Shown: piece by piece, positions 1-64,000 of the stretch
Layout: each line of letters starts with the position of its first letter
Position numbering within the stretch: position 1 is the first letter of the stretch
Assembly: GCA_951406725.2 (NCBI GenBank)
Contig: OX597825.1
Coordinates: 69,440,001-69,504,000 of the forward strand
Reading direction: 5' to 3'
DNA: 64,000 nt
DNA from: Octopus vulgaris
Lineage: Eukaryota
The notes under the pieces: generated by a model
Databases searched by the model: none
Told to the model about the DNA's origin: nothing
The model's input: the letters and a program-made list of their open reading frames with translations, nothing else
Program-made: the position numbers and the translations under genes

Positions 1-589
1 AATATATTCAAGTTGCGGAAAATTGATCAAATATTGAATATGTGGTCGAAGATGAAATATGTTCAATATGACAAAAAAAAAAAAATCAAAAATCGGTATA
101 TGTCTTTTCATTTTCAGTAGCATAAAAGCACAAAAAAAAAAAAAACAGATTCAGTCTTGCAACAATCAGAAATTGTATATGTAAATTTGATATATACAAA
201 GGTATTTCTAGGCTCATTTTGAATTCAAGTTACGTAAGATTTTAAAGAAAAATAATGCATAGAATGGAAATTTTATTACGCAAATCATATGATATAAGAA
301 AACTGAGGATAAAACATGTAATTTGTTTGTAATTCGAAAAGAGAAGTTGGAAATGCGGTGATTATTGTATAGAGGTAAACACACACACAGACACACACAC
401 ACACAGACACACAGACACACTCATACACACATACACACACACACATGCAGACACAGAGTTAGATACACGTACATGCATATACATCCATGTGTGTGTGTGT
501 ATGTATACATGTAAGTATGTCTGTGTGTGTATGTGTTTATGCATCTGCTTGTTCTTTCCGCTGCTAGTCTTTTTTCTGAAACTTTAAAC

Positions 590-622
<33 letters not shown>

Positions 623-706
623 ATATATACATATATATATATACACATACATATATACATATATATATACTTATATATATATCTATCTATCTATATATAC
701 ATATAT

Positions 707-761
<55 letters not shown>

Positions 762-790
762 CATATATACATACATACATATATATATAT

Positions 791-822
<32 letters not shown>

Positions 823-891
823 TACTCATGCTTGCATACATCCGCACATGCATACATACAAAGATATATATATATGCGTATACATATATGC

Positions 892-951
<60 letters not shown>

Positions 952-1353
952 GTGCTTGTGTGTGCGCGCGTGTGCGTGAGTATGCGTTTATGTACATAAT
1001 GTAAAGGAAACTGTTTAGAGGAGAGGTGACTATCAGGTAACGGTGATTGACCTGAGTAAAAACGGTGTTAAGTTAAAAATATAACTGTTTTATATTTTTG
1101 AAGGAAATAATATAAAACATAGTTAGGGGCTAAATATTCTCTCAACAGACTGCGAAAGAAAACCATGAATAATGATTGGAATCTATTCTTGTGCAAGCTT
1201 TGACTTGTCTAAATCTATTTTAGTGTTAGATTGTCTACGAAAAGCAAATCATTGTGTTGGTTCAAACTGCTCGAGAAAAGTATGAGTTTTAACAAATGTT
1301 TCTGGATTGGTTACATATTTAGATGTTAATACAATACATATTTGTTAAGTTGC

Positions 1354-1805
1354 AGATTGGTGAATGCAATTGTCGTCCCAGTAGCAACATGTGGATGCGA
1401 GACCTGGACACTAAAGAAAGCTGACCAGAAGAGAATTAATGCATTCGAGCTTTGGTGCTGGAGAAGACTTTTATGGATTCCATGGGCAGCGAGGCTAACC
1501 AATGGAGAAGTTCTTAAGCAGATAAGGCCGAAAATGTCGATAGAAGCTGGGGTCACCAAGCGTAGATTGGCATATTTCGGTCATATCATGCGGAGAGAAT
1601 CCCTGGAGAAGGACATCATGCTCGGAATGGTCAGTGGCAAGAGAGGAAGATGCCGACCAGAACCCGCTGGCTTGACACCATCAGGAGTGATACCGGAATG
1701 GACATGGCCAATCTAAAGGAAGCGGCCCAGGATAGAACTGACTGGAGGACTTTGATCCAACGAGTGACCGAGAGTCGACTTCGACTGAGCGGATAGAGAG
1801 AGAGA
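1354..1805 (+). mobile_element. 5'-truncated RTE (BovB-like) LINE 3' end with a frameshifted RT C-terminus
   Basis: Translates LVNAIVVPVATCGCETWTLKKADQKRINAFELWCWRRLLWIPW...LAYFGHIMRRESLEKDIMLGMVSGKRGR. After a frameshift near 1659 it continues RTRWLDTIRSDTGMDMANLKEAAQDRTDWRTLIQRVTESRLRLSG* (stop 1794-1796), followed by a (GA)n tail. These are hallmark RTE C-terminal motifs. Confidence 0.93.
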
Positions 1806-2384
1806 TTAGCTCAATTGATGGAATGAATGAGAATGTAGCTCATCGTCGCGATAGGTGGCGATCCATTTTCGTGACATAATCCTGGCACCCATTCTAAAAG
1901 CTTTACATTTTAAAACTAGAATTGTACACGTACTTGGTTGTTTAGCATTTGTTATAACATCATAGTTTTGTCTCTTGCCTTCTCCTTGTGGCAAACAAAG
2001 CATTGCGGTCATGGTAGAGCACCAAATAACAGGGTTTTGGAAAAATAAATCGACCCCAGTACTTTGTTATAAAGTCTGATATCTATTCTTAGCCGAGCTG
2101 TTAAGATGCGAGAAGTAAACAAACCAGCATCGACTATCTCTTTCTCTCCCACTCACGCCCTCTCTTCCGTTCCGTCTTTATATATATTTACTCTATTTTT
2201 ACTCTTTTACTTGTTTCAGTCATTTGATTATGGCCATGCTGGAGCACCGCCTTTAGTCGATCGAGTAAATCGCCCCCAGAATTTATTCTTTATAAGCCTC
2301 TTTTACCGAACCGCTAAGTTGCGGGGGACGTAAATACAGACACACAAACATATACACACATACATACATACATACATACATACA

Positions 2385-2416
<32 letters not shown>

Positions 2417-2422
2417 CATATA

Positions 2423-2454
<32 letters not shown>

Positions 2455-2704
2455 CATATATATATATGTATATGTATGTACAATATTTTATAATTACGAT
2501 TATAATTAGGGTTCAGCAAAGATTTGCTTTACCACTACCGAACTTTAGAAATAGCACCCAAAGAACCTTAGCTATTTCATCTACTATAAGAAGAGACTAT
2601 GTATATATATATATATACATGAAGGTTTTCTAAGCAGTTTCCGTCTACCAAATTCTTTTCCAATTCCTTGGCACGTCCGGGATGACAGCATAAGATAATA
2701 GGCT

Positions 2705-3314
2705 AAGGCGGCGAGCTGGCAGAAACATTAGCACGCCGGGCGAAATGCTTACCCGTAGTTCGTCTGCCGTTAAGTTTTGAGTTCAATTTCTGTCGAGGTC
2801 GACTTTGCCTTTCATCCTTTCGGGGTCGATTAAATAAGTACCAGTTACGCACTGGGGTCGATATAATCGGCTTAATCCGTTTGTCTGTCCTTGTTTGTCC
2901 TCTCTGTGTTTAGCCCCTTGTGGGTAGTAAAGAAATAGAAATAGGTATTTCGTCTGTCTTTACGTTCTGAGTTCAAATTCCACCGAGGTCGACTTTGCCT
3001 TTCATCCTTTCGAGGTTGAGTAAATCAGTACCAGTTACGCACTGGGGTCGATATAATCGACTTAATCCGTTTGTCTGTCCTTGTTTGTCCCCTCTGTGTT
3101 TAGCCCCTTGTGGGTAGTAAAGAAATAAGTATTTCGTCTGCCGTTACGTTCTGAGTTCAAATTCTGCCGAGGTCGACTTTGCCTTTTATCCTTCCGGGGT
3201 GGAAAAATTAAGTACCAGTTACGCACTGGGGTCGAGGTAATCGACGTAATCTCCTTGACCGTCCTTGTTCGTCCCCCTCTATGTTTAGCTCCTTGCGGGC
3301 AATAAAGAAATAAG
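2705..3314 (+). mobile_element. SINE family A, trimeric copy (tRNA-like head plus three ~184-bp body units)
   Basis: Head aaggcggcgagctggcagaa with an A-box-like motif and a B-box-like GAGTTCAA. Body units restart at gtatttcgtc (2945, 3129). Confidence 0.92.
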
Positions 3315-3796
3315 GATATAATAGCTAAAGTTCCGAGCAGTATAACTGATCTTGAAACCATTCGGTTATCAAACGAGTCTCTTAACCACTCATCCATTCC
3401 TATAAAGTCTATTCATAAGCTGAGAGTTATGAACGTGTAAATCAAGACGAATCCTTGCAGCGGTTTGCTAAAATTAGATAAAAACCAATGTTGATTTAGC
3501 CTGTAATAAGCTGAACTTCGTAGACGGATGTATCATGTTATTGCAATCGCGATAATGGACATCCAGATATGTATTTATTTAAAGAAACTAAAAAGGAATA
3601 ATGAATATGTGTCATATCGTAAGTAAAATTGAAAAGGTTATTACCATTTCCTAATAGGGTCAGAGGATCAATAACCTTGGTCAGTATGCTTGTCAAAGCA
3701 CTATTGATTCGTTGTAATGATTAAAGTAGCTGGAAAACATGTATACATATATGTGTGTGCACATATATACATATGTATATATATATGTGTGTATGA

Positions 3797-3865
<69 letters not shown>

Positions 3866-3872
3866 GATAGAT

Positions 3873-3929
<57 letters not shown>

Positions 3930-4146
3930 TAGATAGATAGATATAGACGTGGGAAAAATAATGTGTATAGAAAATTTGATAAGGAAATGTTTCCAGTTTT
4001 AAGGATTCCTACATTGTTTGTGTTCCGCAGTTCATTGGTTTATATATTGGGGAATAAATATTGCCGATATGGAGAAATATGTAGTATCAGTTGATGGAAC
4101 CCTCTCATTGGCTGTCTGTGTATCATCATACACAATTAATCTCTAC

Positions 4147-4207
<61 letters not shown>

Positions 4208-4291
4208 GCAATAAAGATTCAAGTTAATTTAAATGAATTTACTTGAATATGGTACCTAACTTATATATATATATATAATGTGGGTGATTAT

Positions 4292-4569
4292 AGAATGAAG
4301 CAACAAGAATGGATAGGTTTTTAGTACAATCGTTTCATACAAGTTGCAAAAAAGGATGAAAGGCAAAGTCGACCTCGGCGGAATTTGAACTCAGAACGCA
4401 GCGGCGGACGAAATACTGCAAAGCATTTCGCCCGGCGTGCTAACGATTCTGCCAGCTCGCCGCCTTTTGTATATATCATTAACCATTTACATTTTGCAAC
4501 TTTTAATAAAACCTGTCCTTGTATGAAACGATTGTACTAAAAACCTATCCATTCTTGTTGCTTCATTCT
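4292..4569. repeat. Perfect 52-bp inverted repeat enclosing an inverted SINE-A fragment
   Basis: 4292-4343 is the exact reverse complement of 4518-4569. The right arm contains GAAA-CGATTG-TA, a hammerhead stem-III-like remnant. Confidence 0.9.
4351..4492 (-). repeat. Inverted exact duplicate of 5787-5928 (SINE-A head plus its unique flank)
   Basis: 142-bp reverse-complement identity, including copy-specific SINE variants and 24 bp of non-SINE flank. Confidence 0.9.
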
Positions 4570-4600
4570 CGCGTATATATATATATATATATATATACAT

Positions 4601-4657
<57 letters not shown>

Positions 4658-4662
<5 letters not shown>

Positions 4663-5115
4663 AAAGTCAAAATGCGATAAAATAAAATTAATTATTATCG
4701 CCGGTGTTCTAGCACAGGCCATATGTTATTCATATATAAGTACATTAAAAGGCGAAGTATGTACTAGATACACAGAAGCTTGATAAATTTAGTGAAATGA
4801 AAATAAAAACTTTTACTAACTCGGTTCATCTTATACTGCAGTTTCTTTTTTTTCATCAATAAAAATAATTTATTTACTCAGGGAGACTCGTCAGTAAGAG
4901 CCCTGTTATTCTGAAATCGCACCTCAATAGAAGCATGTGCGTCTACTAATTTGCTCTTTCTGACTAATCAGATCACTGCGCAGACGCAGAACGTACCCGA
5001 CAAACTAGGGGTTTCTGGTATATAGTCTAACGCTCAAAATTTATCGAGAAATATGTAAACAAAGTCAAAATGCGATAAAATAAAATTAATTATTATCGCC
5101 GGTGTTCTAGCACAG

Positions 5116-5122
<7 letters not shown>
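4658..5122 (-). mobile_element. Small non-coding element in (TA)n with ~67-bp direct terminal repeats and a hammerhead-like motif (Penelope-like/retrozyme candidate)
   Basis: 4658-4724 repeats at 5056-5122 (period 398). Both flanks are (TA)n. Hammerhead motif at 4829-4899. Confidence 0.7.
4829..4899 (-). ncRNA. Type-I hammerhead-ribozyme-like motif (base of stem II decayed)
   Basis: Minus strand reads TCTTA-CTGACGA-[gtctc...AT-rich hairpin...]-GAAA-CTGCAG-TA-TAAGA. Stem I TCTTA/TAAGA, canonical CUGANGA and GAAA, palindromic stem III ACTGCAGT, GUA triplet. Confidence 0.7.
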
Positions 5123-5206
<84 letters not shown>

Positions 5207-5810
5207 GCTGGCAGAACCAGTAGCACATTAGCACATTGTACAAAATGCTTGCTTAGCAGCTTTACTTGCCACATTCTGAGCTCAAATACCCATCAGTTCG
5301 ACTTTGTCTTTAATTCTTGATAACATGTGTATAATCTTCCGGTAGATAAAATGAGTATAACTATCAATTGAATAGTTGGAGCAATGTAAACAACTTTTGC
5401 GTCCCATCAGAATTACTGGTCATTTGTCAAAATTCCAAAATTATTCAATGAGCTCTCTGCAATGAAGGAGAACAAGGATCGAGGTTCTTAATTTCGTTTC
5501 TTATTTCTCGTTCCATTCTTTGTATCAACCTTCTACACTTTTCTTCAGTGTCTCTTTTTTTTTGGTTATTTCCCTACTGTCCAGCGTCCTGCATGATTGT
5601 TTTAAGAAACATAGCGTACTTTATAAATGTGCCTGTTCAAGTACCATAATAAGATGAAAATATTAGGAGCTCTTTTGATTGTGTATTTAATTTGACACAC
5701 ACGCATACACACAGACACATACATGTATGTGTGCCTGTGTGTGTGTGTAGATAAAATTGCCAGTGTGGAAAATTTGCCAATGTGATATGTAAATGGTTAA
5801 TGATATATAC

Positions 5811-6045
5811 AAAAGGCGGCGAGCTGGCAGAATCGTTAGCACGCCGGGCGAAATGCTTTGCAGTATTTCGTCCGCCGCTGCGTTCTGAGTTCAAATTCCG
5901 CCGAGGTCGACTTTGCCTTTCATCCTTTCGGGGTCGATAAATTAAGTACCAGTTACGCACTGGGGTCGATGTCACCGACTTAATCGGTTTTTCTGTCCTT
6001 GTTTGTCCCCTCTATGTTTAGCCCCTTGTGGGTAATAAAGAAATA
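5811..6045 (+). mobile_element. SINE family A monomer with 16-bp TSD
   Basis: Full head-to-tail copy. TSD ggttaatgatatatac at 5795-5810 and 6046-6061. Confidence 0.95.
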
Positions 6046-6495
6046 GGTTAATGATATATACTCCAAATTACACTACAGCGATCCTTAAGTAGAGAAGTAG
6101 ATTCCACTTAGTAGCGCTGGGAGTCGTCAATTTAAAAAAAAAAAAAAACTCTCTGTCCTACTGGCAACACGTTAGGCGACAGTCGTTTATGGGGATTTAT
6201 CATTTTTATTAGAAATAAAATAGTTAAACCAGGCAGAATTTATAGACTTGGTTAGCATTGGAATTTCAAGAAAACATTCTGTTATCAGCAGCATGAGACG
6301 TTACTTAGGATAAATCATTGAGCGTGTAACCCCTGGACCTGTTTCGTTTCGGCGTCCTCTGAAATATATTGCGTGTTTTAGCACAATAAATCAATAAAAG
6401 GATTTCTCCCCCGACGGTAATCTCAACGTCTGCTGTTTCAAATGCACATACACATTAGGTATATTACACACACACATACACACACATACACACAC

Positions 6496-6565
<70 letters not shown>

Positions 6566-7362
6566 TTATTTTATCTCTATCTAAACTCTTATAATATGTT
6601 GGCCAAATGAGGCTTTCAAACATTATAGTGAAAATTATGTTGAAAATATCTGGTTCATTCCTAATTGTTACATCCAAATAGTTCAAAAAGAAAACAACTC
6701 GAACAGAAGTAAGTTCATTTTATCTCGAAAATCACAAATACACCTAAAATAAATTACAAATAATCATGGAATAAACCCAAAATAAGCTGTAATCATGTAT
6801 TTCCGAAATATTTTTTAGGACAATTTTGTTTTCATTCAAAATACTGCATTCGTTTATACAATGAATCTAACTGGATTACTTTTGTGATCAATATGTTTAA
6901 AAAAAAATATGTGTATATTGGTACGGTGTTTTCGAGTAAACAATGAAACATTGAAGTTATTTCGTGTCTGGACGGAAAGAAAATATATTGCACCCAAAAA
7001 ATTCGTGTAGTTTGTAAATCGTTGTCTAAAAATTGTGCTTTTATGCAAAATTTCATATACTTAGATGGAAAATTGGAGCACAAAACATGGGACTGACATA
7101 CATACATAAATACGTATGTTAATCATATATATATATATATATATATGCGAGTGTGTGAATGTTTGTGTCTGTGTTTCATTATTATGTAAATGTGCATATG
7201 TGTACTGACACGCATACATACACACACACATAATTACATATATATAAATGTATATATGCGTTCCAGTGAAACCATCTAGAGCAAGAAACTATTTATTCAT
7301 CAGTCAAGCCATCTACCAATCGATGAATCAAACAATCAGTCAGTCAGTCAGTCAGTCAGTCA

Positions 7363-7457
<95 letters not shown>

Positions 7458-8048
7458 CGTCTCTGTCTCTCTGTACTGACTCCTACCCCTCTCTGTAAAT
7501 GTGCATGAATTTCTGTATGAATGTACGCATACATATATTACATATACATATACATAAATACATATATTTACTTCTGAGTGCATGAGTGTATGTGATTTTA
7601 TATATGTGGCTATCGACCTTTCTATCTACTGCTCTCATTCTCTTTATATTTACATACACGCACGCATGTACGCGAGTGGTTATCTATATGTGTGTGTTCG
7701 TGTACATATATATATATATATATATAAATATATATATATGTCTGTGTGTTTGAGTGTAATAATTTACGGGTGAAATGATCACAACATTAGCTACCGACAT
7801 ATTGCTTAGTTTGGCTCTAACAAATATAATGAGTTTTCATATATATAAAACCCACCAGACGCTACAATGAAAACTACCAATATACAAATAACTATAATGG
7901 CCAAACACAAACAGATGTCTTATTTTAGTTTGGATGACATATTAACCGTTATATTAATATAGTTATCTCGTCTGACTTTTATCCTTACATACTGTTATAT
8001 AAATTCTCTTTCTCGGCTCTCAAATGCATTACTCTCTCTCAATCCCCC

Positions 8049-8079
<31 letters not shown>

Positions 8080-8342
8080 TATATACACATACACACACAC
8101 ATATGCATTGGTCCTGAATAAATATTTTGAACAATGCAACGGAAGCACGGTCTAATGCTCTGTAGAATTCTTGAGCGCCAATATACCATTATAACTTCCA
8201 GACGTAATCAACATTTGGGATTCCATTGCAGTTTTCTGCGCCTCACCTCATTTGGGACTTATACATATAACTACATACATACACACATATATACATAATA
8301 CATACATACACACTCACACACGCATACACATACACAGACACG

Positions 8343-8386
<44 letters not shown>

Positions 8387-8394
8387 CTCTATGC

Positions 8395-8590
8395 TCTCTC
8401 TTTACTCTTTTACTTGTTTCAGTCATTTGACTGCGGCCATGCTGGAGCACCGCTTTTAGTCGAGCAAATCGACCCAGAACTTATTCTTTGTAACCATAGT
8501 ACTTATTCTATCGGTCTCTTTTGCCGAACCGCTAAGTTACGGGGGCGTAAACACACCAGCATCGGTTGTCAAGCGACGTTGGGGGGACAA
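8395..8590 (-). mobile_element. SINE family B 3' fragment
   Basis: Reverse complement of the 57270-57486 tail (ccagcatggccgcagtcaaatgactgaaacaagtaaaagag). Similar decayed pieces lie near 2190-2345, 13700-13830, 16560-16720, 17260-17480, 24260-24625, 30260-30545, 33113-33260, 36823-37210, 48230-48375 and 61440-61660. Confidence 0.85.
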
Positions 8591-8683
8591 CGGGTATTGA
8601 AGGAGCAATATAATGTCTTTTGTATATTAGGTTTACGTAGCTGTAAACTTTTGACGGTGTATATTCACATATTGAAAAAGAGT

Positions 8684-9005
8684 AAGGCTGAGGGTGAAGA
8701 CCCCCTTCGGTCATGAATGACCATTAGATTGCATCTAACAAATTCCCCTCCGATGCACAAACCCTGGAAAGGTTATCTATAAAGGACCAGCAGTCGCAGA
8801 TGTGTATCAGCCTCCCGCTCCATGCCAACGATGTTATCCAAGGGAAAAGCAAACGCTGATACAGCTTGGTACCAGTGACGTGGCTACTCATTTCTACAAC
8901 TGTGAAGTGTCTTGCTCAAGAACATAACACACAACCCGGTCCGGAAATCGAACTCACTACCTCATGATTGTGAGTCCGAAGCTCTAACCAACGAGCCATG
9001 CTCCC
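8684..9005 (-). mobile_element. tRNA-headed CORE-type SINE (family E)
   Basis: Minus strand begins ggagcatggctcgttggttagagc (A-box), then gagttcgattt (B-box), then gttcttgagcaagacactt (CORE-like). Confidence 0.75.
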
Positions 9006-9422
9006 TATAAACAACTATTGCTACACTAATATACATAAGACGAAGTTATTGGTCATTATTTCCTAAGCTAACTTATGTCTGGTTATCTGTCGCGGAAATA
9101 CGTAATTTTAATGTACATATGAACCATTATTCATACATAGGTCTCCCACAATATGTGCCAGAAAAATATCGAAAGTAATGTATATAATTTACAAGATATA
9201 CATCATGAAAAAATGTGGCTAAGAAATAAGCATTCAGTGGTAAAGTGTTTATTTTCTATATATTTTCCGTTTTGACATCAATTACGTAGATTTGGTCTAA
9301 GTTCCAGCAGTGGATATTTAGGATATGATGTAGTGAACAAATCTAAAAACATAGCCACTAAGTGCCAATTATTCACGTGTCTCTCTATATATATATGCCT
9401 TCATATGTATATATATATATTA

Positions 9423-9476
<54 letters not shown>

Positions 9477-9503
9477 CACACAGTCACTCATATATATAAT
9501 GTT

Positions 9504-9541
<38 letters not shown>

Positions 9542-9617
9542 AATCTATCTAACTATATATATATATATATATAGATGCATATGTGTCTGACCATGTGTTT
9601 GTCTGGCTGTCTGGCTG

Positions 9618-9679
<62 letters not shown>

Positions 9680-9743
9680 GATCTACCATCTTATTTCTTC
9701 ATCTCTCTCTCTTTCTCTGGCTCTGTCACTCTCTCTCTCTCTT

Positions 9744-9774
<31 letters not shown>

Positions 9775-10354
9775 ATATATATATATATGTGTATATATTT
9801 TTACCCATTCATAGTATAGACATAAAAGCATGCATAGACACAGATGCAGGCGTGTAAAGTGCAAAACAAAATCAAGTAACTTTTACTCGATATTGTGGAG
9901 ATAAAAAAGTAACTTTTCTTGAAGTTGAAAAACTTCACAAACCGCTATTCTGATTCTCACATAACTCTTCACAAGATAATGTGAAAATAGACAAAGCGAA
10001 GACACTACACAAAACACAGGAAATCTTGAGTCACAAAAATTCCATATTTACTCACATATACACACATAAATATAACTATTTTAGAATTAAGTTAAAATAT
10101 TCCTCAAACATGCCTGAGATGGCCCCTGAATTTGTATATATATATATATATATATATATATTAATATGTAAAGGCAAGGATCCAAGGATCTAAGTCTAGG
10201 TTGTTAGTAAGCTTCGAAAAGTCCTTAGAAGATATGAAAAACAAATTTCAGGAACAATAGTGTTTTATTAACGTAGAAGGTTGTAAATTGTTCCAAATCA
10301 AAGTTCCATAAGTTGAAAAATGGCGACAATGTAACCTTAATTTGAATAAGATAT

Positions 10355-10446
10355 TTATAGCCTGGTGAGTAGCTAGCGGAGTATCCCTCATTTGGGTAAT
10401 TACTATTTCTGCGGTTCCGCTGGCTAGGAAGCATATGTAGCCTAGA
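10355..10446 (+). ncRNA. Degenerate type-I hammerhead-like motif
   Basis: CTGGTGA (10362-10368), 11-bp stem II tagctagcgga/tccgctggcta, then GAAG-CATATG-TA-gcctaga. Two core positions are mutated. A weak inverted copy of the 3' part lies near 10190-10215. Confidence 0.5.
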
Positions 10447-10453
10447 TTTTACC

Positions 10454-10544
<91 letters not shown>

Positions 10545-10641
10545 ATCCAAACATGAAAACACAAAGAGAAAACACAACATCGCGAGGACGTGGAACAAAT
10601 ATAGTATTATTGGACGCTCAGGAAGGAAGGGAAGAAGGGGG

Positions 10642-10676
10642 GTTTAACATTTCGAGCGGAACTTTTCGTCAGAAGC
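10642..10676 (-). ncRNA. Minimal type-I hammerhead-like motif within a ~190-bp element (10541-10733) inserted in (TA)n
   Basis: Minus strand reads gctt-CTGACGA-A-aagt-tcc-gctc-GAAA-tg-TT-aaac, followed by cctgagcgtccaataatac, a motif shared with the 15675 family. Confidence 0.6.
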
Positions 10677-10733
10677 ATAGGAAAAGGAAAGATCCAGTGA
10701 AGGTAAGACGGAGGAAAAAAAAATCGCCAACGG

Positions 10734-10800
<67 letters not shown>

Positions 10801-11493
10801 GCATGCATACCTGTGTATGTGTGTGCGTGCGTCTATTCGCGATACATCAGATTTTCGTGGTCATTTGTTGTATGAATTTGGCGAATACGTATAACTCATG
10901 AAATACAACCCGTATTGGAAAAGAAATTGATACAAATAAACTTGAGAATCCTTTAAGCATGCCTATTTAAAGTATTCAGCATTAACGTCAACGGCTGCTT
11001 CAATACGGGATCGCAAGTATTGATATGCCCTAGTCAGATGATCTTTTCCGATTTAGTATATATTGTCAGTCATAGTGGACTGCATAGTGTTATGGTAATG
11101 TTGATTCACTTTTCCCTGGGCTATGTTAAAAATAACATGCGAAAGATAATTCTGATGTCATTAAATAAGCATTTCTCAGTAAACCACAAATACAGGAATA
11201 TTTTTTATAGATAAAACTTCGTACAGCTGCTAAATCGTTATTTAATGACATCAGAAATTTCTTTCCTATGTTATTTTTAACTTTTAAGAAGTAATTGGGG
11301 GAGAACCTCATTGTTTCCCTATTTCTAGGCTTTATATTTTTAACTGAAGGGTTATGTGATATGTTATCTTTGAAGCCACCATTAGCTAGACCTTTGTTAT
11401 AGGAGGGAACTGTTTTATTAAAAATGTCCTTTGAAGAGGATTTGTTAGATCTCTATGTGCTGATGTTGGTTATTTGGTTTTTAACACTGTATT

Positions 11494-11716
11494 GTAATAC
11501 TTCATGTAAAGTAAATATAACAAATGGAAAATCCTTCTAGAATCAACAAAAATTCTCAATTCACTACCAAAATTTCAAATTTCATTATCTATTTCTTGTG
11601 TCATTACCAATATTTCCTGCAAGTTTCATTGAATACCGTTCGCAACATTTTGAGTTATTTTGCATACAGACGGACAAACCAGCACCAATGAAAACATAAC
11701 CTCCTTCCTTGGCGGT
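11494..11716 (-). mobile_element. Interspersed repeat, HINE/Helentron-like; second copy at 16155-16385 (+)
   Basis: The two copies align in opposite orientation. The end ttattacctcc(a/g)ccaaggaaggaggttatg forms a terminal hairpin resembling Helentron-associated elements. Confidence 0.55.
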
Positions 11717-12482
11717 TCGAGTAAAAGGCAATGCTCCAGTATGGCTGCAGTCAAACGAATGATGGTGGTGACAGGTCTGCTTATATATACGTGTGAGATC
11801 CTCGTTTGGGTTATGGTAAAGTTATAAGAGCGTATGTTTAAGTCTAGGGAACTACCTAAGAATCAACTTTAGACAAATAAGCAGATACAGTAATGTTGAG
11901 GTTTAATAGGCTGAGGGTTTATATGAAATTTTTCGCAAATTTATCTTGTGTATGTTCACCAAAACGCAAAATATATGCTCGTGGGTTGAGACCATAAATC
12001 TCACAGTATCTAATATATAAAGACCTAAAAAGTCACAGATGTTTGCACAATTATACGATTCCCTCAATTCATCAAACAATTGTTTAACCCATGCCATGCA
12101 GAGCCCTTTCTGAATAGAAGGATGTTTCGTGTATGTATGATAAAGTCCAGGTCAATGTCGTTAGTAATAACATATCATTTTACGAACTCAATCATCGTAT
12201 CTGGAAACTATCAAGGTATCGAGAAATAAAAATATACAATGTCAAAATGTGTAAATCACGCTCAATTCTCATCTTTTAAATTCCTAAGCCTTTTCATGGC
12301 AGTGTTGCCATCTGGCCATTGTTGTAGTTTAGTAACCTCTCTTATTCTGATATTAATATTTCTTAGTATTTTGTTTTAGCTACGAAACTCATTTCAGTTG
12401 GTATTGTGGTTAAAATCTTACAAATGCATTTATTACGGAAATATATATTTTAATTTTTCTAAATTTAATTGTTTAATTTTTA

Positions 12483-12518
12483 CAGTTGAAAAAGTCTCAA
12501 TGACTGAAACCGGTACTG
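12483..12518 (+). ncRNA. Degenerate minimal hammerhead-like motif
   Basis: cag-TTGAAAA-agtc-tcaat-gact-GAAA-CCGG-TA-ctg. Stems I and II are intact, stem III is the palindrome ACCGGT, and the core differs from CTGAAGA at two positions. Confidence 0.5.
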
Positions 12519-12562
12519 AAATGTTTTTTATAAAGTTATTTTAGCATTTTCTATCTTGACTT

Positions 12563-12619
<57 letters not shown>

Positions 12620-12749
12620 TCTTGTATATATATGTATACAAGAGTAACAACAGTAAGTCATAAATGCGAAACAAGGTGGAAAAATAGTACTCGAATATCA
12701 CAGGTAGAGTAAAAAGGTTTATTATAATTTATTAGAATCTATACAAAAG

Positions 12750-12785
12750 TGTCCGACGAGCAGGAACCTGAAACTCTGAGTAGCA
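12750..12785 (+). ncRNA. Hammerhead-like motif with CCGACGA core
   Basis: tgt-CCGACGA-gcaggaacct-GAAA-CTCTGAG-TA-gca. Stem III is the near-palindrome ACTC(T)GAGT. The host element lies between (TA)n and (TG)n. Confidence 0.5.
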
Positions 12786-14273
12786 GATTTTGCGATATTT
12801 TTGCTGCTTTTAAATAAAGTGTGTATATATACATGTGTGTGTGTGTGTCTGTGTGTGTGTGTCTGTATGTGTGTGTATGTATGTATGTATGTATGTATGT
12901 ATGTGTGTGTGTTTGTGTTTGTACAAATATATACATACATACAGTCATACGTCCATATAAAAACTCCTCGAATGAATCCCACATTTATCGTGATTGTTAA
13001 GTTATGCTTATAGGGATATTTAATTGCTATTTCTAATAGGCCGAATGGATGGTTGGTATTTTTCTCTCTTTTCACACATTAAGCATAACATAACATATTG
13101 AAATAACTAGGTAAAGAATTACTTCAGTAGGATAATGTCAAAGACACGATAATTAAGTAACACACTCTCCAAGTGTTGAGAGAATATATCAGAACAAGAC
13201 TACACTTACACATGTGTTAGAATATCTATATTTCTATATATATATCATTTACAACATTCTGTCCCACATTTGCATTGCGGTAAATTGTTGATAAATTTCG
13301 TTTGATAATTATGGCTTCATAGCGTTTGCTGAAAATACAGAAAACAGATACGGCATCACCTGCTATCAGAGCGTAACACATTTGTAAGATCTGTTTTCTT
13401 TGATTTCGAAATTTCCTACCTCAGCAATAATTATATCATAACTCACCATCCATACTTCAATGAAAGTTGGCAAGAAATTATGCTGAGTATTCTGTTATTT
13501 TTTGTCTATTTATTTTCCTTCCTCTCTTAAAAGTAATCTTGATTAAACTTATCGCTATGACACTTATTTGAGTCCTAAATCTAATAGTATAATATTGAGA
13601 TATGACGTCTGTGTTAGACATATCAATATATAAAACATACCTTGAAACAAGCGCAATTATTACTGGAGGGATGGCTACTTGTTTAAGAAGTCTCATTACA
13701 ACCATATAGTTTCGGGTTCAGTTCTACAGCGCGTCACCTTCTGTAAGTGTATTCTGTCGAAGCCCCGAGACGGCCACTGGCCTGTGATTAAGTTTGCTTG
13801 ACAAAAACTGTGGAAACCTGTCATATATACACACGCACAAACACTTATACACATTATATATATATATATATAGTCTCGTTCTGGTATGTTGGGGTTTGTT
13901 TCTTCTTTGTGTAGAATTTGTGACATTTCTTCTTTATTGAGTGGAGTTTGTGTGCCATGTGTGTTCACATATATGGAGGGGCTATCAGGGTAGGGTTGCC
14001 CTCGTTTGTAGTTACACTCGTTCATAGGGGGTCTTCTTCAAAGTATCTGAGTGTAAAATACTGCTTATGTATGTAGGGAGAGACGGTTTCATCCCTAATA
14101 GTTAAGATGTCTGTTGTTTGAATGATATTTAATTTTTCAGTAATACGGAAACCAAAGAAATTATTCATCAACAAATGCGTAGTTGAGCACTCATTCCAAA
14201 GTTCTACATTTACGTCGTATGCATGTATGTATGTATGTATGTATGTATGTATGTATGTATGTATGTATGTATG

Positions 14274-14311
<38 letters not shown>

Positions 14312-14756
14312 GCATATATGTATATACATAATACACACACATACACATGCATACACATATGTCCATGTGTACGTGCTTGCGTCTTTGTTTTTGTTTCCGA
14401 ACGCTTGACATCCGGTATTTTAGTCCCCATAACTGGAGCAGTACGGCAAAAGAGAACGATACAATAAGTACCAGACTCAGAAACAACAAATAAAAGATAA
14501 AGATAAAAGATATGGTGTATCCTTCTCCTTATAATCATCATCATCATCCTCTACCACCACTACCACTTTATTCCCAGGGGTTTTACTGCTGGCCCTGACA
14601 CCAAACACGGGTATTTCTGCATCCATGCATGCTTTGATGGATTCTCATCACATATGTCATTTTACCCATACATTCCTACCTACCTACCTACCTACCTACC
14701 TACCTACCTACCTACCTACCTACCTACCTACCTACCTACCTACATACATACATACG

Positions 14757-14982
14757 TCGAGCTGGCAGAATCGTTAGCACGCCGGGCGAAATGCGTAGCC
14801 GTATTTCGTCTGTCGTTACATTCTGAGTTCAAATTCCGCCGAAGTCGACTTTGCATTTCATCCTTTCGGGGTCGATAAATTAAGTACCAGTTTCGCACTG
14901 GGGTCGATATAATCGACTTAATCCCTTTATCTGTCCTTGTTTGTCCCCTCTATGTTTAGCCCCTTGTGGGTAGTAAAGAAAT
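14757..14982 (+). mobile_element. SINE family A, slightly 5'-truncated, within (TACC)n/(TACA)n
   Basis: Matches the family consensus from cgagctggcagaatc to aaagaaata. Confidence 0.92.
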
Positions 14983-15103
14983 ATACATACATACATACAT
15001 ACATACATACATACATACATACATACACACATACATACATACATACATACATACCTACCTACCTACCTACCTACCTACCTACATACATACATACATACAT
15101 ACA

Positions 15104-15134
<31 letters not shown>

Positions 15135-15156
15135 CTATATACATACATATGTAACA

Positions 15157-15300
15157 CGCACATTACAAATGGAGTCTATTAGTGGAACAGTAAAGACTAT
15201 GAATGATATTCCCCAAGTTCAAAATGTTACATTGCTTTTATTATCTAAAATTCCAACGATAGAGCTTTGTTAGAAACCTGCTCTTTCTTTACAAGAAGAC
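15157..15300 (+). mobile_element. R4/Dong-like LINE extreme 3' fragment
   Basis: RTLQMESISGTVK plus a 3'UTR (ttccaacgatagagctttgttagaaacc) that aligns with 46564-46695. Confidence 0.7.
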
Positions 15301-15674
15301 CTGAAGTATTCAAAATCGTAAGAGGAATACATAGAAAATATGCCTAGATATCGATTATGTCCAGCTAAAATTGTACTAGCCGTTTCCGGATTTAGTAAGA
15401 GCTTTTGAGCCGTTGTTATTGACTTATTTCCACTCGGTTGAGATCTGCAGAAGCCTGACCGTATAATGTATCTTTCTTTTCCTTTATATTTCGCGTCTTT
15501 CCAGAATTTCGAGTTAATATTCTCCTTTTGTATATTTGTGAAATTCTCTGTTAATCTGCCCTCAACCAAAAGTTTATTGTTTCTTTAGTTAACTTATATT
15601 CTAGTTTGAATTTGCTCGCTTGTTGATACATATATACACACAGATGCATATTTACTTATATATATGTATATACG

Positions 15675-15857
15675 CATTTTTTTTCTCTCCTTGTTTCCCT
15701 CCGTGTTTCTTTTCTGTGTATCTTTCTGTTGAAGAGCGTAGGCTCGAAACGTAAAAGACTTGTTTTATTTATATTCCTGAGCGACATACTAATACAATTG
15801 TTTGTTTGTATTCCACCTGCCTTCGCCTTTTGTTTATTTTCATAAAGCTTCCCGTTA
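15675..15857 (+). mobile_element. Small hammerhead-bearing element; related copies at 35750-35935 and 48493-48592 (3' part only)
   Basis: The three copies share cctgagcg..atactaatac...ttgtttgt...ccttcgtcttttgtttattttcataaagcttccc. All end against microsatellites. Confidence 0.75.
15721..15758 (+). ncRNA. Minimal type-I hammerhead-like motif (A6U variant)
   Basis: TCTTT-CTGTTGA-A-GAGC-gtag-GCTC-GAAA-CG-TA-AAAGA. Perfect 5-bp stem I, 4-bp stem II and ACGT palindromic stem III. Confidence 0.7.
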
Positions 15858-16012
15858 TATATACACATACACACATACACGCTAGAAAGTTGAAACTGAA
15901 TGCGCATGCACAACAGAGTTCGCATTCAATCTCTACCAATCCGCTTTACTCTGTGTGGTATAGCTTCGTTACTATGACAACAGTCCGGCCGGATACTTAT
16001 TAAACAGGCCAC

Positions 16013-16074
<62 letters not shown>

Positions 16075-16863
16075 TTTATTCCTGTATTTGTTTAATTCAT
16101 TTGACTGCAGCCATGCTGGAGCATTGTCTCTACTCGAACAATCGAATTCAGGACTTATTACCTCCACCAAGGAAGGAGGTTATGTTTTCATTGGCGTTGG
16201 TTTGTCCGTCTGTGTGCAAAATAACTCAAAATGTTGTGAACGGTGTTCAATGAAACTTGCAGGAAATACTGGTAATGACACAAGAAATAGATAATGAAAT
16301 TTGAAATTTTGGTAGTGATCCGAGAATTTTTGTTGATTATAGAAGGATATTTCATTTGTTATATTTACTTTATATGAAGTATTACCATGTTACGTTCTTT
16401 GATTATCTAACTAGCAGTTCGGCAAAATGGATCGATAGAATAAGTAAAAGGCTAAAATAAAATACTGGGGTCAACACATTCGGCTATAAATTCTTCAAGG
16501 TGGTGCCCCAGAATGGCCGTAATCTAACGCCTTAGACAAGTAAAACACACACATACACACAAATAGCCACAGGCTGTGTGATGAAAAGCTTGCTTTCCAA
16601 CCACATTGTTCCGGGTTCTGTGTGGTATCTTAGGTAAGTGTCTCTTAATATAGCCTAGGGGCCGACCAAGGCATTGTGAGTAGATACGGTAGACGGAACT
16701 GAAAGAAGCCCGTCGTGTATATATATATATATATAGGATATGAGAGGTAACGGTGTGAAGAAGGTAATGCTGAGTAAGTGCTATGGACAGACTAGAGTTA
16801 AGCTCCACGTTCCGGGGTTAGTCGAATGAGGAGTCCAACGTAGGTCATATATTAGCATGCGTG

Positions 16864-17245
16864 TATATAAAAAATTAACAGAATGAGTTCGAAAGTCCTT
16901 GGCTGTGAAACATTTCTGAATATTTATAAAGAGGCCTTACAGCTGTTTCCTGAATGGTATACCTTTAAGTTTTCGGTACAGGAAACATATATATGTATAC
17001 CACTCTACTTAAATAATGGAACTGCAGATACAATATCCCTGCATATCTCACGTCCGTTTTCATTCCTCCACTTTCCTCACTATTTCATATGTTCTCTAGA
17101 ATATCTATTGCTGAAACATATTCTCGAACCGTTTCCGATGAAGGGATCTATAAAATATCCCAGAAACAGCTGTAAGACCTCTTTATAAATGTACTGAAAT
17201 CTTTCACAGCCTTAGACTTTTATCTCATTCCGTTAATTTTATATA
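16864..17245 (+). mobile_element. Element with ~85-bp imperfect inverted termini and a hammerhead-like motif
   Basis: 16864-16950 is approximately the reverse complement of 17162-17245. TA-rich flanks. Confidence 0.75.
17131..17178 (+). ncRNA. Type-I hammerhead-like motif (U4C variant)
   Basis: gttt-CCGATGA-a-gggat-ctataaaat-atccc-a-GAAA-CAGCTG-TA-agac. Perfect palindromic stem III ACAGCTGT. Confidence 0.68.
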
Positions 17246-17770
17246 TATATATATATATATATGTTTGTGTGTCTGTGTTTGTCTCCCCTGTATCAATTGC
17301 CAACCGGTGTTGGCGTTTTTACGTCCCTGTAATATAATGGTTCGGCATAAGAGACGGATAAAATGAGTACTAGGCTTACACGTAATAAGTATTGCGGTCG
17401 GATTTCTTCGACTAAAAGTGGTGATCCAGTGTGGCCGCACTCAAATTATTGAAACAAATAAAACAATAAGAGAATAAAAGAATATATAAACGAACATAGG
17501 TAAAAACGCACAGTAACACTAAGAGACTTATTGTAATCTTCTTAGACAAATTCAAGAGACAAAAATAGGTGTAACGGTTTATTTACGTATTCCATTGCAA
17601 AATATATCTTTGTAACTTAAATATAACAGGTTTCATCCATTCAGATGTGGATTTATCGAATGTGCATTTATGACTACACACACTCACACACATAAACACA
17701 TACACGCTTAGGTACACACACATGCACAAGCATACCCATATATATGTTTCTGTCTTTCTGTGTACGCATG

Positions 17771-17988
17771 TGTGCCTGGGTTTATCATTTGTTTCATCAT
17801 TAAACAAATAATTCTTATATTTACTTAAGTTTAAGTATATTCTAGATACACTGTTATTAATTTCTAGTATTTTTTGTGTGCGTGGGTTAATCATTTCTTT
17901 CATCACTAAACAAACGATTTTTATATTTACTTAAGTTTTAAGTATATTCCAAGTACACCGTTATTAATTTCTAGTATTTTTTTATGTG
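17771..17988. repeat. Diverged tandem duplication, period ~106 bp
   Basis: tttcatca.taaacaaa...atatttacttaagttt(t)aagtatattc...gttattaatttctagtattttt occurs twice. Confidence 0.85.
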
Positions 17989-18561
17989 TTATTCCAAACC
18001 ACCTACTTCTTGTGCACTACGCATATCTAACCTTTACTTTTGTACTTTACAGTTGATGCTTCGAAACTCTCTTACTTGTTTTATATCTCTTTTGTCTAAA
18101 CTATACAAATTACTTCACTTGAAATTTACTATGTTGAAGCGGTTGACGTTGTATTATACTGAAGCTATTGTGTGGAAGCTAATTTTGATGCCTTCATTAT
18201 TTATACCAATTTTATGTATATTATCTTATTCGAGTATTGAATTTAGTTTTTAATATTACACTGATTCTTCTGTAGTAATTGCATTCTATAATTTTCTCTT
18301 TCATTTCTGTCTATTGTATCTCATCGATATAATTTACCGTATGTATTTCTTTTTTACGAAATGTTCTAGTCTAATTCTCTGATTTTAGTGTCTGGATAAA
18401 ACTTAATATTTTGAATGGTAGCAGATTTTTCTTCATCTTCTACCGTTATTACACTTTCCTACACTCACACTCGTTTTTTATCATTTCTGAAGAATATTTG
18501 GACCAAGACCTTAACTTATATTATCTCTTGCATGTTTTTTGACCCCTCCATATATAGGAGA

Positions 18562-18946
18562 CTAGCAGTATCGCCCGGCGTTGCTCAGGTTTGTAAGGGA
18601 AATAACTATAAAGCATTTTTAGAGAGTTATAGCCAAAAAATAGCAAAAAAATGGAAAAAAAAATTATGGTAAATCTTTTTGAGAGTAAAAAAAGGTGGAG
18701 TTGCGTCCCTAGACAGTTTGCGGTTTGTGTTTCTGATTCTCGACCCCATGTCGAATTTATCGATTTTTTTTCAGAACTGGGGGAACTTTTCAAAATTTTC
18801 GCTGCGTTAGTTTTGAATTATGACATTGGGCTATGTGTGTGTCAAGTTTCATCAGAATCGGTTGAAAGCCGTGGTCAGGGTGAGGGTACAAGCAAACAGA
18901 CACACAGAAACACGCACAGACAAACTGCCGTTTATATAGAGAGAGA
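18562..18946 (-). mobile_element. Non-autonomous Helitron
   Basis: Minus strand reads A|TC...cctgagcaacgccggg (subterminal hairpin) cgatactgCTAG|T. Inserted at an AT dinucleotide with no TSD. Confidence 0.85.
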
Positions 18947-20669
18947 TACTTTAAATTTTCGCAACTACTATGGTTATCCGTATTTTCGTTCAGTACGTGT
19001 GTGTCAGAGGGTCTCATTTGCTTCTTATAAGACTAGAACTACTTATGGAGGAGTTTAGGATTAGCAGAGCTAAATAATATAGGAGAGCAGAATAATATAG
19101 TAGAGAAGGCGGAACAAGAATGTGGGGGATCCTCTGATCAAGTGAAAGTTTTAATTTTCAGATATCATTTAAATTTTTAGATATCATTTTGGATTTCATC
19201 ATACTTTTTTTTATTTATTCATGTGTAATCTTTTGTTTTATATATTTTAAATTCGTCCAGTTATATATTTATTGTATAACGTTTTTCACTCCTCCCATCA
19301 TCCTCATGCACATTCTGTCTCCTACTTCTTCACTCCTTTTTTAATTTCCTCTGTTTAATGTCTTTGCATATTTCAGTGTCTCTTGAAACCCTTCAGGATC
19401 ATAAACAAATACCTTATTTATATTATTTTATTTACTATAGTATTAAATGTAATCATCTTTTTTTTTGCCTGCGCTGATATGGTGGCTTTTCAAATTTGAC
19501 ATGACACAGCACATGTACCATGTTTGTATTGCCACAGCACTATTTACGTTGAGTATTTCCAATACCCAAGTGTGTTGTATGCTATGAAATGTTTTTTCTC
19601 AAATTGATCCTTGACATGCTGAGGTTTTTTTTAATATTTTCTCGTTTTGCTCTCTTCAATAACTGCCATCTCCGCCAATATCTGCTCCTTGAAGCCCAGC
19701 ATCCGGCTCCTACAATCTACAGAAGCTTATAAGTTATATAGAACTGAATTTAATTTAATCATACTACTTATACAAAATTTTCAATAGTTATTTCTTGAAC
19801 CTGTCAATGTAAAGAGCTACAAAAAAAAAATGTCATTGAAACATAACGCAATGTATTATATATTGATGAAAATACACTTTTTTCGTTTTTACGCCTCATT
19901 TCAAAAGGTGTGTGTTTATTTTTATTATCAAAATGAACGAAGAACGCTCATGGTATCTAAAATTATTTGTCCGTTTCTATTTCTTTTAGTGCAGTTTAGT
20001 CCTTCCATGGCCCTCTCGACTTATTTCAAATCCGTTTATGATATTCTCATCTCATCTACTGATATTCTTTACCATAAATATTATCTAAATTTTGATTCAC
20101 TGGGAAGTAATTTGAAGAGGATTTGCGTACTACTTCTAACAAATCACATGACAACGAATAAGCTCTTTTATTGGTTTGTAGCTTGTCAATAATTATCCTC
20201 ATCTTCGACAGATTGTTACCTGCATGGAACAAGTGGACAACTAAGTGTACTCAGACCTACCCAAGAGTAGAAAGATTTGGATTTCAAAACTATTGAATAT
20301 TGAATCCCAGTCAGCTATATATCATAAATGATATATAGTTGTTTTTGCTGTTGTTTTGGATATTGTTGTTGCTCGCGGTTTGTTCTAATTGAGAAGACGT
20401 TATTCCATTTGTGCCCATCCCATCTTTGTTTTTAATATCTGAAACTACATTGGTCAATATTTCCATATTTTTAAGGCGTTGCGGTGGCAGAATCATTAGC
20501 ACGTTAGGCAAATTGCTTAGCGGCATTTCGTTCATCCTTACGTTATGAGTTCAAATTCCGTTTTCGGCCGATTTCGACTTTCATCGATTCGGGGTCAATA
20601 AAATCGGAATGTCAACAATTGGATTTAAATGCATTAAGGAATAATACTGAAAGCTCTATTGATTTACTC

Positions 20670-21922
20670 GTTTTTTTTTTAAATTTTGGAATTTATTGCG
20701 TTTTTAAATTTTGTAATCTATTTTTTTCGAGAATTCTATTTTTGAATCATTTTGGAAGCTGTTTTGTCTTTTTTTTTTCTAGTTAATTTTAGTTAATTTT
20801 TGTTTATTTTCATATCATTAAAATGGAATAGCAAGTTAAGAAAAACGAGCATTTTCGTCACCTCCTTCTTTTTGCTTCTAATCAAGGTTCTAAGGCCGCA
20901 AAAGCTGATCGCGACATTGTGCTGTATATGGAGAGGGTGCCATATACATAGCTGAAAGAACCGCTCGTGATTCGTATGCCAAGTTCAAAAATGGAAATTT
21001 TGAACTCAAAGACGCACCTCGTTCTGGCCGTCCTGTTGAATTCGATGAAGAGCGATTAAACCATCTTTTACACAAAAATTCTCGTCAAACGACAAAGGAA
21101 TTGGCACCGAAAATAAAATGCTCCCACACTACTATAGAGAAGCATCTTCACTCGATGGGAAAGGTTCAGATGTATGGAGTATGGGTTCTGCATGCTTTAA
21201 GTGACAACAACAAAAACAAACGAGCCACAATCTCCGCTGTTTGCTTGCTCGTCACCGCTCAACTCATGGACACTAATAACGATTTCTTTACCCAATCGAT
21301 ACTGGCGACGAAAAATAGTACCTGTACATCAATATGAAGCAGCGAAAAGAAAGGCTTAGCCACGGTAAACAAGCGACACCGCGCGTGAAACAAGATCTCC
21401 ATCCGCGTAAAACGATATTGTGCGTATAGTGGGACTGGGAAGGGATTATCTATTACGCATGGCTTGAACAGAACCAACAGATGGAACGACTCAACTCGGC
21501 TATTCAAGAGAAAAGACCTAATCGGCAGCATGGAGTTCTGCTGCACGACAATGCCCGCCCTTATATCGCCAATATGACCAAAAAAGCCATTGAAACGCAT
21601 GGCTGGGAAGTGCTACCACTCCCGCCGTACTATCCTGATTTGGCACCAACGGATTTCCACCTCTTTCGATCTCTTTCAAATGCTATGCGCGGATATTCGT
21701 TCAATACTGGTGCAGAATTGAGAGCTTCGTTGGATCAATTTTTCGAGTCGAAATCGTGTGATTTCTACCAACGATGTATTGAAAATCTTGTTGAACGTTG
21801 GAAAGAAGTTGTAAACAACAAGGGTGAATACATTATTGATTAATTAGTTGTTATTTTTTATTAAACCTTTAAAAAAATATTTAAGTTAAAATAAATCGGT
21901 GGGAACTGAGTTACCAACCCAG
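20670..21922 (+). mobile_element. Decayed mariner (DD34D) transposon; transposase pseudogene at 20823-21843
   Basis: ME*QVKKNEHFRHLLLF...KDAPRSGRP...WVLHAL...TGDEK...HDNARP...YYPDLAPTDFHLFRSL...GEYIID*, with stops, frameshifts and an internal deletion. The right TIR ...ttaccaacccag is followed by TA. The left TIR was not found. Confidence 0.95.
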
Positions 21923-22167
21923 TATATAATCAGCAGTAAATAAGTTATATTTGTATCTTTACCACAAGTTATATTCACGCAAGGAAATGTCAACGTGAAT
22001 GGGATTTCATATATGAACTCTGCGGACACTATACTTCTATGCATTTACTGAATATCTGCAATTCAATATTCTATGCAATAAATAGTATGTTTTACAATTA
22101 TTTCTGAAGAAAAACGTATTGCGCAATATCTGAAAAATAAATATATACGAAATGAAATCATAATATT

Positions 22168-22208
<41 letters not shown>

Positions 22209-22212
22209 TAAC

Positions 22213-22247
<35 letters not shown>

Positions 22248-22516
22248 GAAGAAGAAGAATGATTTATTTTAGAAATTAATATGTTGGAAAAAGTATGGTG
22301 AAAAATATTTATGAAAGCCAACAATTAACATAAATTTATTTTGCAAATAAATATATCTCCTACTGCAAAATATATTAAAGCTACAGAGCATTTAATATTA
22401 TTTTATTTTGTATTACCATTGATATAAATTTAAGAATGTACACACACACACACACGTACTTGTAAATATAAGTTTGTGCATATATGTATATATATATATA
22501 TATATGCATATGTGCG

Positions 22517-22547
<31 letters not shown>

Positions 22548-22560
22548 ATATATATATATA

Positions 22561-22621
<61 letters not shown>

Positions 22622-23224
22622 ATGTTTATACTCGCTACTTGTTTAGTCTGCTTGTTCAGGACATAGCATGTTTTATCCAATTATTACAAATGCAATTATT
22701 ACAAACCATCTTTAAACAAATTTATTTGAAATTCTTATTAAATTTCTGCTGTGCAGAATTACTTTCCAACTGATCGTGACTGTAGCTTTAGTTGAAACTA
22801 AAAATGTTTGTCTTATTAAATGAGAAAACCAAACACCATCGCTTCTGTTCGCAATTATAATTTATTAAATGTTTTCAAAAATATTTTAAAACTAAACTTA
22901 AATTAATAATGGCGATATTATTGTAAATAATAAAACATTATTGGTAGCAGACGTTATTCTGAAGTAGTCTTCATAATCAAAATGTCTGTCAATCTAAATA
23001 TTTTTATCTAAGGCTTCGTCTGTAGCGAAATGAATTTTTGATGTATAATTCACATTTTATTAGCCAATACATTGAAGATACGTTGCATTACTAGCTAGAG
23101 GAAGGTAATTTCTATCACCGGTATTCTACGTTCAATTCTTGTCGGTTCTGCGTTTTCCTTTTTATATCTAGGAATATCTAGTTTTGGTTCCCTGTGAAAT
23201 CACGGACACGCGTCTTTACCTATA

Positions 23225-23484
23225 AAAAAGAAATGAATGCGCCCTTTTAAAGCCTAGCCAAGCTCATAGGCCTGGTTTCCCGGTTTCAATGGCGTATGTG
23301 TTCCCCAAGTTTCAACGGCCTATGTATTCCCTATGCGTTACTCATTCTTACCAGCTGAGTGAACTGGCGCAACGTGAAATGAAGTGTTTTGCTCAAGAAC
23401 ACAACGCTTCGCCCAGTCCAGGAATCGAAACCACATTCTTAAAATCATGATGCTGACACCCTAACAACTAAGCCACGCGCCCCA
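23225..23484 (-). mobile_element. SINE family D with 14-bp TSD
   Basis: Reverse complement of the 46763 unit. TSD cgtctttacctata at 23211-23224 and 23485-23498. Confidence 0.92.
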
Positions 23485-23629
23485 CGTCTTTACCTATAGC
23501 TTAGGATTAATACCTTTTATAGGTAAAATTGGATTGGCAGAAAACGTGTGTAAGCCTGTCGAATGAATTGTACTTGCAATTAAAATGTACCATTATCATC
23601 TGGTCGGATCTGCATTAGTTGAGGATGTG

Positions 23630-23900
23630 CAGTCTCTTCAGACTTGATCTACATATGCTGTCTTCGGATGACTTTTTCGCCTTTGGCGATTTTTTGGCAT
23701 CCATAGCAGGAGGTCACTTACCAACTCTTGTTTAACTCACCAGTGATGTACTGCAAGACGCAGACAGCTTTCCCTTGCTTCTAGAAAGTAGGGTTAAAGC
23801 CCTGAGAATCTGTTCTGATTTTGCCGCAAAACAATTCACAACGCCGGCAGTCTTCATCGTGAAGTGTTGAATATTTTCACTTCGTAAAACTTGCTGAGGA
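23630..23900 (-). mobile_element. Old RTE-X-like LINE 3' fragment
   Basis: Minus strand reads CLRLAVHHW*VKQELVSDLLLWMPKNRQRRKSHPKTAYVDQV, resembling the RLRFAGHxxR...LLLWxP...GRPxxTYIDQL C-terminus of RTE-group LINEs. Confidence 0.65.
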
Positions 23901-24065
23901 GTGTTAAGGCTTTTTCGGCAGAACTCTAAATCATGATACAAGTATATCTAAATGCTACTCTATATAACAGTTTGCTATGTTGGTATGTCTAAATTCTTTA
24001 CTTGTGCGCCCGACTATTGCTATTTTCTGTTGAATTTTTCAGTGTTATTGGGGATGAAGCTAAAT

Positions 24066-24127
<62 letters not shown>

Positions 24128-24674
24128 CAAAACGCTCAGCTGGAATATTTAAGAAAGGAAGCGGAACTGCAATTGGATTTGAAACTAGAAAGCAAGGAAT
24201 ACTACAAGATGCTGTCCGGTACTCTACCGATTCTGATATAAGCCACTTTGACTAATTTATCTTTTATCTTTTACTTCTTTCAGTCATTTAACAGCAACCA
24301 TGATGGGGTACTGTTTTGAAGAGTTTTGTCGAACAATCGCTCCACCCCTGTACTTACGTGTTTATTAAGTTTTACACTTATTCTATCGATTACTTTTACC
24401 GATACGCGGGTACGTAAACGAAACAATACCAGTTTTCAAATAGTGGACTAACACATCAACACACGCATACATATGTATGTGTATATATGGTCCGTCTACC
24501 AAGTTCACTCATAAGGATTTGGTCGCCTCAAGGCAATGGCAAAAGGCACTTGCCGAAGGTGTTCCGCCGGGGACTGAACTCAAGACCAAGCTTCTTTACC
24601 TCGAATCATGCTTGCGCCTATGCCATAGAAATTTGCGCGTTGGCACTAAAAAAAGATTACCAATTGATTTAATA

Positions 24675-25161
24675 CATGTTTCTTTATTACCCACAGGGAG
24701 CTAAACATAGAGGGGACAAACAAGGACAGACAAAGGGATTAAGTCGATTACATAGACCCCAGAGCGTAACTGGTACTTAATTTATCGAAAGGCGGCGAGT
24801 TGGCAGAAACGTTAGCACGCCGGGCGAAATGCGTAGTCGTATTTCGTCTGCCGCTACGTTCTGAGTTCAAATTCCGTCCGAAGTCAACTTTGCCTTTCAT
24901 CCTTTCGGGGTCGATAAATTAAGTACCAGTTACGCAGTGGGGTCGATATAATCGACTTAATCGGTTTGTCTGTCCTTGTTTGTCCCCTCAGTGTTTAGCC
25001 CCCTTGTGGGTAGTAAATAAATAGGTACTTAATTTATCGACTCCGAAAAGATGAAAGGCAAAGTCGACCACGGGGGAATTTGAACTCAGAGCGTAACGGC
25101 AGACGAAATACGGCTACGCATTTCGCCCGGCGTGCTAACGGTTCTGGCAGCTCGCCGCCTT
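24675..25161 (-). mobile_element. SINE family A (outer copy) interrupted by a nested SINE A
   Basis: TSD caattgatttaata at 24661-24674 and 25162-25175. Confidence 0.93.
24789..25023 (+). mobile_element. SINE family A (inner nested copy)
   Basis: 17-bp TSD ggtacttaatttatcga at 24772-24788 and 25024-25040, duplicated from the outer SINE sequence. Confidence 0.95.
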
Positions 25162-25780
25162 CAATTGATTTAATATAATAAAGATACCATCACTTTGATT
25201 GTTAGACATTCTAACCACACACACACACACACACATGTATGTATGTATGTATGTATGTATGTATGTATGTATGTATATTTCAGAACGAAGAACTAACACC
25301 ACTCGGCCCCGACCCGAAATAATTAAATTGATTTACTATTCTATTTATTCTTCAAATAAACTCGTATCGCAATTATATCAACGATTAAGCTATATTTCAA
25401 ATCTACAATTCTATATTTCTTTAACAATGCGAGCAATTAGGATAATATAAAGAAATATTACCTATCATTCAAATCCTCCGTAATTATATATTTATGTAGT
25501 CTATAATATCACTTATCAATAGTTAAGCGGCGATAGGAAACTTCTTTAAATGTATATTTATAATCAGATTTACTTTAATTCTTGCTGAATCTTATCAAAT
25601 AATACATTAAGAATAAAAGGTCTCAAATCCGCATTATTATACAGATGCGACTGACAGATGTTTAAACAATTGATAAAGTGAAATAATAATAGAGTTGTGT
25701 TGTTATTTCTATACATTAGATTGGCGCTAGTAACTGTTTATTGCAGAATTGTTAAAGCACTATTTAATATAAATAAATGT

Positions 25781-26000
25781 AAGGCGGCGAGCTGGCAGAA
25801 ACGTTCGCACGCCGAACGAAATGCGCAGCCGTATTTCGTCTGCCGTTACGTTGGGAGTTCAAATTCCGCCGAGGTCAACTTTGCCTTTCATTCTTTCGGG
25901 GTCGATAAATTAAGTACCAGTTAAGCAATCGACCTAATCCCTTTGTCTGTTCTTCATTGCCCTCTCTATGTTTAGCCCCTTCTGGGCAATACAGAAATAG
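25781..26000 (+). mobile_element. SINE family A monomer with 14-bp TSD
   Basis: TSD atataaataaatgt at 25767-25780 and 26001-26014. Confidence 0.92.
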
Positions 26001-26750
26001 ATATAAATAAATGTTACAAGTAACATCGATTACAAAGTTTGTTAGAGATTTCTTCCGAGTTCAAATCTCTTCGAATTCAGCTATACTTTTCATATTTTCT
26101 GAACAGATAATTTGTATCAGGTTGCCAGGTAACTTCGTTGTTTTTTTTTTCCTTTTCGTTTCAATTTATTTCCAACCTTTCAAATGTTTTATTTTCCAAT
26201 TAGTAAAAACAGTATTTTCAACCTCATTTTTCAGATTTTTGTAGCTCTATTATTCTTATGCAAATTTTGCTTATCGTTTGTTTTTAAATTTGGATAAATT
26301 TTACTTGTTTTCAGACTTAGAACCATGGAGTGCTAAGTAGAAAAATAATTTATCTGACAACTAATCATATTACTTATCTTGGCGCTGGACTGGCGGAAAT
26401 GGCTTGCTGTATATGTTTCAGCCCTGTGCTTTCTACGGGCAAATTTTGCCTATGGCCTCCATATCATATTGACCACCTTTATAACATTGCTCCTGAAACA
26501 TTGAGAGAAGATATAAACACGGAAGGCATATCGTCCATGATCTCAACAGAAATACGTCATGATTGTAAGGGCTTTCAAGACCAAGCGTTGATGAGGTAGA
26601 AAGCACGACATTTTCTCCATAATAATCACAGCAGCGGAAGATATTTCGAAAACTGAAATATCTTCGACAACGATGCAATACTGTTAATGCCGTAGAGGTT
26701 CATTTATGGTCAACAACAGTAAACAAGCGGCACATACTGTTTTTTAAATC

Positions 26751-26797
<47 letters not shown>

Positions 26798-26977
26798 GCT
26801 TATTCATGCTATGAACAACCCCATTCAAAATAACCCATAATCAAAAGCATCTTATCGATGGTTCTTTCATATTCTTCGAGGTTGCTGCATTGTCTACTAC
26901 ATTCGTTCCTGGCCTTGCGAATATTTGGCAAATATTTCCAGTAAGGCGAGTGAACAGGTAGAACAGCAACCGTATAA

Positions 26978-27621
26978 ACCACCTTCTACTGTTGAAAATA
27001 ATCCATTTTTCATCACACGTAATAATACAATACAAAAATGGTTCGTTTTTATGCCGTGACAGTAAAGAACAGCATGTTTCAAGACGACATATCATTGATG
27101 CTCGTTCAGTTCTTGTAGTAGCCACTTGTCCAGCTTCATTACGTTATCGATTTGTTCCAGATAGAATCGAAACATCAAACCTTTCTCTAACTCACGCGTA
27201 GTTTGAGACGTATCCACTTCCACTGCAGTTTCCAGCTCATTATTATCCCTCTTGGTTTCAGGTCTACAACGTGGCTGATTTTCCAGAGTAAAGTCACCAG
27301 AACGGATCTTCTCCAACCACCGTCGTACAGTGCATTCATTCACCACATCTTCACCAAACACCTTATTGATGATTCATTGGTTTTACGACAGAACTCATAT
27401 TCGTAAACAACACGAATTGTTTATGTATCCATGTGTTAACAAAAATTGATTTACAAGAGAAAACTCACAATATTATCAGACACCATGAATTGCATTACGA
27501 AAAGTGATGATGTAACTCTTCAATGTTGTAAAACAAAAAATTGTCAGTATAAAATATTAGAGTTATCGGCTGCCAAACTTGGTGCATAACAAAATCGGTC
27601 ATTTCATTCTTAATGACCTGA
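26978..27621 (-). mobile_element. 5' half of a decayed cecropia-type (Hsmar1-like) mariner
   Basis: FGEDVVNECTVRRWLEKIRSGDFTLENQPRCRP...QTTREL...KLDKWLLQELNEHQ...LLSRHKNEPFLYCIITCDEKWI. The putative TIR starts TA|TCAGGTCATTAAG on the minus strand at 27623. Confidence 0.88.
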
Positions 27622-27992
27622 TAATAATAATGAAAATATCGTAGAAGTATCATAATAATACAGGTGAAGGAAACCTCGATATAGCTAGAGCAGTGGCTTA
27701 GCAGAATGACGCAGTTATAAACCATTCTGAATGCCTTATAAAAATTTAAGATCTGTTGCATGGGTCGAACTGAATGCAGAATAGTTATTTCATTTATCAT
27801 GTTGAGATTGCATGGAAATAAAATATTAGTGGTTAAAATCGATAACAGGTTCGAAAAGCACGTGGTAGTTTTGAGTTTCGTATCACTTGGGAGATCTTGT
27901 TTTTTTGTCTCTTATTTTTTCTTGTTCTGCTCAAGATTGACAGAGTAGCGTTAGTAAATGACGTTTGACACACACACACACACACACACAGA

Positions 27993-28054
<62 letters not shown>

Positions 28055-30036
28055 GAAATAAAGAAATATGTGCCAGCATGCATACACATACATATATACA
28101 TACAAATACAAACATATATCGAATGTAACGATGTGTATTTTCTGCATATATAACTATTTCTATGTAAAAATGTCGTGGAGGTATTTGAAATCTTTTGGAA
28201 AATCTCTCTCTTTCTGTGAGAGAAGCGTGAATTATTTTTTCGTTTTTATTTTTTTGGTTTTTTTTTATCCTTTTCCTATAACATGACAAAAGAAAAAAAT
28301 AATAACCTTTAGGAATATTTGTAATGCGTTAGAGTTCTAAGACAAACTACTTTCTACATTATGCAGTAGGAAGAAAACTTCCACAGGAATTTGAATAAGA
28401 TATCTCATGAAAATAGTTTGACGAAATTCTATTGGTATTGCCTGATATAAGGGCGCCTCAGGTTAGTCGTTTGATAACATCTCAATTTCGCTTTTGATTG
28501 TGTTGTACAATGTTTGACAACAACATTCAGTATAGAGAAATATCCATGACATCAAAAAGATTAATATTTATGCAAGGAAAACGAATGTTATTCTGGTTAG
28601 CTGAAATACTTTGATTTTCTAAAAGAGAAAATCAAGAATCAAGGAATGAATTTAAAGAAAAATGACGGAAATTTCAAATCAATATACATTCAAAACAAAC
28701 TTTTGATTAATTTAACTTCAATAGAATTATCTCTAGGGCTTGTGATTTCAGGATATATAAAGATATATATATATATATATAGATATATAAAAACAATACT
28801 AAAACCTATATATTCTCTTTGATATTAGCAAACATTATTCAAAAAGAATCATAATATTAAACGAATGATTTTCCTATTATTTAATAACTACAGGGAATGA
28901 TGTTTTGTTTACCTTTATGATATAGCCTCGTGACAAAATAGAAATTAATAACTGCATAAATCTTCATGCAGTTGTAGGCGTAATTTTTCCGCGGCATTGT
29001 TTGCTTCCATTGAAGTTCCTTCTAGCAAACAGTCACACTTTATTAGAGTATTACGGTCTAACGCTCTTATTCAAGAACGTGCGCAGCTGACACGTGTATA
29101 ACTAAAATAGACTCCTCTACTTTATTTAATGCGTAACTTCACCCGATGATTATCAAGGTATTTTTCACGTGCAGCTACTGCAGTTAAAGGCAACATATCT
29201 AAAAACTTTCCACTCTGAAAACAAGAAATTAAATGTATAGCTTGATTTCTGAATGGTTTAGTTCACTCTCGTTTAAACATGATCTAAATTTTATTGGGTG
29301 CAGCAGGAGAATCTCACGAGCCAGTGGGTGAGTTATATGATAGATGCATTTGCTAAAATATCAACAAAATCTTTCTGTCATGTCTGAAAAAAAGAGGTTT
29401 AGTCAGTTACGCTATAGGAAGAAAATACAGAACCCTCACATCTCAAATGCTTTTGGTCATAGCCATGGTCAATCAGAGTTAGCCTATTGTGAATCAACAC
29501 AGCAGCATGTGTTGCTTAAACGACTATACTTGTACTTGTAACGGCGTTCACCCAGGGTGGGTTGAGCCGGCTTCTTCTCTCATACAAGTCATTTGACTGT
29601 AGTCATGCTGGAGCACCACCTTGAAGGGTTTTGGTCGAACAAATTGACACCACGACTTTTTTAAACGACTATACTAAGTGTCAGCACACAACACAGGCAA
29701 TATTGAAGGAAAAAACAGTTTCCAAACATTCCATCCTTTGGTTAATGCAAATGTTTCCAGCGGGTAACGATTTAAACAATTTCTTAGCCACAATAAATCA
29801 CCAATATGTAAAGTGACCTCCAAGGATTGAACATTAACATATTAAATATCTCTCCATATTTCCCCGGTGAGTAACTAAGCATGAGTATGCATAATTCTAT
29901 TGCCCCAATATAAAGTAATTCTATTATGGCTCCAAAACTGTCTCTGATATCATTGTCTAAAGCAGCCATCAAACAATATATCACTAAATCACGTGGTCGC
30001 CAACAAGCTAGAAAAAGCCGTCATACTTGTCTCAAG

Positions 30037-30212
30037 TGTGAGGGAGTGCTGAATGTTCCTGGCTTTAAGGGCATTGAGAAAGGCCTGTTAGGAGGCCCAA
30101 ACTTCTGATTTCTCTTACTGGGCTTAGAAACGCAGAAGGACCGATGCAATGAGAATCGGAGAGTGGAATATGTTCAATAAAATTATAATTATCTGAGCTT
30201 TTTAGCACCCTC

Positions 30213-30214
<2 letters not shown>
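30037..30214 (+). mobile_element. Mariner-derived MITE
   Basis: Imperfect TIRs gagggagtgctgaa / tttagcaccctc. The internal ggaatatgttcaataa resembles the GEYVE* end of mariner transposases. Confidence 0.6.
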
Positions 30215-30254
<40 letters not shown>

Positions 30255-30577
30255 TCGTATTGTTTTATTCTGTTAATTGTTTCAATCTTTTGACTGCGGT
30301 CATTCTGGGGACAACCTTGAAGGATTTTGGTCGAACAAATCGACACCACGACTTTTTTTAAGCCTGGTACTTATTCTATCGGAATCTCATTGCGGAACAG
30401 CTAAGGAACGGGGACGTAAACACAGACATACACAGACAGACAGACACACACATGCGACGAGTTCTTTCAGTTTCCGTCTACCAAATCCGCTTACTTCCTT
30501 GGCATTGGTTGGCCCAAAGATATTGTAAAAGACACTTGTCGAAGATAGTACCTCTGCGCCTATACATACATACATAC

Positions 30578-30658
<81 letters not shown>

Positions 30659-30661
<3 letters not shown>

Positions 30662-30708
30662 CCGATTTTTACAGTTCCAGTGATACAATGGACATGTAGT
30701 CTTCGAAT
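30659..30708 (+). repeat. 50-bp exact copy of 32579-32628 embedded in (TA)n
   Basis: ttaccgatttttacagttccagtgatacaatggacatgtagtcttcgaat is identical at both sites, 1920 bp apart. Confidence 0.9.
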
Positions 30709-30712
30709 ATAT

Positions 30713-30780
<68 letters not shown>

Positions 30781-31976
30781 ATATATTTTATATATATTTT
30801 CGTTTTTCTTGTTTCAGCTGAGAGCTGCGGCCATGCTGATGCACCGCCGTTTAAAAATATGAGTAAAACAAGGATTCAGATTGAATTGGGTACCTGAAAA
30901 GATATGCACCGGTTAGGGTTGGATAAGTAAATATCAAATAAGATATTTCGGTCGTGTACACAGAAAAAAAAATCCCATGGATACAGCAGAGATATGGCTG
31001 AAGTCTGTCAAAGCTAACTGTACATATATACATACTTGTGTGTATATGTATTGTATGCAAATATGAAACCTGAATTCTGTTAATACAGCAAAACTCATCT
31101 TCGCACACCGATTTTCCTTTCCGAAGAGAAATGAAAGGATGATAATGCTTGGCCATCATGAATGCATCGCAGGGATATTCATTCATGAATATCGTAAGCA
31201 ACAAAGCATTTTGTATAACGCTCTAACAATTCAGTCGATCAAGTACACCGGGAGAGCAAAATATAAAGTGACCTCGGTGGGAATCGATTTGAGAATAAAA
31301 TGAACCGAAACACAAATGCCGTTGAATGTTATATCCGACGTTCTAGCGAGTCTAGATATCTATTACTTACTGCAGAACATTAAAGCCACTCTTTATCGTA
31401 CAATATTAGAAATTAGATATGTGCGTTCGATTCAGTCAAAGCAATCTTTTTGTATTTGCTTTGACGTTTGTTTTATGCAGATCTGAAGCAAACATAGCGT
31501 TTGGATTCGTAAAACACATCTTTACTGTTCAATAATCGAATTATCGATGTCAACTGCTGTTATCGGTATCGAAATGAAGAATGAAAAAAAAAATCTGCAT
31601 TCAAAGTGCAAGTAGCAAGTAAATATGGATGCAAAGATACGCATGCGCAGTGTTGAAAGCGTGTATTTACTGTGACGGTAAATAAACATTTGAACGTGAA
31701 ATCGAATATTGGCAGAAATGCTCTCTGTGAAGAAGTATGTTTATGAGAGATTTAGGTTATATTAGCCTTGTGGAGATATTGTGCTCATAAAAATGTCACA
31801 TCCTTTACACATTCCAACGGCTTCTAAACACACGAACGTTTGTGTGTACCCGTATGTATGCATGTATGTATGTATGTATGTATGTATGTATGTATGTATG
31901 TATGTATGTATGTATGTATGTTTGTATGTATGTATGTACTTATGTATGTATATCATTGTTCAGTTTTATTTCAAGA

Positions 31977-32373
31977 CTAGCAGTATAGCCCAGCGTTGCT
32001 CCGGTTTGTTTTCTTTTCGACCCTTTAGAATTGGAATTTTTGAAAAGTAAAAATTTTGCATTATGTAGCTTGTTATTCTCTTTAAGTAAACATTTTTCTG
32101 TTTGAAATACACCGGAAAATGACGACAAGGCAGTCAAAAATTCGTAAAAAATAAAAGATTTTCATAGAAAAAACACCTTTTTGATGTAAGTAATTTTTAG
32201 TGTTAACATGGTCTGATTTGAATTGTGTCTTCTACGGAAGAAAGTGCAAGCCTTCTACTATCATACTCTCAATTTTGGCAGACTCGCGCCGCAGGGTCTC
32301 GGAGGAGATAGTGTTAGTTGAAGGCCACCAAACCTGCTATAGACACACAACTTCAGCTTTATATATATAGAGA
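31977..32373 (-). mobile_element. Non-autonomous Helitron with ends related to the 18562 copy
   Basis: Minus strand reads A|TCTCTATATATATAAAG...ccggagcaacgctgggctatactgCTAG|T. Confidence 0.85.
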
Positions 32374-32950
32374 TTTCTTGCCAATAGAGAAAGAGCCGGT
32401 GTCTAACCTAGAGCTAAGGCCCCTTCATTGGATTTGCAACATCATCAATAGCGTATATTTTTTGTTTGTTTGTATGTATAAGTGTAGATTTGTATGTTGT
32501 GTTTTATCTATATATTCTCATGTATATAGTTACATATCTAGATATGCTCATGTATATTTAAATGATAACTGGAAAGTTTTACCGATTTTTACAGTTCCAG
32601 TGATACAATGGACATGTAGTCTTCGAATTAGCTTTCTCCTTTCTGGTTTCCAGAAGACTACTATCTCAAGATTGGTATTTAGACAGTGTGTTATATATGC
32701 CAGAGTTCCAATAATTACACCTATAAACCTAAACTTGTAATCTGGATAATGTAACTGCAAATTTCTCAATAGTTTAGCGTGGATATTCTCGTTTTCACTG
32801 ATCTTCAGCTTTATGTTAACATCGACTGGGCAGCTAATTTCCAAAACTGCATACAGTTTCTCTTCTCAATCCCAAATCCCTATATCAGGCCTGTTGTGCT
32901 TACAGTTTTTGACGTCTTCACTGGGACATTCCACCAGTACTCCATTTTTA
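32374..32950 (-). mobile_element. R4/Dong-like (restriction-like endonuclease) LINE 3' fragment
   Basis: Minus strand reads KHNRPDIGIWD*EEKLYAVLEISCPVDVNIKLKISENEN...IIGTLAYI...GTVKI, a PD..D/E..K RLE domain. The 3'UTR is similar to 46636-46700. Confidence 0.8.
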
Positions 32951-33255
32951 TTATGTATGTATGTATGTATGTATGAATGTATTTATGTATGTATGTATGA
33001 ATGTATTTATGTATGTATGTCAGTATGTATGTATGTATGCATGCAACTTTCTTTCTTTCTCTCTCTCTATCTCTCTTTCACACTCTCTTCCTCACTCTCT
33101 CTTTCTATTAGGGGTAGCTATGTGGTAAGAAGCTTGCTTCTCAACCACATGGTTCTGAGTTCTGTACCACTGCGTGGCGCCTTGGGCAACTATATGTTAC
33201 TTTAGCCTCGGGCCTTGTGAATGGATTTAGTACACGGAAACTGAAAAAACCAGTC

Positions 33256-33313
<58 letters not shown>

Positions 33314-33317
33314 GTAT

Positions 33318-33616
33318 GTGTGTGTGTGCATATAAATTAGAGAAGAACCACCATGTAGCAATTCACCAATGATATACTTAAATCATACCATATGGAAAAA
33401 AATTAAAGATACAATAAAACATTTACCCAGAAATAAATAAAGTGCTAAATAAATAAATACTAATTATATACTATTTATATATTATTTCGTACTTTATTTA
33501 GTTCTAGGTAAATGTTTTAGCGTATCTTTAATTTTTTTTCTATATGGCATGATTTAAGTATATCATTGTTGAATTGCTTCATGGTGGTTCTTCTCTAATT
33601 TATATGCACACACACA

Positions 33617-33620
<4 letters not shown>
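33318..33620. repeat. Foldback element with ~125-bp imperfect inverted arms between (TG)n and (CA)n
   Basis: gcatataaattagagaagaaccaccatg...taaataaagt is reverse-complemented by actttattta...catggtggttcttctctaatttatatgc. Confidence 0.9.
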
Positions 33621-33670
<50 letters not shown>

Positions 33671-34601
33671 CACACACACACACACATCCATTAGTGAATG
33701 ACAAAAAACAAGGAGGTAACTAATCACGTTCCACAGTTTACGGTTTTTTAATAAGGCTCAGAATACTTAAGGCTAAGTGGTTGTGCAACATCTCATCCAT
33801 CCATATATATATATATACACACATATGTATATTTGTGTATGTGTGTGTGTGTGTGTAAGTGCGGTTTATGTGTCTACTTCCATTAGTTGCCCTTCTTTTT
33901 GTTTTTGTTTTGATATGTTACTATTATTTATGATAGTTTATGATCCTTGAAAATGCCATAATATAATATTCTGCCTTGTAAACTTAATTTAGCATCTATT
34001 TAATAAAAGAATCTTTTTATAGCAACATATTACGATGACCCTTTAAGATGAATCTCGACCAATATTCGCTACATATTTTGAACATCTCTTTCGAGTTTCT
34101 AAACAATTATAAATATCTATAATTATAATTTAAAAAATCCCAAAATTCTCACCGTGGATACGCTCAACTTATTTCCAAGAAATTGTACATAGAATTCTAA
34201 AACACATATAAGGCTGTTGTTATAATTATATTCTTACTATGTTTTTCTGATACACACACATACACGCAAACACGAGTCTCTGTGTGTGGTTCTTTTTGTG
34301 TTTGTGTGTTTGTGCGCGTATATATTCGGCATATGTGGTTCGCAAGTGGGTTCTATTGTGATTTTATTAATTCAGTCACTGAACCGTGAACTACAATATT
34401 CTTAATCATTCGCACCACAACTCTTGTTTTATCCATCTCATTTCTATCGAAAGGCTACATTAACTTATTTTCTGAATGGATTTTTACACAACCATTTCAC
34501 ACAACCATTTCCGAAAGAAGGAACAGACAAGCGAAGACAAATATTTGCATATATCTTCTATCTATGTAGGTATATATGGATGTTTGTATGTATGTATGTA
34601 C

Positions 34602-34642
<41 letters not shown>

Positions 34643-34695
34643 CATACATGTATATATATATATATATACATACATACATGTATGTATGTATGTAC

Positions 34696-34737
<42 letters not shown>

Positions 34738-34824
34738 GTACCTACATATATAGGTACATACATGCGTACATGGATCTATATGTACACCATAAGACAAACT
34801 GTATAACACAAAATGAGCATTTTT

Positions 34825-35222
34825 CCTCCTCTAATTTCTCTACTTCCTCCTTTTGTCTCCTCTTCCTCTTCTTCTTTTCATTCCCCTTCTTCTTCTTCTT
34901 CTTCTTCTTCTTCTTCTTCTTCTTCTTCTTCTCCTTCTTCTTCCTCTTTTTCTTTCTCTTCTTCTTCTTCTTCTTCTTCTTCTTCTTCTCCTTCTTCTTC
35001 TTCTTCTTCTTCTTTTTGTCTTTTTCTTCCTCTTCTTTCGCTTCCCTTTCTTTTTTTCTTCTAATTCTTTTTTTACTCCCGTTCTATTCTTGCTTAATCT
35101 TCTTCTCCTTCCTCTTTCTCCACTTCCTCGCCCTCCTTTTTACCTCTTCTTCTTCGTTTTCTTCTTTTGCGTCCTCTTCTTTTACCTCCTCTTCTTCTTT
35201 TCTTCTTTTTCCTCTTCTCCTC
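34825..35222. repeat. (CTT)n-rich polypyrimidine tract; a second tract lies at 39650-39800
   Basis: Visible directly in the sequence. Confidence 0.95.
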
Positions 35223-35706
35223 CGTACTACTACTACTAATACTACTACTACTATTATTACTGAATTAAGACCTTTATACAGTGAAACCCTTCATTACATT
35301 TGCACAGCCGTTATCAAGTACTAACAAATTTTGCCAGGGTCAGTCTGAATTAGTTTCCTCAAATCAAATCCGATTGTATATATTGTTAAGAAAACAACTG
35401 TAATGTTACTTAGATTGAATCAGTTATTTAAAGTAAACTTGGTGAAAACATAGTAATTCAGAGTATCAATTGTCTACGTATACTTCTATCGATTTTCAAC
35501 TAGAAAGTAAAGACACTGAGATAGCTTTCGTGAAAAGTCTCTTATCTGATTCCAGGATTATGATACCGAAATGAAGTTTCGTAAAGATGAAATCAGTGAA
35601 ATGATCTAAGGTTATATATGCAAATGAGTACGTACGTACGAATTTACATAGAGCCACATATTCATGCATACATATAGATACATACACATCTGTGTATGTG
35701 TCTCTA

Positions 35707-35752
<46 letters not shown>

Positions 35753-35935
35753 AGATTGGTAGCTACTACACAAGTTTTTCTCTCCTTGTTTCTTTCTGTG
35801 TTCCTTTCTGTAGAAGAGCGTAGGCTCAAAATGTAAAAAACTTTTTAAAAAATTCCTGAGCGTTATACTAATACATCTGTTTGTTTTCTACACTACCTGT
35901 CTTCGACTTTTGTTTTTTTCGTGAAATTTCCCTAG

Positions 35936-35974
<39 letters not shown>

Positions 35975-35994
35975 TATAGATATATATATATATA

Positions 35995-36165
<171 letters not shown>

Positions 36166-36321
36166 AAACAAGTAAAAATAATGGCCATTACATATAATTC
36201 CTTTATTAGACCAATTTTGGCTAACAGCTGTTTCCAATATTCATTATTCGTACATTACTGAAAGGTTTACTTAATTGGTTTATTGATCAGTTGAGGTAAA
36301 TTGAACTATTTGTTCTATACA

Positions 36322-36435
<114 letters not shown>

Positions 36436-37559
36436 ATATATACACGTATAAAGAGAGATACCCTCGAAGTATTTTCATATACCATGGTACGGTGAATGCA
36501 AAGTAGAGTTTAAGATGTCATGTACCCACACACGTGAACTTTATAGCTTCAAAAATTCTTAGCGTTCCTCTTCTATCCTATCCATCGAGGAATTTTTCTC
36601 CCTTGTGTTACTGTCGCTGTGTCTTGCCACTCCACAGGACTTCAAACCTCACCATCAACATTAAAAATATAGGATGAACTGCAAATATGGCTTCTGCGTC
36701 TAACGATCCTATTAAAACAATATTCAAACTAATAATTTTTAAGTTTGTTCGTTTTATCAACAGATATGAACATTTGCAGGTAATTCGAGTGGTTGCTAAT
36801 TTTTTTATAGTTCAGTACAGAGGCACTGGTGTGGCTGTGTGTTTCATATGCTTGATTTGCAACCAAATGTTTTTGCGTAGGGCAAGGTCCATGTACGATG
36901 ATTCCAAGTCGACCATTGTATATGACTCTTGTCTAAATTAAAAAGTTGGAGATGAATTTGGAAGACGGAACTGCGTGTAAGCTCGTCTTAAGTGTTCTAT
37001 GTTTGTTATCCACCGCTGCTTGACTAATGATATTTAATTACACCTCCATAACCAAGTAGTTCGGCCAAAGAAACCTTTAGAGTTAGATTCAGATTTAAAA
37101 ATATAAGCAAAGGAGTCCATTTTTTCTACTAGACCGTTAAAGGCAGTGTTCCATTATGGCCGCACTGAAAGGCAGTGTTCCATTATGGCCGACTGAAAGA
37201 AGTAAAAGTATCTATAAATTAAATTATAGATAGAGAGTGAATGATTTGGCAATAAAAAATATGTCACCGACCATAATTACCGATATTAATAATATATCAA
37301 TGTGATATATTAGTTATTATATATTAGATATTCAAAGGGGCCCCCGTTAATATATTTCATGCAGGGCGTGAAAGATATTCCAGTAGGAAATTTTTTCTTA
37401 ATAGCCAATCTAAAATTAATGCATTAATAATGATAACTATTATTTATATGAAACCCCTGTTGATGACATTACACTTTTAGTTTCACAAGAAACAAAGAAA
37501 AACAAAAAAAAAATATTGGTAAATGAGAAAAGTATGACTGGTTTTGCCACAACAGTTTT

Positions 37560-37864
37560 GTGGAGGCACATGGCCTAGTGGTTAGAGTAGCGGACTCGCG
37601 GTTGAGGGATCGCGGGTTCGAATCTCAGACTGGGTGATGTGTGTGTTTATGAGTGAAACACCTAAGCTCCACGCGGCTTCCAGCAGAAGGTAATGGCGAA
37701 CCTTTGCTGACTCTTTCGCCAAAACTTTCTCTCACCCTTTCCTCCATCATGTATCTTGCAGCTCACCTGCAACAGACCGGCGTCCCGTCCAGGTGGGGAA
37801 CCTATACGCCAAGGAAGCCGAGAAACCGGCCCTTATGAGCCAGGCATGGCTCGAGAAGGAACAA
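37560..37864 (+). mobile_element. SINE family C (tRNA-Arg-like head) with 11-bp TSD
   Basis: A-box tggcctagtggtt, B-box gggttcgaatc. TSD acaacagtttt at 37549-37559 and 37865-37875. Confidence 0.92.
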
Positions 37865-39491
37865 ACAACAGTTTTACCACTGTGTATTTGGCGTCACTAC
37901 TTCGATGTTGACGTTTTTGCTATCACGACATTTAATATTTCTCTCATTTTCTTCCCTTCTCACTTTCTCTGTAGCTGCATCTCTTTGTAATGTGAATTTG
38001 TGTATGTAATCTCTCTCTCTCTCTCTCTCGCTCCCTCTCTTTCTCGGTTTCTCCCACTCACTACCCGTATGTGCGCAGTTCTTTTGTGCCTGCATGTGGT
38101 TGTTGCTTCCGCCAATTCATCAGTGATCAAACAGCCGCATCCAATTTTCTTCTCTCTATACGAGAGATATTACTCTTTAGATATTCAAAGGGAACCCCGT
38201 TAATATATTTCATATATCGCGTAAAAAATATGATGAAATCCGTTTATAAAGAGATGTATGTTTGCTAACATTCCAGAGTCAGTCGACCACGATTTTGATA
38301 TTTGAGTTTCAGTACCCCAAATAATTTTGTCATACAGTCTCTGTTAATTTTCCATCAGGCACAATTTTTCTGTAATCTTATGAGAAGTTCTATGTTTAGA
38401 ATTACTCTATACGAATTTGATTATATTAGATAGCTGCACACTCCCATATAATAATCACTAATATTTGTCTAAGTCCCGAAAGCAAAGAAAGCTGACAGTT
38501 TCGTTAGCATGCGGGGACAAAAGGCTTAGTGGCATCTTTATGCTCTGATTTCAAATTCCACCGAGGCTGATATCACGTTTACCTTTCAGGTCGATAAAAT
38601 AAATACAATTTGAGCACTAGAGCCAATGTAATCGACTTACCCCACCTCCAAAATTGCTGATCTTGAGCCAAATATATGTACAAATGATATTGATTTCATC
38701 AAAGTCTGCCGGTTATAATATTTGTTTTTAAGTAACCTACTACGCCAGTGCACTTTTGAATACTTCTAGTTCTGTTGTTTTTTTCTTTTTTCGTTATACA
38801 GAATAATTGCGGAATATCTAAGACACGGAGTTCAAAACTGTAACCAAAGGAATAGACTCTAATCTGATGATTAAACGAACTCACTTGTGCAAATAGAAAT
38901 GAAAAAAAAACCGTCAATTTTGTAATTTACTCTACCGTATTTCTATTTCTTACAACAGACGTATCGGCTAAATCTGCTTGCTCAGAATATTTTGTCTAGA
39001 TTACACCAAGTAATCATAGGTGATAATTACTAATTTGTATGTTATGCGTCTTGTAGATGTGGAATTTTACAGTAGTTGTGACCTTCAGTTAGGTTGCAAT
39101 GATTTCTGTATGAAGTTTATTTTAGTATTCGGTAAGGTATATATTCACTGCACGTTAGGTTTGCTTTGTTGTATACATGCTATTGACAGACTTCAGTGAT
39201 CTAGTGTCTTCTCTTCAATCTTTTATATGTCTTGTATAAGTTTAATAGCAATCAGGGGAATGTATCATTTATAACATGTACTACAAAATGCCTACGATTT
39301 ACATATTGCAGGTAGATGGCGTCACCGCATTAGCCATCTATAGCTAAGGTCAATTTTATGTATATGTGTATCTGTGTATATCAAGATGTGTGTCTCTAAC
39401 TATGTGCTTATTTGTGTCAGTGTTTTTGGATGTGAGTTTTAGTTCGAGTATGCGAGCATATATTACGCCGACAATGTATAAATATAGCCTA

Positions 39492-39528
<37 letters not shown>

Positions 39529-40414
39529 CAAATATACAAATATATATATATTTGTGTGTGTGTGTGTATATGTGTGTGTGCATGTGTGTATGTGTGTATT
39601 TATGAAAAGGCAACGTATTTTTAAATTTCTGAAAGCGTCGTTCTCTGTCGTTCTTCTTCTTCTTCTTCTTCTTCTTCTTCTTCTTCTTCTTCTTCTTCTT
39701 CTTCTTCTCTCCTACTTCTTCTTCGTCTTCTTCTCCTCTGCTTCTTCTTCTTCCCCTTCTTCTTCTTCTTCTTCTTCTTCTTCTTCTTTCCTCTCCTCTC
39801 TCTTACTCATACACTCTCTGGATAAGGCTGCAATTGAAACTGTCCACCTCTTGTCACTTGGTATTATATTGGCTGCGAGTATGGCCGCAGCTTTAGAGCT
39901 GAAACACGTTAAAAAACTATCAAACGTATCTGTGGAAAACTTAAACCATTACACGCTCATTTCACGAGATGAAGTTCACTCGATCGTATATCGGAATGTT
40001 CATTCTCCACCCCAACTGAAATTCCTCATAAATATTCATTAGCATTTTTGTGTTTCTTTGATTTCATTGTTCTTTTGTTATTTACTCGTTTCATCATTGA
40101 AATGCGGCCGTGCTTGGACACTGTTTGAAGAATTTTAATCGGGCGAAAATAGCAGATATATTTTAAACCTGCTTTGGATTCTAAGAATGTCTTGTTGTCA
40201 AACCGTTTAACAAAGCGTAGGGGAGTAAGATAAGCCCAGAGATGCAAACAGGTATATATATATATATATATAGTAATGGTATATTCCGTTAGGAACGTGG
40301 TAAAGTACAATATAACACTCGTCCACCTTCAGAATACCTATCCAGTAGTATTATCATATACTTACAAGTTTAAGCTTGGGCATTCGTAGTACGTGAATAT
40401 AAAATTGAAGCAAT

Positions 40415-40930
40415 TGGTATCAACAAGGAGTATGGTTGGACAGTTAATTTTCAATCGCTACAGTTATTTCGACGCAACGTAGTTCCCCTGGAATAGAGAT
40501 ATTTGATTACACAACTGCTTGTTTGCATAACGAGATCTAGTTGTGTTTTCTCAGGCAATATGCGAGTGTTGTCTCCGTCGACTTTAAGGCCATCCCCTCC
40601 GTCGGTCGTGGTTAAATTTAGTAGTAACTGATAGACTCATAGTGTGTGCTACCAGAGTGCGTTTGGAAGACTGCTAAAGGCACTCTGGAAGGACACACTG
40701 AGTCTCTCAACTACTACTAAATTCAAACCACGACGGTCAGAGCCTTGAAGTCAACGATTTTAAACTAATGGAGACAACACTCGCATATCGCCCGAGGAAA
40801 CATAACTAGATCTCATTGTGCAAACAAACAGTTGCATAATCAAATACCTCTATTCCTGGAGAACTACGGTGCGTCGAAACAATTATAGCGATTAAAAATA
40901 GCTATCCAACCGTACTTCTTATTGACTGCA
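40415..40930. mobile_element. ~500-bp imperfect palindrome with a hammerhead-like motif in each arm (inverted Penelope-like terminal repeats)
   Basis: Arms of ~245 bp centred near 40668. Hammerhead motifs at 40454-40559 (-) and 40787-40892 (+). Confidence 0.8.
40787..40892 (+). ncRNA. Type-I hammerhead-like motif with long stem II (mirror copy at 40454-40559, minus strand)
   Basis: atcgc-CCGAGGA-aacataactagatctc...gagaactacggtgcgtc-GAAA-CAATTA-TA-gcgat. The left arm reads attgc-CTGAGAA...GAAA-TAACTG-TA-gcgat. The two-arm consensus restores CTGAGGA and a near-palindromic stem III. Confidence 0.62.
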
Positions 40931-41393
40931 ATGTCTATACATACATGCATACATATATAGTTATATATATGTATTATTATTATTGTTGTTGTTGTTGTTG
41001 TTGTTGTTGTTATTATTATTATGATTTTGTTTTTTGTTTTGTATTGACTCCATTTCTCACCTAGAGGCCTCAAGAGACAAAGCAAGTTAGAAGTTCAAGT
41101 TAGTGTTATGACGAGGGTGTGATATATTTATTTTTTTTTTTGGTTTTTGCACAGAGTATTGTTCTAGAGAGTGTCTGTCAAAACATAAGTTAATTAGAAG
41201 TTTGTTTTAAAAGTAATTATAAGATTATAAGATTATAGTCTGATGTTAAGACGACAACAAAAGTTGTTTGGTGTTATGTACATTCAGAAGAATTTTGACA
41301 CTGTATTTTGCTGTTATTCCTAGGGCAATAGGTGCTTAATGCTACCTAGCTCAGATACCAGGAAATCCCAAAATGGAGGAAATTATTATCATT

Positions 41394-41430
<37 letters not shown>

Positions 41431-41632
41431 CCATTATTATTATTATTATTAACATTATTATTATTATTATTCTGTTGTGTCTGGGGAAAGTCATTCTCTT
41501 TTAGTGCCTTATTATTTAACACACTCACCGGTAAAATGTCTACTTATTTCTTATTTTTGTTTTTCTAAAATTTTCGTTGCGTCTTGCAACCTTTTCAATA
41601 GTCTTGACTCTCAAACCAAATCCCAAAACGAA

Positions 41633-41685
<53 letters not shown>

Positions 41686-41703
41686 TATTATTATTATTAT
41701 TAC

Positions 41704-41734
<31 letters not shown>

Positions 41735-42288
41735 GAGTGAGAGAGCAGTGCATGCCATCAAAGTGACACTGGGGTAAAATATACGAAGCCCAATATACCC
41801 ATCATGACTACCCGTCTGATAAAGGTACACCAGGCACATGCATCACAACCATATGTGCGCGACATAGTGATCTCATATCAAGATAAACAGCACATAACCT
41901 TGCAGGTGGGGCCCAGTTAGAATTTTCTTCAGGTTGAGTAGCCCATCCCGTTCAAAAGGTCCCTGAATAAGGGTTGTTTAAGGATGTTGAACGAACCACC
42001 CATGTTTCCAGAGGTGAATTATTCAAACCCCAAAGAATCCCTCTCAACACATGGCTATGATGCTCCCCCACTACTTCTGCTCGTGATCAGAGATGCACAT
42101 ATCGTCAGCCACTAAGGGACATGCTCAACTGGTTAAGGTCAAACAACTGACAAGCAAATCTGTGGTACTGAGCAGAATATTTGCTGTAGCCCATCTTTTA
42201 TACCAAGACAAAATAATGTACATGATAACACTTCCAATCAGTTAAGATCAGAAGCCATGAGAGTCACTGCCTGGTACTGCATCAGGGT
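41735..42288. mobile_element. ~550-bp non-coding element inserted in a (TAA)n/(TTA)n microsatellite
   Basis: A GC-richer complex block with sharp boundaries into (TTA)n on both sides. No ORF and no TIR seen. Confidence 0.65.
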
Positions 42289-42289
42289 A

Positions 42290-42366
<77 letters not shown>

Positions 42367-42418
42367 ATTACTATTATTATTATTATTATTATTGTCATTA
42401 TTATTATTGTCATTATTG

Positions 42419-42513
<95 letters not shown>

Positions 42514-42525
42514 GTTATTGTTGTA

Positions 42526-42590
<65 letters not shown>

Positions 42591-43246
42591 TGCTGTGTTG
42601 TTGTTATCATCATCACCATCGTCATCATCATCATCAACATAGCCTTCTCTTTCTCATCATCAACGTCATTAACAGCATCTATATTTACCCACGTCGATCT
42701 GTTTCTTTCGGTTGAATGTATAATATAAAAGGCTGTCTAATTAATTTTGATCAATTTATAGTTGTCTGTGCAAGAGAAATATCGGATAAATCATTTAATT
42801 CTGCGGTGGTACTCTTCTGTTATTTTTATAGCAATAAAATTCTGTTAATTCCTTCTTTTACCTTTTGCCTGAAGCAAGTTACACATTTTGCGGCCCTTTG
42901 TGTCGATATTCTATTGTTACGAGTTTTTCCCGGAAATATTGACTTTCAATATTTTGTACAATCTTGTTATAGTATATGTACGTTTACATTTACGTAGATA
43001 TTGGTACAAGCTATATTTCCCAAACAAAATTATAACTACCATATACAATTTTATGATATGGCAAACCTATATTTTCAAGTATTGTTACGCTTCTACAATC
43101 ACTATATAATTAATATAAATCTAGGCTATTTATGTAAACTGAACTAAGAAAATCAAGATATATATATATGTATACATAAGTATATTTATGTATGTATATG
43201 TATGTATATATATGTATATATATGTATATATATATATGTATACATA

Positions 43247-43309
<63 letters not shown>

Positions 43310-43479
43310 GCATATATGTATATATATATATATACATAAGTATATATATGTATATATGTATATGTATATATATGTATATATATATATATATATATACATA
43401 TATACATATATGTATATATGTATATATATATATATATATATACATAGTATATATATGTATGTATATATATATATGTATA

Positions 43480-43542
<63 letters not shown>

Positions 43543-44282
43543 GTAAGTATATATATGAATGCATAAGTATATATATGTATAAAATCGATACGTGAAAATG
43601 ATTGGTAAGTCTGATATGAAATATATTTTATTCATTGGGTTGCAACGGTTAGTAACAATAGGGATATGCAATTCTGTGACTTTTGCATTCATAAGTTTAG
43701 TCTAAGCTATAATAGTCAGTCTGAAAGAAAACAAAAATATGTACGATATTAGTTGAGTATCTCTCAATATTGAAAAAAAAAACTTTGTATAATGTTCTTT
43801 GTTGTGAAAATGAGTTGAATAACAGAGGCATATACCGCAAAGTATGGAAGGCTGAGTTGATCATATAATTATCATCGTGACAAACAAACCGAAAACCTCG
43901 TATTGGAATTTAGAATTAGTATAAAGTAAGGATTTTAATTAACAGCTAATAAATAATTTTTCGTGGGTATTTTTTTTATTTATATTTCATTTTCTATAGA
44001 ATTTGGACTGTCAATAGACGGTAGGATCGAATATGGTGATGTTATATTTATTTCTAGCAATTTTAGTTATTTTCCTAATAGTAGAATAACGTCTACATAT
44101 CGCTGTATGTTATTTATGAACCAAAACATAGGTTTTATCATGTTTATCGCTTATTTTTTTTTTACGAATTTCCCTTATTGGACACTGGCATTGCTGGGGC
44201 AACGCCTTGAAGAATTTTGGTCGAACAAATCGACACCAGTGCTTATTCTCTTAATTTCCGTTCTTCTGCTACTAATCTATTG

Positions 44283-44382
44283 NNNNNNNNNNNNNNNNNN
44301 NNNNNNNNNNNNNNNNNNNNNNNNNNNNNNNNNNNNNNNNNNNNNNNNNNNNNNNNNNNNNNNNNNNNNNNNNNNNNNNNNN
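44283..44382. other. Assembly gap (100 N)
   Basis: Exactly 100 Ns, the usual placeholder for a gap of unknown size. Confidence 0.99.
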
Positions 44383-45175
44383 TACCAATCCTTGAAATGG
44401 ATGGCACTGCATCATACCGAATCTTCCGTCTTTGCTGGGAGTGGGGGATATAGCAATACATTCCCCGCCTAGGAACATATCTTTTTCAACACTCAGCTTG
44501 AGCAATGCGTAACCGGTCCAATTATGCTGAGAGAACAAAACCTTATTTTGTACAAAATTGCATAATATCTTTATTGTCAATCTCTAGGCATTGACACTAC
44601 TGTCGCAATCGAGTGCGGCCTGCGACAAACTAATAGTACTTCTAAAGCAACTTCACGTGGTTATATGAACATTATATTGCTCACCCGATGTCTTCAATTT
44701 CGATGGCAAGCAAGTTTCAGGAATGTCTTACAAAGATAAAAGATGTACTCACAATGCGTTAATGACCAATGCCTTAATGAACTTTAGATGGGTGACTTCA
44801 ACGCCCACAAAATTAGATGGCCTGAATATGTCATAACCGCAGGGCTAACACGAAAAGAATGTAATCAGGGAGAATCTTTTGCAGATTTCACGAAAATGGT
44901 GTTCATGGAATAGACCATACTTTCCTCAACCAGAAATAACAACATTCCGGATCTTTGTTTCACTAACAATATAGACCTTATCCACAACATAAATATTACC
45001 ACTGTCAACTTTCTCAGACCATAACATGATAGAACTGCCAATATATGATCCAAAGCTAATTAAAGAATCATACCACACATCTGGATCGCAAGTGCTAGCC
45101 AACCTGAACTTCTACAAGGCTGACTGGAAGTTTATCAACAAAGGGATATTCCAGCAAAACTTGCTTAAGACACTG
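44383..45175 (+). mobile_element. Decayed CR1-like LINE APE endonuclease region
   Basis: MGDFNAHKIRWPE (44788-), STRNNNIPDLCFTNN, SDHNMIEL (45014-) and LNFYKADWKFIN. These are APE motifs GDFN, TR...LDL and SDH plus a CR1-type linker, broken by frameshifts. Confidence 0.82.
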
Positions 45176-45461
45176 ACATGAAATTCAGGTTTCTGTATGA
45201 TATCTGTCATCAGTGTGGACGTAAGGCTAGAGATGGAGAGACCTCCCTTGTAAATGCTATGGGAGAGGTGACTTCCTTTGCAAATGCTATGTACGGACAT
45301 AGACTGTGTGTCGATAGCCAGCTGGAAAAGATATTTTCCTTTGGCTAAAACAACAGTAACATCGTCCTTTATAGGACTGCAACGTTATGTTGGCATATAA
45401 ACATTATTATTCGGTACGATTATTGTATTTCTCTCGCTCGGAGATCTAAAACGATTTTATC

Positions 45462-45505
<44 letters not shown>

Positions 45506-45506
45506 T

Positions 45507-45623
<117 letters not shown>

Positions 45624-45662
45624 CATACACACACATATATCCTTAAATTCTTTAAAATGTTT

Positions 45663-45705
<43 letters not shown>

Positions 45706-46353
45706 TCAAACACATAAACACACACACTCATATGCATATGAATATATATATGTGTGTATGTATGTATGTATATAGTTTCTCACTAGGAAATTCTCTCAGG
45801 AGGTATTGATCGTCCCGAGGATATAGCATAAATCCTTGCCCATGATTTCAATCATATCTGCTCTATCAGGATTAACTTGAGGGGAAACAAGAATAGCAAC
45901 TGACAACATGACATTCTAGTCTATACTTGAACACTGCCTCCTAAAGACACATAACATTCACGATACTGTATCTGTATTAGAGAAATATACATAGAGAAAG
46001 AAAGAGGGTAGGAGAGGGGATACCAGTATATGTGTTCAATATGTGTGTTGTGTGTGTGTGTATTGTTTATAAAATGATAATGAAAATCTAATAATAATAT
46101 TTTTAATGATACAGACAGCCATATTGGATAGCTATGTATATCTCGATCCTGGAAGTTATACTAGTCTTGTAAATTACGAAAGTTCGTAATAACTTCCACC
46201 CTTGATTCAGAAAAAAGGTTTATTATATTAGTATACCCAACAAGTTGAAATAACGTGTTGTGTTGATAGATATTAACGCCATAAAATCGATTGTATATAC
46301 GGTATATATATTGGTATACATACATATATACATAGATTCATATATACATACAT

Positions 46354-46740
46354 ACCATTATAGAGGCCAGCTCTCGCGCTGATGTTAATATCTCTTTGAA
46401 AATCAAAGAGAAAGAAGATGATTATGGAAAACAGCTTCTATATCTGGATTACAAATTTACATTTATATCAATAATAATTGGAGCACTTGGTTTTGTAAGT
46501 AAATGCTTAACAAACGGTCTCGATAAACTAAGATTTTCACATAAAGAAATCAACCAACTGATTCGCACATTACAAATACAATCTATAAGTGGAACAGTAA
46601 AGTCGTGCAAGACTTTTCTCAGGTTTAAAATGTAGCATTGAATTCTTTATATACATTCCAATGATGGAGCTTTGTATCTTTGTTAGAAACCAGCTTCCGC
46701 TTCAGCGGAAGAATTCAAATGATCAAAAACTGAATAGGAA
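46354..46740 (+). mobile_element. R4/Dong-like LINE 3' fragment
   Basis: TIIEASSRADVNISLKIKEKEDDYG...IIIGALGFVSKCL...LIRTLQIQSISGTVKSCKTFLRFKM*, homologous to 32548-32850. Confidence 0.8.
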
Positions 46741-46762
46741 CATATATTTCTATTACACATAA

Positions 46763-47278
46763 GTGGAGGCGCTGGCTTAGTTGTTATGGTGCCAGCATCA
46801 TGATCGTAAGATTGTGGTTTCGATTTCTGGACCGGGCGAGTCGTTGTGTTCTTGAGCAAAGCACTTCATTTCACGTTGCTCCAGTCCACTCGGCTGTCAA
46901 AAATGAGTAACGCTGCGATGGACTGGCGTCCCGTCTAGCTGGGGAACACATACGCCATTGAAACCGGGAAACCGGGCCCGTGAGCCAAGCTAGGCTTTAA
47001 AAGGACGCAGTGGAGGCACGTGGCTTAGTGGTTAGGGTGTCAGTATCTTAAATCGTAAGAGTGTGGTTTCGATTCCTAGACCGGGCGACGTGTTGCGTTC
47101 TTGAGCAAAACACTTCATTTCACCTTGCTCCAGTCTAGTCAGCTGGCAAAAATGAGTAACGCTGCGATGGACTAGCGTCCCGTCCAGCTGGGGAACACAT
47201 ACGCCATTGAAACCAAGAAACCGAGAAACCGGGCCCATGAGCCTGGCTAGGCTTTAAAATGGCGCATATATTTATTTT
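46763..47278 (+). mobile_element. Head-to-tail dimer of SINE family D within a single TSD
   Basis: Units start gtggagg at ~46763 and ~47010. TSD tattacacataa at 46751-46762 and 47279-47290. Confidence 0.9.
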
Positions 47279-48605
47279 TATTACACATAAACAGACATCA
47301 CACACACACACTCTCTCTTTTTCTCACTATATATATATATATATATATATATACACGTGTGTGTAGGTAGGTGGGTGTATTTAATATCTATACACATTGT
47401 CTTAAAACATAGTCATTATTTCTTATTCAAATAATTCATTGGTGACTTTGCGGGTATCCGATTTAGTTACAATCGTTCATCCAATTCACACGACATTAAC
47501 ATCCTTATTTAAGGTAGCTGTTTTATTCATAACAATGAACAGTATTTTACTCGTCACTGTATGATTGTTTTGAATACAAGTAGTATAGGTTTATATTTTC
47601 TAGCAAATAATTGTTATAATATCAACATCAGTTTTGTGTAATTGATTCAGCTGAAATCACAGAGAGCAAAAGAAAAGGAAAATAGCTGTTCATATTTGCA
47701 GACGTTTAAATGTTTAGATGAAATTATTTGCAAAAATATATTGAAATATTTGTAAAATTAATGAGTTATATTTATAAAAATACAAAAGTTTAACCTAAGA
47801 ATAGTCTAATGAATCTTTTATAATTTGAATTTTTGAAATATAGAAATTCACATTAGACGCAACCTTACGACCCTTTCTTCTGTTGTAAAGGGAACTCTCC
47901 ACAAGATTACTCGTCGCAAAGGGCAAGTGAACTAATGACATGGATGCAAGTTCAGTGATTACAGAAAAAAAAAAAAGAAATATGATGTATAATAAAATGC
48001 TAAATCACATGATTGTGATTAAATCACCAATTTTACAAAGTAATGGATAATTATAAAGAAGTAAAAATGAATATTTGTTTGATTCAAAATTTAATATGCA
48101 ATGTCAAAATCTCAGATAACAAAGCAGTAGAATTATCACGGGAGAATACTGATAAAGAAAAAATAAGAATCGTATGAAATCTCTGGCGGTTTTGAAACCA
48201 AATTCTTTGCGCGTATCTAAATTGCCTTATGTTGGGAGCGTTAAGTGCAGGCTTTGTTGCTTCTTAATCACATGGTTTCGCATTCAGTCTATTGTGTGGA
48301 AATTTGTGTATGTGCCTTCTATTATAGCCTCGAGCCGACTAAAGCCTTGTGCAGGATTTGGTAGACAGACACTGAAAGAAAACAATTCTATACATACATA
48401 CCAACCCCATACATACGCACGTCCAGACCAATCTTACGCACTAATACTCTCTCATACACACACACACACACACACACACCCTTATACATACTGACTTGTT
48501 TTATTTATATTTCCTGAGCGCCATACTAATACAATTGTTCGTTTGTTTTCCACCTGCCTTCGTCTTTTGTTTATTTTCATAAAGCTTCCCGTTACATACA
48601 TAAAT

Positions 48606-48707
<102 letters not shown>

Positions 48708-48795
48708 ACATGAGAAGAGAAAGAGTGAGAGAGAGAAAACCAACCAGATGAGACGTAGGGAAAGACAGAAATAGACAGATAGATAGATAAGAGGG

Positions 48796-48826
<31 letters not shown>

Positions 48827-49191
48827 GAGGGAGGGAGAGAAAGAGAGAGAGAGAGAGAGAGAGATAGAGTAAACAAACATAGAAAGAAGAAAAGTGGAAG
48901 AGAATAAGTAAATATAAAACAGGAAGCTGATTGAAATGGGAAGATGAGGTTCTTGAGAAAATCATGTTAAAAAGATTGTATTACCCTTATAATTATTAAT
49001 TATTACGATACAAAATTTATATGAAAAGAACGGTTTTAATACAATGAGTATTTTAACATAAAGTATATGCAATGTCAACCATGTTTAAGAAAGTTAATGG
49101 AAATTAAAAACAAATGAAAAAATCGATTCTTCTAATGTGGGGGTTTGGCTGCTAAGCCATGTAGATCCAATCAATAGAAATTATAGAAAAT

Positions 49192-49790
49192 AAGGCGGCG
49201 AGCTAGCAGAAACGTTAGCACGCCGGGCGAAATGCGTAGCCGTATTTCATCTGCCGTTATATTCTGTGTGCAAATTCCGCCGAGGTCGACTTTGCCTTTA
49301 ATCCTTTCGAGGTCGATAAATTAAGTACCAGTTACGCACTGGGGTCGATATAATCAACTTAATACGTTTGTCTGTCCTTCCTTGCCCTCTCTGTGTTTAG
49401 CCCCTTGTGGGTAGTAAAGAAATAGGTATTTCGTCTGCTGTTATGTTCAGAGTTCAAATTCCGCCGAGGTCGACTTTGCCTTTCATCCTTTCGGGGTCGA
49501 TGAATTAAGTACCAGTTACGCACTGGGTCGATATAATCAACTTAATCCGTTTGTCTGTCCTTGTTTTTCCCCTCTATGTTTAGCCCCTTGTGGGTATTAA
49601 AGAAATAGGTATTTCGTCTGCCGCTACGTTCTGAGTTCAAATTCCGCCGAGGTCGACTTTGCCTTTCATCCTTTCGGGGTCGATAAATTAAGTACCAGTT
49701 AAGCACTGGGTCGATGTAATCGACTTAATCCTTTTGTCTGTCCTTCTTTGTCCCCTCTATGTTTAGCCCCCTGTGGGCAATAAAGAAATA
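49192..49790 (+). mobile_element. SINE family A trimer within a 16-bp TSD
   Basis: Units restart at gtatttcgtc (49426, 49609). TSD agaaattatagaaaat at 49176-49191 and 49791-49806. Confidence 0.95.
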
Positions 49791-50895
49791 AGAAATTATA
49801 GAAAATTTCTCGAAAATATATACAAAGAATACATGCAAATCGCATGTAATGTGCGGCAGCATTAAATCTAAATATTTATAAGATATATAACTGATGTATG
49901 ATAGGAGCTTACTCAATTCAGCTAAACCCTCTTGAAAAAGGAAGAAAGCATTAGATAGCAAAATATATCTACGAAACTAAAATAATAATCGAGATTCACA
50001 AATATGTAAAGCTTTCAAATGCAGGCCAGGTTCATCCGTTCTGACCGGGAATTACAAAACAACATTAAATGGCTTCTAATATAGGAAAGATATTTCTATC
50101 ATTTCAAAAAAAAAAAAACGGAAAAAGCAAAAAAATCTCCTGGGATTTTTGGAGATATTTAGCTATTTTTGCTATTGCGATTTCTGTGAGGTTGAATATA
50201 ATATATAAACGATTCTAGCTTCCATAGGAATTAACGAATACGCTGTTTTACCATCTGCCTTTGTCAGTTGCAAGTTGTGCTTCAGTTACTTATAATATAT
50301 TCCAATATTTCAAGAATTTACAGCAGAATATCTCAGTTTCCTAAACGATTTACGAGGAATCGGTCTAACATCTGTACAAGAAGTTAAGGCACCTTTGCAT
50401 ATTATATGAATATTTCTGTATCGAATTTTCCTTTGATATTGTTTAAGAGCTGTCCAACAAAAACATCACTAACACACTCCATACGCATTCACTCACAGAT
50501 ATAGCGAACCTATACACAGACAATAATCTCGTAAAGTTATACCGATGTATTGGAAAGGAAAAAGAAAGAGAGAGAAAGAATACGCTTTTCGTAGATAGAT
50601 ATTTGTGTATACGTGTGGGTTTTATATATGGATATATGTGTGTGAGTGATACTATGATGCACAGACCTTGATATGTATACGGAATTATAGATCAATAAAA
50701 AGATATAGAGATATCGAAAGACAAAGAAGAAAGACACTTGCTTTACATCGGTTTATGGTTCAGGCATTTGACGTACATTCAAGTTGTTATTTATTATATT
50801 TATTACAATTTATACACCTCATATATAACATATTTTTCTTCATGTCATTTACAAAAATATTATGTACTATATTTATTTACATATGCATACACACA

Positions 50896-50983
<88 letters not shown>

Positions 50984-50996
50984 GATCTATCTATCG

Positions 50997-51035
<39 letters not shown>

Positions 51036-51038
51036 AAT

Positions 51039-51124
<86 letters not shown>

Positions 51125-51296
51125 CTGTGTCTGTCTGTGTCTCTATGTGTCTGTGTGTCTTTCTATGTGTCTGTCTGTCTATCTATCGACCCGTCTTCTT
51201 TGTAACTATATTATTGAATCATAAAATGTAATTTTATATGTATATATACATATATATATGCATATATATGTATATATATACATATATAGATGCATA

Positions 51297-51351
<55 letters not shown>

Positions 51352-51812
51352 GCATATGTGTGTGTGTGGTTGGGTGTATGTGTGCGTGTTCTAGTATGAA
51401 TGTTTTATTTTTGTGAGGTGTTTAAAAATGATGTGTATGCGGGTGTATATCGTAAGAATAATTTCTTTTATTTATGAAATATTGAATTCTTATAAAAATT
51501 TCTTTCTTTATTGCGTAACATTGGGAGACAGAAATAGACTTGTCCAGGAAACGACCTGTGACTAATTTATTAATGCTGGAATAACGAACTACAGACAAGA
51601 ACAAGACCTCTAAAATGTCTCACCTCGTCTTTCTTTCGATATATGCACACCAACACACCCACCCACCCGCACACACACGGACACACACACACGAGCTCAT
51701 ATACATAAATCATAAATAATTCTGTCTCGTGTTCATATGAGTGTTTGTACTTGGGAGGGTGGAAATAGCTGTGTATGATTGTTCCTCTCTGTAAGTGTTT
51801 GTATATATATAT

Positions 51813-51900
<88 letters not shown>

Positions 51901-52152
51901 CTGCTTGTGTATGTGTGTTGGGGAGGGGGGTAATATATTGAAAATATTTACATACAAAAGTGCTAAAAGATGATGAAGACATAAATATTTAGTATCACAA
52001 GTGGCTAAAGTATTCATAGTTTCTTAATGTCAGATTTCGCTTTCACTTTTCAATGCACATCTAATTTGCCTTACATACATACATATGAATATATATACAT
52101 ATGTGTGTGTAAACATATATGTATGTTTATGTGTGGGTATGTGTGTGTACAT

Positions 52153-52311
52153 CAGGGTCGGACTGAGAGTATTAAGGACCTTCGATCATAACTGCTTACC
52201 GGCCCCCTTTGAATGTGTGTTTTAATAGGGCTCACATGTAGAGTGAGGGCACTTCAGAGCTCCGGGCCCTTTGGTAGTGCACGATTGACCGACAACACAG
52301 TCCGGGCCCTG
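52153..52311. mobile_element. hAT-type MITE
   Basis: TIRs cagggtcggactg / cagtccgggccctg. 8-bp TSD gtgtacat at 52145-52152 and 52312-52319. Confidence 0.88.
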
Positions 52312-52331
52312 GTGTACATACATAAATTTGC

Positions 52332-52380
<49 letters not shown>

Positions 52381-52971
52381 CGAAGTTGCTGGTTTTGTGC
52401 TAAAATTCGAAATAAATATGTATAATCTTGATCAAGTGGGTGAGCTGGCAGATATCTTAGTACGCCAGACCAATTATTTAGTAGCATTTCGTCCGTCTTG
52501 ACGTTCAAATTCTATCGAGAACGACTTTGCCTGCAGTTAAACCGAAATTTTCGCTGTTTATAAAATAAGTAACAGTTGAGCAGTAGAGTCAATATACTCG
52601 ACGTACATGCCTCATTCAAAAGAGTTGCTAGACTTGTAACAAAATTTCAAATTAATATCTATTGTGATGCAAGCAGCGGACATGTACGATATGTGCTAAG
52701 TACAATATTTATGTGTGGGATTTTCTGCTATTTTTAGTGCAGCCGTTATTTCCCTTTATTTCAAAACCAATCTTGCTTATTCTTCCAACTGAGAATAGCA
52801 CAATATTAGCTTGTTTCTTACTAAAATAGCTATAGTGATGAAGATATACATACATACACACATACGTACAAACACATACGTACAAACACATACTTATACA
52901 TACACATATAATTATATACTTTTACATACATATATACAAATATATATATATACACATATATGTATATATGT

Positions 52972-53013
<42 letters not shown>

Positions 53014-53203
53014 GTTTATATGTATATATATATATGTATATATATACACATACATATATATGTATATTTGTATACATATATATATATAGGTATGTAAATG
53101 TATATAAGTATCTGTGTATGTATCTATATATATATACACATATATACAGTTAAATATATATAAATATACTTATATCTGTGTGTGCATATATGTGCGTTAG
53201 TAA

Positions 53204-53290
<87 letters not shown>

Positions 53291-53873
53291 TACTTATTCG
53301 AATATATATATATATACGTATATATGTGCGGGTGTGTTTGTGTTTATTTATGTGTATGTTACGTAAATATGCATATGTATTTATATTGTAATTTAACAGA
53401 AAAATGATCTGATTTAAAATACTCATTATCTGTGCAAACGCATTCCTCCCAAGAGCTTTTAAAAGCGTTTCTGTGCCATTCATCGCATTCTTCATTTCTA
53501 ATCTTGTCCCAGTGTCTTTCATTCTGATGATGCTACATTTTGAATGTTTCAGACAATATTAAGTGACATACCACAGCGTAAATGCATGATATATATATAT
53601 ATATAGCCATTGCAGTATGTTACATTAATCTATGAAAAACAGAAGTATGGGATAAATTTAAGCTACATTCACAAGATAGAAAGAAATTTCATGTCTTCTT
53701 ATGGATATAGTCAATCGGAGAATTAGCATGAAGTACTACTGTTCAAGAAAATAAAATATACTAAAGCGTCTGGAAAATACGAAAACAACTAATAAAAGCG
53801 ATTAAGACTCTATTGGTATAACGGAATAAGAAAATATAACTAATGTATATTATATATATAATATATATACATA

Positions 53874-53941
<68 letters not shown>

Positions 53942-53959
53942 TATATATCATATATATAT

Positions 53960-53992
<33 letters not shown>

Positions 53993-54155
53993 GTATGTAT
54001 ATATATAATGGAGATGTATGTACGCACATATGTTATATATAGTCAATATACTCGACTTACAAACTCCACCGCGAAAGAGTTGTATATATATATATATATA
54101 TATATATACATGTGTATATGTATGAATACAGGTATGTATTTGTATATATATATAA

Positions 54156-54204
<49 letters not shown>

Positions 54205-54319
54205 CATATGTATATATATATTTGTGTATACATATATGTATATGTACATATATGTATATGTACATATATATATATGTGTGTTTATATATGTGTATATATA
54301 TGTGAGTATGTATACATAC

Positions 54320-54370
<51 letters not shown>

Positions 54371-54466
54371 CATATGTATATATATATATATTTTGTGTAT
54401 ACATATATGTATATGTAATATATATAATATATGTGTGTATATATGTGTATATATATGTGAGTATGT

Positions 54467-54521
<55 letters not shown>

Positions 54522-55193
54522 AATGTGTAAGTATGTATGTATGTTTGTATAAAAATAGGTATTAGAGAATGATACTTTAACTTGCAGGTCAAATAGCCTC
54601 CAAGTTTGTTTCAGTAACAAACACAAAATACAGAATACTTCACAAATGAATCAAAATGAAAGAAAGGGAGAAATTTTATAAGCATATTCGATTAAATAGC
54701 CAAAAACGAGATAAACTCTAAAGAAAATCTTAAGTATTAATGGTGAAAATGTTTTAGGAATTAGTTCACATATACACTAGACTGAAAGCTAATATACTAG
54801 TCTGGAAGCTAATATACTTGGTTGAAAGCTAAGTGAATTAGAGAAACTAGATACCAAAACAAAAAGAGAATTATAAATAATGAAAGTAGTTAATAAAACT
54901 AAAAGCGATGCATAATATACATTTATTAGAGATACATACTGGCGTAGGCACTTTGAGACAAGAAAACATATTAGTGTCTGTTTGTATATACCTAACTAAC
55001 ACGCATTCTAAAACACAAACAGACACATACACACATACACACGCACGCACACATGCGCATATATGGATGCAAGGGCATAGATATATAAATGGACTTATAT
55101 ATATATATATATATATATAAATGTACTTTTATATATTTATATATGTGTGTATATATATATATATAAATGCACTTTTATATATCTATATATGTA

Positions 55194-55227
<34 letters not shown>

Positions 55228-56397
55228 CATACACACACACACACACATATCAATGCGTATTTCTTTCTCTCTCTCTCTCTCTATCTATCTATCTGTCTGT
55301 CTGTCTATATATCAACGAAGCTAAAAATTGAGTGATAGAGAAGACGAGAGATGGAATTTACCAAAATATACAATTATGTTCCAAGAGGATGGGAAATAGG
55401 CTATAATCTTAGAGAAAATATTGTTCAGTATGCAAAACACCGAGATATTACTGTCAAGTAATGTCAAATAAGATTGTCACTTTCTTGTCATTCTAGATTA
55501 TACAAATATATCTGAATATATCAGTCTAGAAAGAAACATATCTAAAATAATAGCAATGAACAGAGAAACAAACTACAAACAAACTTCGAAGGTGAAGTAT
55601 ATATGACAAAAAGAAGAGAGAAGAGAACATTTTAAGATCTGAATATACATTAGAAGATGGTCCCTTGATTTTGAACACCTGATAAACGCAACAAACAACA
55701 CGGCCTGCAGTGCTCAAAGTTGTTTAGTTTGTAAGCGATGCAGAGAAATAAGAAGTTCGGGTATTATGAACTGTATGCATACATCAAGCACTAGACTCGA
55801 CTATCAATAACTTTTATAGGTTTCTCTTTTTATATCTTTTTATTCATAATTAGACGGTTTTGTGCTGCTGATTCGGAAAATATTTCTGCCGATGTGAAGT
55901 TGCCTAACTTTCAACTTTCTTCAAATCTCGGTCCTTTTTACTACGCTTTTTGTCAAATCGGATTCGATAAACCAGCAATACTATATGGAGTTCTATACTG
56001 TATTTATGCCTCTGTTCCTGTCTACTTGGTCAGTGACTTTGTAACAAATACTGGAATTTAGTAGAAGATTTTAAAAATGTGTTGGCGTTTCTTTTATGCT
56101 GTGCTCAATGGTTTGTTAAAAATTTCATAGAAATACTTCGCTCTTTGATGCTGCTGACGAAATTCAGCGACAGTTTCACCGTGTTCACATTTATTCACAC
56201 AAATTATTGTAAACTTCAACGATTCATTAACTAGTGTTGTTTTAAGAATTTGTTAAGAAGGATTGTAAACGATTATTCCTCGAGCTTTTGACATTTACTT
56301 CGTGTTAGTTATAAATGTGATTCTCTTGCTGGATAGAAAAGAAAACTACAATATTTTCACTGGAATCTCTAAGTATCATGAAATACTAAACAACACA

Positions 56398-56741
56398 AAG
56401 GCGATCTGGCAAAATCCTTAACACACCCAGCACAAAGCTCAGCGGCATTTCTTCTGTCTTTACGTTCTGAGTTCAAATTTTGCCGAGGTCTACTTTGCCT
56501 TTCATCCTTTCGGGGTCGATTAAATAAGTACCAGTTACGCACTGGAGTCGATATAATCGACTTAATCTGTTTGTCTGTCCTTGTTTGTTCCCTCTGTGTT
56601 TAGCCCCCTGTGGGTAGTAAAAAAATAGGTATTTCGTAAGTACCAGTTACACACTGGGGTCGATATCATCGCCTTAATCCGTTTGTCTGTCCTTGTTTGT
56701 CCCCTCTGTGTGTAGCTCCTTGTGGGCAGTAAAGAAATAAG
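56398..56741 (+). mobile_element. SINE family A dimer with an internally deleted second unit
   Basis: The second unit starts gtatttcgt (56629), then jumps to aagtaccag. Confidence 0.85.
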
Positions 56742-57041
56742 AAACCGTAATGCCACTCCATCTCGTTAGATAGTAAACATAAGCTAACATTTTACATTAT
56801 TTATTACCTTGTATATAACCGGAAAGTCCAATGGTCATTGGCCGAAATTTATTTGACCATAAAAATAAAGAATAATAACACCACCACAGCCTGCAAAAGT
56901 AATATCTGTCAATGAAGCATTACAATTTCTATAATTTCTATAGTAATCGAAATATTTAATAGGCTTTAAATATGCCGTGCATCGATACACAATTGAATCA
57001 AAGCGGAAACGACTTAAGACTGTATACTTCACTTCTTGATA

Positions 57042-57212
57042 GGCGTAGGAGTGGCTGTGTGGTAAGTAGCTTGCTTACCAGCCACATGGTTCCAGGTTCA
57101 GTCCCACTTCGTGGTACCTTGCGCAAGTGTCTTCTACTATAGCATCGAGCCGACCAAAGACTTGTGAGTGGATTTGGTAGAGAGAAACTGAAAGTAGCCC
57201 GTCGTATATATG

Positions 57213-57252
<40 letters not shown>

Positions 57253-57486
57253 GTATGTGTTTGCTAATTGTTCTGTGTCTGTGTTTGCCCCCCAACATCG
57301 CTTGACAATCGATGCTGGTGTGTTTAGGTCCCTGCAACTTAGCGGTTCGGCAAAAGAGACCGATAGAATAAGTACTAGGCTTGTAAAAAATAAGTACTAG
57401 GTTCGATATGCTCGACTAAAGGCGGTGCTCCAGCATGACCACAGTCAAATGACTGAAACAAGTAAAAGAGTAAAAGAGTAAAGAGT
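57042..57486 (+). mobile_element. SINE family B, full length (tRNA head, CORE-like domain, internal microsatellite, (TAAAAGAG)n tail)
   Basis: A-box gtggctgtgtggt, B-box ggttcagtcc, CORE-like accttg(g/c)gcaagtgtctt. Confidence 0.9.
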
Positions 57487-57564
57487 ATATGTTATATCCC
57501 GTATTATGACGACATAAATTCGTCGTCTGCGAGACTGGCCCGAACAGTGTACCTCGCTGGCTGC

Positions 57565-58830
57565 TTTTCTTTATTTGGCACCCAGGCCATTAACGTAGAG
57601 GGGACAAAACAAGGACATACAGAGCACCACAGTGGGGTTAAAAAACATAAAAACGAATGAAAAAAGAGAAAATGTATAATCAAACCCATGGTGATGAAAT
57701 GGCTGCATGCGCCCCATTCACATGCCTTACCATTTGAACGTTCTTACTTTCACTTTGTAATATTTTTCTTTTTTCTTTATTTTTTCACTGTTAGCATCAT
57801 TTTGTTTACTCTTTTTTCCTTTTTTTTAAAAACAAAAATATTTTCTTTCTTTTTTTTTAAATATCTTATGCAAGGCTATAGTTCATTTAATTGTACTCCT
57901 GGCGGCAGTTCGTCGAACTCCACCAAAAATCCCGGCTGCTCAATTTGGCACTTTTCCTTCAACTTGTTATATTTTTCTTTATCGATTAAAATAGCTTTTA
58001 CATTTTCACCGTACATCTTCTTGGGCACCTTAACCCTTATAACAGATTTAGGCTTGGTTATCATTTTTTCCGCATTTATTCTTTTTGCATATGTCCTGAA
58101 ATTCCATGGCAAACAAACAATTCCTGTTTGTTTGCCATGTTCCACTCTTGGCCCCTCCGCCTCCATCCTAGTTAGTATCGCTGTTTCTTCTCGTTGCTGT
58201 CCTAAAAAATCCTCCTCCATAATCTCCTTCTCAACCTCCTTTTCTACCTCTTTCTCGACCTCCTTTGCAACATCCTTTACGACTTTCTTTTCAACCTCCT
58301 TTACGACTTCCTGTCCATCTCTTTATCTGCTTCTTTTTTTTCTTTTTCTGTCTCTCCGGCAGAGAACCCATTCTTTCTTTCCTCTTTCGTTTTTGAACCA
58401 CTTCAAATTCCTCCTCTATTCCTATTGTTTCCTTCGCATCTTCCTACACCACATCATTCACCCTCAGACTGTTCCATCTCGTATTCGTTCTCTTCTCACT
58501 GGGGGCATCTCGCCGTCATGTGGCTTTTCTCGCCACACAGGTAGCATATGGGAGGCCTACCCTCCACTACCACTCTCAATCTCATATCTTTGGGTAGAAT
58601 AATTTCTTCTGGAATTTTATTCATGTCATACTTGCCTATACTGCCATCTCGATTCCGTAGTTCACTCTTTTCGTTCTTGTTACTCTCAGGATTTTCGCAT
58701 CTTCCTCCATATTATACATGACTTCTGCAACCAAAAAGGTTTCATTCAAATCCGGTGGCACTTTTCCTACCATCACTCTGACAACTCGCTTGCCACAGTA
58801 TGTTGGTAGGAGCACTCACTCTTTGGATTT
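57565..58830 (-). mobile_element. ORF1-only (gag-like, CCHC knuckle) non-LTR retroelement remnant, Tx1/L1-like
   Basis: Minus strand reads VLLPTYCGKRVVRVMVGKVPPDL...IPEEIILPKDMRLRVVVEGRPPICYLCGEKSHMTARCP (CX2CX4HX4C at 58505-58546), then a K/E-rich linker and a C-terminal domain ending at 57876, then a 3' tail similar to SINE A. Confidence 0.78.
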
Positions 58831-59713
58831 TATGGCATAATTAATAATAATTAACAAACGATAACTTAGAACCTGTAGAGATATCAAATATTAAAATGTA
58901 GAAACTTGAGGTAATTTTAGGGGTCTCAATAAATCCAAATTTCTGATAAAATCTTTAACATTAAGTGTAAAATCCTATATGAGTGTGAGTGTGTATCATG
59001 GAGATATGAAGACCTAGCAAGAGAGATAACTGTAAAATTTTCCTTTCGTAATTAGTCCACTTGGAATTGAAATATAAACTAGAAAGCTTGCAGAGTAGTA
59101 CGAGCCTGTATTCTTCAAGAAGCTTACGAATGCTATTTGACATTTAATGAGATTTGTTGTAATCAAATCACCAGATACTTAAATTGGCATGTTAGTAAAG
59201 TTATTTGGCGTAGATGAGCCAGTAAATTATATTGACCCTAATAATTGATTGGTACTCGAGTTTGTGGACATTGTTGGAAGTATGGAAGGTAAAATCAAAT
59301 TCAGATTTATTGAGCTTAGTTATTGACTCAGAGCTATGGGCCTCAGATGAGTTAAAGATAAACTCCACAATAAAGGGAATTAGTATTCATAAAACCAACT
59401 TGGCATGAGTTTGTGTATGAATAGTTAACAAATTCAGAGTGATTAGAAGAGATGCACTTCACAATTGTTGCGAAGTCGGTGTGAAGCATGACGTGGAAAA
59501 TAGAATATTTGTTTCTGAGTACTGTTGCTAGACACAAATGTATCGAGGCCCTCGCAGGTGAGCTTTAATTTTATGGCGGAGACTGACGAAATGAATGCCT
59601 TTATTTCGATTTAATACGTGCCAGGACGGAGATAAACAGTGAGAATATTTCTGAGAGCTCGGCAATCAGGTGTCTGTCAGTTGGTTTATGCTAATCAGTG
59701 AGTGAAAACGTTC

Positions 59714-59947
59714 TTATTTCTTTATTCCCCACGAGGGTCTACACACAGAGGGGACAAACAAGGACAGACAAAGGGATTAAGTCGATTATATCGACCCCAG
59801 TGGGTAACTCGTACTTAATTTATCGACCCCGAAAGAATGAAAGGCAAAGTCGAACTCGGCGGAATTTGAACTCAAAACGTAGTGGCAGACGAAATACGGC
59901 TACACATTTCGCCCAGCGTGCTAACGTTTCTGCCAGCTCGCCGCCTT
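59714..59947 (-). mobile_element. SINE family A monomer
   Basis: Reverse complement of the full consensus. Confidence 0.92.
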
Positions 59948-61669
59948 ATGTTCTGAGTGTGGCAGGTATATATCTATGTGTTTGGTTTTCTAGATGCAAG
60001 CAATACCCAAGTTTCAACCACCTCAACCTTCATGGCTTCAACAGTTGAATTTCACAGTTTCAACAATGAGATTCAAACTGTTTATCTTCTGCTTTATGTC
60101 CTGATTGTCCACATTCTCTCATTTATTCAATTATATGAAATGTTATTTATTTTTTAATTGGAAAGGAAGGCGATGTCCATGACACGTATAGAAGCGTCGA
60201 GGCTAGAGAGTAGAAAGAACAAAGGCATCCCGAAATCGTACACCTTGCACGAATGCTGAAAACAGAGTGAATTTCATTAAAGTCACCTCTGGTGACGGGA
60301 GGTGGGTGTTATGCTGGATGAAGGGTAAAGCCTTCCACAAAAGTAGACTACATCGAAAGTTGAATTAACGCAAATAACTGGAAGAAGTACCGGGAATTAC
60401 CCCGGATAATACACTTCCGCTAATCTTAGATTAGTACAATATTTTCTCGATCTCGAAAGTTTGAAAGTCAAAGTTGACCTCGGCGGGACTTCAACTCATG
60501 AAATTACTTTAGCAAGTTAAAATATATTAAATTATCATGTAATTCTAGATCAAAAAATGTTATGTGAGGGTTTTGCCACTGTGATCATTCACGTATTCAA
60601 ACATGACTAATAAAATCGGAAAGTGCAAATGTAGTTATATATAATCCAAACACTTAAAATATAACCTTAATTATATCACCAATAATCACGTGTACGAATC
60701 AATATTTATTTCATAGACCAGATAGCAATTATATCGCTCAAATCGGATTTTAAAAACGATAAGGAACCGCGCATGAGAACTTTTTATATCCATCAATTGA
60801 TAATTTAATATATTTCACACAAGGTTTAAATTAGTGAAATTTTGTGTAAAAATGTAATTCAATAGAATAGAAAATTTATAAAAAAATATAAAAAGAGATT
60901 GCTTTTTGGTGTGGTTCAATTTTGGTTTTGTAACCAACAGACTCAAATTTGTTTTTGTTTCTGTTCATACTTCTAATTTGAGCTTCGCACTGTACAAATG
61001 TGAGTGGGTTTACACACGCACACTCACGCACACAAAGACACACACAGACACACACAGACACACACGGACACATAGACACACACACATGCACACACAAACA
61101 CACACACGCACGTACTTCAAAAAAATTATTGAAAAGGCGTGAATATTATCCAATTTGAACCGAACGAATTCTAATTTATTTGCTGCACTGGTTTTCTGAT
61201 TTAAAAAAAAAATTATTCCAGACAGTTAAAAGAGCCCGTATTTAGAATTACATGGCTATCTCTGTGTTATATCCATAAAGATACTAATAAGATACTAATA
61301 AAATTCTCTATCATATCTCTCTACCTACCCGTGAAACCTTAACTTGTGCACACAGAGATTTCTTATTGCAGGATATGAGGTTACTGCATTTTTAGCAGAT
61401 GTTCATTTGATATGAGCTCTAAATGCTGATGGTAGTATTTTCATCCTTTTCTCGTTATTAGTCGTTGTACTATGTCACATGGGGGCACTACCCTGAAAAG
61501 CTTAATTGGATAAATGGACACCAGTTCTTACTTTTTTAAGGCTTGGTACTTAATCTATCTGTCTCTTTTGAAGTAGCGCCACGTTTGGATGACGCAAACA
61601 AACGAAATGTTAGGAATTACAAAGCCGCGCACATATACTCACAGTTTCCGTTTACCAACTCAGATGACA

Positions 61670-61900
61670 TACAAAACCGCTTATTCTCAAAGCCACTCAG
61701 GAAAACCTTATAGAACTAAACAAGTTTTGATTCAGCCCCTGACCCACCTGATCTTGCTCCATCTGATTATCCTCTTTTCTGGTCATCGCAAAAGTATTTA
61801 GAGGGATAATTTTGCCCTTAAGAGAACAATTCTTCAAATACATGCGATATTTTATTAATAAAGGGTAGGTGGGGAGAAATATGTTGATTGAATATATCAA
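61670..61900 (+). mobile_element. Old mariner C-terminal fragment
   Basis: PPDLAPSDYPLFWSSQKYLEG* at 61744-61809, matching the YSPDLAPSDYHLF motif. Confidence 0.75.
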
Positions 61901-61994
61901 TGAAAACTAATCATTTAATCCTTTCTCATCTAAATGCAACAAAAATTTCTATACATATACACACCCACAGATATATGTATACTATATATATACA

Positions 61995-62425
<431 letters not shown>

Positions 62426-62489
62426 GCATATATGGCTGATCATTGGTAAGGAAATACACACAAATAAGAAAGAAGAAAGCAAAGGACCA

Positions 62490-62538
62490 CTGATGAGGTC
62501 AGAAGTTTGACGAAAGAACTTGGGCCGAAATACGATTA
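62490..62538 (+). ncRNA. Partial hammerhead-like core
   Basis: CTGATGA-ggtc-ag-aagtt-loop-aactt-g-ggcc-GAAA-tacga. Core and stem II are canonical, but no stem I partner is found downstream. It lies between (TA)n tracts. Confidence 0.4.
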
Positions 62539-63451
62539 ATGTAAAAAATAATATATATATATAGTAGTAACATCGATTGAAAATACGCAGTGAAATTTCC
62601 GTGAGGGCTGGAAAACCCGGCACTGCAGAGAGAGTCCCTTCGCAGGGAATGCAAATAAATGAGAGACTAGAGTTTTACATCCTCTAATTAAAAGAAAACA
62701 TTTTCATACAGGCTAATGTACAGTAAATACTGTACTGATGTTGAAATATGTGTATATGTATACTAATATATTAGTACTGTAGCCTTCCAAACGATTTCAG
62801 CTTAAATTTTCATGTTTCCTGTACATGGGTATATAATGATGACTGTGTGAGAAATTCAGCTAGTGTGTCTAGGATTATCTGCATTTTCCCCCGCAAAATA
62901 GACCAGCCAGATTATAGGCTCGTGCGCCTTTCATACCCCAAAATATATTCATTATTTTGTTTATTCAAATGATAGGGTAATTATATGGTAACTTGAAGGC
63001 AATTTCTCCGTTTATAAAATTTACATTTATCTGGTCTACACACCAATTAAATAAATAAGCAAAAATATAAAATTTAAACTAATCGATTAGAAGTGCTTGG
63101 AGTCTGCATATTATAAATTAGAAAAAACAGTTGCATAATCTTAAAGTGTATATTTTATTATTGCATTAATATACAAGCAACAGTTGAAAATGTCAGAAAA
63201 AAGACGCCATATTTTACGAACTATTGCATTATATATTCAGATATTAGAATGATTTTCATTAACGGTGTTTCTATTTCTGTAACATAAAGTAAACCGTTTT
63301 CTTCGAATTCATAAAAAAGATAGATTAGTATTCTAAATGCTTATATTTTAAGTTGTGATTATTTAATGTAAGAAATGTTATGTAAATATTGGAAATTATT
63401 CCCGGGTTTTATCCATAATAACACTCATGTTTAGACAGTTTCTCTGTACTT

Positions 63452-63671
63452 TTTTACTCTTTTACTCTTTTACTTGTTTCAGTCATTTAACTGCGGCCAT
63501 GCTGCAGCACCGCCTTTAGTCGAGCAAATCGACCCCAGGAGTTATTCTTTGTAAGCCTGGTACTCATTCTATCGGTCTGTTTTGCCGAACCGCTAATGTT
63601 ACGGGGTGGTAACCACACCAGCATTGGGGGACAAACACAGATAAATAAACACACACACACACACACACACC

Positions 63672-63759
<88 letters not shown>

Positions 63760-63923
63760 CGACGGGCTTCTTTCAGTTTCCGTCTACCAAATCAACTCAC
63801 AAGTATTTGGTCGTGCCCGAGGCTATAGTAGAAGACACTTGCCCAAGGAGCCACACAGTGGGACTGAACCCGGACCCATGTGATTGGTAAGCAAGCTACT
63901 TACCACACAGCCACTCCTGCCCC
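63452..63923 (-). mobile_element. SINE family B, full length
   Basis: Reverse complement of 57042-57486 with an expanded internal (CA)n(TA)n. Confidence 0.9.
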
Positions 63924-64000
63924 TATGCATACATTTGCGTTATCGCGTTTATACCTCTTGTTTTTGCTTCCAATGGTCTGCTAACACATATTTGTTTTGT

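Follow-up and report, generated by a model that had tools for sequence, protein, structure and literature searches.

The window element and its surroundings

The window, i.e. the whole stretch of 64,000 nucleotides of Octopus vulgaris DNA that was analysed, carries on its minus strand a non-coding repeat unit of 398 nt with a putative hammerhead ribozyme, inserted into a (TA)n microsatellite next to the remnant of a Penelope-like element (PLE). The features are as follows:

4658-5122, minus strand: whole insertion of 1.17 units, with a fixed 3' end at 4658 and a random 5' truncation at about 5119-5122
4658-5055, minus strand: full 398-nt non-coding unit, with no stop-free frame above 40 codons
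5056-5122, minus strand: 5'-truncated upstream unit (the "67-bp redundancy"), its final 4 nt being microhomology with the TA target
4829-4899, minus strand: type I hammerhead with a long stem II hairpin extension, predicted to be cleaved between 4834 and 4833
4846-4849, minus strand: stem II 3' arm, AAAA (AGAC in the nearest relative), with changes at 4848 and 4846
4732-4738, minus strand: internal UAUAUAU, unit position ~318-324, the second fixed end, at which inverted arms of other copies stop
4574-4657, no strand: (TA)n/(CA)n target microsatellite on the 3' side of the element, in which the inverted arm of the Hydra-clade PLE remnant tails off
5123-5203, no strand: (TA)n target microsatellite on the 5' side
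4204-4573, no strand: host context, what remains of the 3' part of an autonomous Hydra-clade PLE, in two arms (4204-4345, minus, and 4493-4573, plus)

An earlier note on this DNA had described an exact direct repeat bounding a non-coding unit, the whole lying inside (TA)n, and all three observations hold. Positions 4658-4724 are identical to 5056-5122 in 67 of 67 bases, with a mismatched adjoining base on either side and a spacing of 398 between the two repeats; the last four bases of the repeat, ATAT at 5119-5122, may be assigned to the TA flank just as well. In the concatenated unit, stop-free frames reach 37-40 codons at most, and TA runs border the element on both sides (4574-4659 and 5119-5203).

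The hammerhead elements named in the same note were likewise located on the minus strand. CUGACGA occupies 4894-4888, GAAA 4845-4842 and the GUA triplet 4836-4834, the order at 4845-4834 being GAAAC-UGCA-GUA. Stem I (UCUUA/UAAGA, 4899-4895 with 4833-4829) consists of five perfect pairs, with a few further pairs beyond an internal loop, and stem III is palindromic (ACUGCAGU, 4842-4835). Stem II is unpairable in this copy, as GUCU stands opposite AAAA where relatives have AGAC. The closest copy differs from the window unit by five substitutions and one gap; three of the substitutions lie inside the hammerhead (4856, 4848 and 4846), that at 4856 in the stem II extension hairpin. The Rfam model Hammerhead_1 scores the window copy at 19.1 bits against a gathering score of 34, and no Rfam match at gathering level was found anywhere in the window. 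With AAAA instead of AGAC in the 3' arm of stem II, the ribozyme of the window copy is damaged and likely inactive, and the copy is likely dead. Its identification as a hammerhead rests on the family, through the matches to its core and the covariation of stem II described below.

The neighbourhood contains further repeats. Between one arm of the Hydra-clade remnant and the other sits 4351-4492, a 142-nt exact inverted copy of 5787-5928, apparently local DNA captured at the inversion junction. It comprises flank, target duplication and the 5' part of a SINE-like element, which lies at 5795-6061 with a 16-bp target duplication (5795-5810 and 6046-6061). At 2755-3314 and again at 49242-49790, units of ~185 nt related to this SINE-like element are arranged in tandem.

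A dispersed family with a covarying hammerhead

In a genome search covering 2.8 Gb in 227 contigs, an 18-nt hammerhead-core pattern gave 390 exact matches and the full CUGANGAG...GAAAC pattern 250, with none for the control in either case, while a strict 3'-junction pattern gave 122. A DNA similarity search yielded at least 72 matches from the 40 best of 786 candidates, which were scored. The window unit is, by these pattern counts, one of several hundred copies, and the single-copy sequence considered in the earlier note can be dismissed. At least five subfamilies can be told apart among the copies, which are dispersed over many contigs and share 73-99% identity with the window unit.

The multimers sought in the earlier note exist. 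Arrays on many contigs hold two to five hammerheads at a spacing of ~400 nt (the window copy has one); the longest arrays read reach 4.3 units, and arrays of four to five units occur in three subfamilies. The length of the terminal repeat varies from locus to locus, so there is no fixed LTR. Units within 48 arrays differ at 121 of 11,464 positions (~1%, alignment-edge artefacts included); 19 of the 48 are identical between units, and only three differences recur between loci. Most differences in ten longer arrays are private to one unit, and four columns in three of these ten partition the units 2 vs 2 or 2 vs 3.

At the family level the hammerhead core shows little or no variation. In relatives stem II is paired, with covarying, compensatory changes, so that the restored stem II sought in the earlier note is found elsewhere in the genome. 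Depending on the subfamily it reads GUCU/AGAC, GCCU/AGGC or GCCA/UGGC; four of its five pairs change on both sides, and one is U-A in eight sequences and C-G in eight. In an alignment of 16 sequences, hand-chosen from 91 distinct segments to represent the variants, 89.8% of the cells pair, compared with 30-43% in slid controls; as the 16 are related, the shuffle counts are not probabilities. This covariation shows selection acting on the predicted ribozyme. Loop II is formed by an additional hairpin of ~35-40 nt, and helix III has 2 bp with a palindromic loop, a form described as working as a dimer (PMC4209133).

In 13 of the 91 distinct hammerhead segments, CCGAUGA is accompanied by an A-C mismatch at the stem II base, and A-C occurs in others too. 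The CCGAUGA/A-C subfamily (L007, L064, L073-L076 and others) is widespread and includes arrays of more than four units. Its spread calls into question how much cleavage is required. For each of the nine sequences folded, the minimum-energy fold is more stable than the active one by 2-8 kcal/mol, the folding of the window monomer is unremarkable (z = -1.4 and +0.9), and a stem III duplex forms in one of two co-folded hammerhead pairs. Unlike the highly self-paired circles reported in PMC7229834, the circular fold beats shuffles in stability for only one of five units. Hammerheads of other families, with a long loop II and a palindromic GAUC stem III, were also seen in this genome (L222, oriented 6859; L213, oriented 8567).

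Ends of the insertions and the template

The earlier note had interpreted the 67 bp as terminal redundancy and suggested that the ends of copies might be circularly permuted. A common 3' point was found in all 27 independent loci picked by similarity (three overlapping loci dropped). Such a sample is biased, so loci picked by the hammerhead pattern only were used. The family 3' end (window 4658, in the ribozyme sense) is reached by 53 of these 57 loci, i.e. 21 of the 22 from contig C1 and 32 of the 35 from C2-C4. Of the four exceptions, two end at unit position 324 and one at 280, and one is rearranged. The fixed 3' end in loci chosen blindly with regard to their ends rules out free circular permutation, and only the 5' end varies. 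The 67 bp are thus the product of a chance 5' truncation and no designed repeat, and the window 1.17-mer is one draw from the family's distribution of 5' ends.

Copy length was measured for 97 of 100 listed 3'-junction matches, three being lost in de-duplication or unresolved. It ranges from 27 to 1121 nt with a median of 240 nt; 66 of the 97 copies are shorter than one unit, and in 77 a TA run lies 5' of the copy. Spread at the DNA level, whether as a satellite, a MITE-like element or an LTR-like one whose terminal repeats measure 67 bp, or by local duplication, would fit the appearance of a single locus, which resembles a unit flanked by direct repeats. For the family it is extremely improbable, given a repeat length that is different at every locus, variable 5' ends, a majority of copies shorter than one unit, strand-asymmetric ends and the dispersal over many contigs. 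Plant LTR retrozymes are also non-coding and hammerhead-bearing, with direct repeats ending the single locus, but are described as having type III hammerheads in fixed LTRs, PBS/PPT and a 4-bp TSD (PMC7229834; 10.64898/2026.07.22.740005). As the window hammerhead is of type I and lies outside a repeat of random length, identity with the plant type was rejected.

The 5' junctions, of which 117 of 166 were resolved, are spread over the unit. TA microhomology of at least 2 nt is present at 38 of 67 clean junctions, against 24% expected (p 7e-9). A second, inverted arm was found in 11 insertions, and 8 of the 11 end at UAUAUAU, a second fixed AU-rich site. These arms stop at position 324 in seven cases by BLAST and in one more (L244) by eye; the rest stop at 250, 298 and 302. 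In the sequence, UAUAUAU spans unit positions 318-324 and CAUAU follows the main end. Both fixed ends sit where the RNA could pair with a nicked TA repeat, at which copying would be primed.

PLEs are described as showing 5' truncation, partial tandems, an adjacent inverted 5'-truncated copy and a bias for (TA)n (PMC8557442). The fixed 3' end, scattered 5' ends, inverted arms and (TA)n targets of the window family match these features as given in that source, so that, at the level of sequence, its insertion pattern is a Penelope-like one. The frame proposed in the earlier note, a retrozyme or a partial-tandem Penelope, is the right one; free permutation of the ends and a designed terminal redundancy are not supported.

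The predicted cleavage site is crossed by 59 of the 97 measured copies, and twice by 10, which points to either a circle or an uncleaved multimer as the template. A cut linear monomer as the sole template was rejected: the cut site is traversed by most of the longer copies, and it shows no accumulation of 5' ends, falling inside 3 of the 117 5'-junction intervals, not above other TA sites. The length curve of the 97 copies has no step at 176 or 398 nt.

The preferred reading, to which a probability of roughly 0.6 is given, is that the window element is a damaged copy of the hammerhead family, inserted into (TA)n by a PLE RT/endonuclease through target-primed copying, probably round an RNA circle. 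Within it, a non-autonomous element moved by PLE machinery is very probable, whereas the circle as template has slightly better than even odds. We infer five steps, alongside the observed family, covariation, ends, TA targets, microhomology, inverted arms and intact PLEs. Tandem arrays would be transcribed, and two hammerheads would cut, aided by palindromic pairing of stem III. The 398-nt monomer would then be ligated into a circle. A PLE endonuclease would nick (TA)n; downstream of the cut site, at a distance of 176 nt, the freed TA end would pair with ACAUAU. The RT would copy back through the ribozyme site and round the circle to a random stop, reached after 1.17 turns in the window copy. 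Finally, the second target end would join via TA microhomology, or use the internal UAUAUAU to prime another arm in inverted orientation.

The circle is supported by the site-crossing copies, the stepless length curve and the array differences of ~1%, mostly private to a single unit. The four partitioning columns speak against one circle, since a single circle cannot yield them without homoplasy or later conversion. A PLE-driven insertion from an uncleaved, linear read-through transcript of an array, with a hammerhead that trims only the 5' end or is mostly idle, would explain these columns and would leave an identical 1.17-mer. It would also account for the crossing of the cleavage site, for overlapping inverted arms (with the second primer on the upstream unit) and for the spread of weakened-core subfamilies along with the weak predicted active fold; moreover, only one of nine Xenopus dimers is reported as cleaved (preprint 10.64898/2026.07.22.740005). 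Nevertheless, this alternative is considered unlikely. Repeated 5' truncation should shrink arrays that are not regenerated, yet arrays of four to five units persist in three subfamilies, and so few unit-to-unit differences recur between loci across the 48 arrays. In addition, the covariation of stem II signifies selection on the ribozyme, and circles are documented for the retrozyme class (PMC7229834). The spread of weakened-core subfamilies, an active fold above the minimum and a weak likeness to the candidate carriers count against the preferred reading. Among the listed sequencing runs that hold the unit, none is recorded as RNA. Assembled contigs from three "RNA?" runs and one other cover the unit; such contigs are blind to strand, level and circles.

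Candidate carriers and related elements

A search for GIY-YIG gave 6136 first-look candidates, of which the best 150 were scored; the search for a partner covered 20 long loci picked by GIY-YIG and one Hydra family. A young PLE family with many copies has a stop-free frame of 781 aa, with RT and GIY-YIG, the latter at the C terminus. It contains a CX4CxxC linker and is Neptune-like when classed by the motifs of PMC8557442. Its fixed end lies in (TA)n, and a tail of ~30 nt is present in 4 of 11 full-frame copies. Loci of this family (L211-L221, e.g. G000:C2:55004000-55013900) have a 3' region of ~1 kb with repeated TGACGTC and a TATA-like box, in which a pattern search found no canonical hammerhead.

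The Hydra-clade PLE that flanks the window element is abundant, with 1055 exact genome matches to a 21-mer, and of its hammerhead the remnant in the window retains just one half, that with GAAAC and stem III. An intact Hydra-type frame of 947 residues with a long asparagine-rich linker is present at L314:1851-4691 (minus strand). No Pfam match was obtained for this frame, which is classed by motifs: RWK, DKT, CxCX5C, CxxC and CxH, without CCHH, are the Hydra motifs of PMC8557442. The element carries a long-loop hammerhead ~150 nt from its end and 1.5 kb past the stop, and has two fixed ends in (TA)n ~118 nt apart, the listed copies being mostly minus/plus pairs. The (TA)n target is common to the unit family and to both the intact Neptune-like and Hydra-clade PLEs.

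The position of this hammerhead and the matching two-end pattern would suit a unit that is the 3' pseudo-LTR of an unsampled autonomous PLE, the copies being its truncated ends, and the ~180 arms read belong to several hundred. Such an origin is nonetheless quite improbable: reading 5' from the hammerhead leads back, as many as four times, into the 3' end of the unit itself and never into an ORF. No unit copy joined to a PLE ORF was found among the ~180 arms and the flanks read, and tblastn with the Hydra protein gave no match in 186 upstream flanks of unit copies. Upstream flanks other than TA consist of the other arm, a SINE tail or the tail of a separate PLE. The window unit as an autonomous PLE was likewise rejected, as the unit has no ORF and no RT/GIY-YIG frame is contiguous with the arms read. 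A GC-rich, divergent PLE fragment with ~28% identity to the 781-aa protein (L177:1083-3055, minus strand) stands back to back with a 4.2-unit array; it was discarded as an attached partner because it lies on the opposite strand, beyond the TA run.

Alignment of the whole unit to the Hydra 3' region was not above shuffles (p 0.67-0.88). Likeness at the 3' end is weak, for the Hydra end (two of six subfamily ends, p 0.02-0.04, uncorrected) as for other PLE ends (one of eight, p 0.03, uncorrected). An E-value scan of seven PLE loci with Rfam returned, among 150 of 188 rows listed, microsatellite-driven miRNA matches only. We infer a PLE as the carrier without naming which one, since no unit is joined to either ORF and all that the sequences have in common is a weak motif at the 3' end.

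Animal non-LTR retrozymes were defined by Cervera & de la Pena 2020 (PMC7229834), with circles in coral, mussel and axolotl, and PLEs were named there as likely carriers. In Xenopus, 24 of 57 retrozyme families are linked to pLTRs, and PLEs make up 21 of 22 matched TEs (Li, Clavereau & Pollet 2026, 10.64898/2026.07.22.740005). Both sources propose PLE carriers and leave the mechanism open. The AT-rich window unit agrees with the sequence criteria of these retrozymes, which are non-coding, of 150-450 bp and below 50% GC, with one type I hammerhead per unit and a short palindromic helix III; dispersed monomers, tandem arrays and co-existing PLEs are shared as well, and the size is near that of the 350-390-bp units of mussel. 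Judged by these features, the family is a new one in a known class. It differs in its hairpin extension, where the described retrozymes have a short loop II, and in its strict targeting of (TA)n. The animal retrozyme descriptions compared mention neither a fixed 3' end nor 5' truncation or inverted arms. Unlike 24 of the 57 Xenopus families, the window family has no detected homology to a PLE pLTR. No account of it, or of any cephalopod retrozyme, was found in the openly accessible literature searched.

With Hydra and Neptune PLEs (Craig et al. 2021, PMC8557442; Cervera & de la Pena 2014, PMC4209133), the family shares, besides the insertion pattern, a hammerhead near the 3' end. Unlike the PLEs described there, it lacks an ORF, the repeat is the entire element, the hammerhead is canonical with a helix III and not the minimal variant, and the 30-40-bp tail was not seen on the unit copies read. 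Chlamys MRC1 (PMC8557442) is similar in that non-coding PLE passengers form pLTRs and head-to-tail copies in microsatellites. Elements of the MRC1 type are described as sharing their 3' end with an autonomous partner and as lacking canonical hammerheads, whereas the window family has a hammerhead, and its 3' sharing is weak at best.

The class is already known, and the window locus itself is likely a dead copy. Nevertheless, a single genome offers putative priming sites resolved to the base, together with the TA target and two candidate enzymes that are intact, so that the link between PLEs and retrozymes and the question of circle versus multimer are directly testable in this family. A more specific proposal, put forward tentatively and with some doubt, is that the 398-nt circle has two AU-rich sites, separated by 74 nt, at which a PLE-type RT primes internally with the two nicked TA ends of the target before rolling across the ribozyme junction. 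If this were true, the resident Hydra-clade PLE, with its matching two-site pattern, would be the carrier, and the insertion footprints would be a direct genomic record of the retrotransposition of an animal retrozyme circle.
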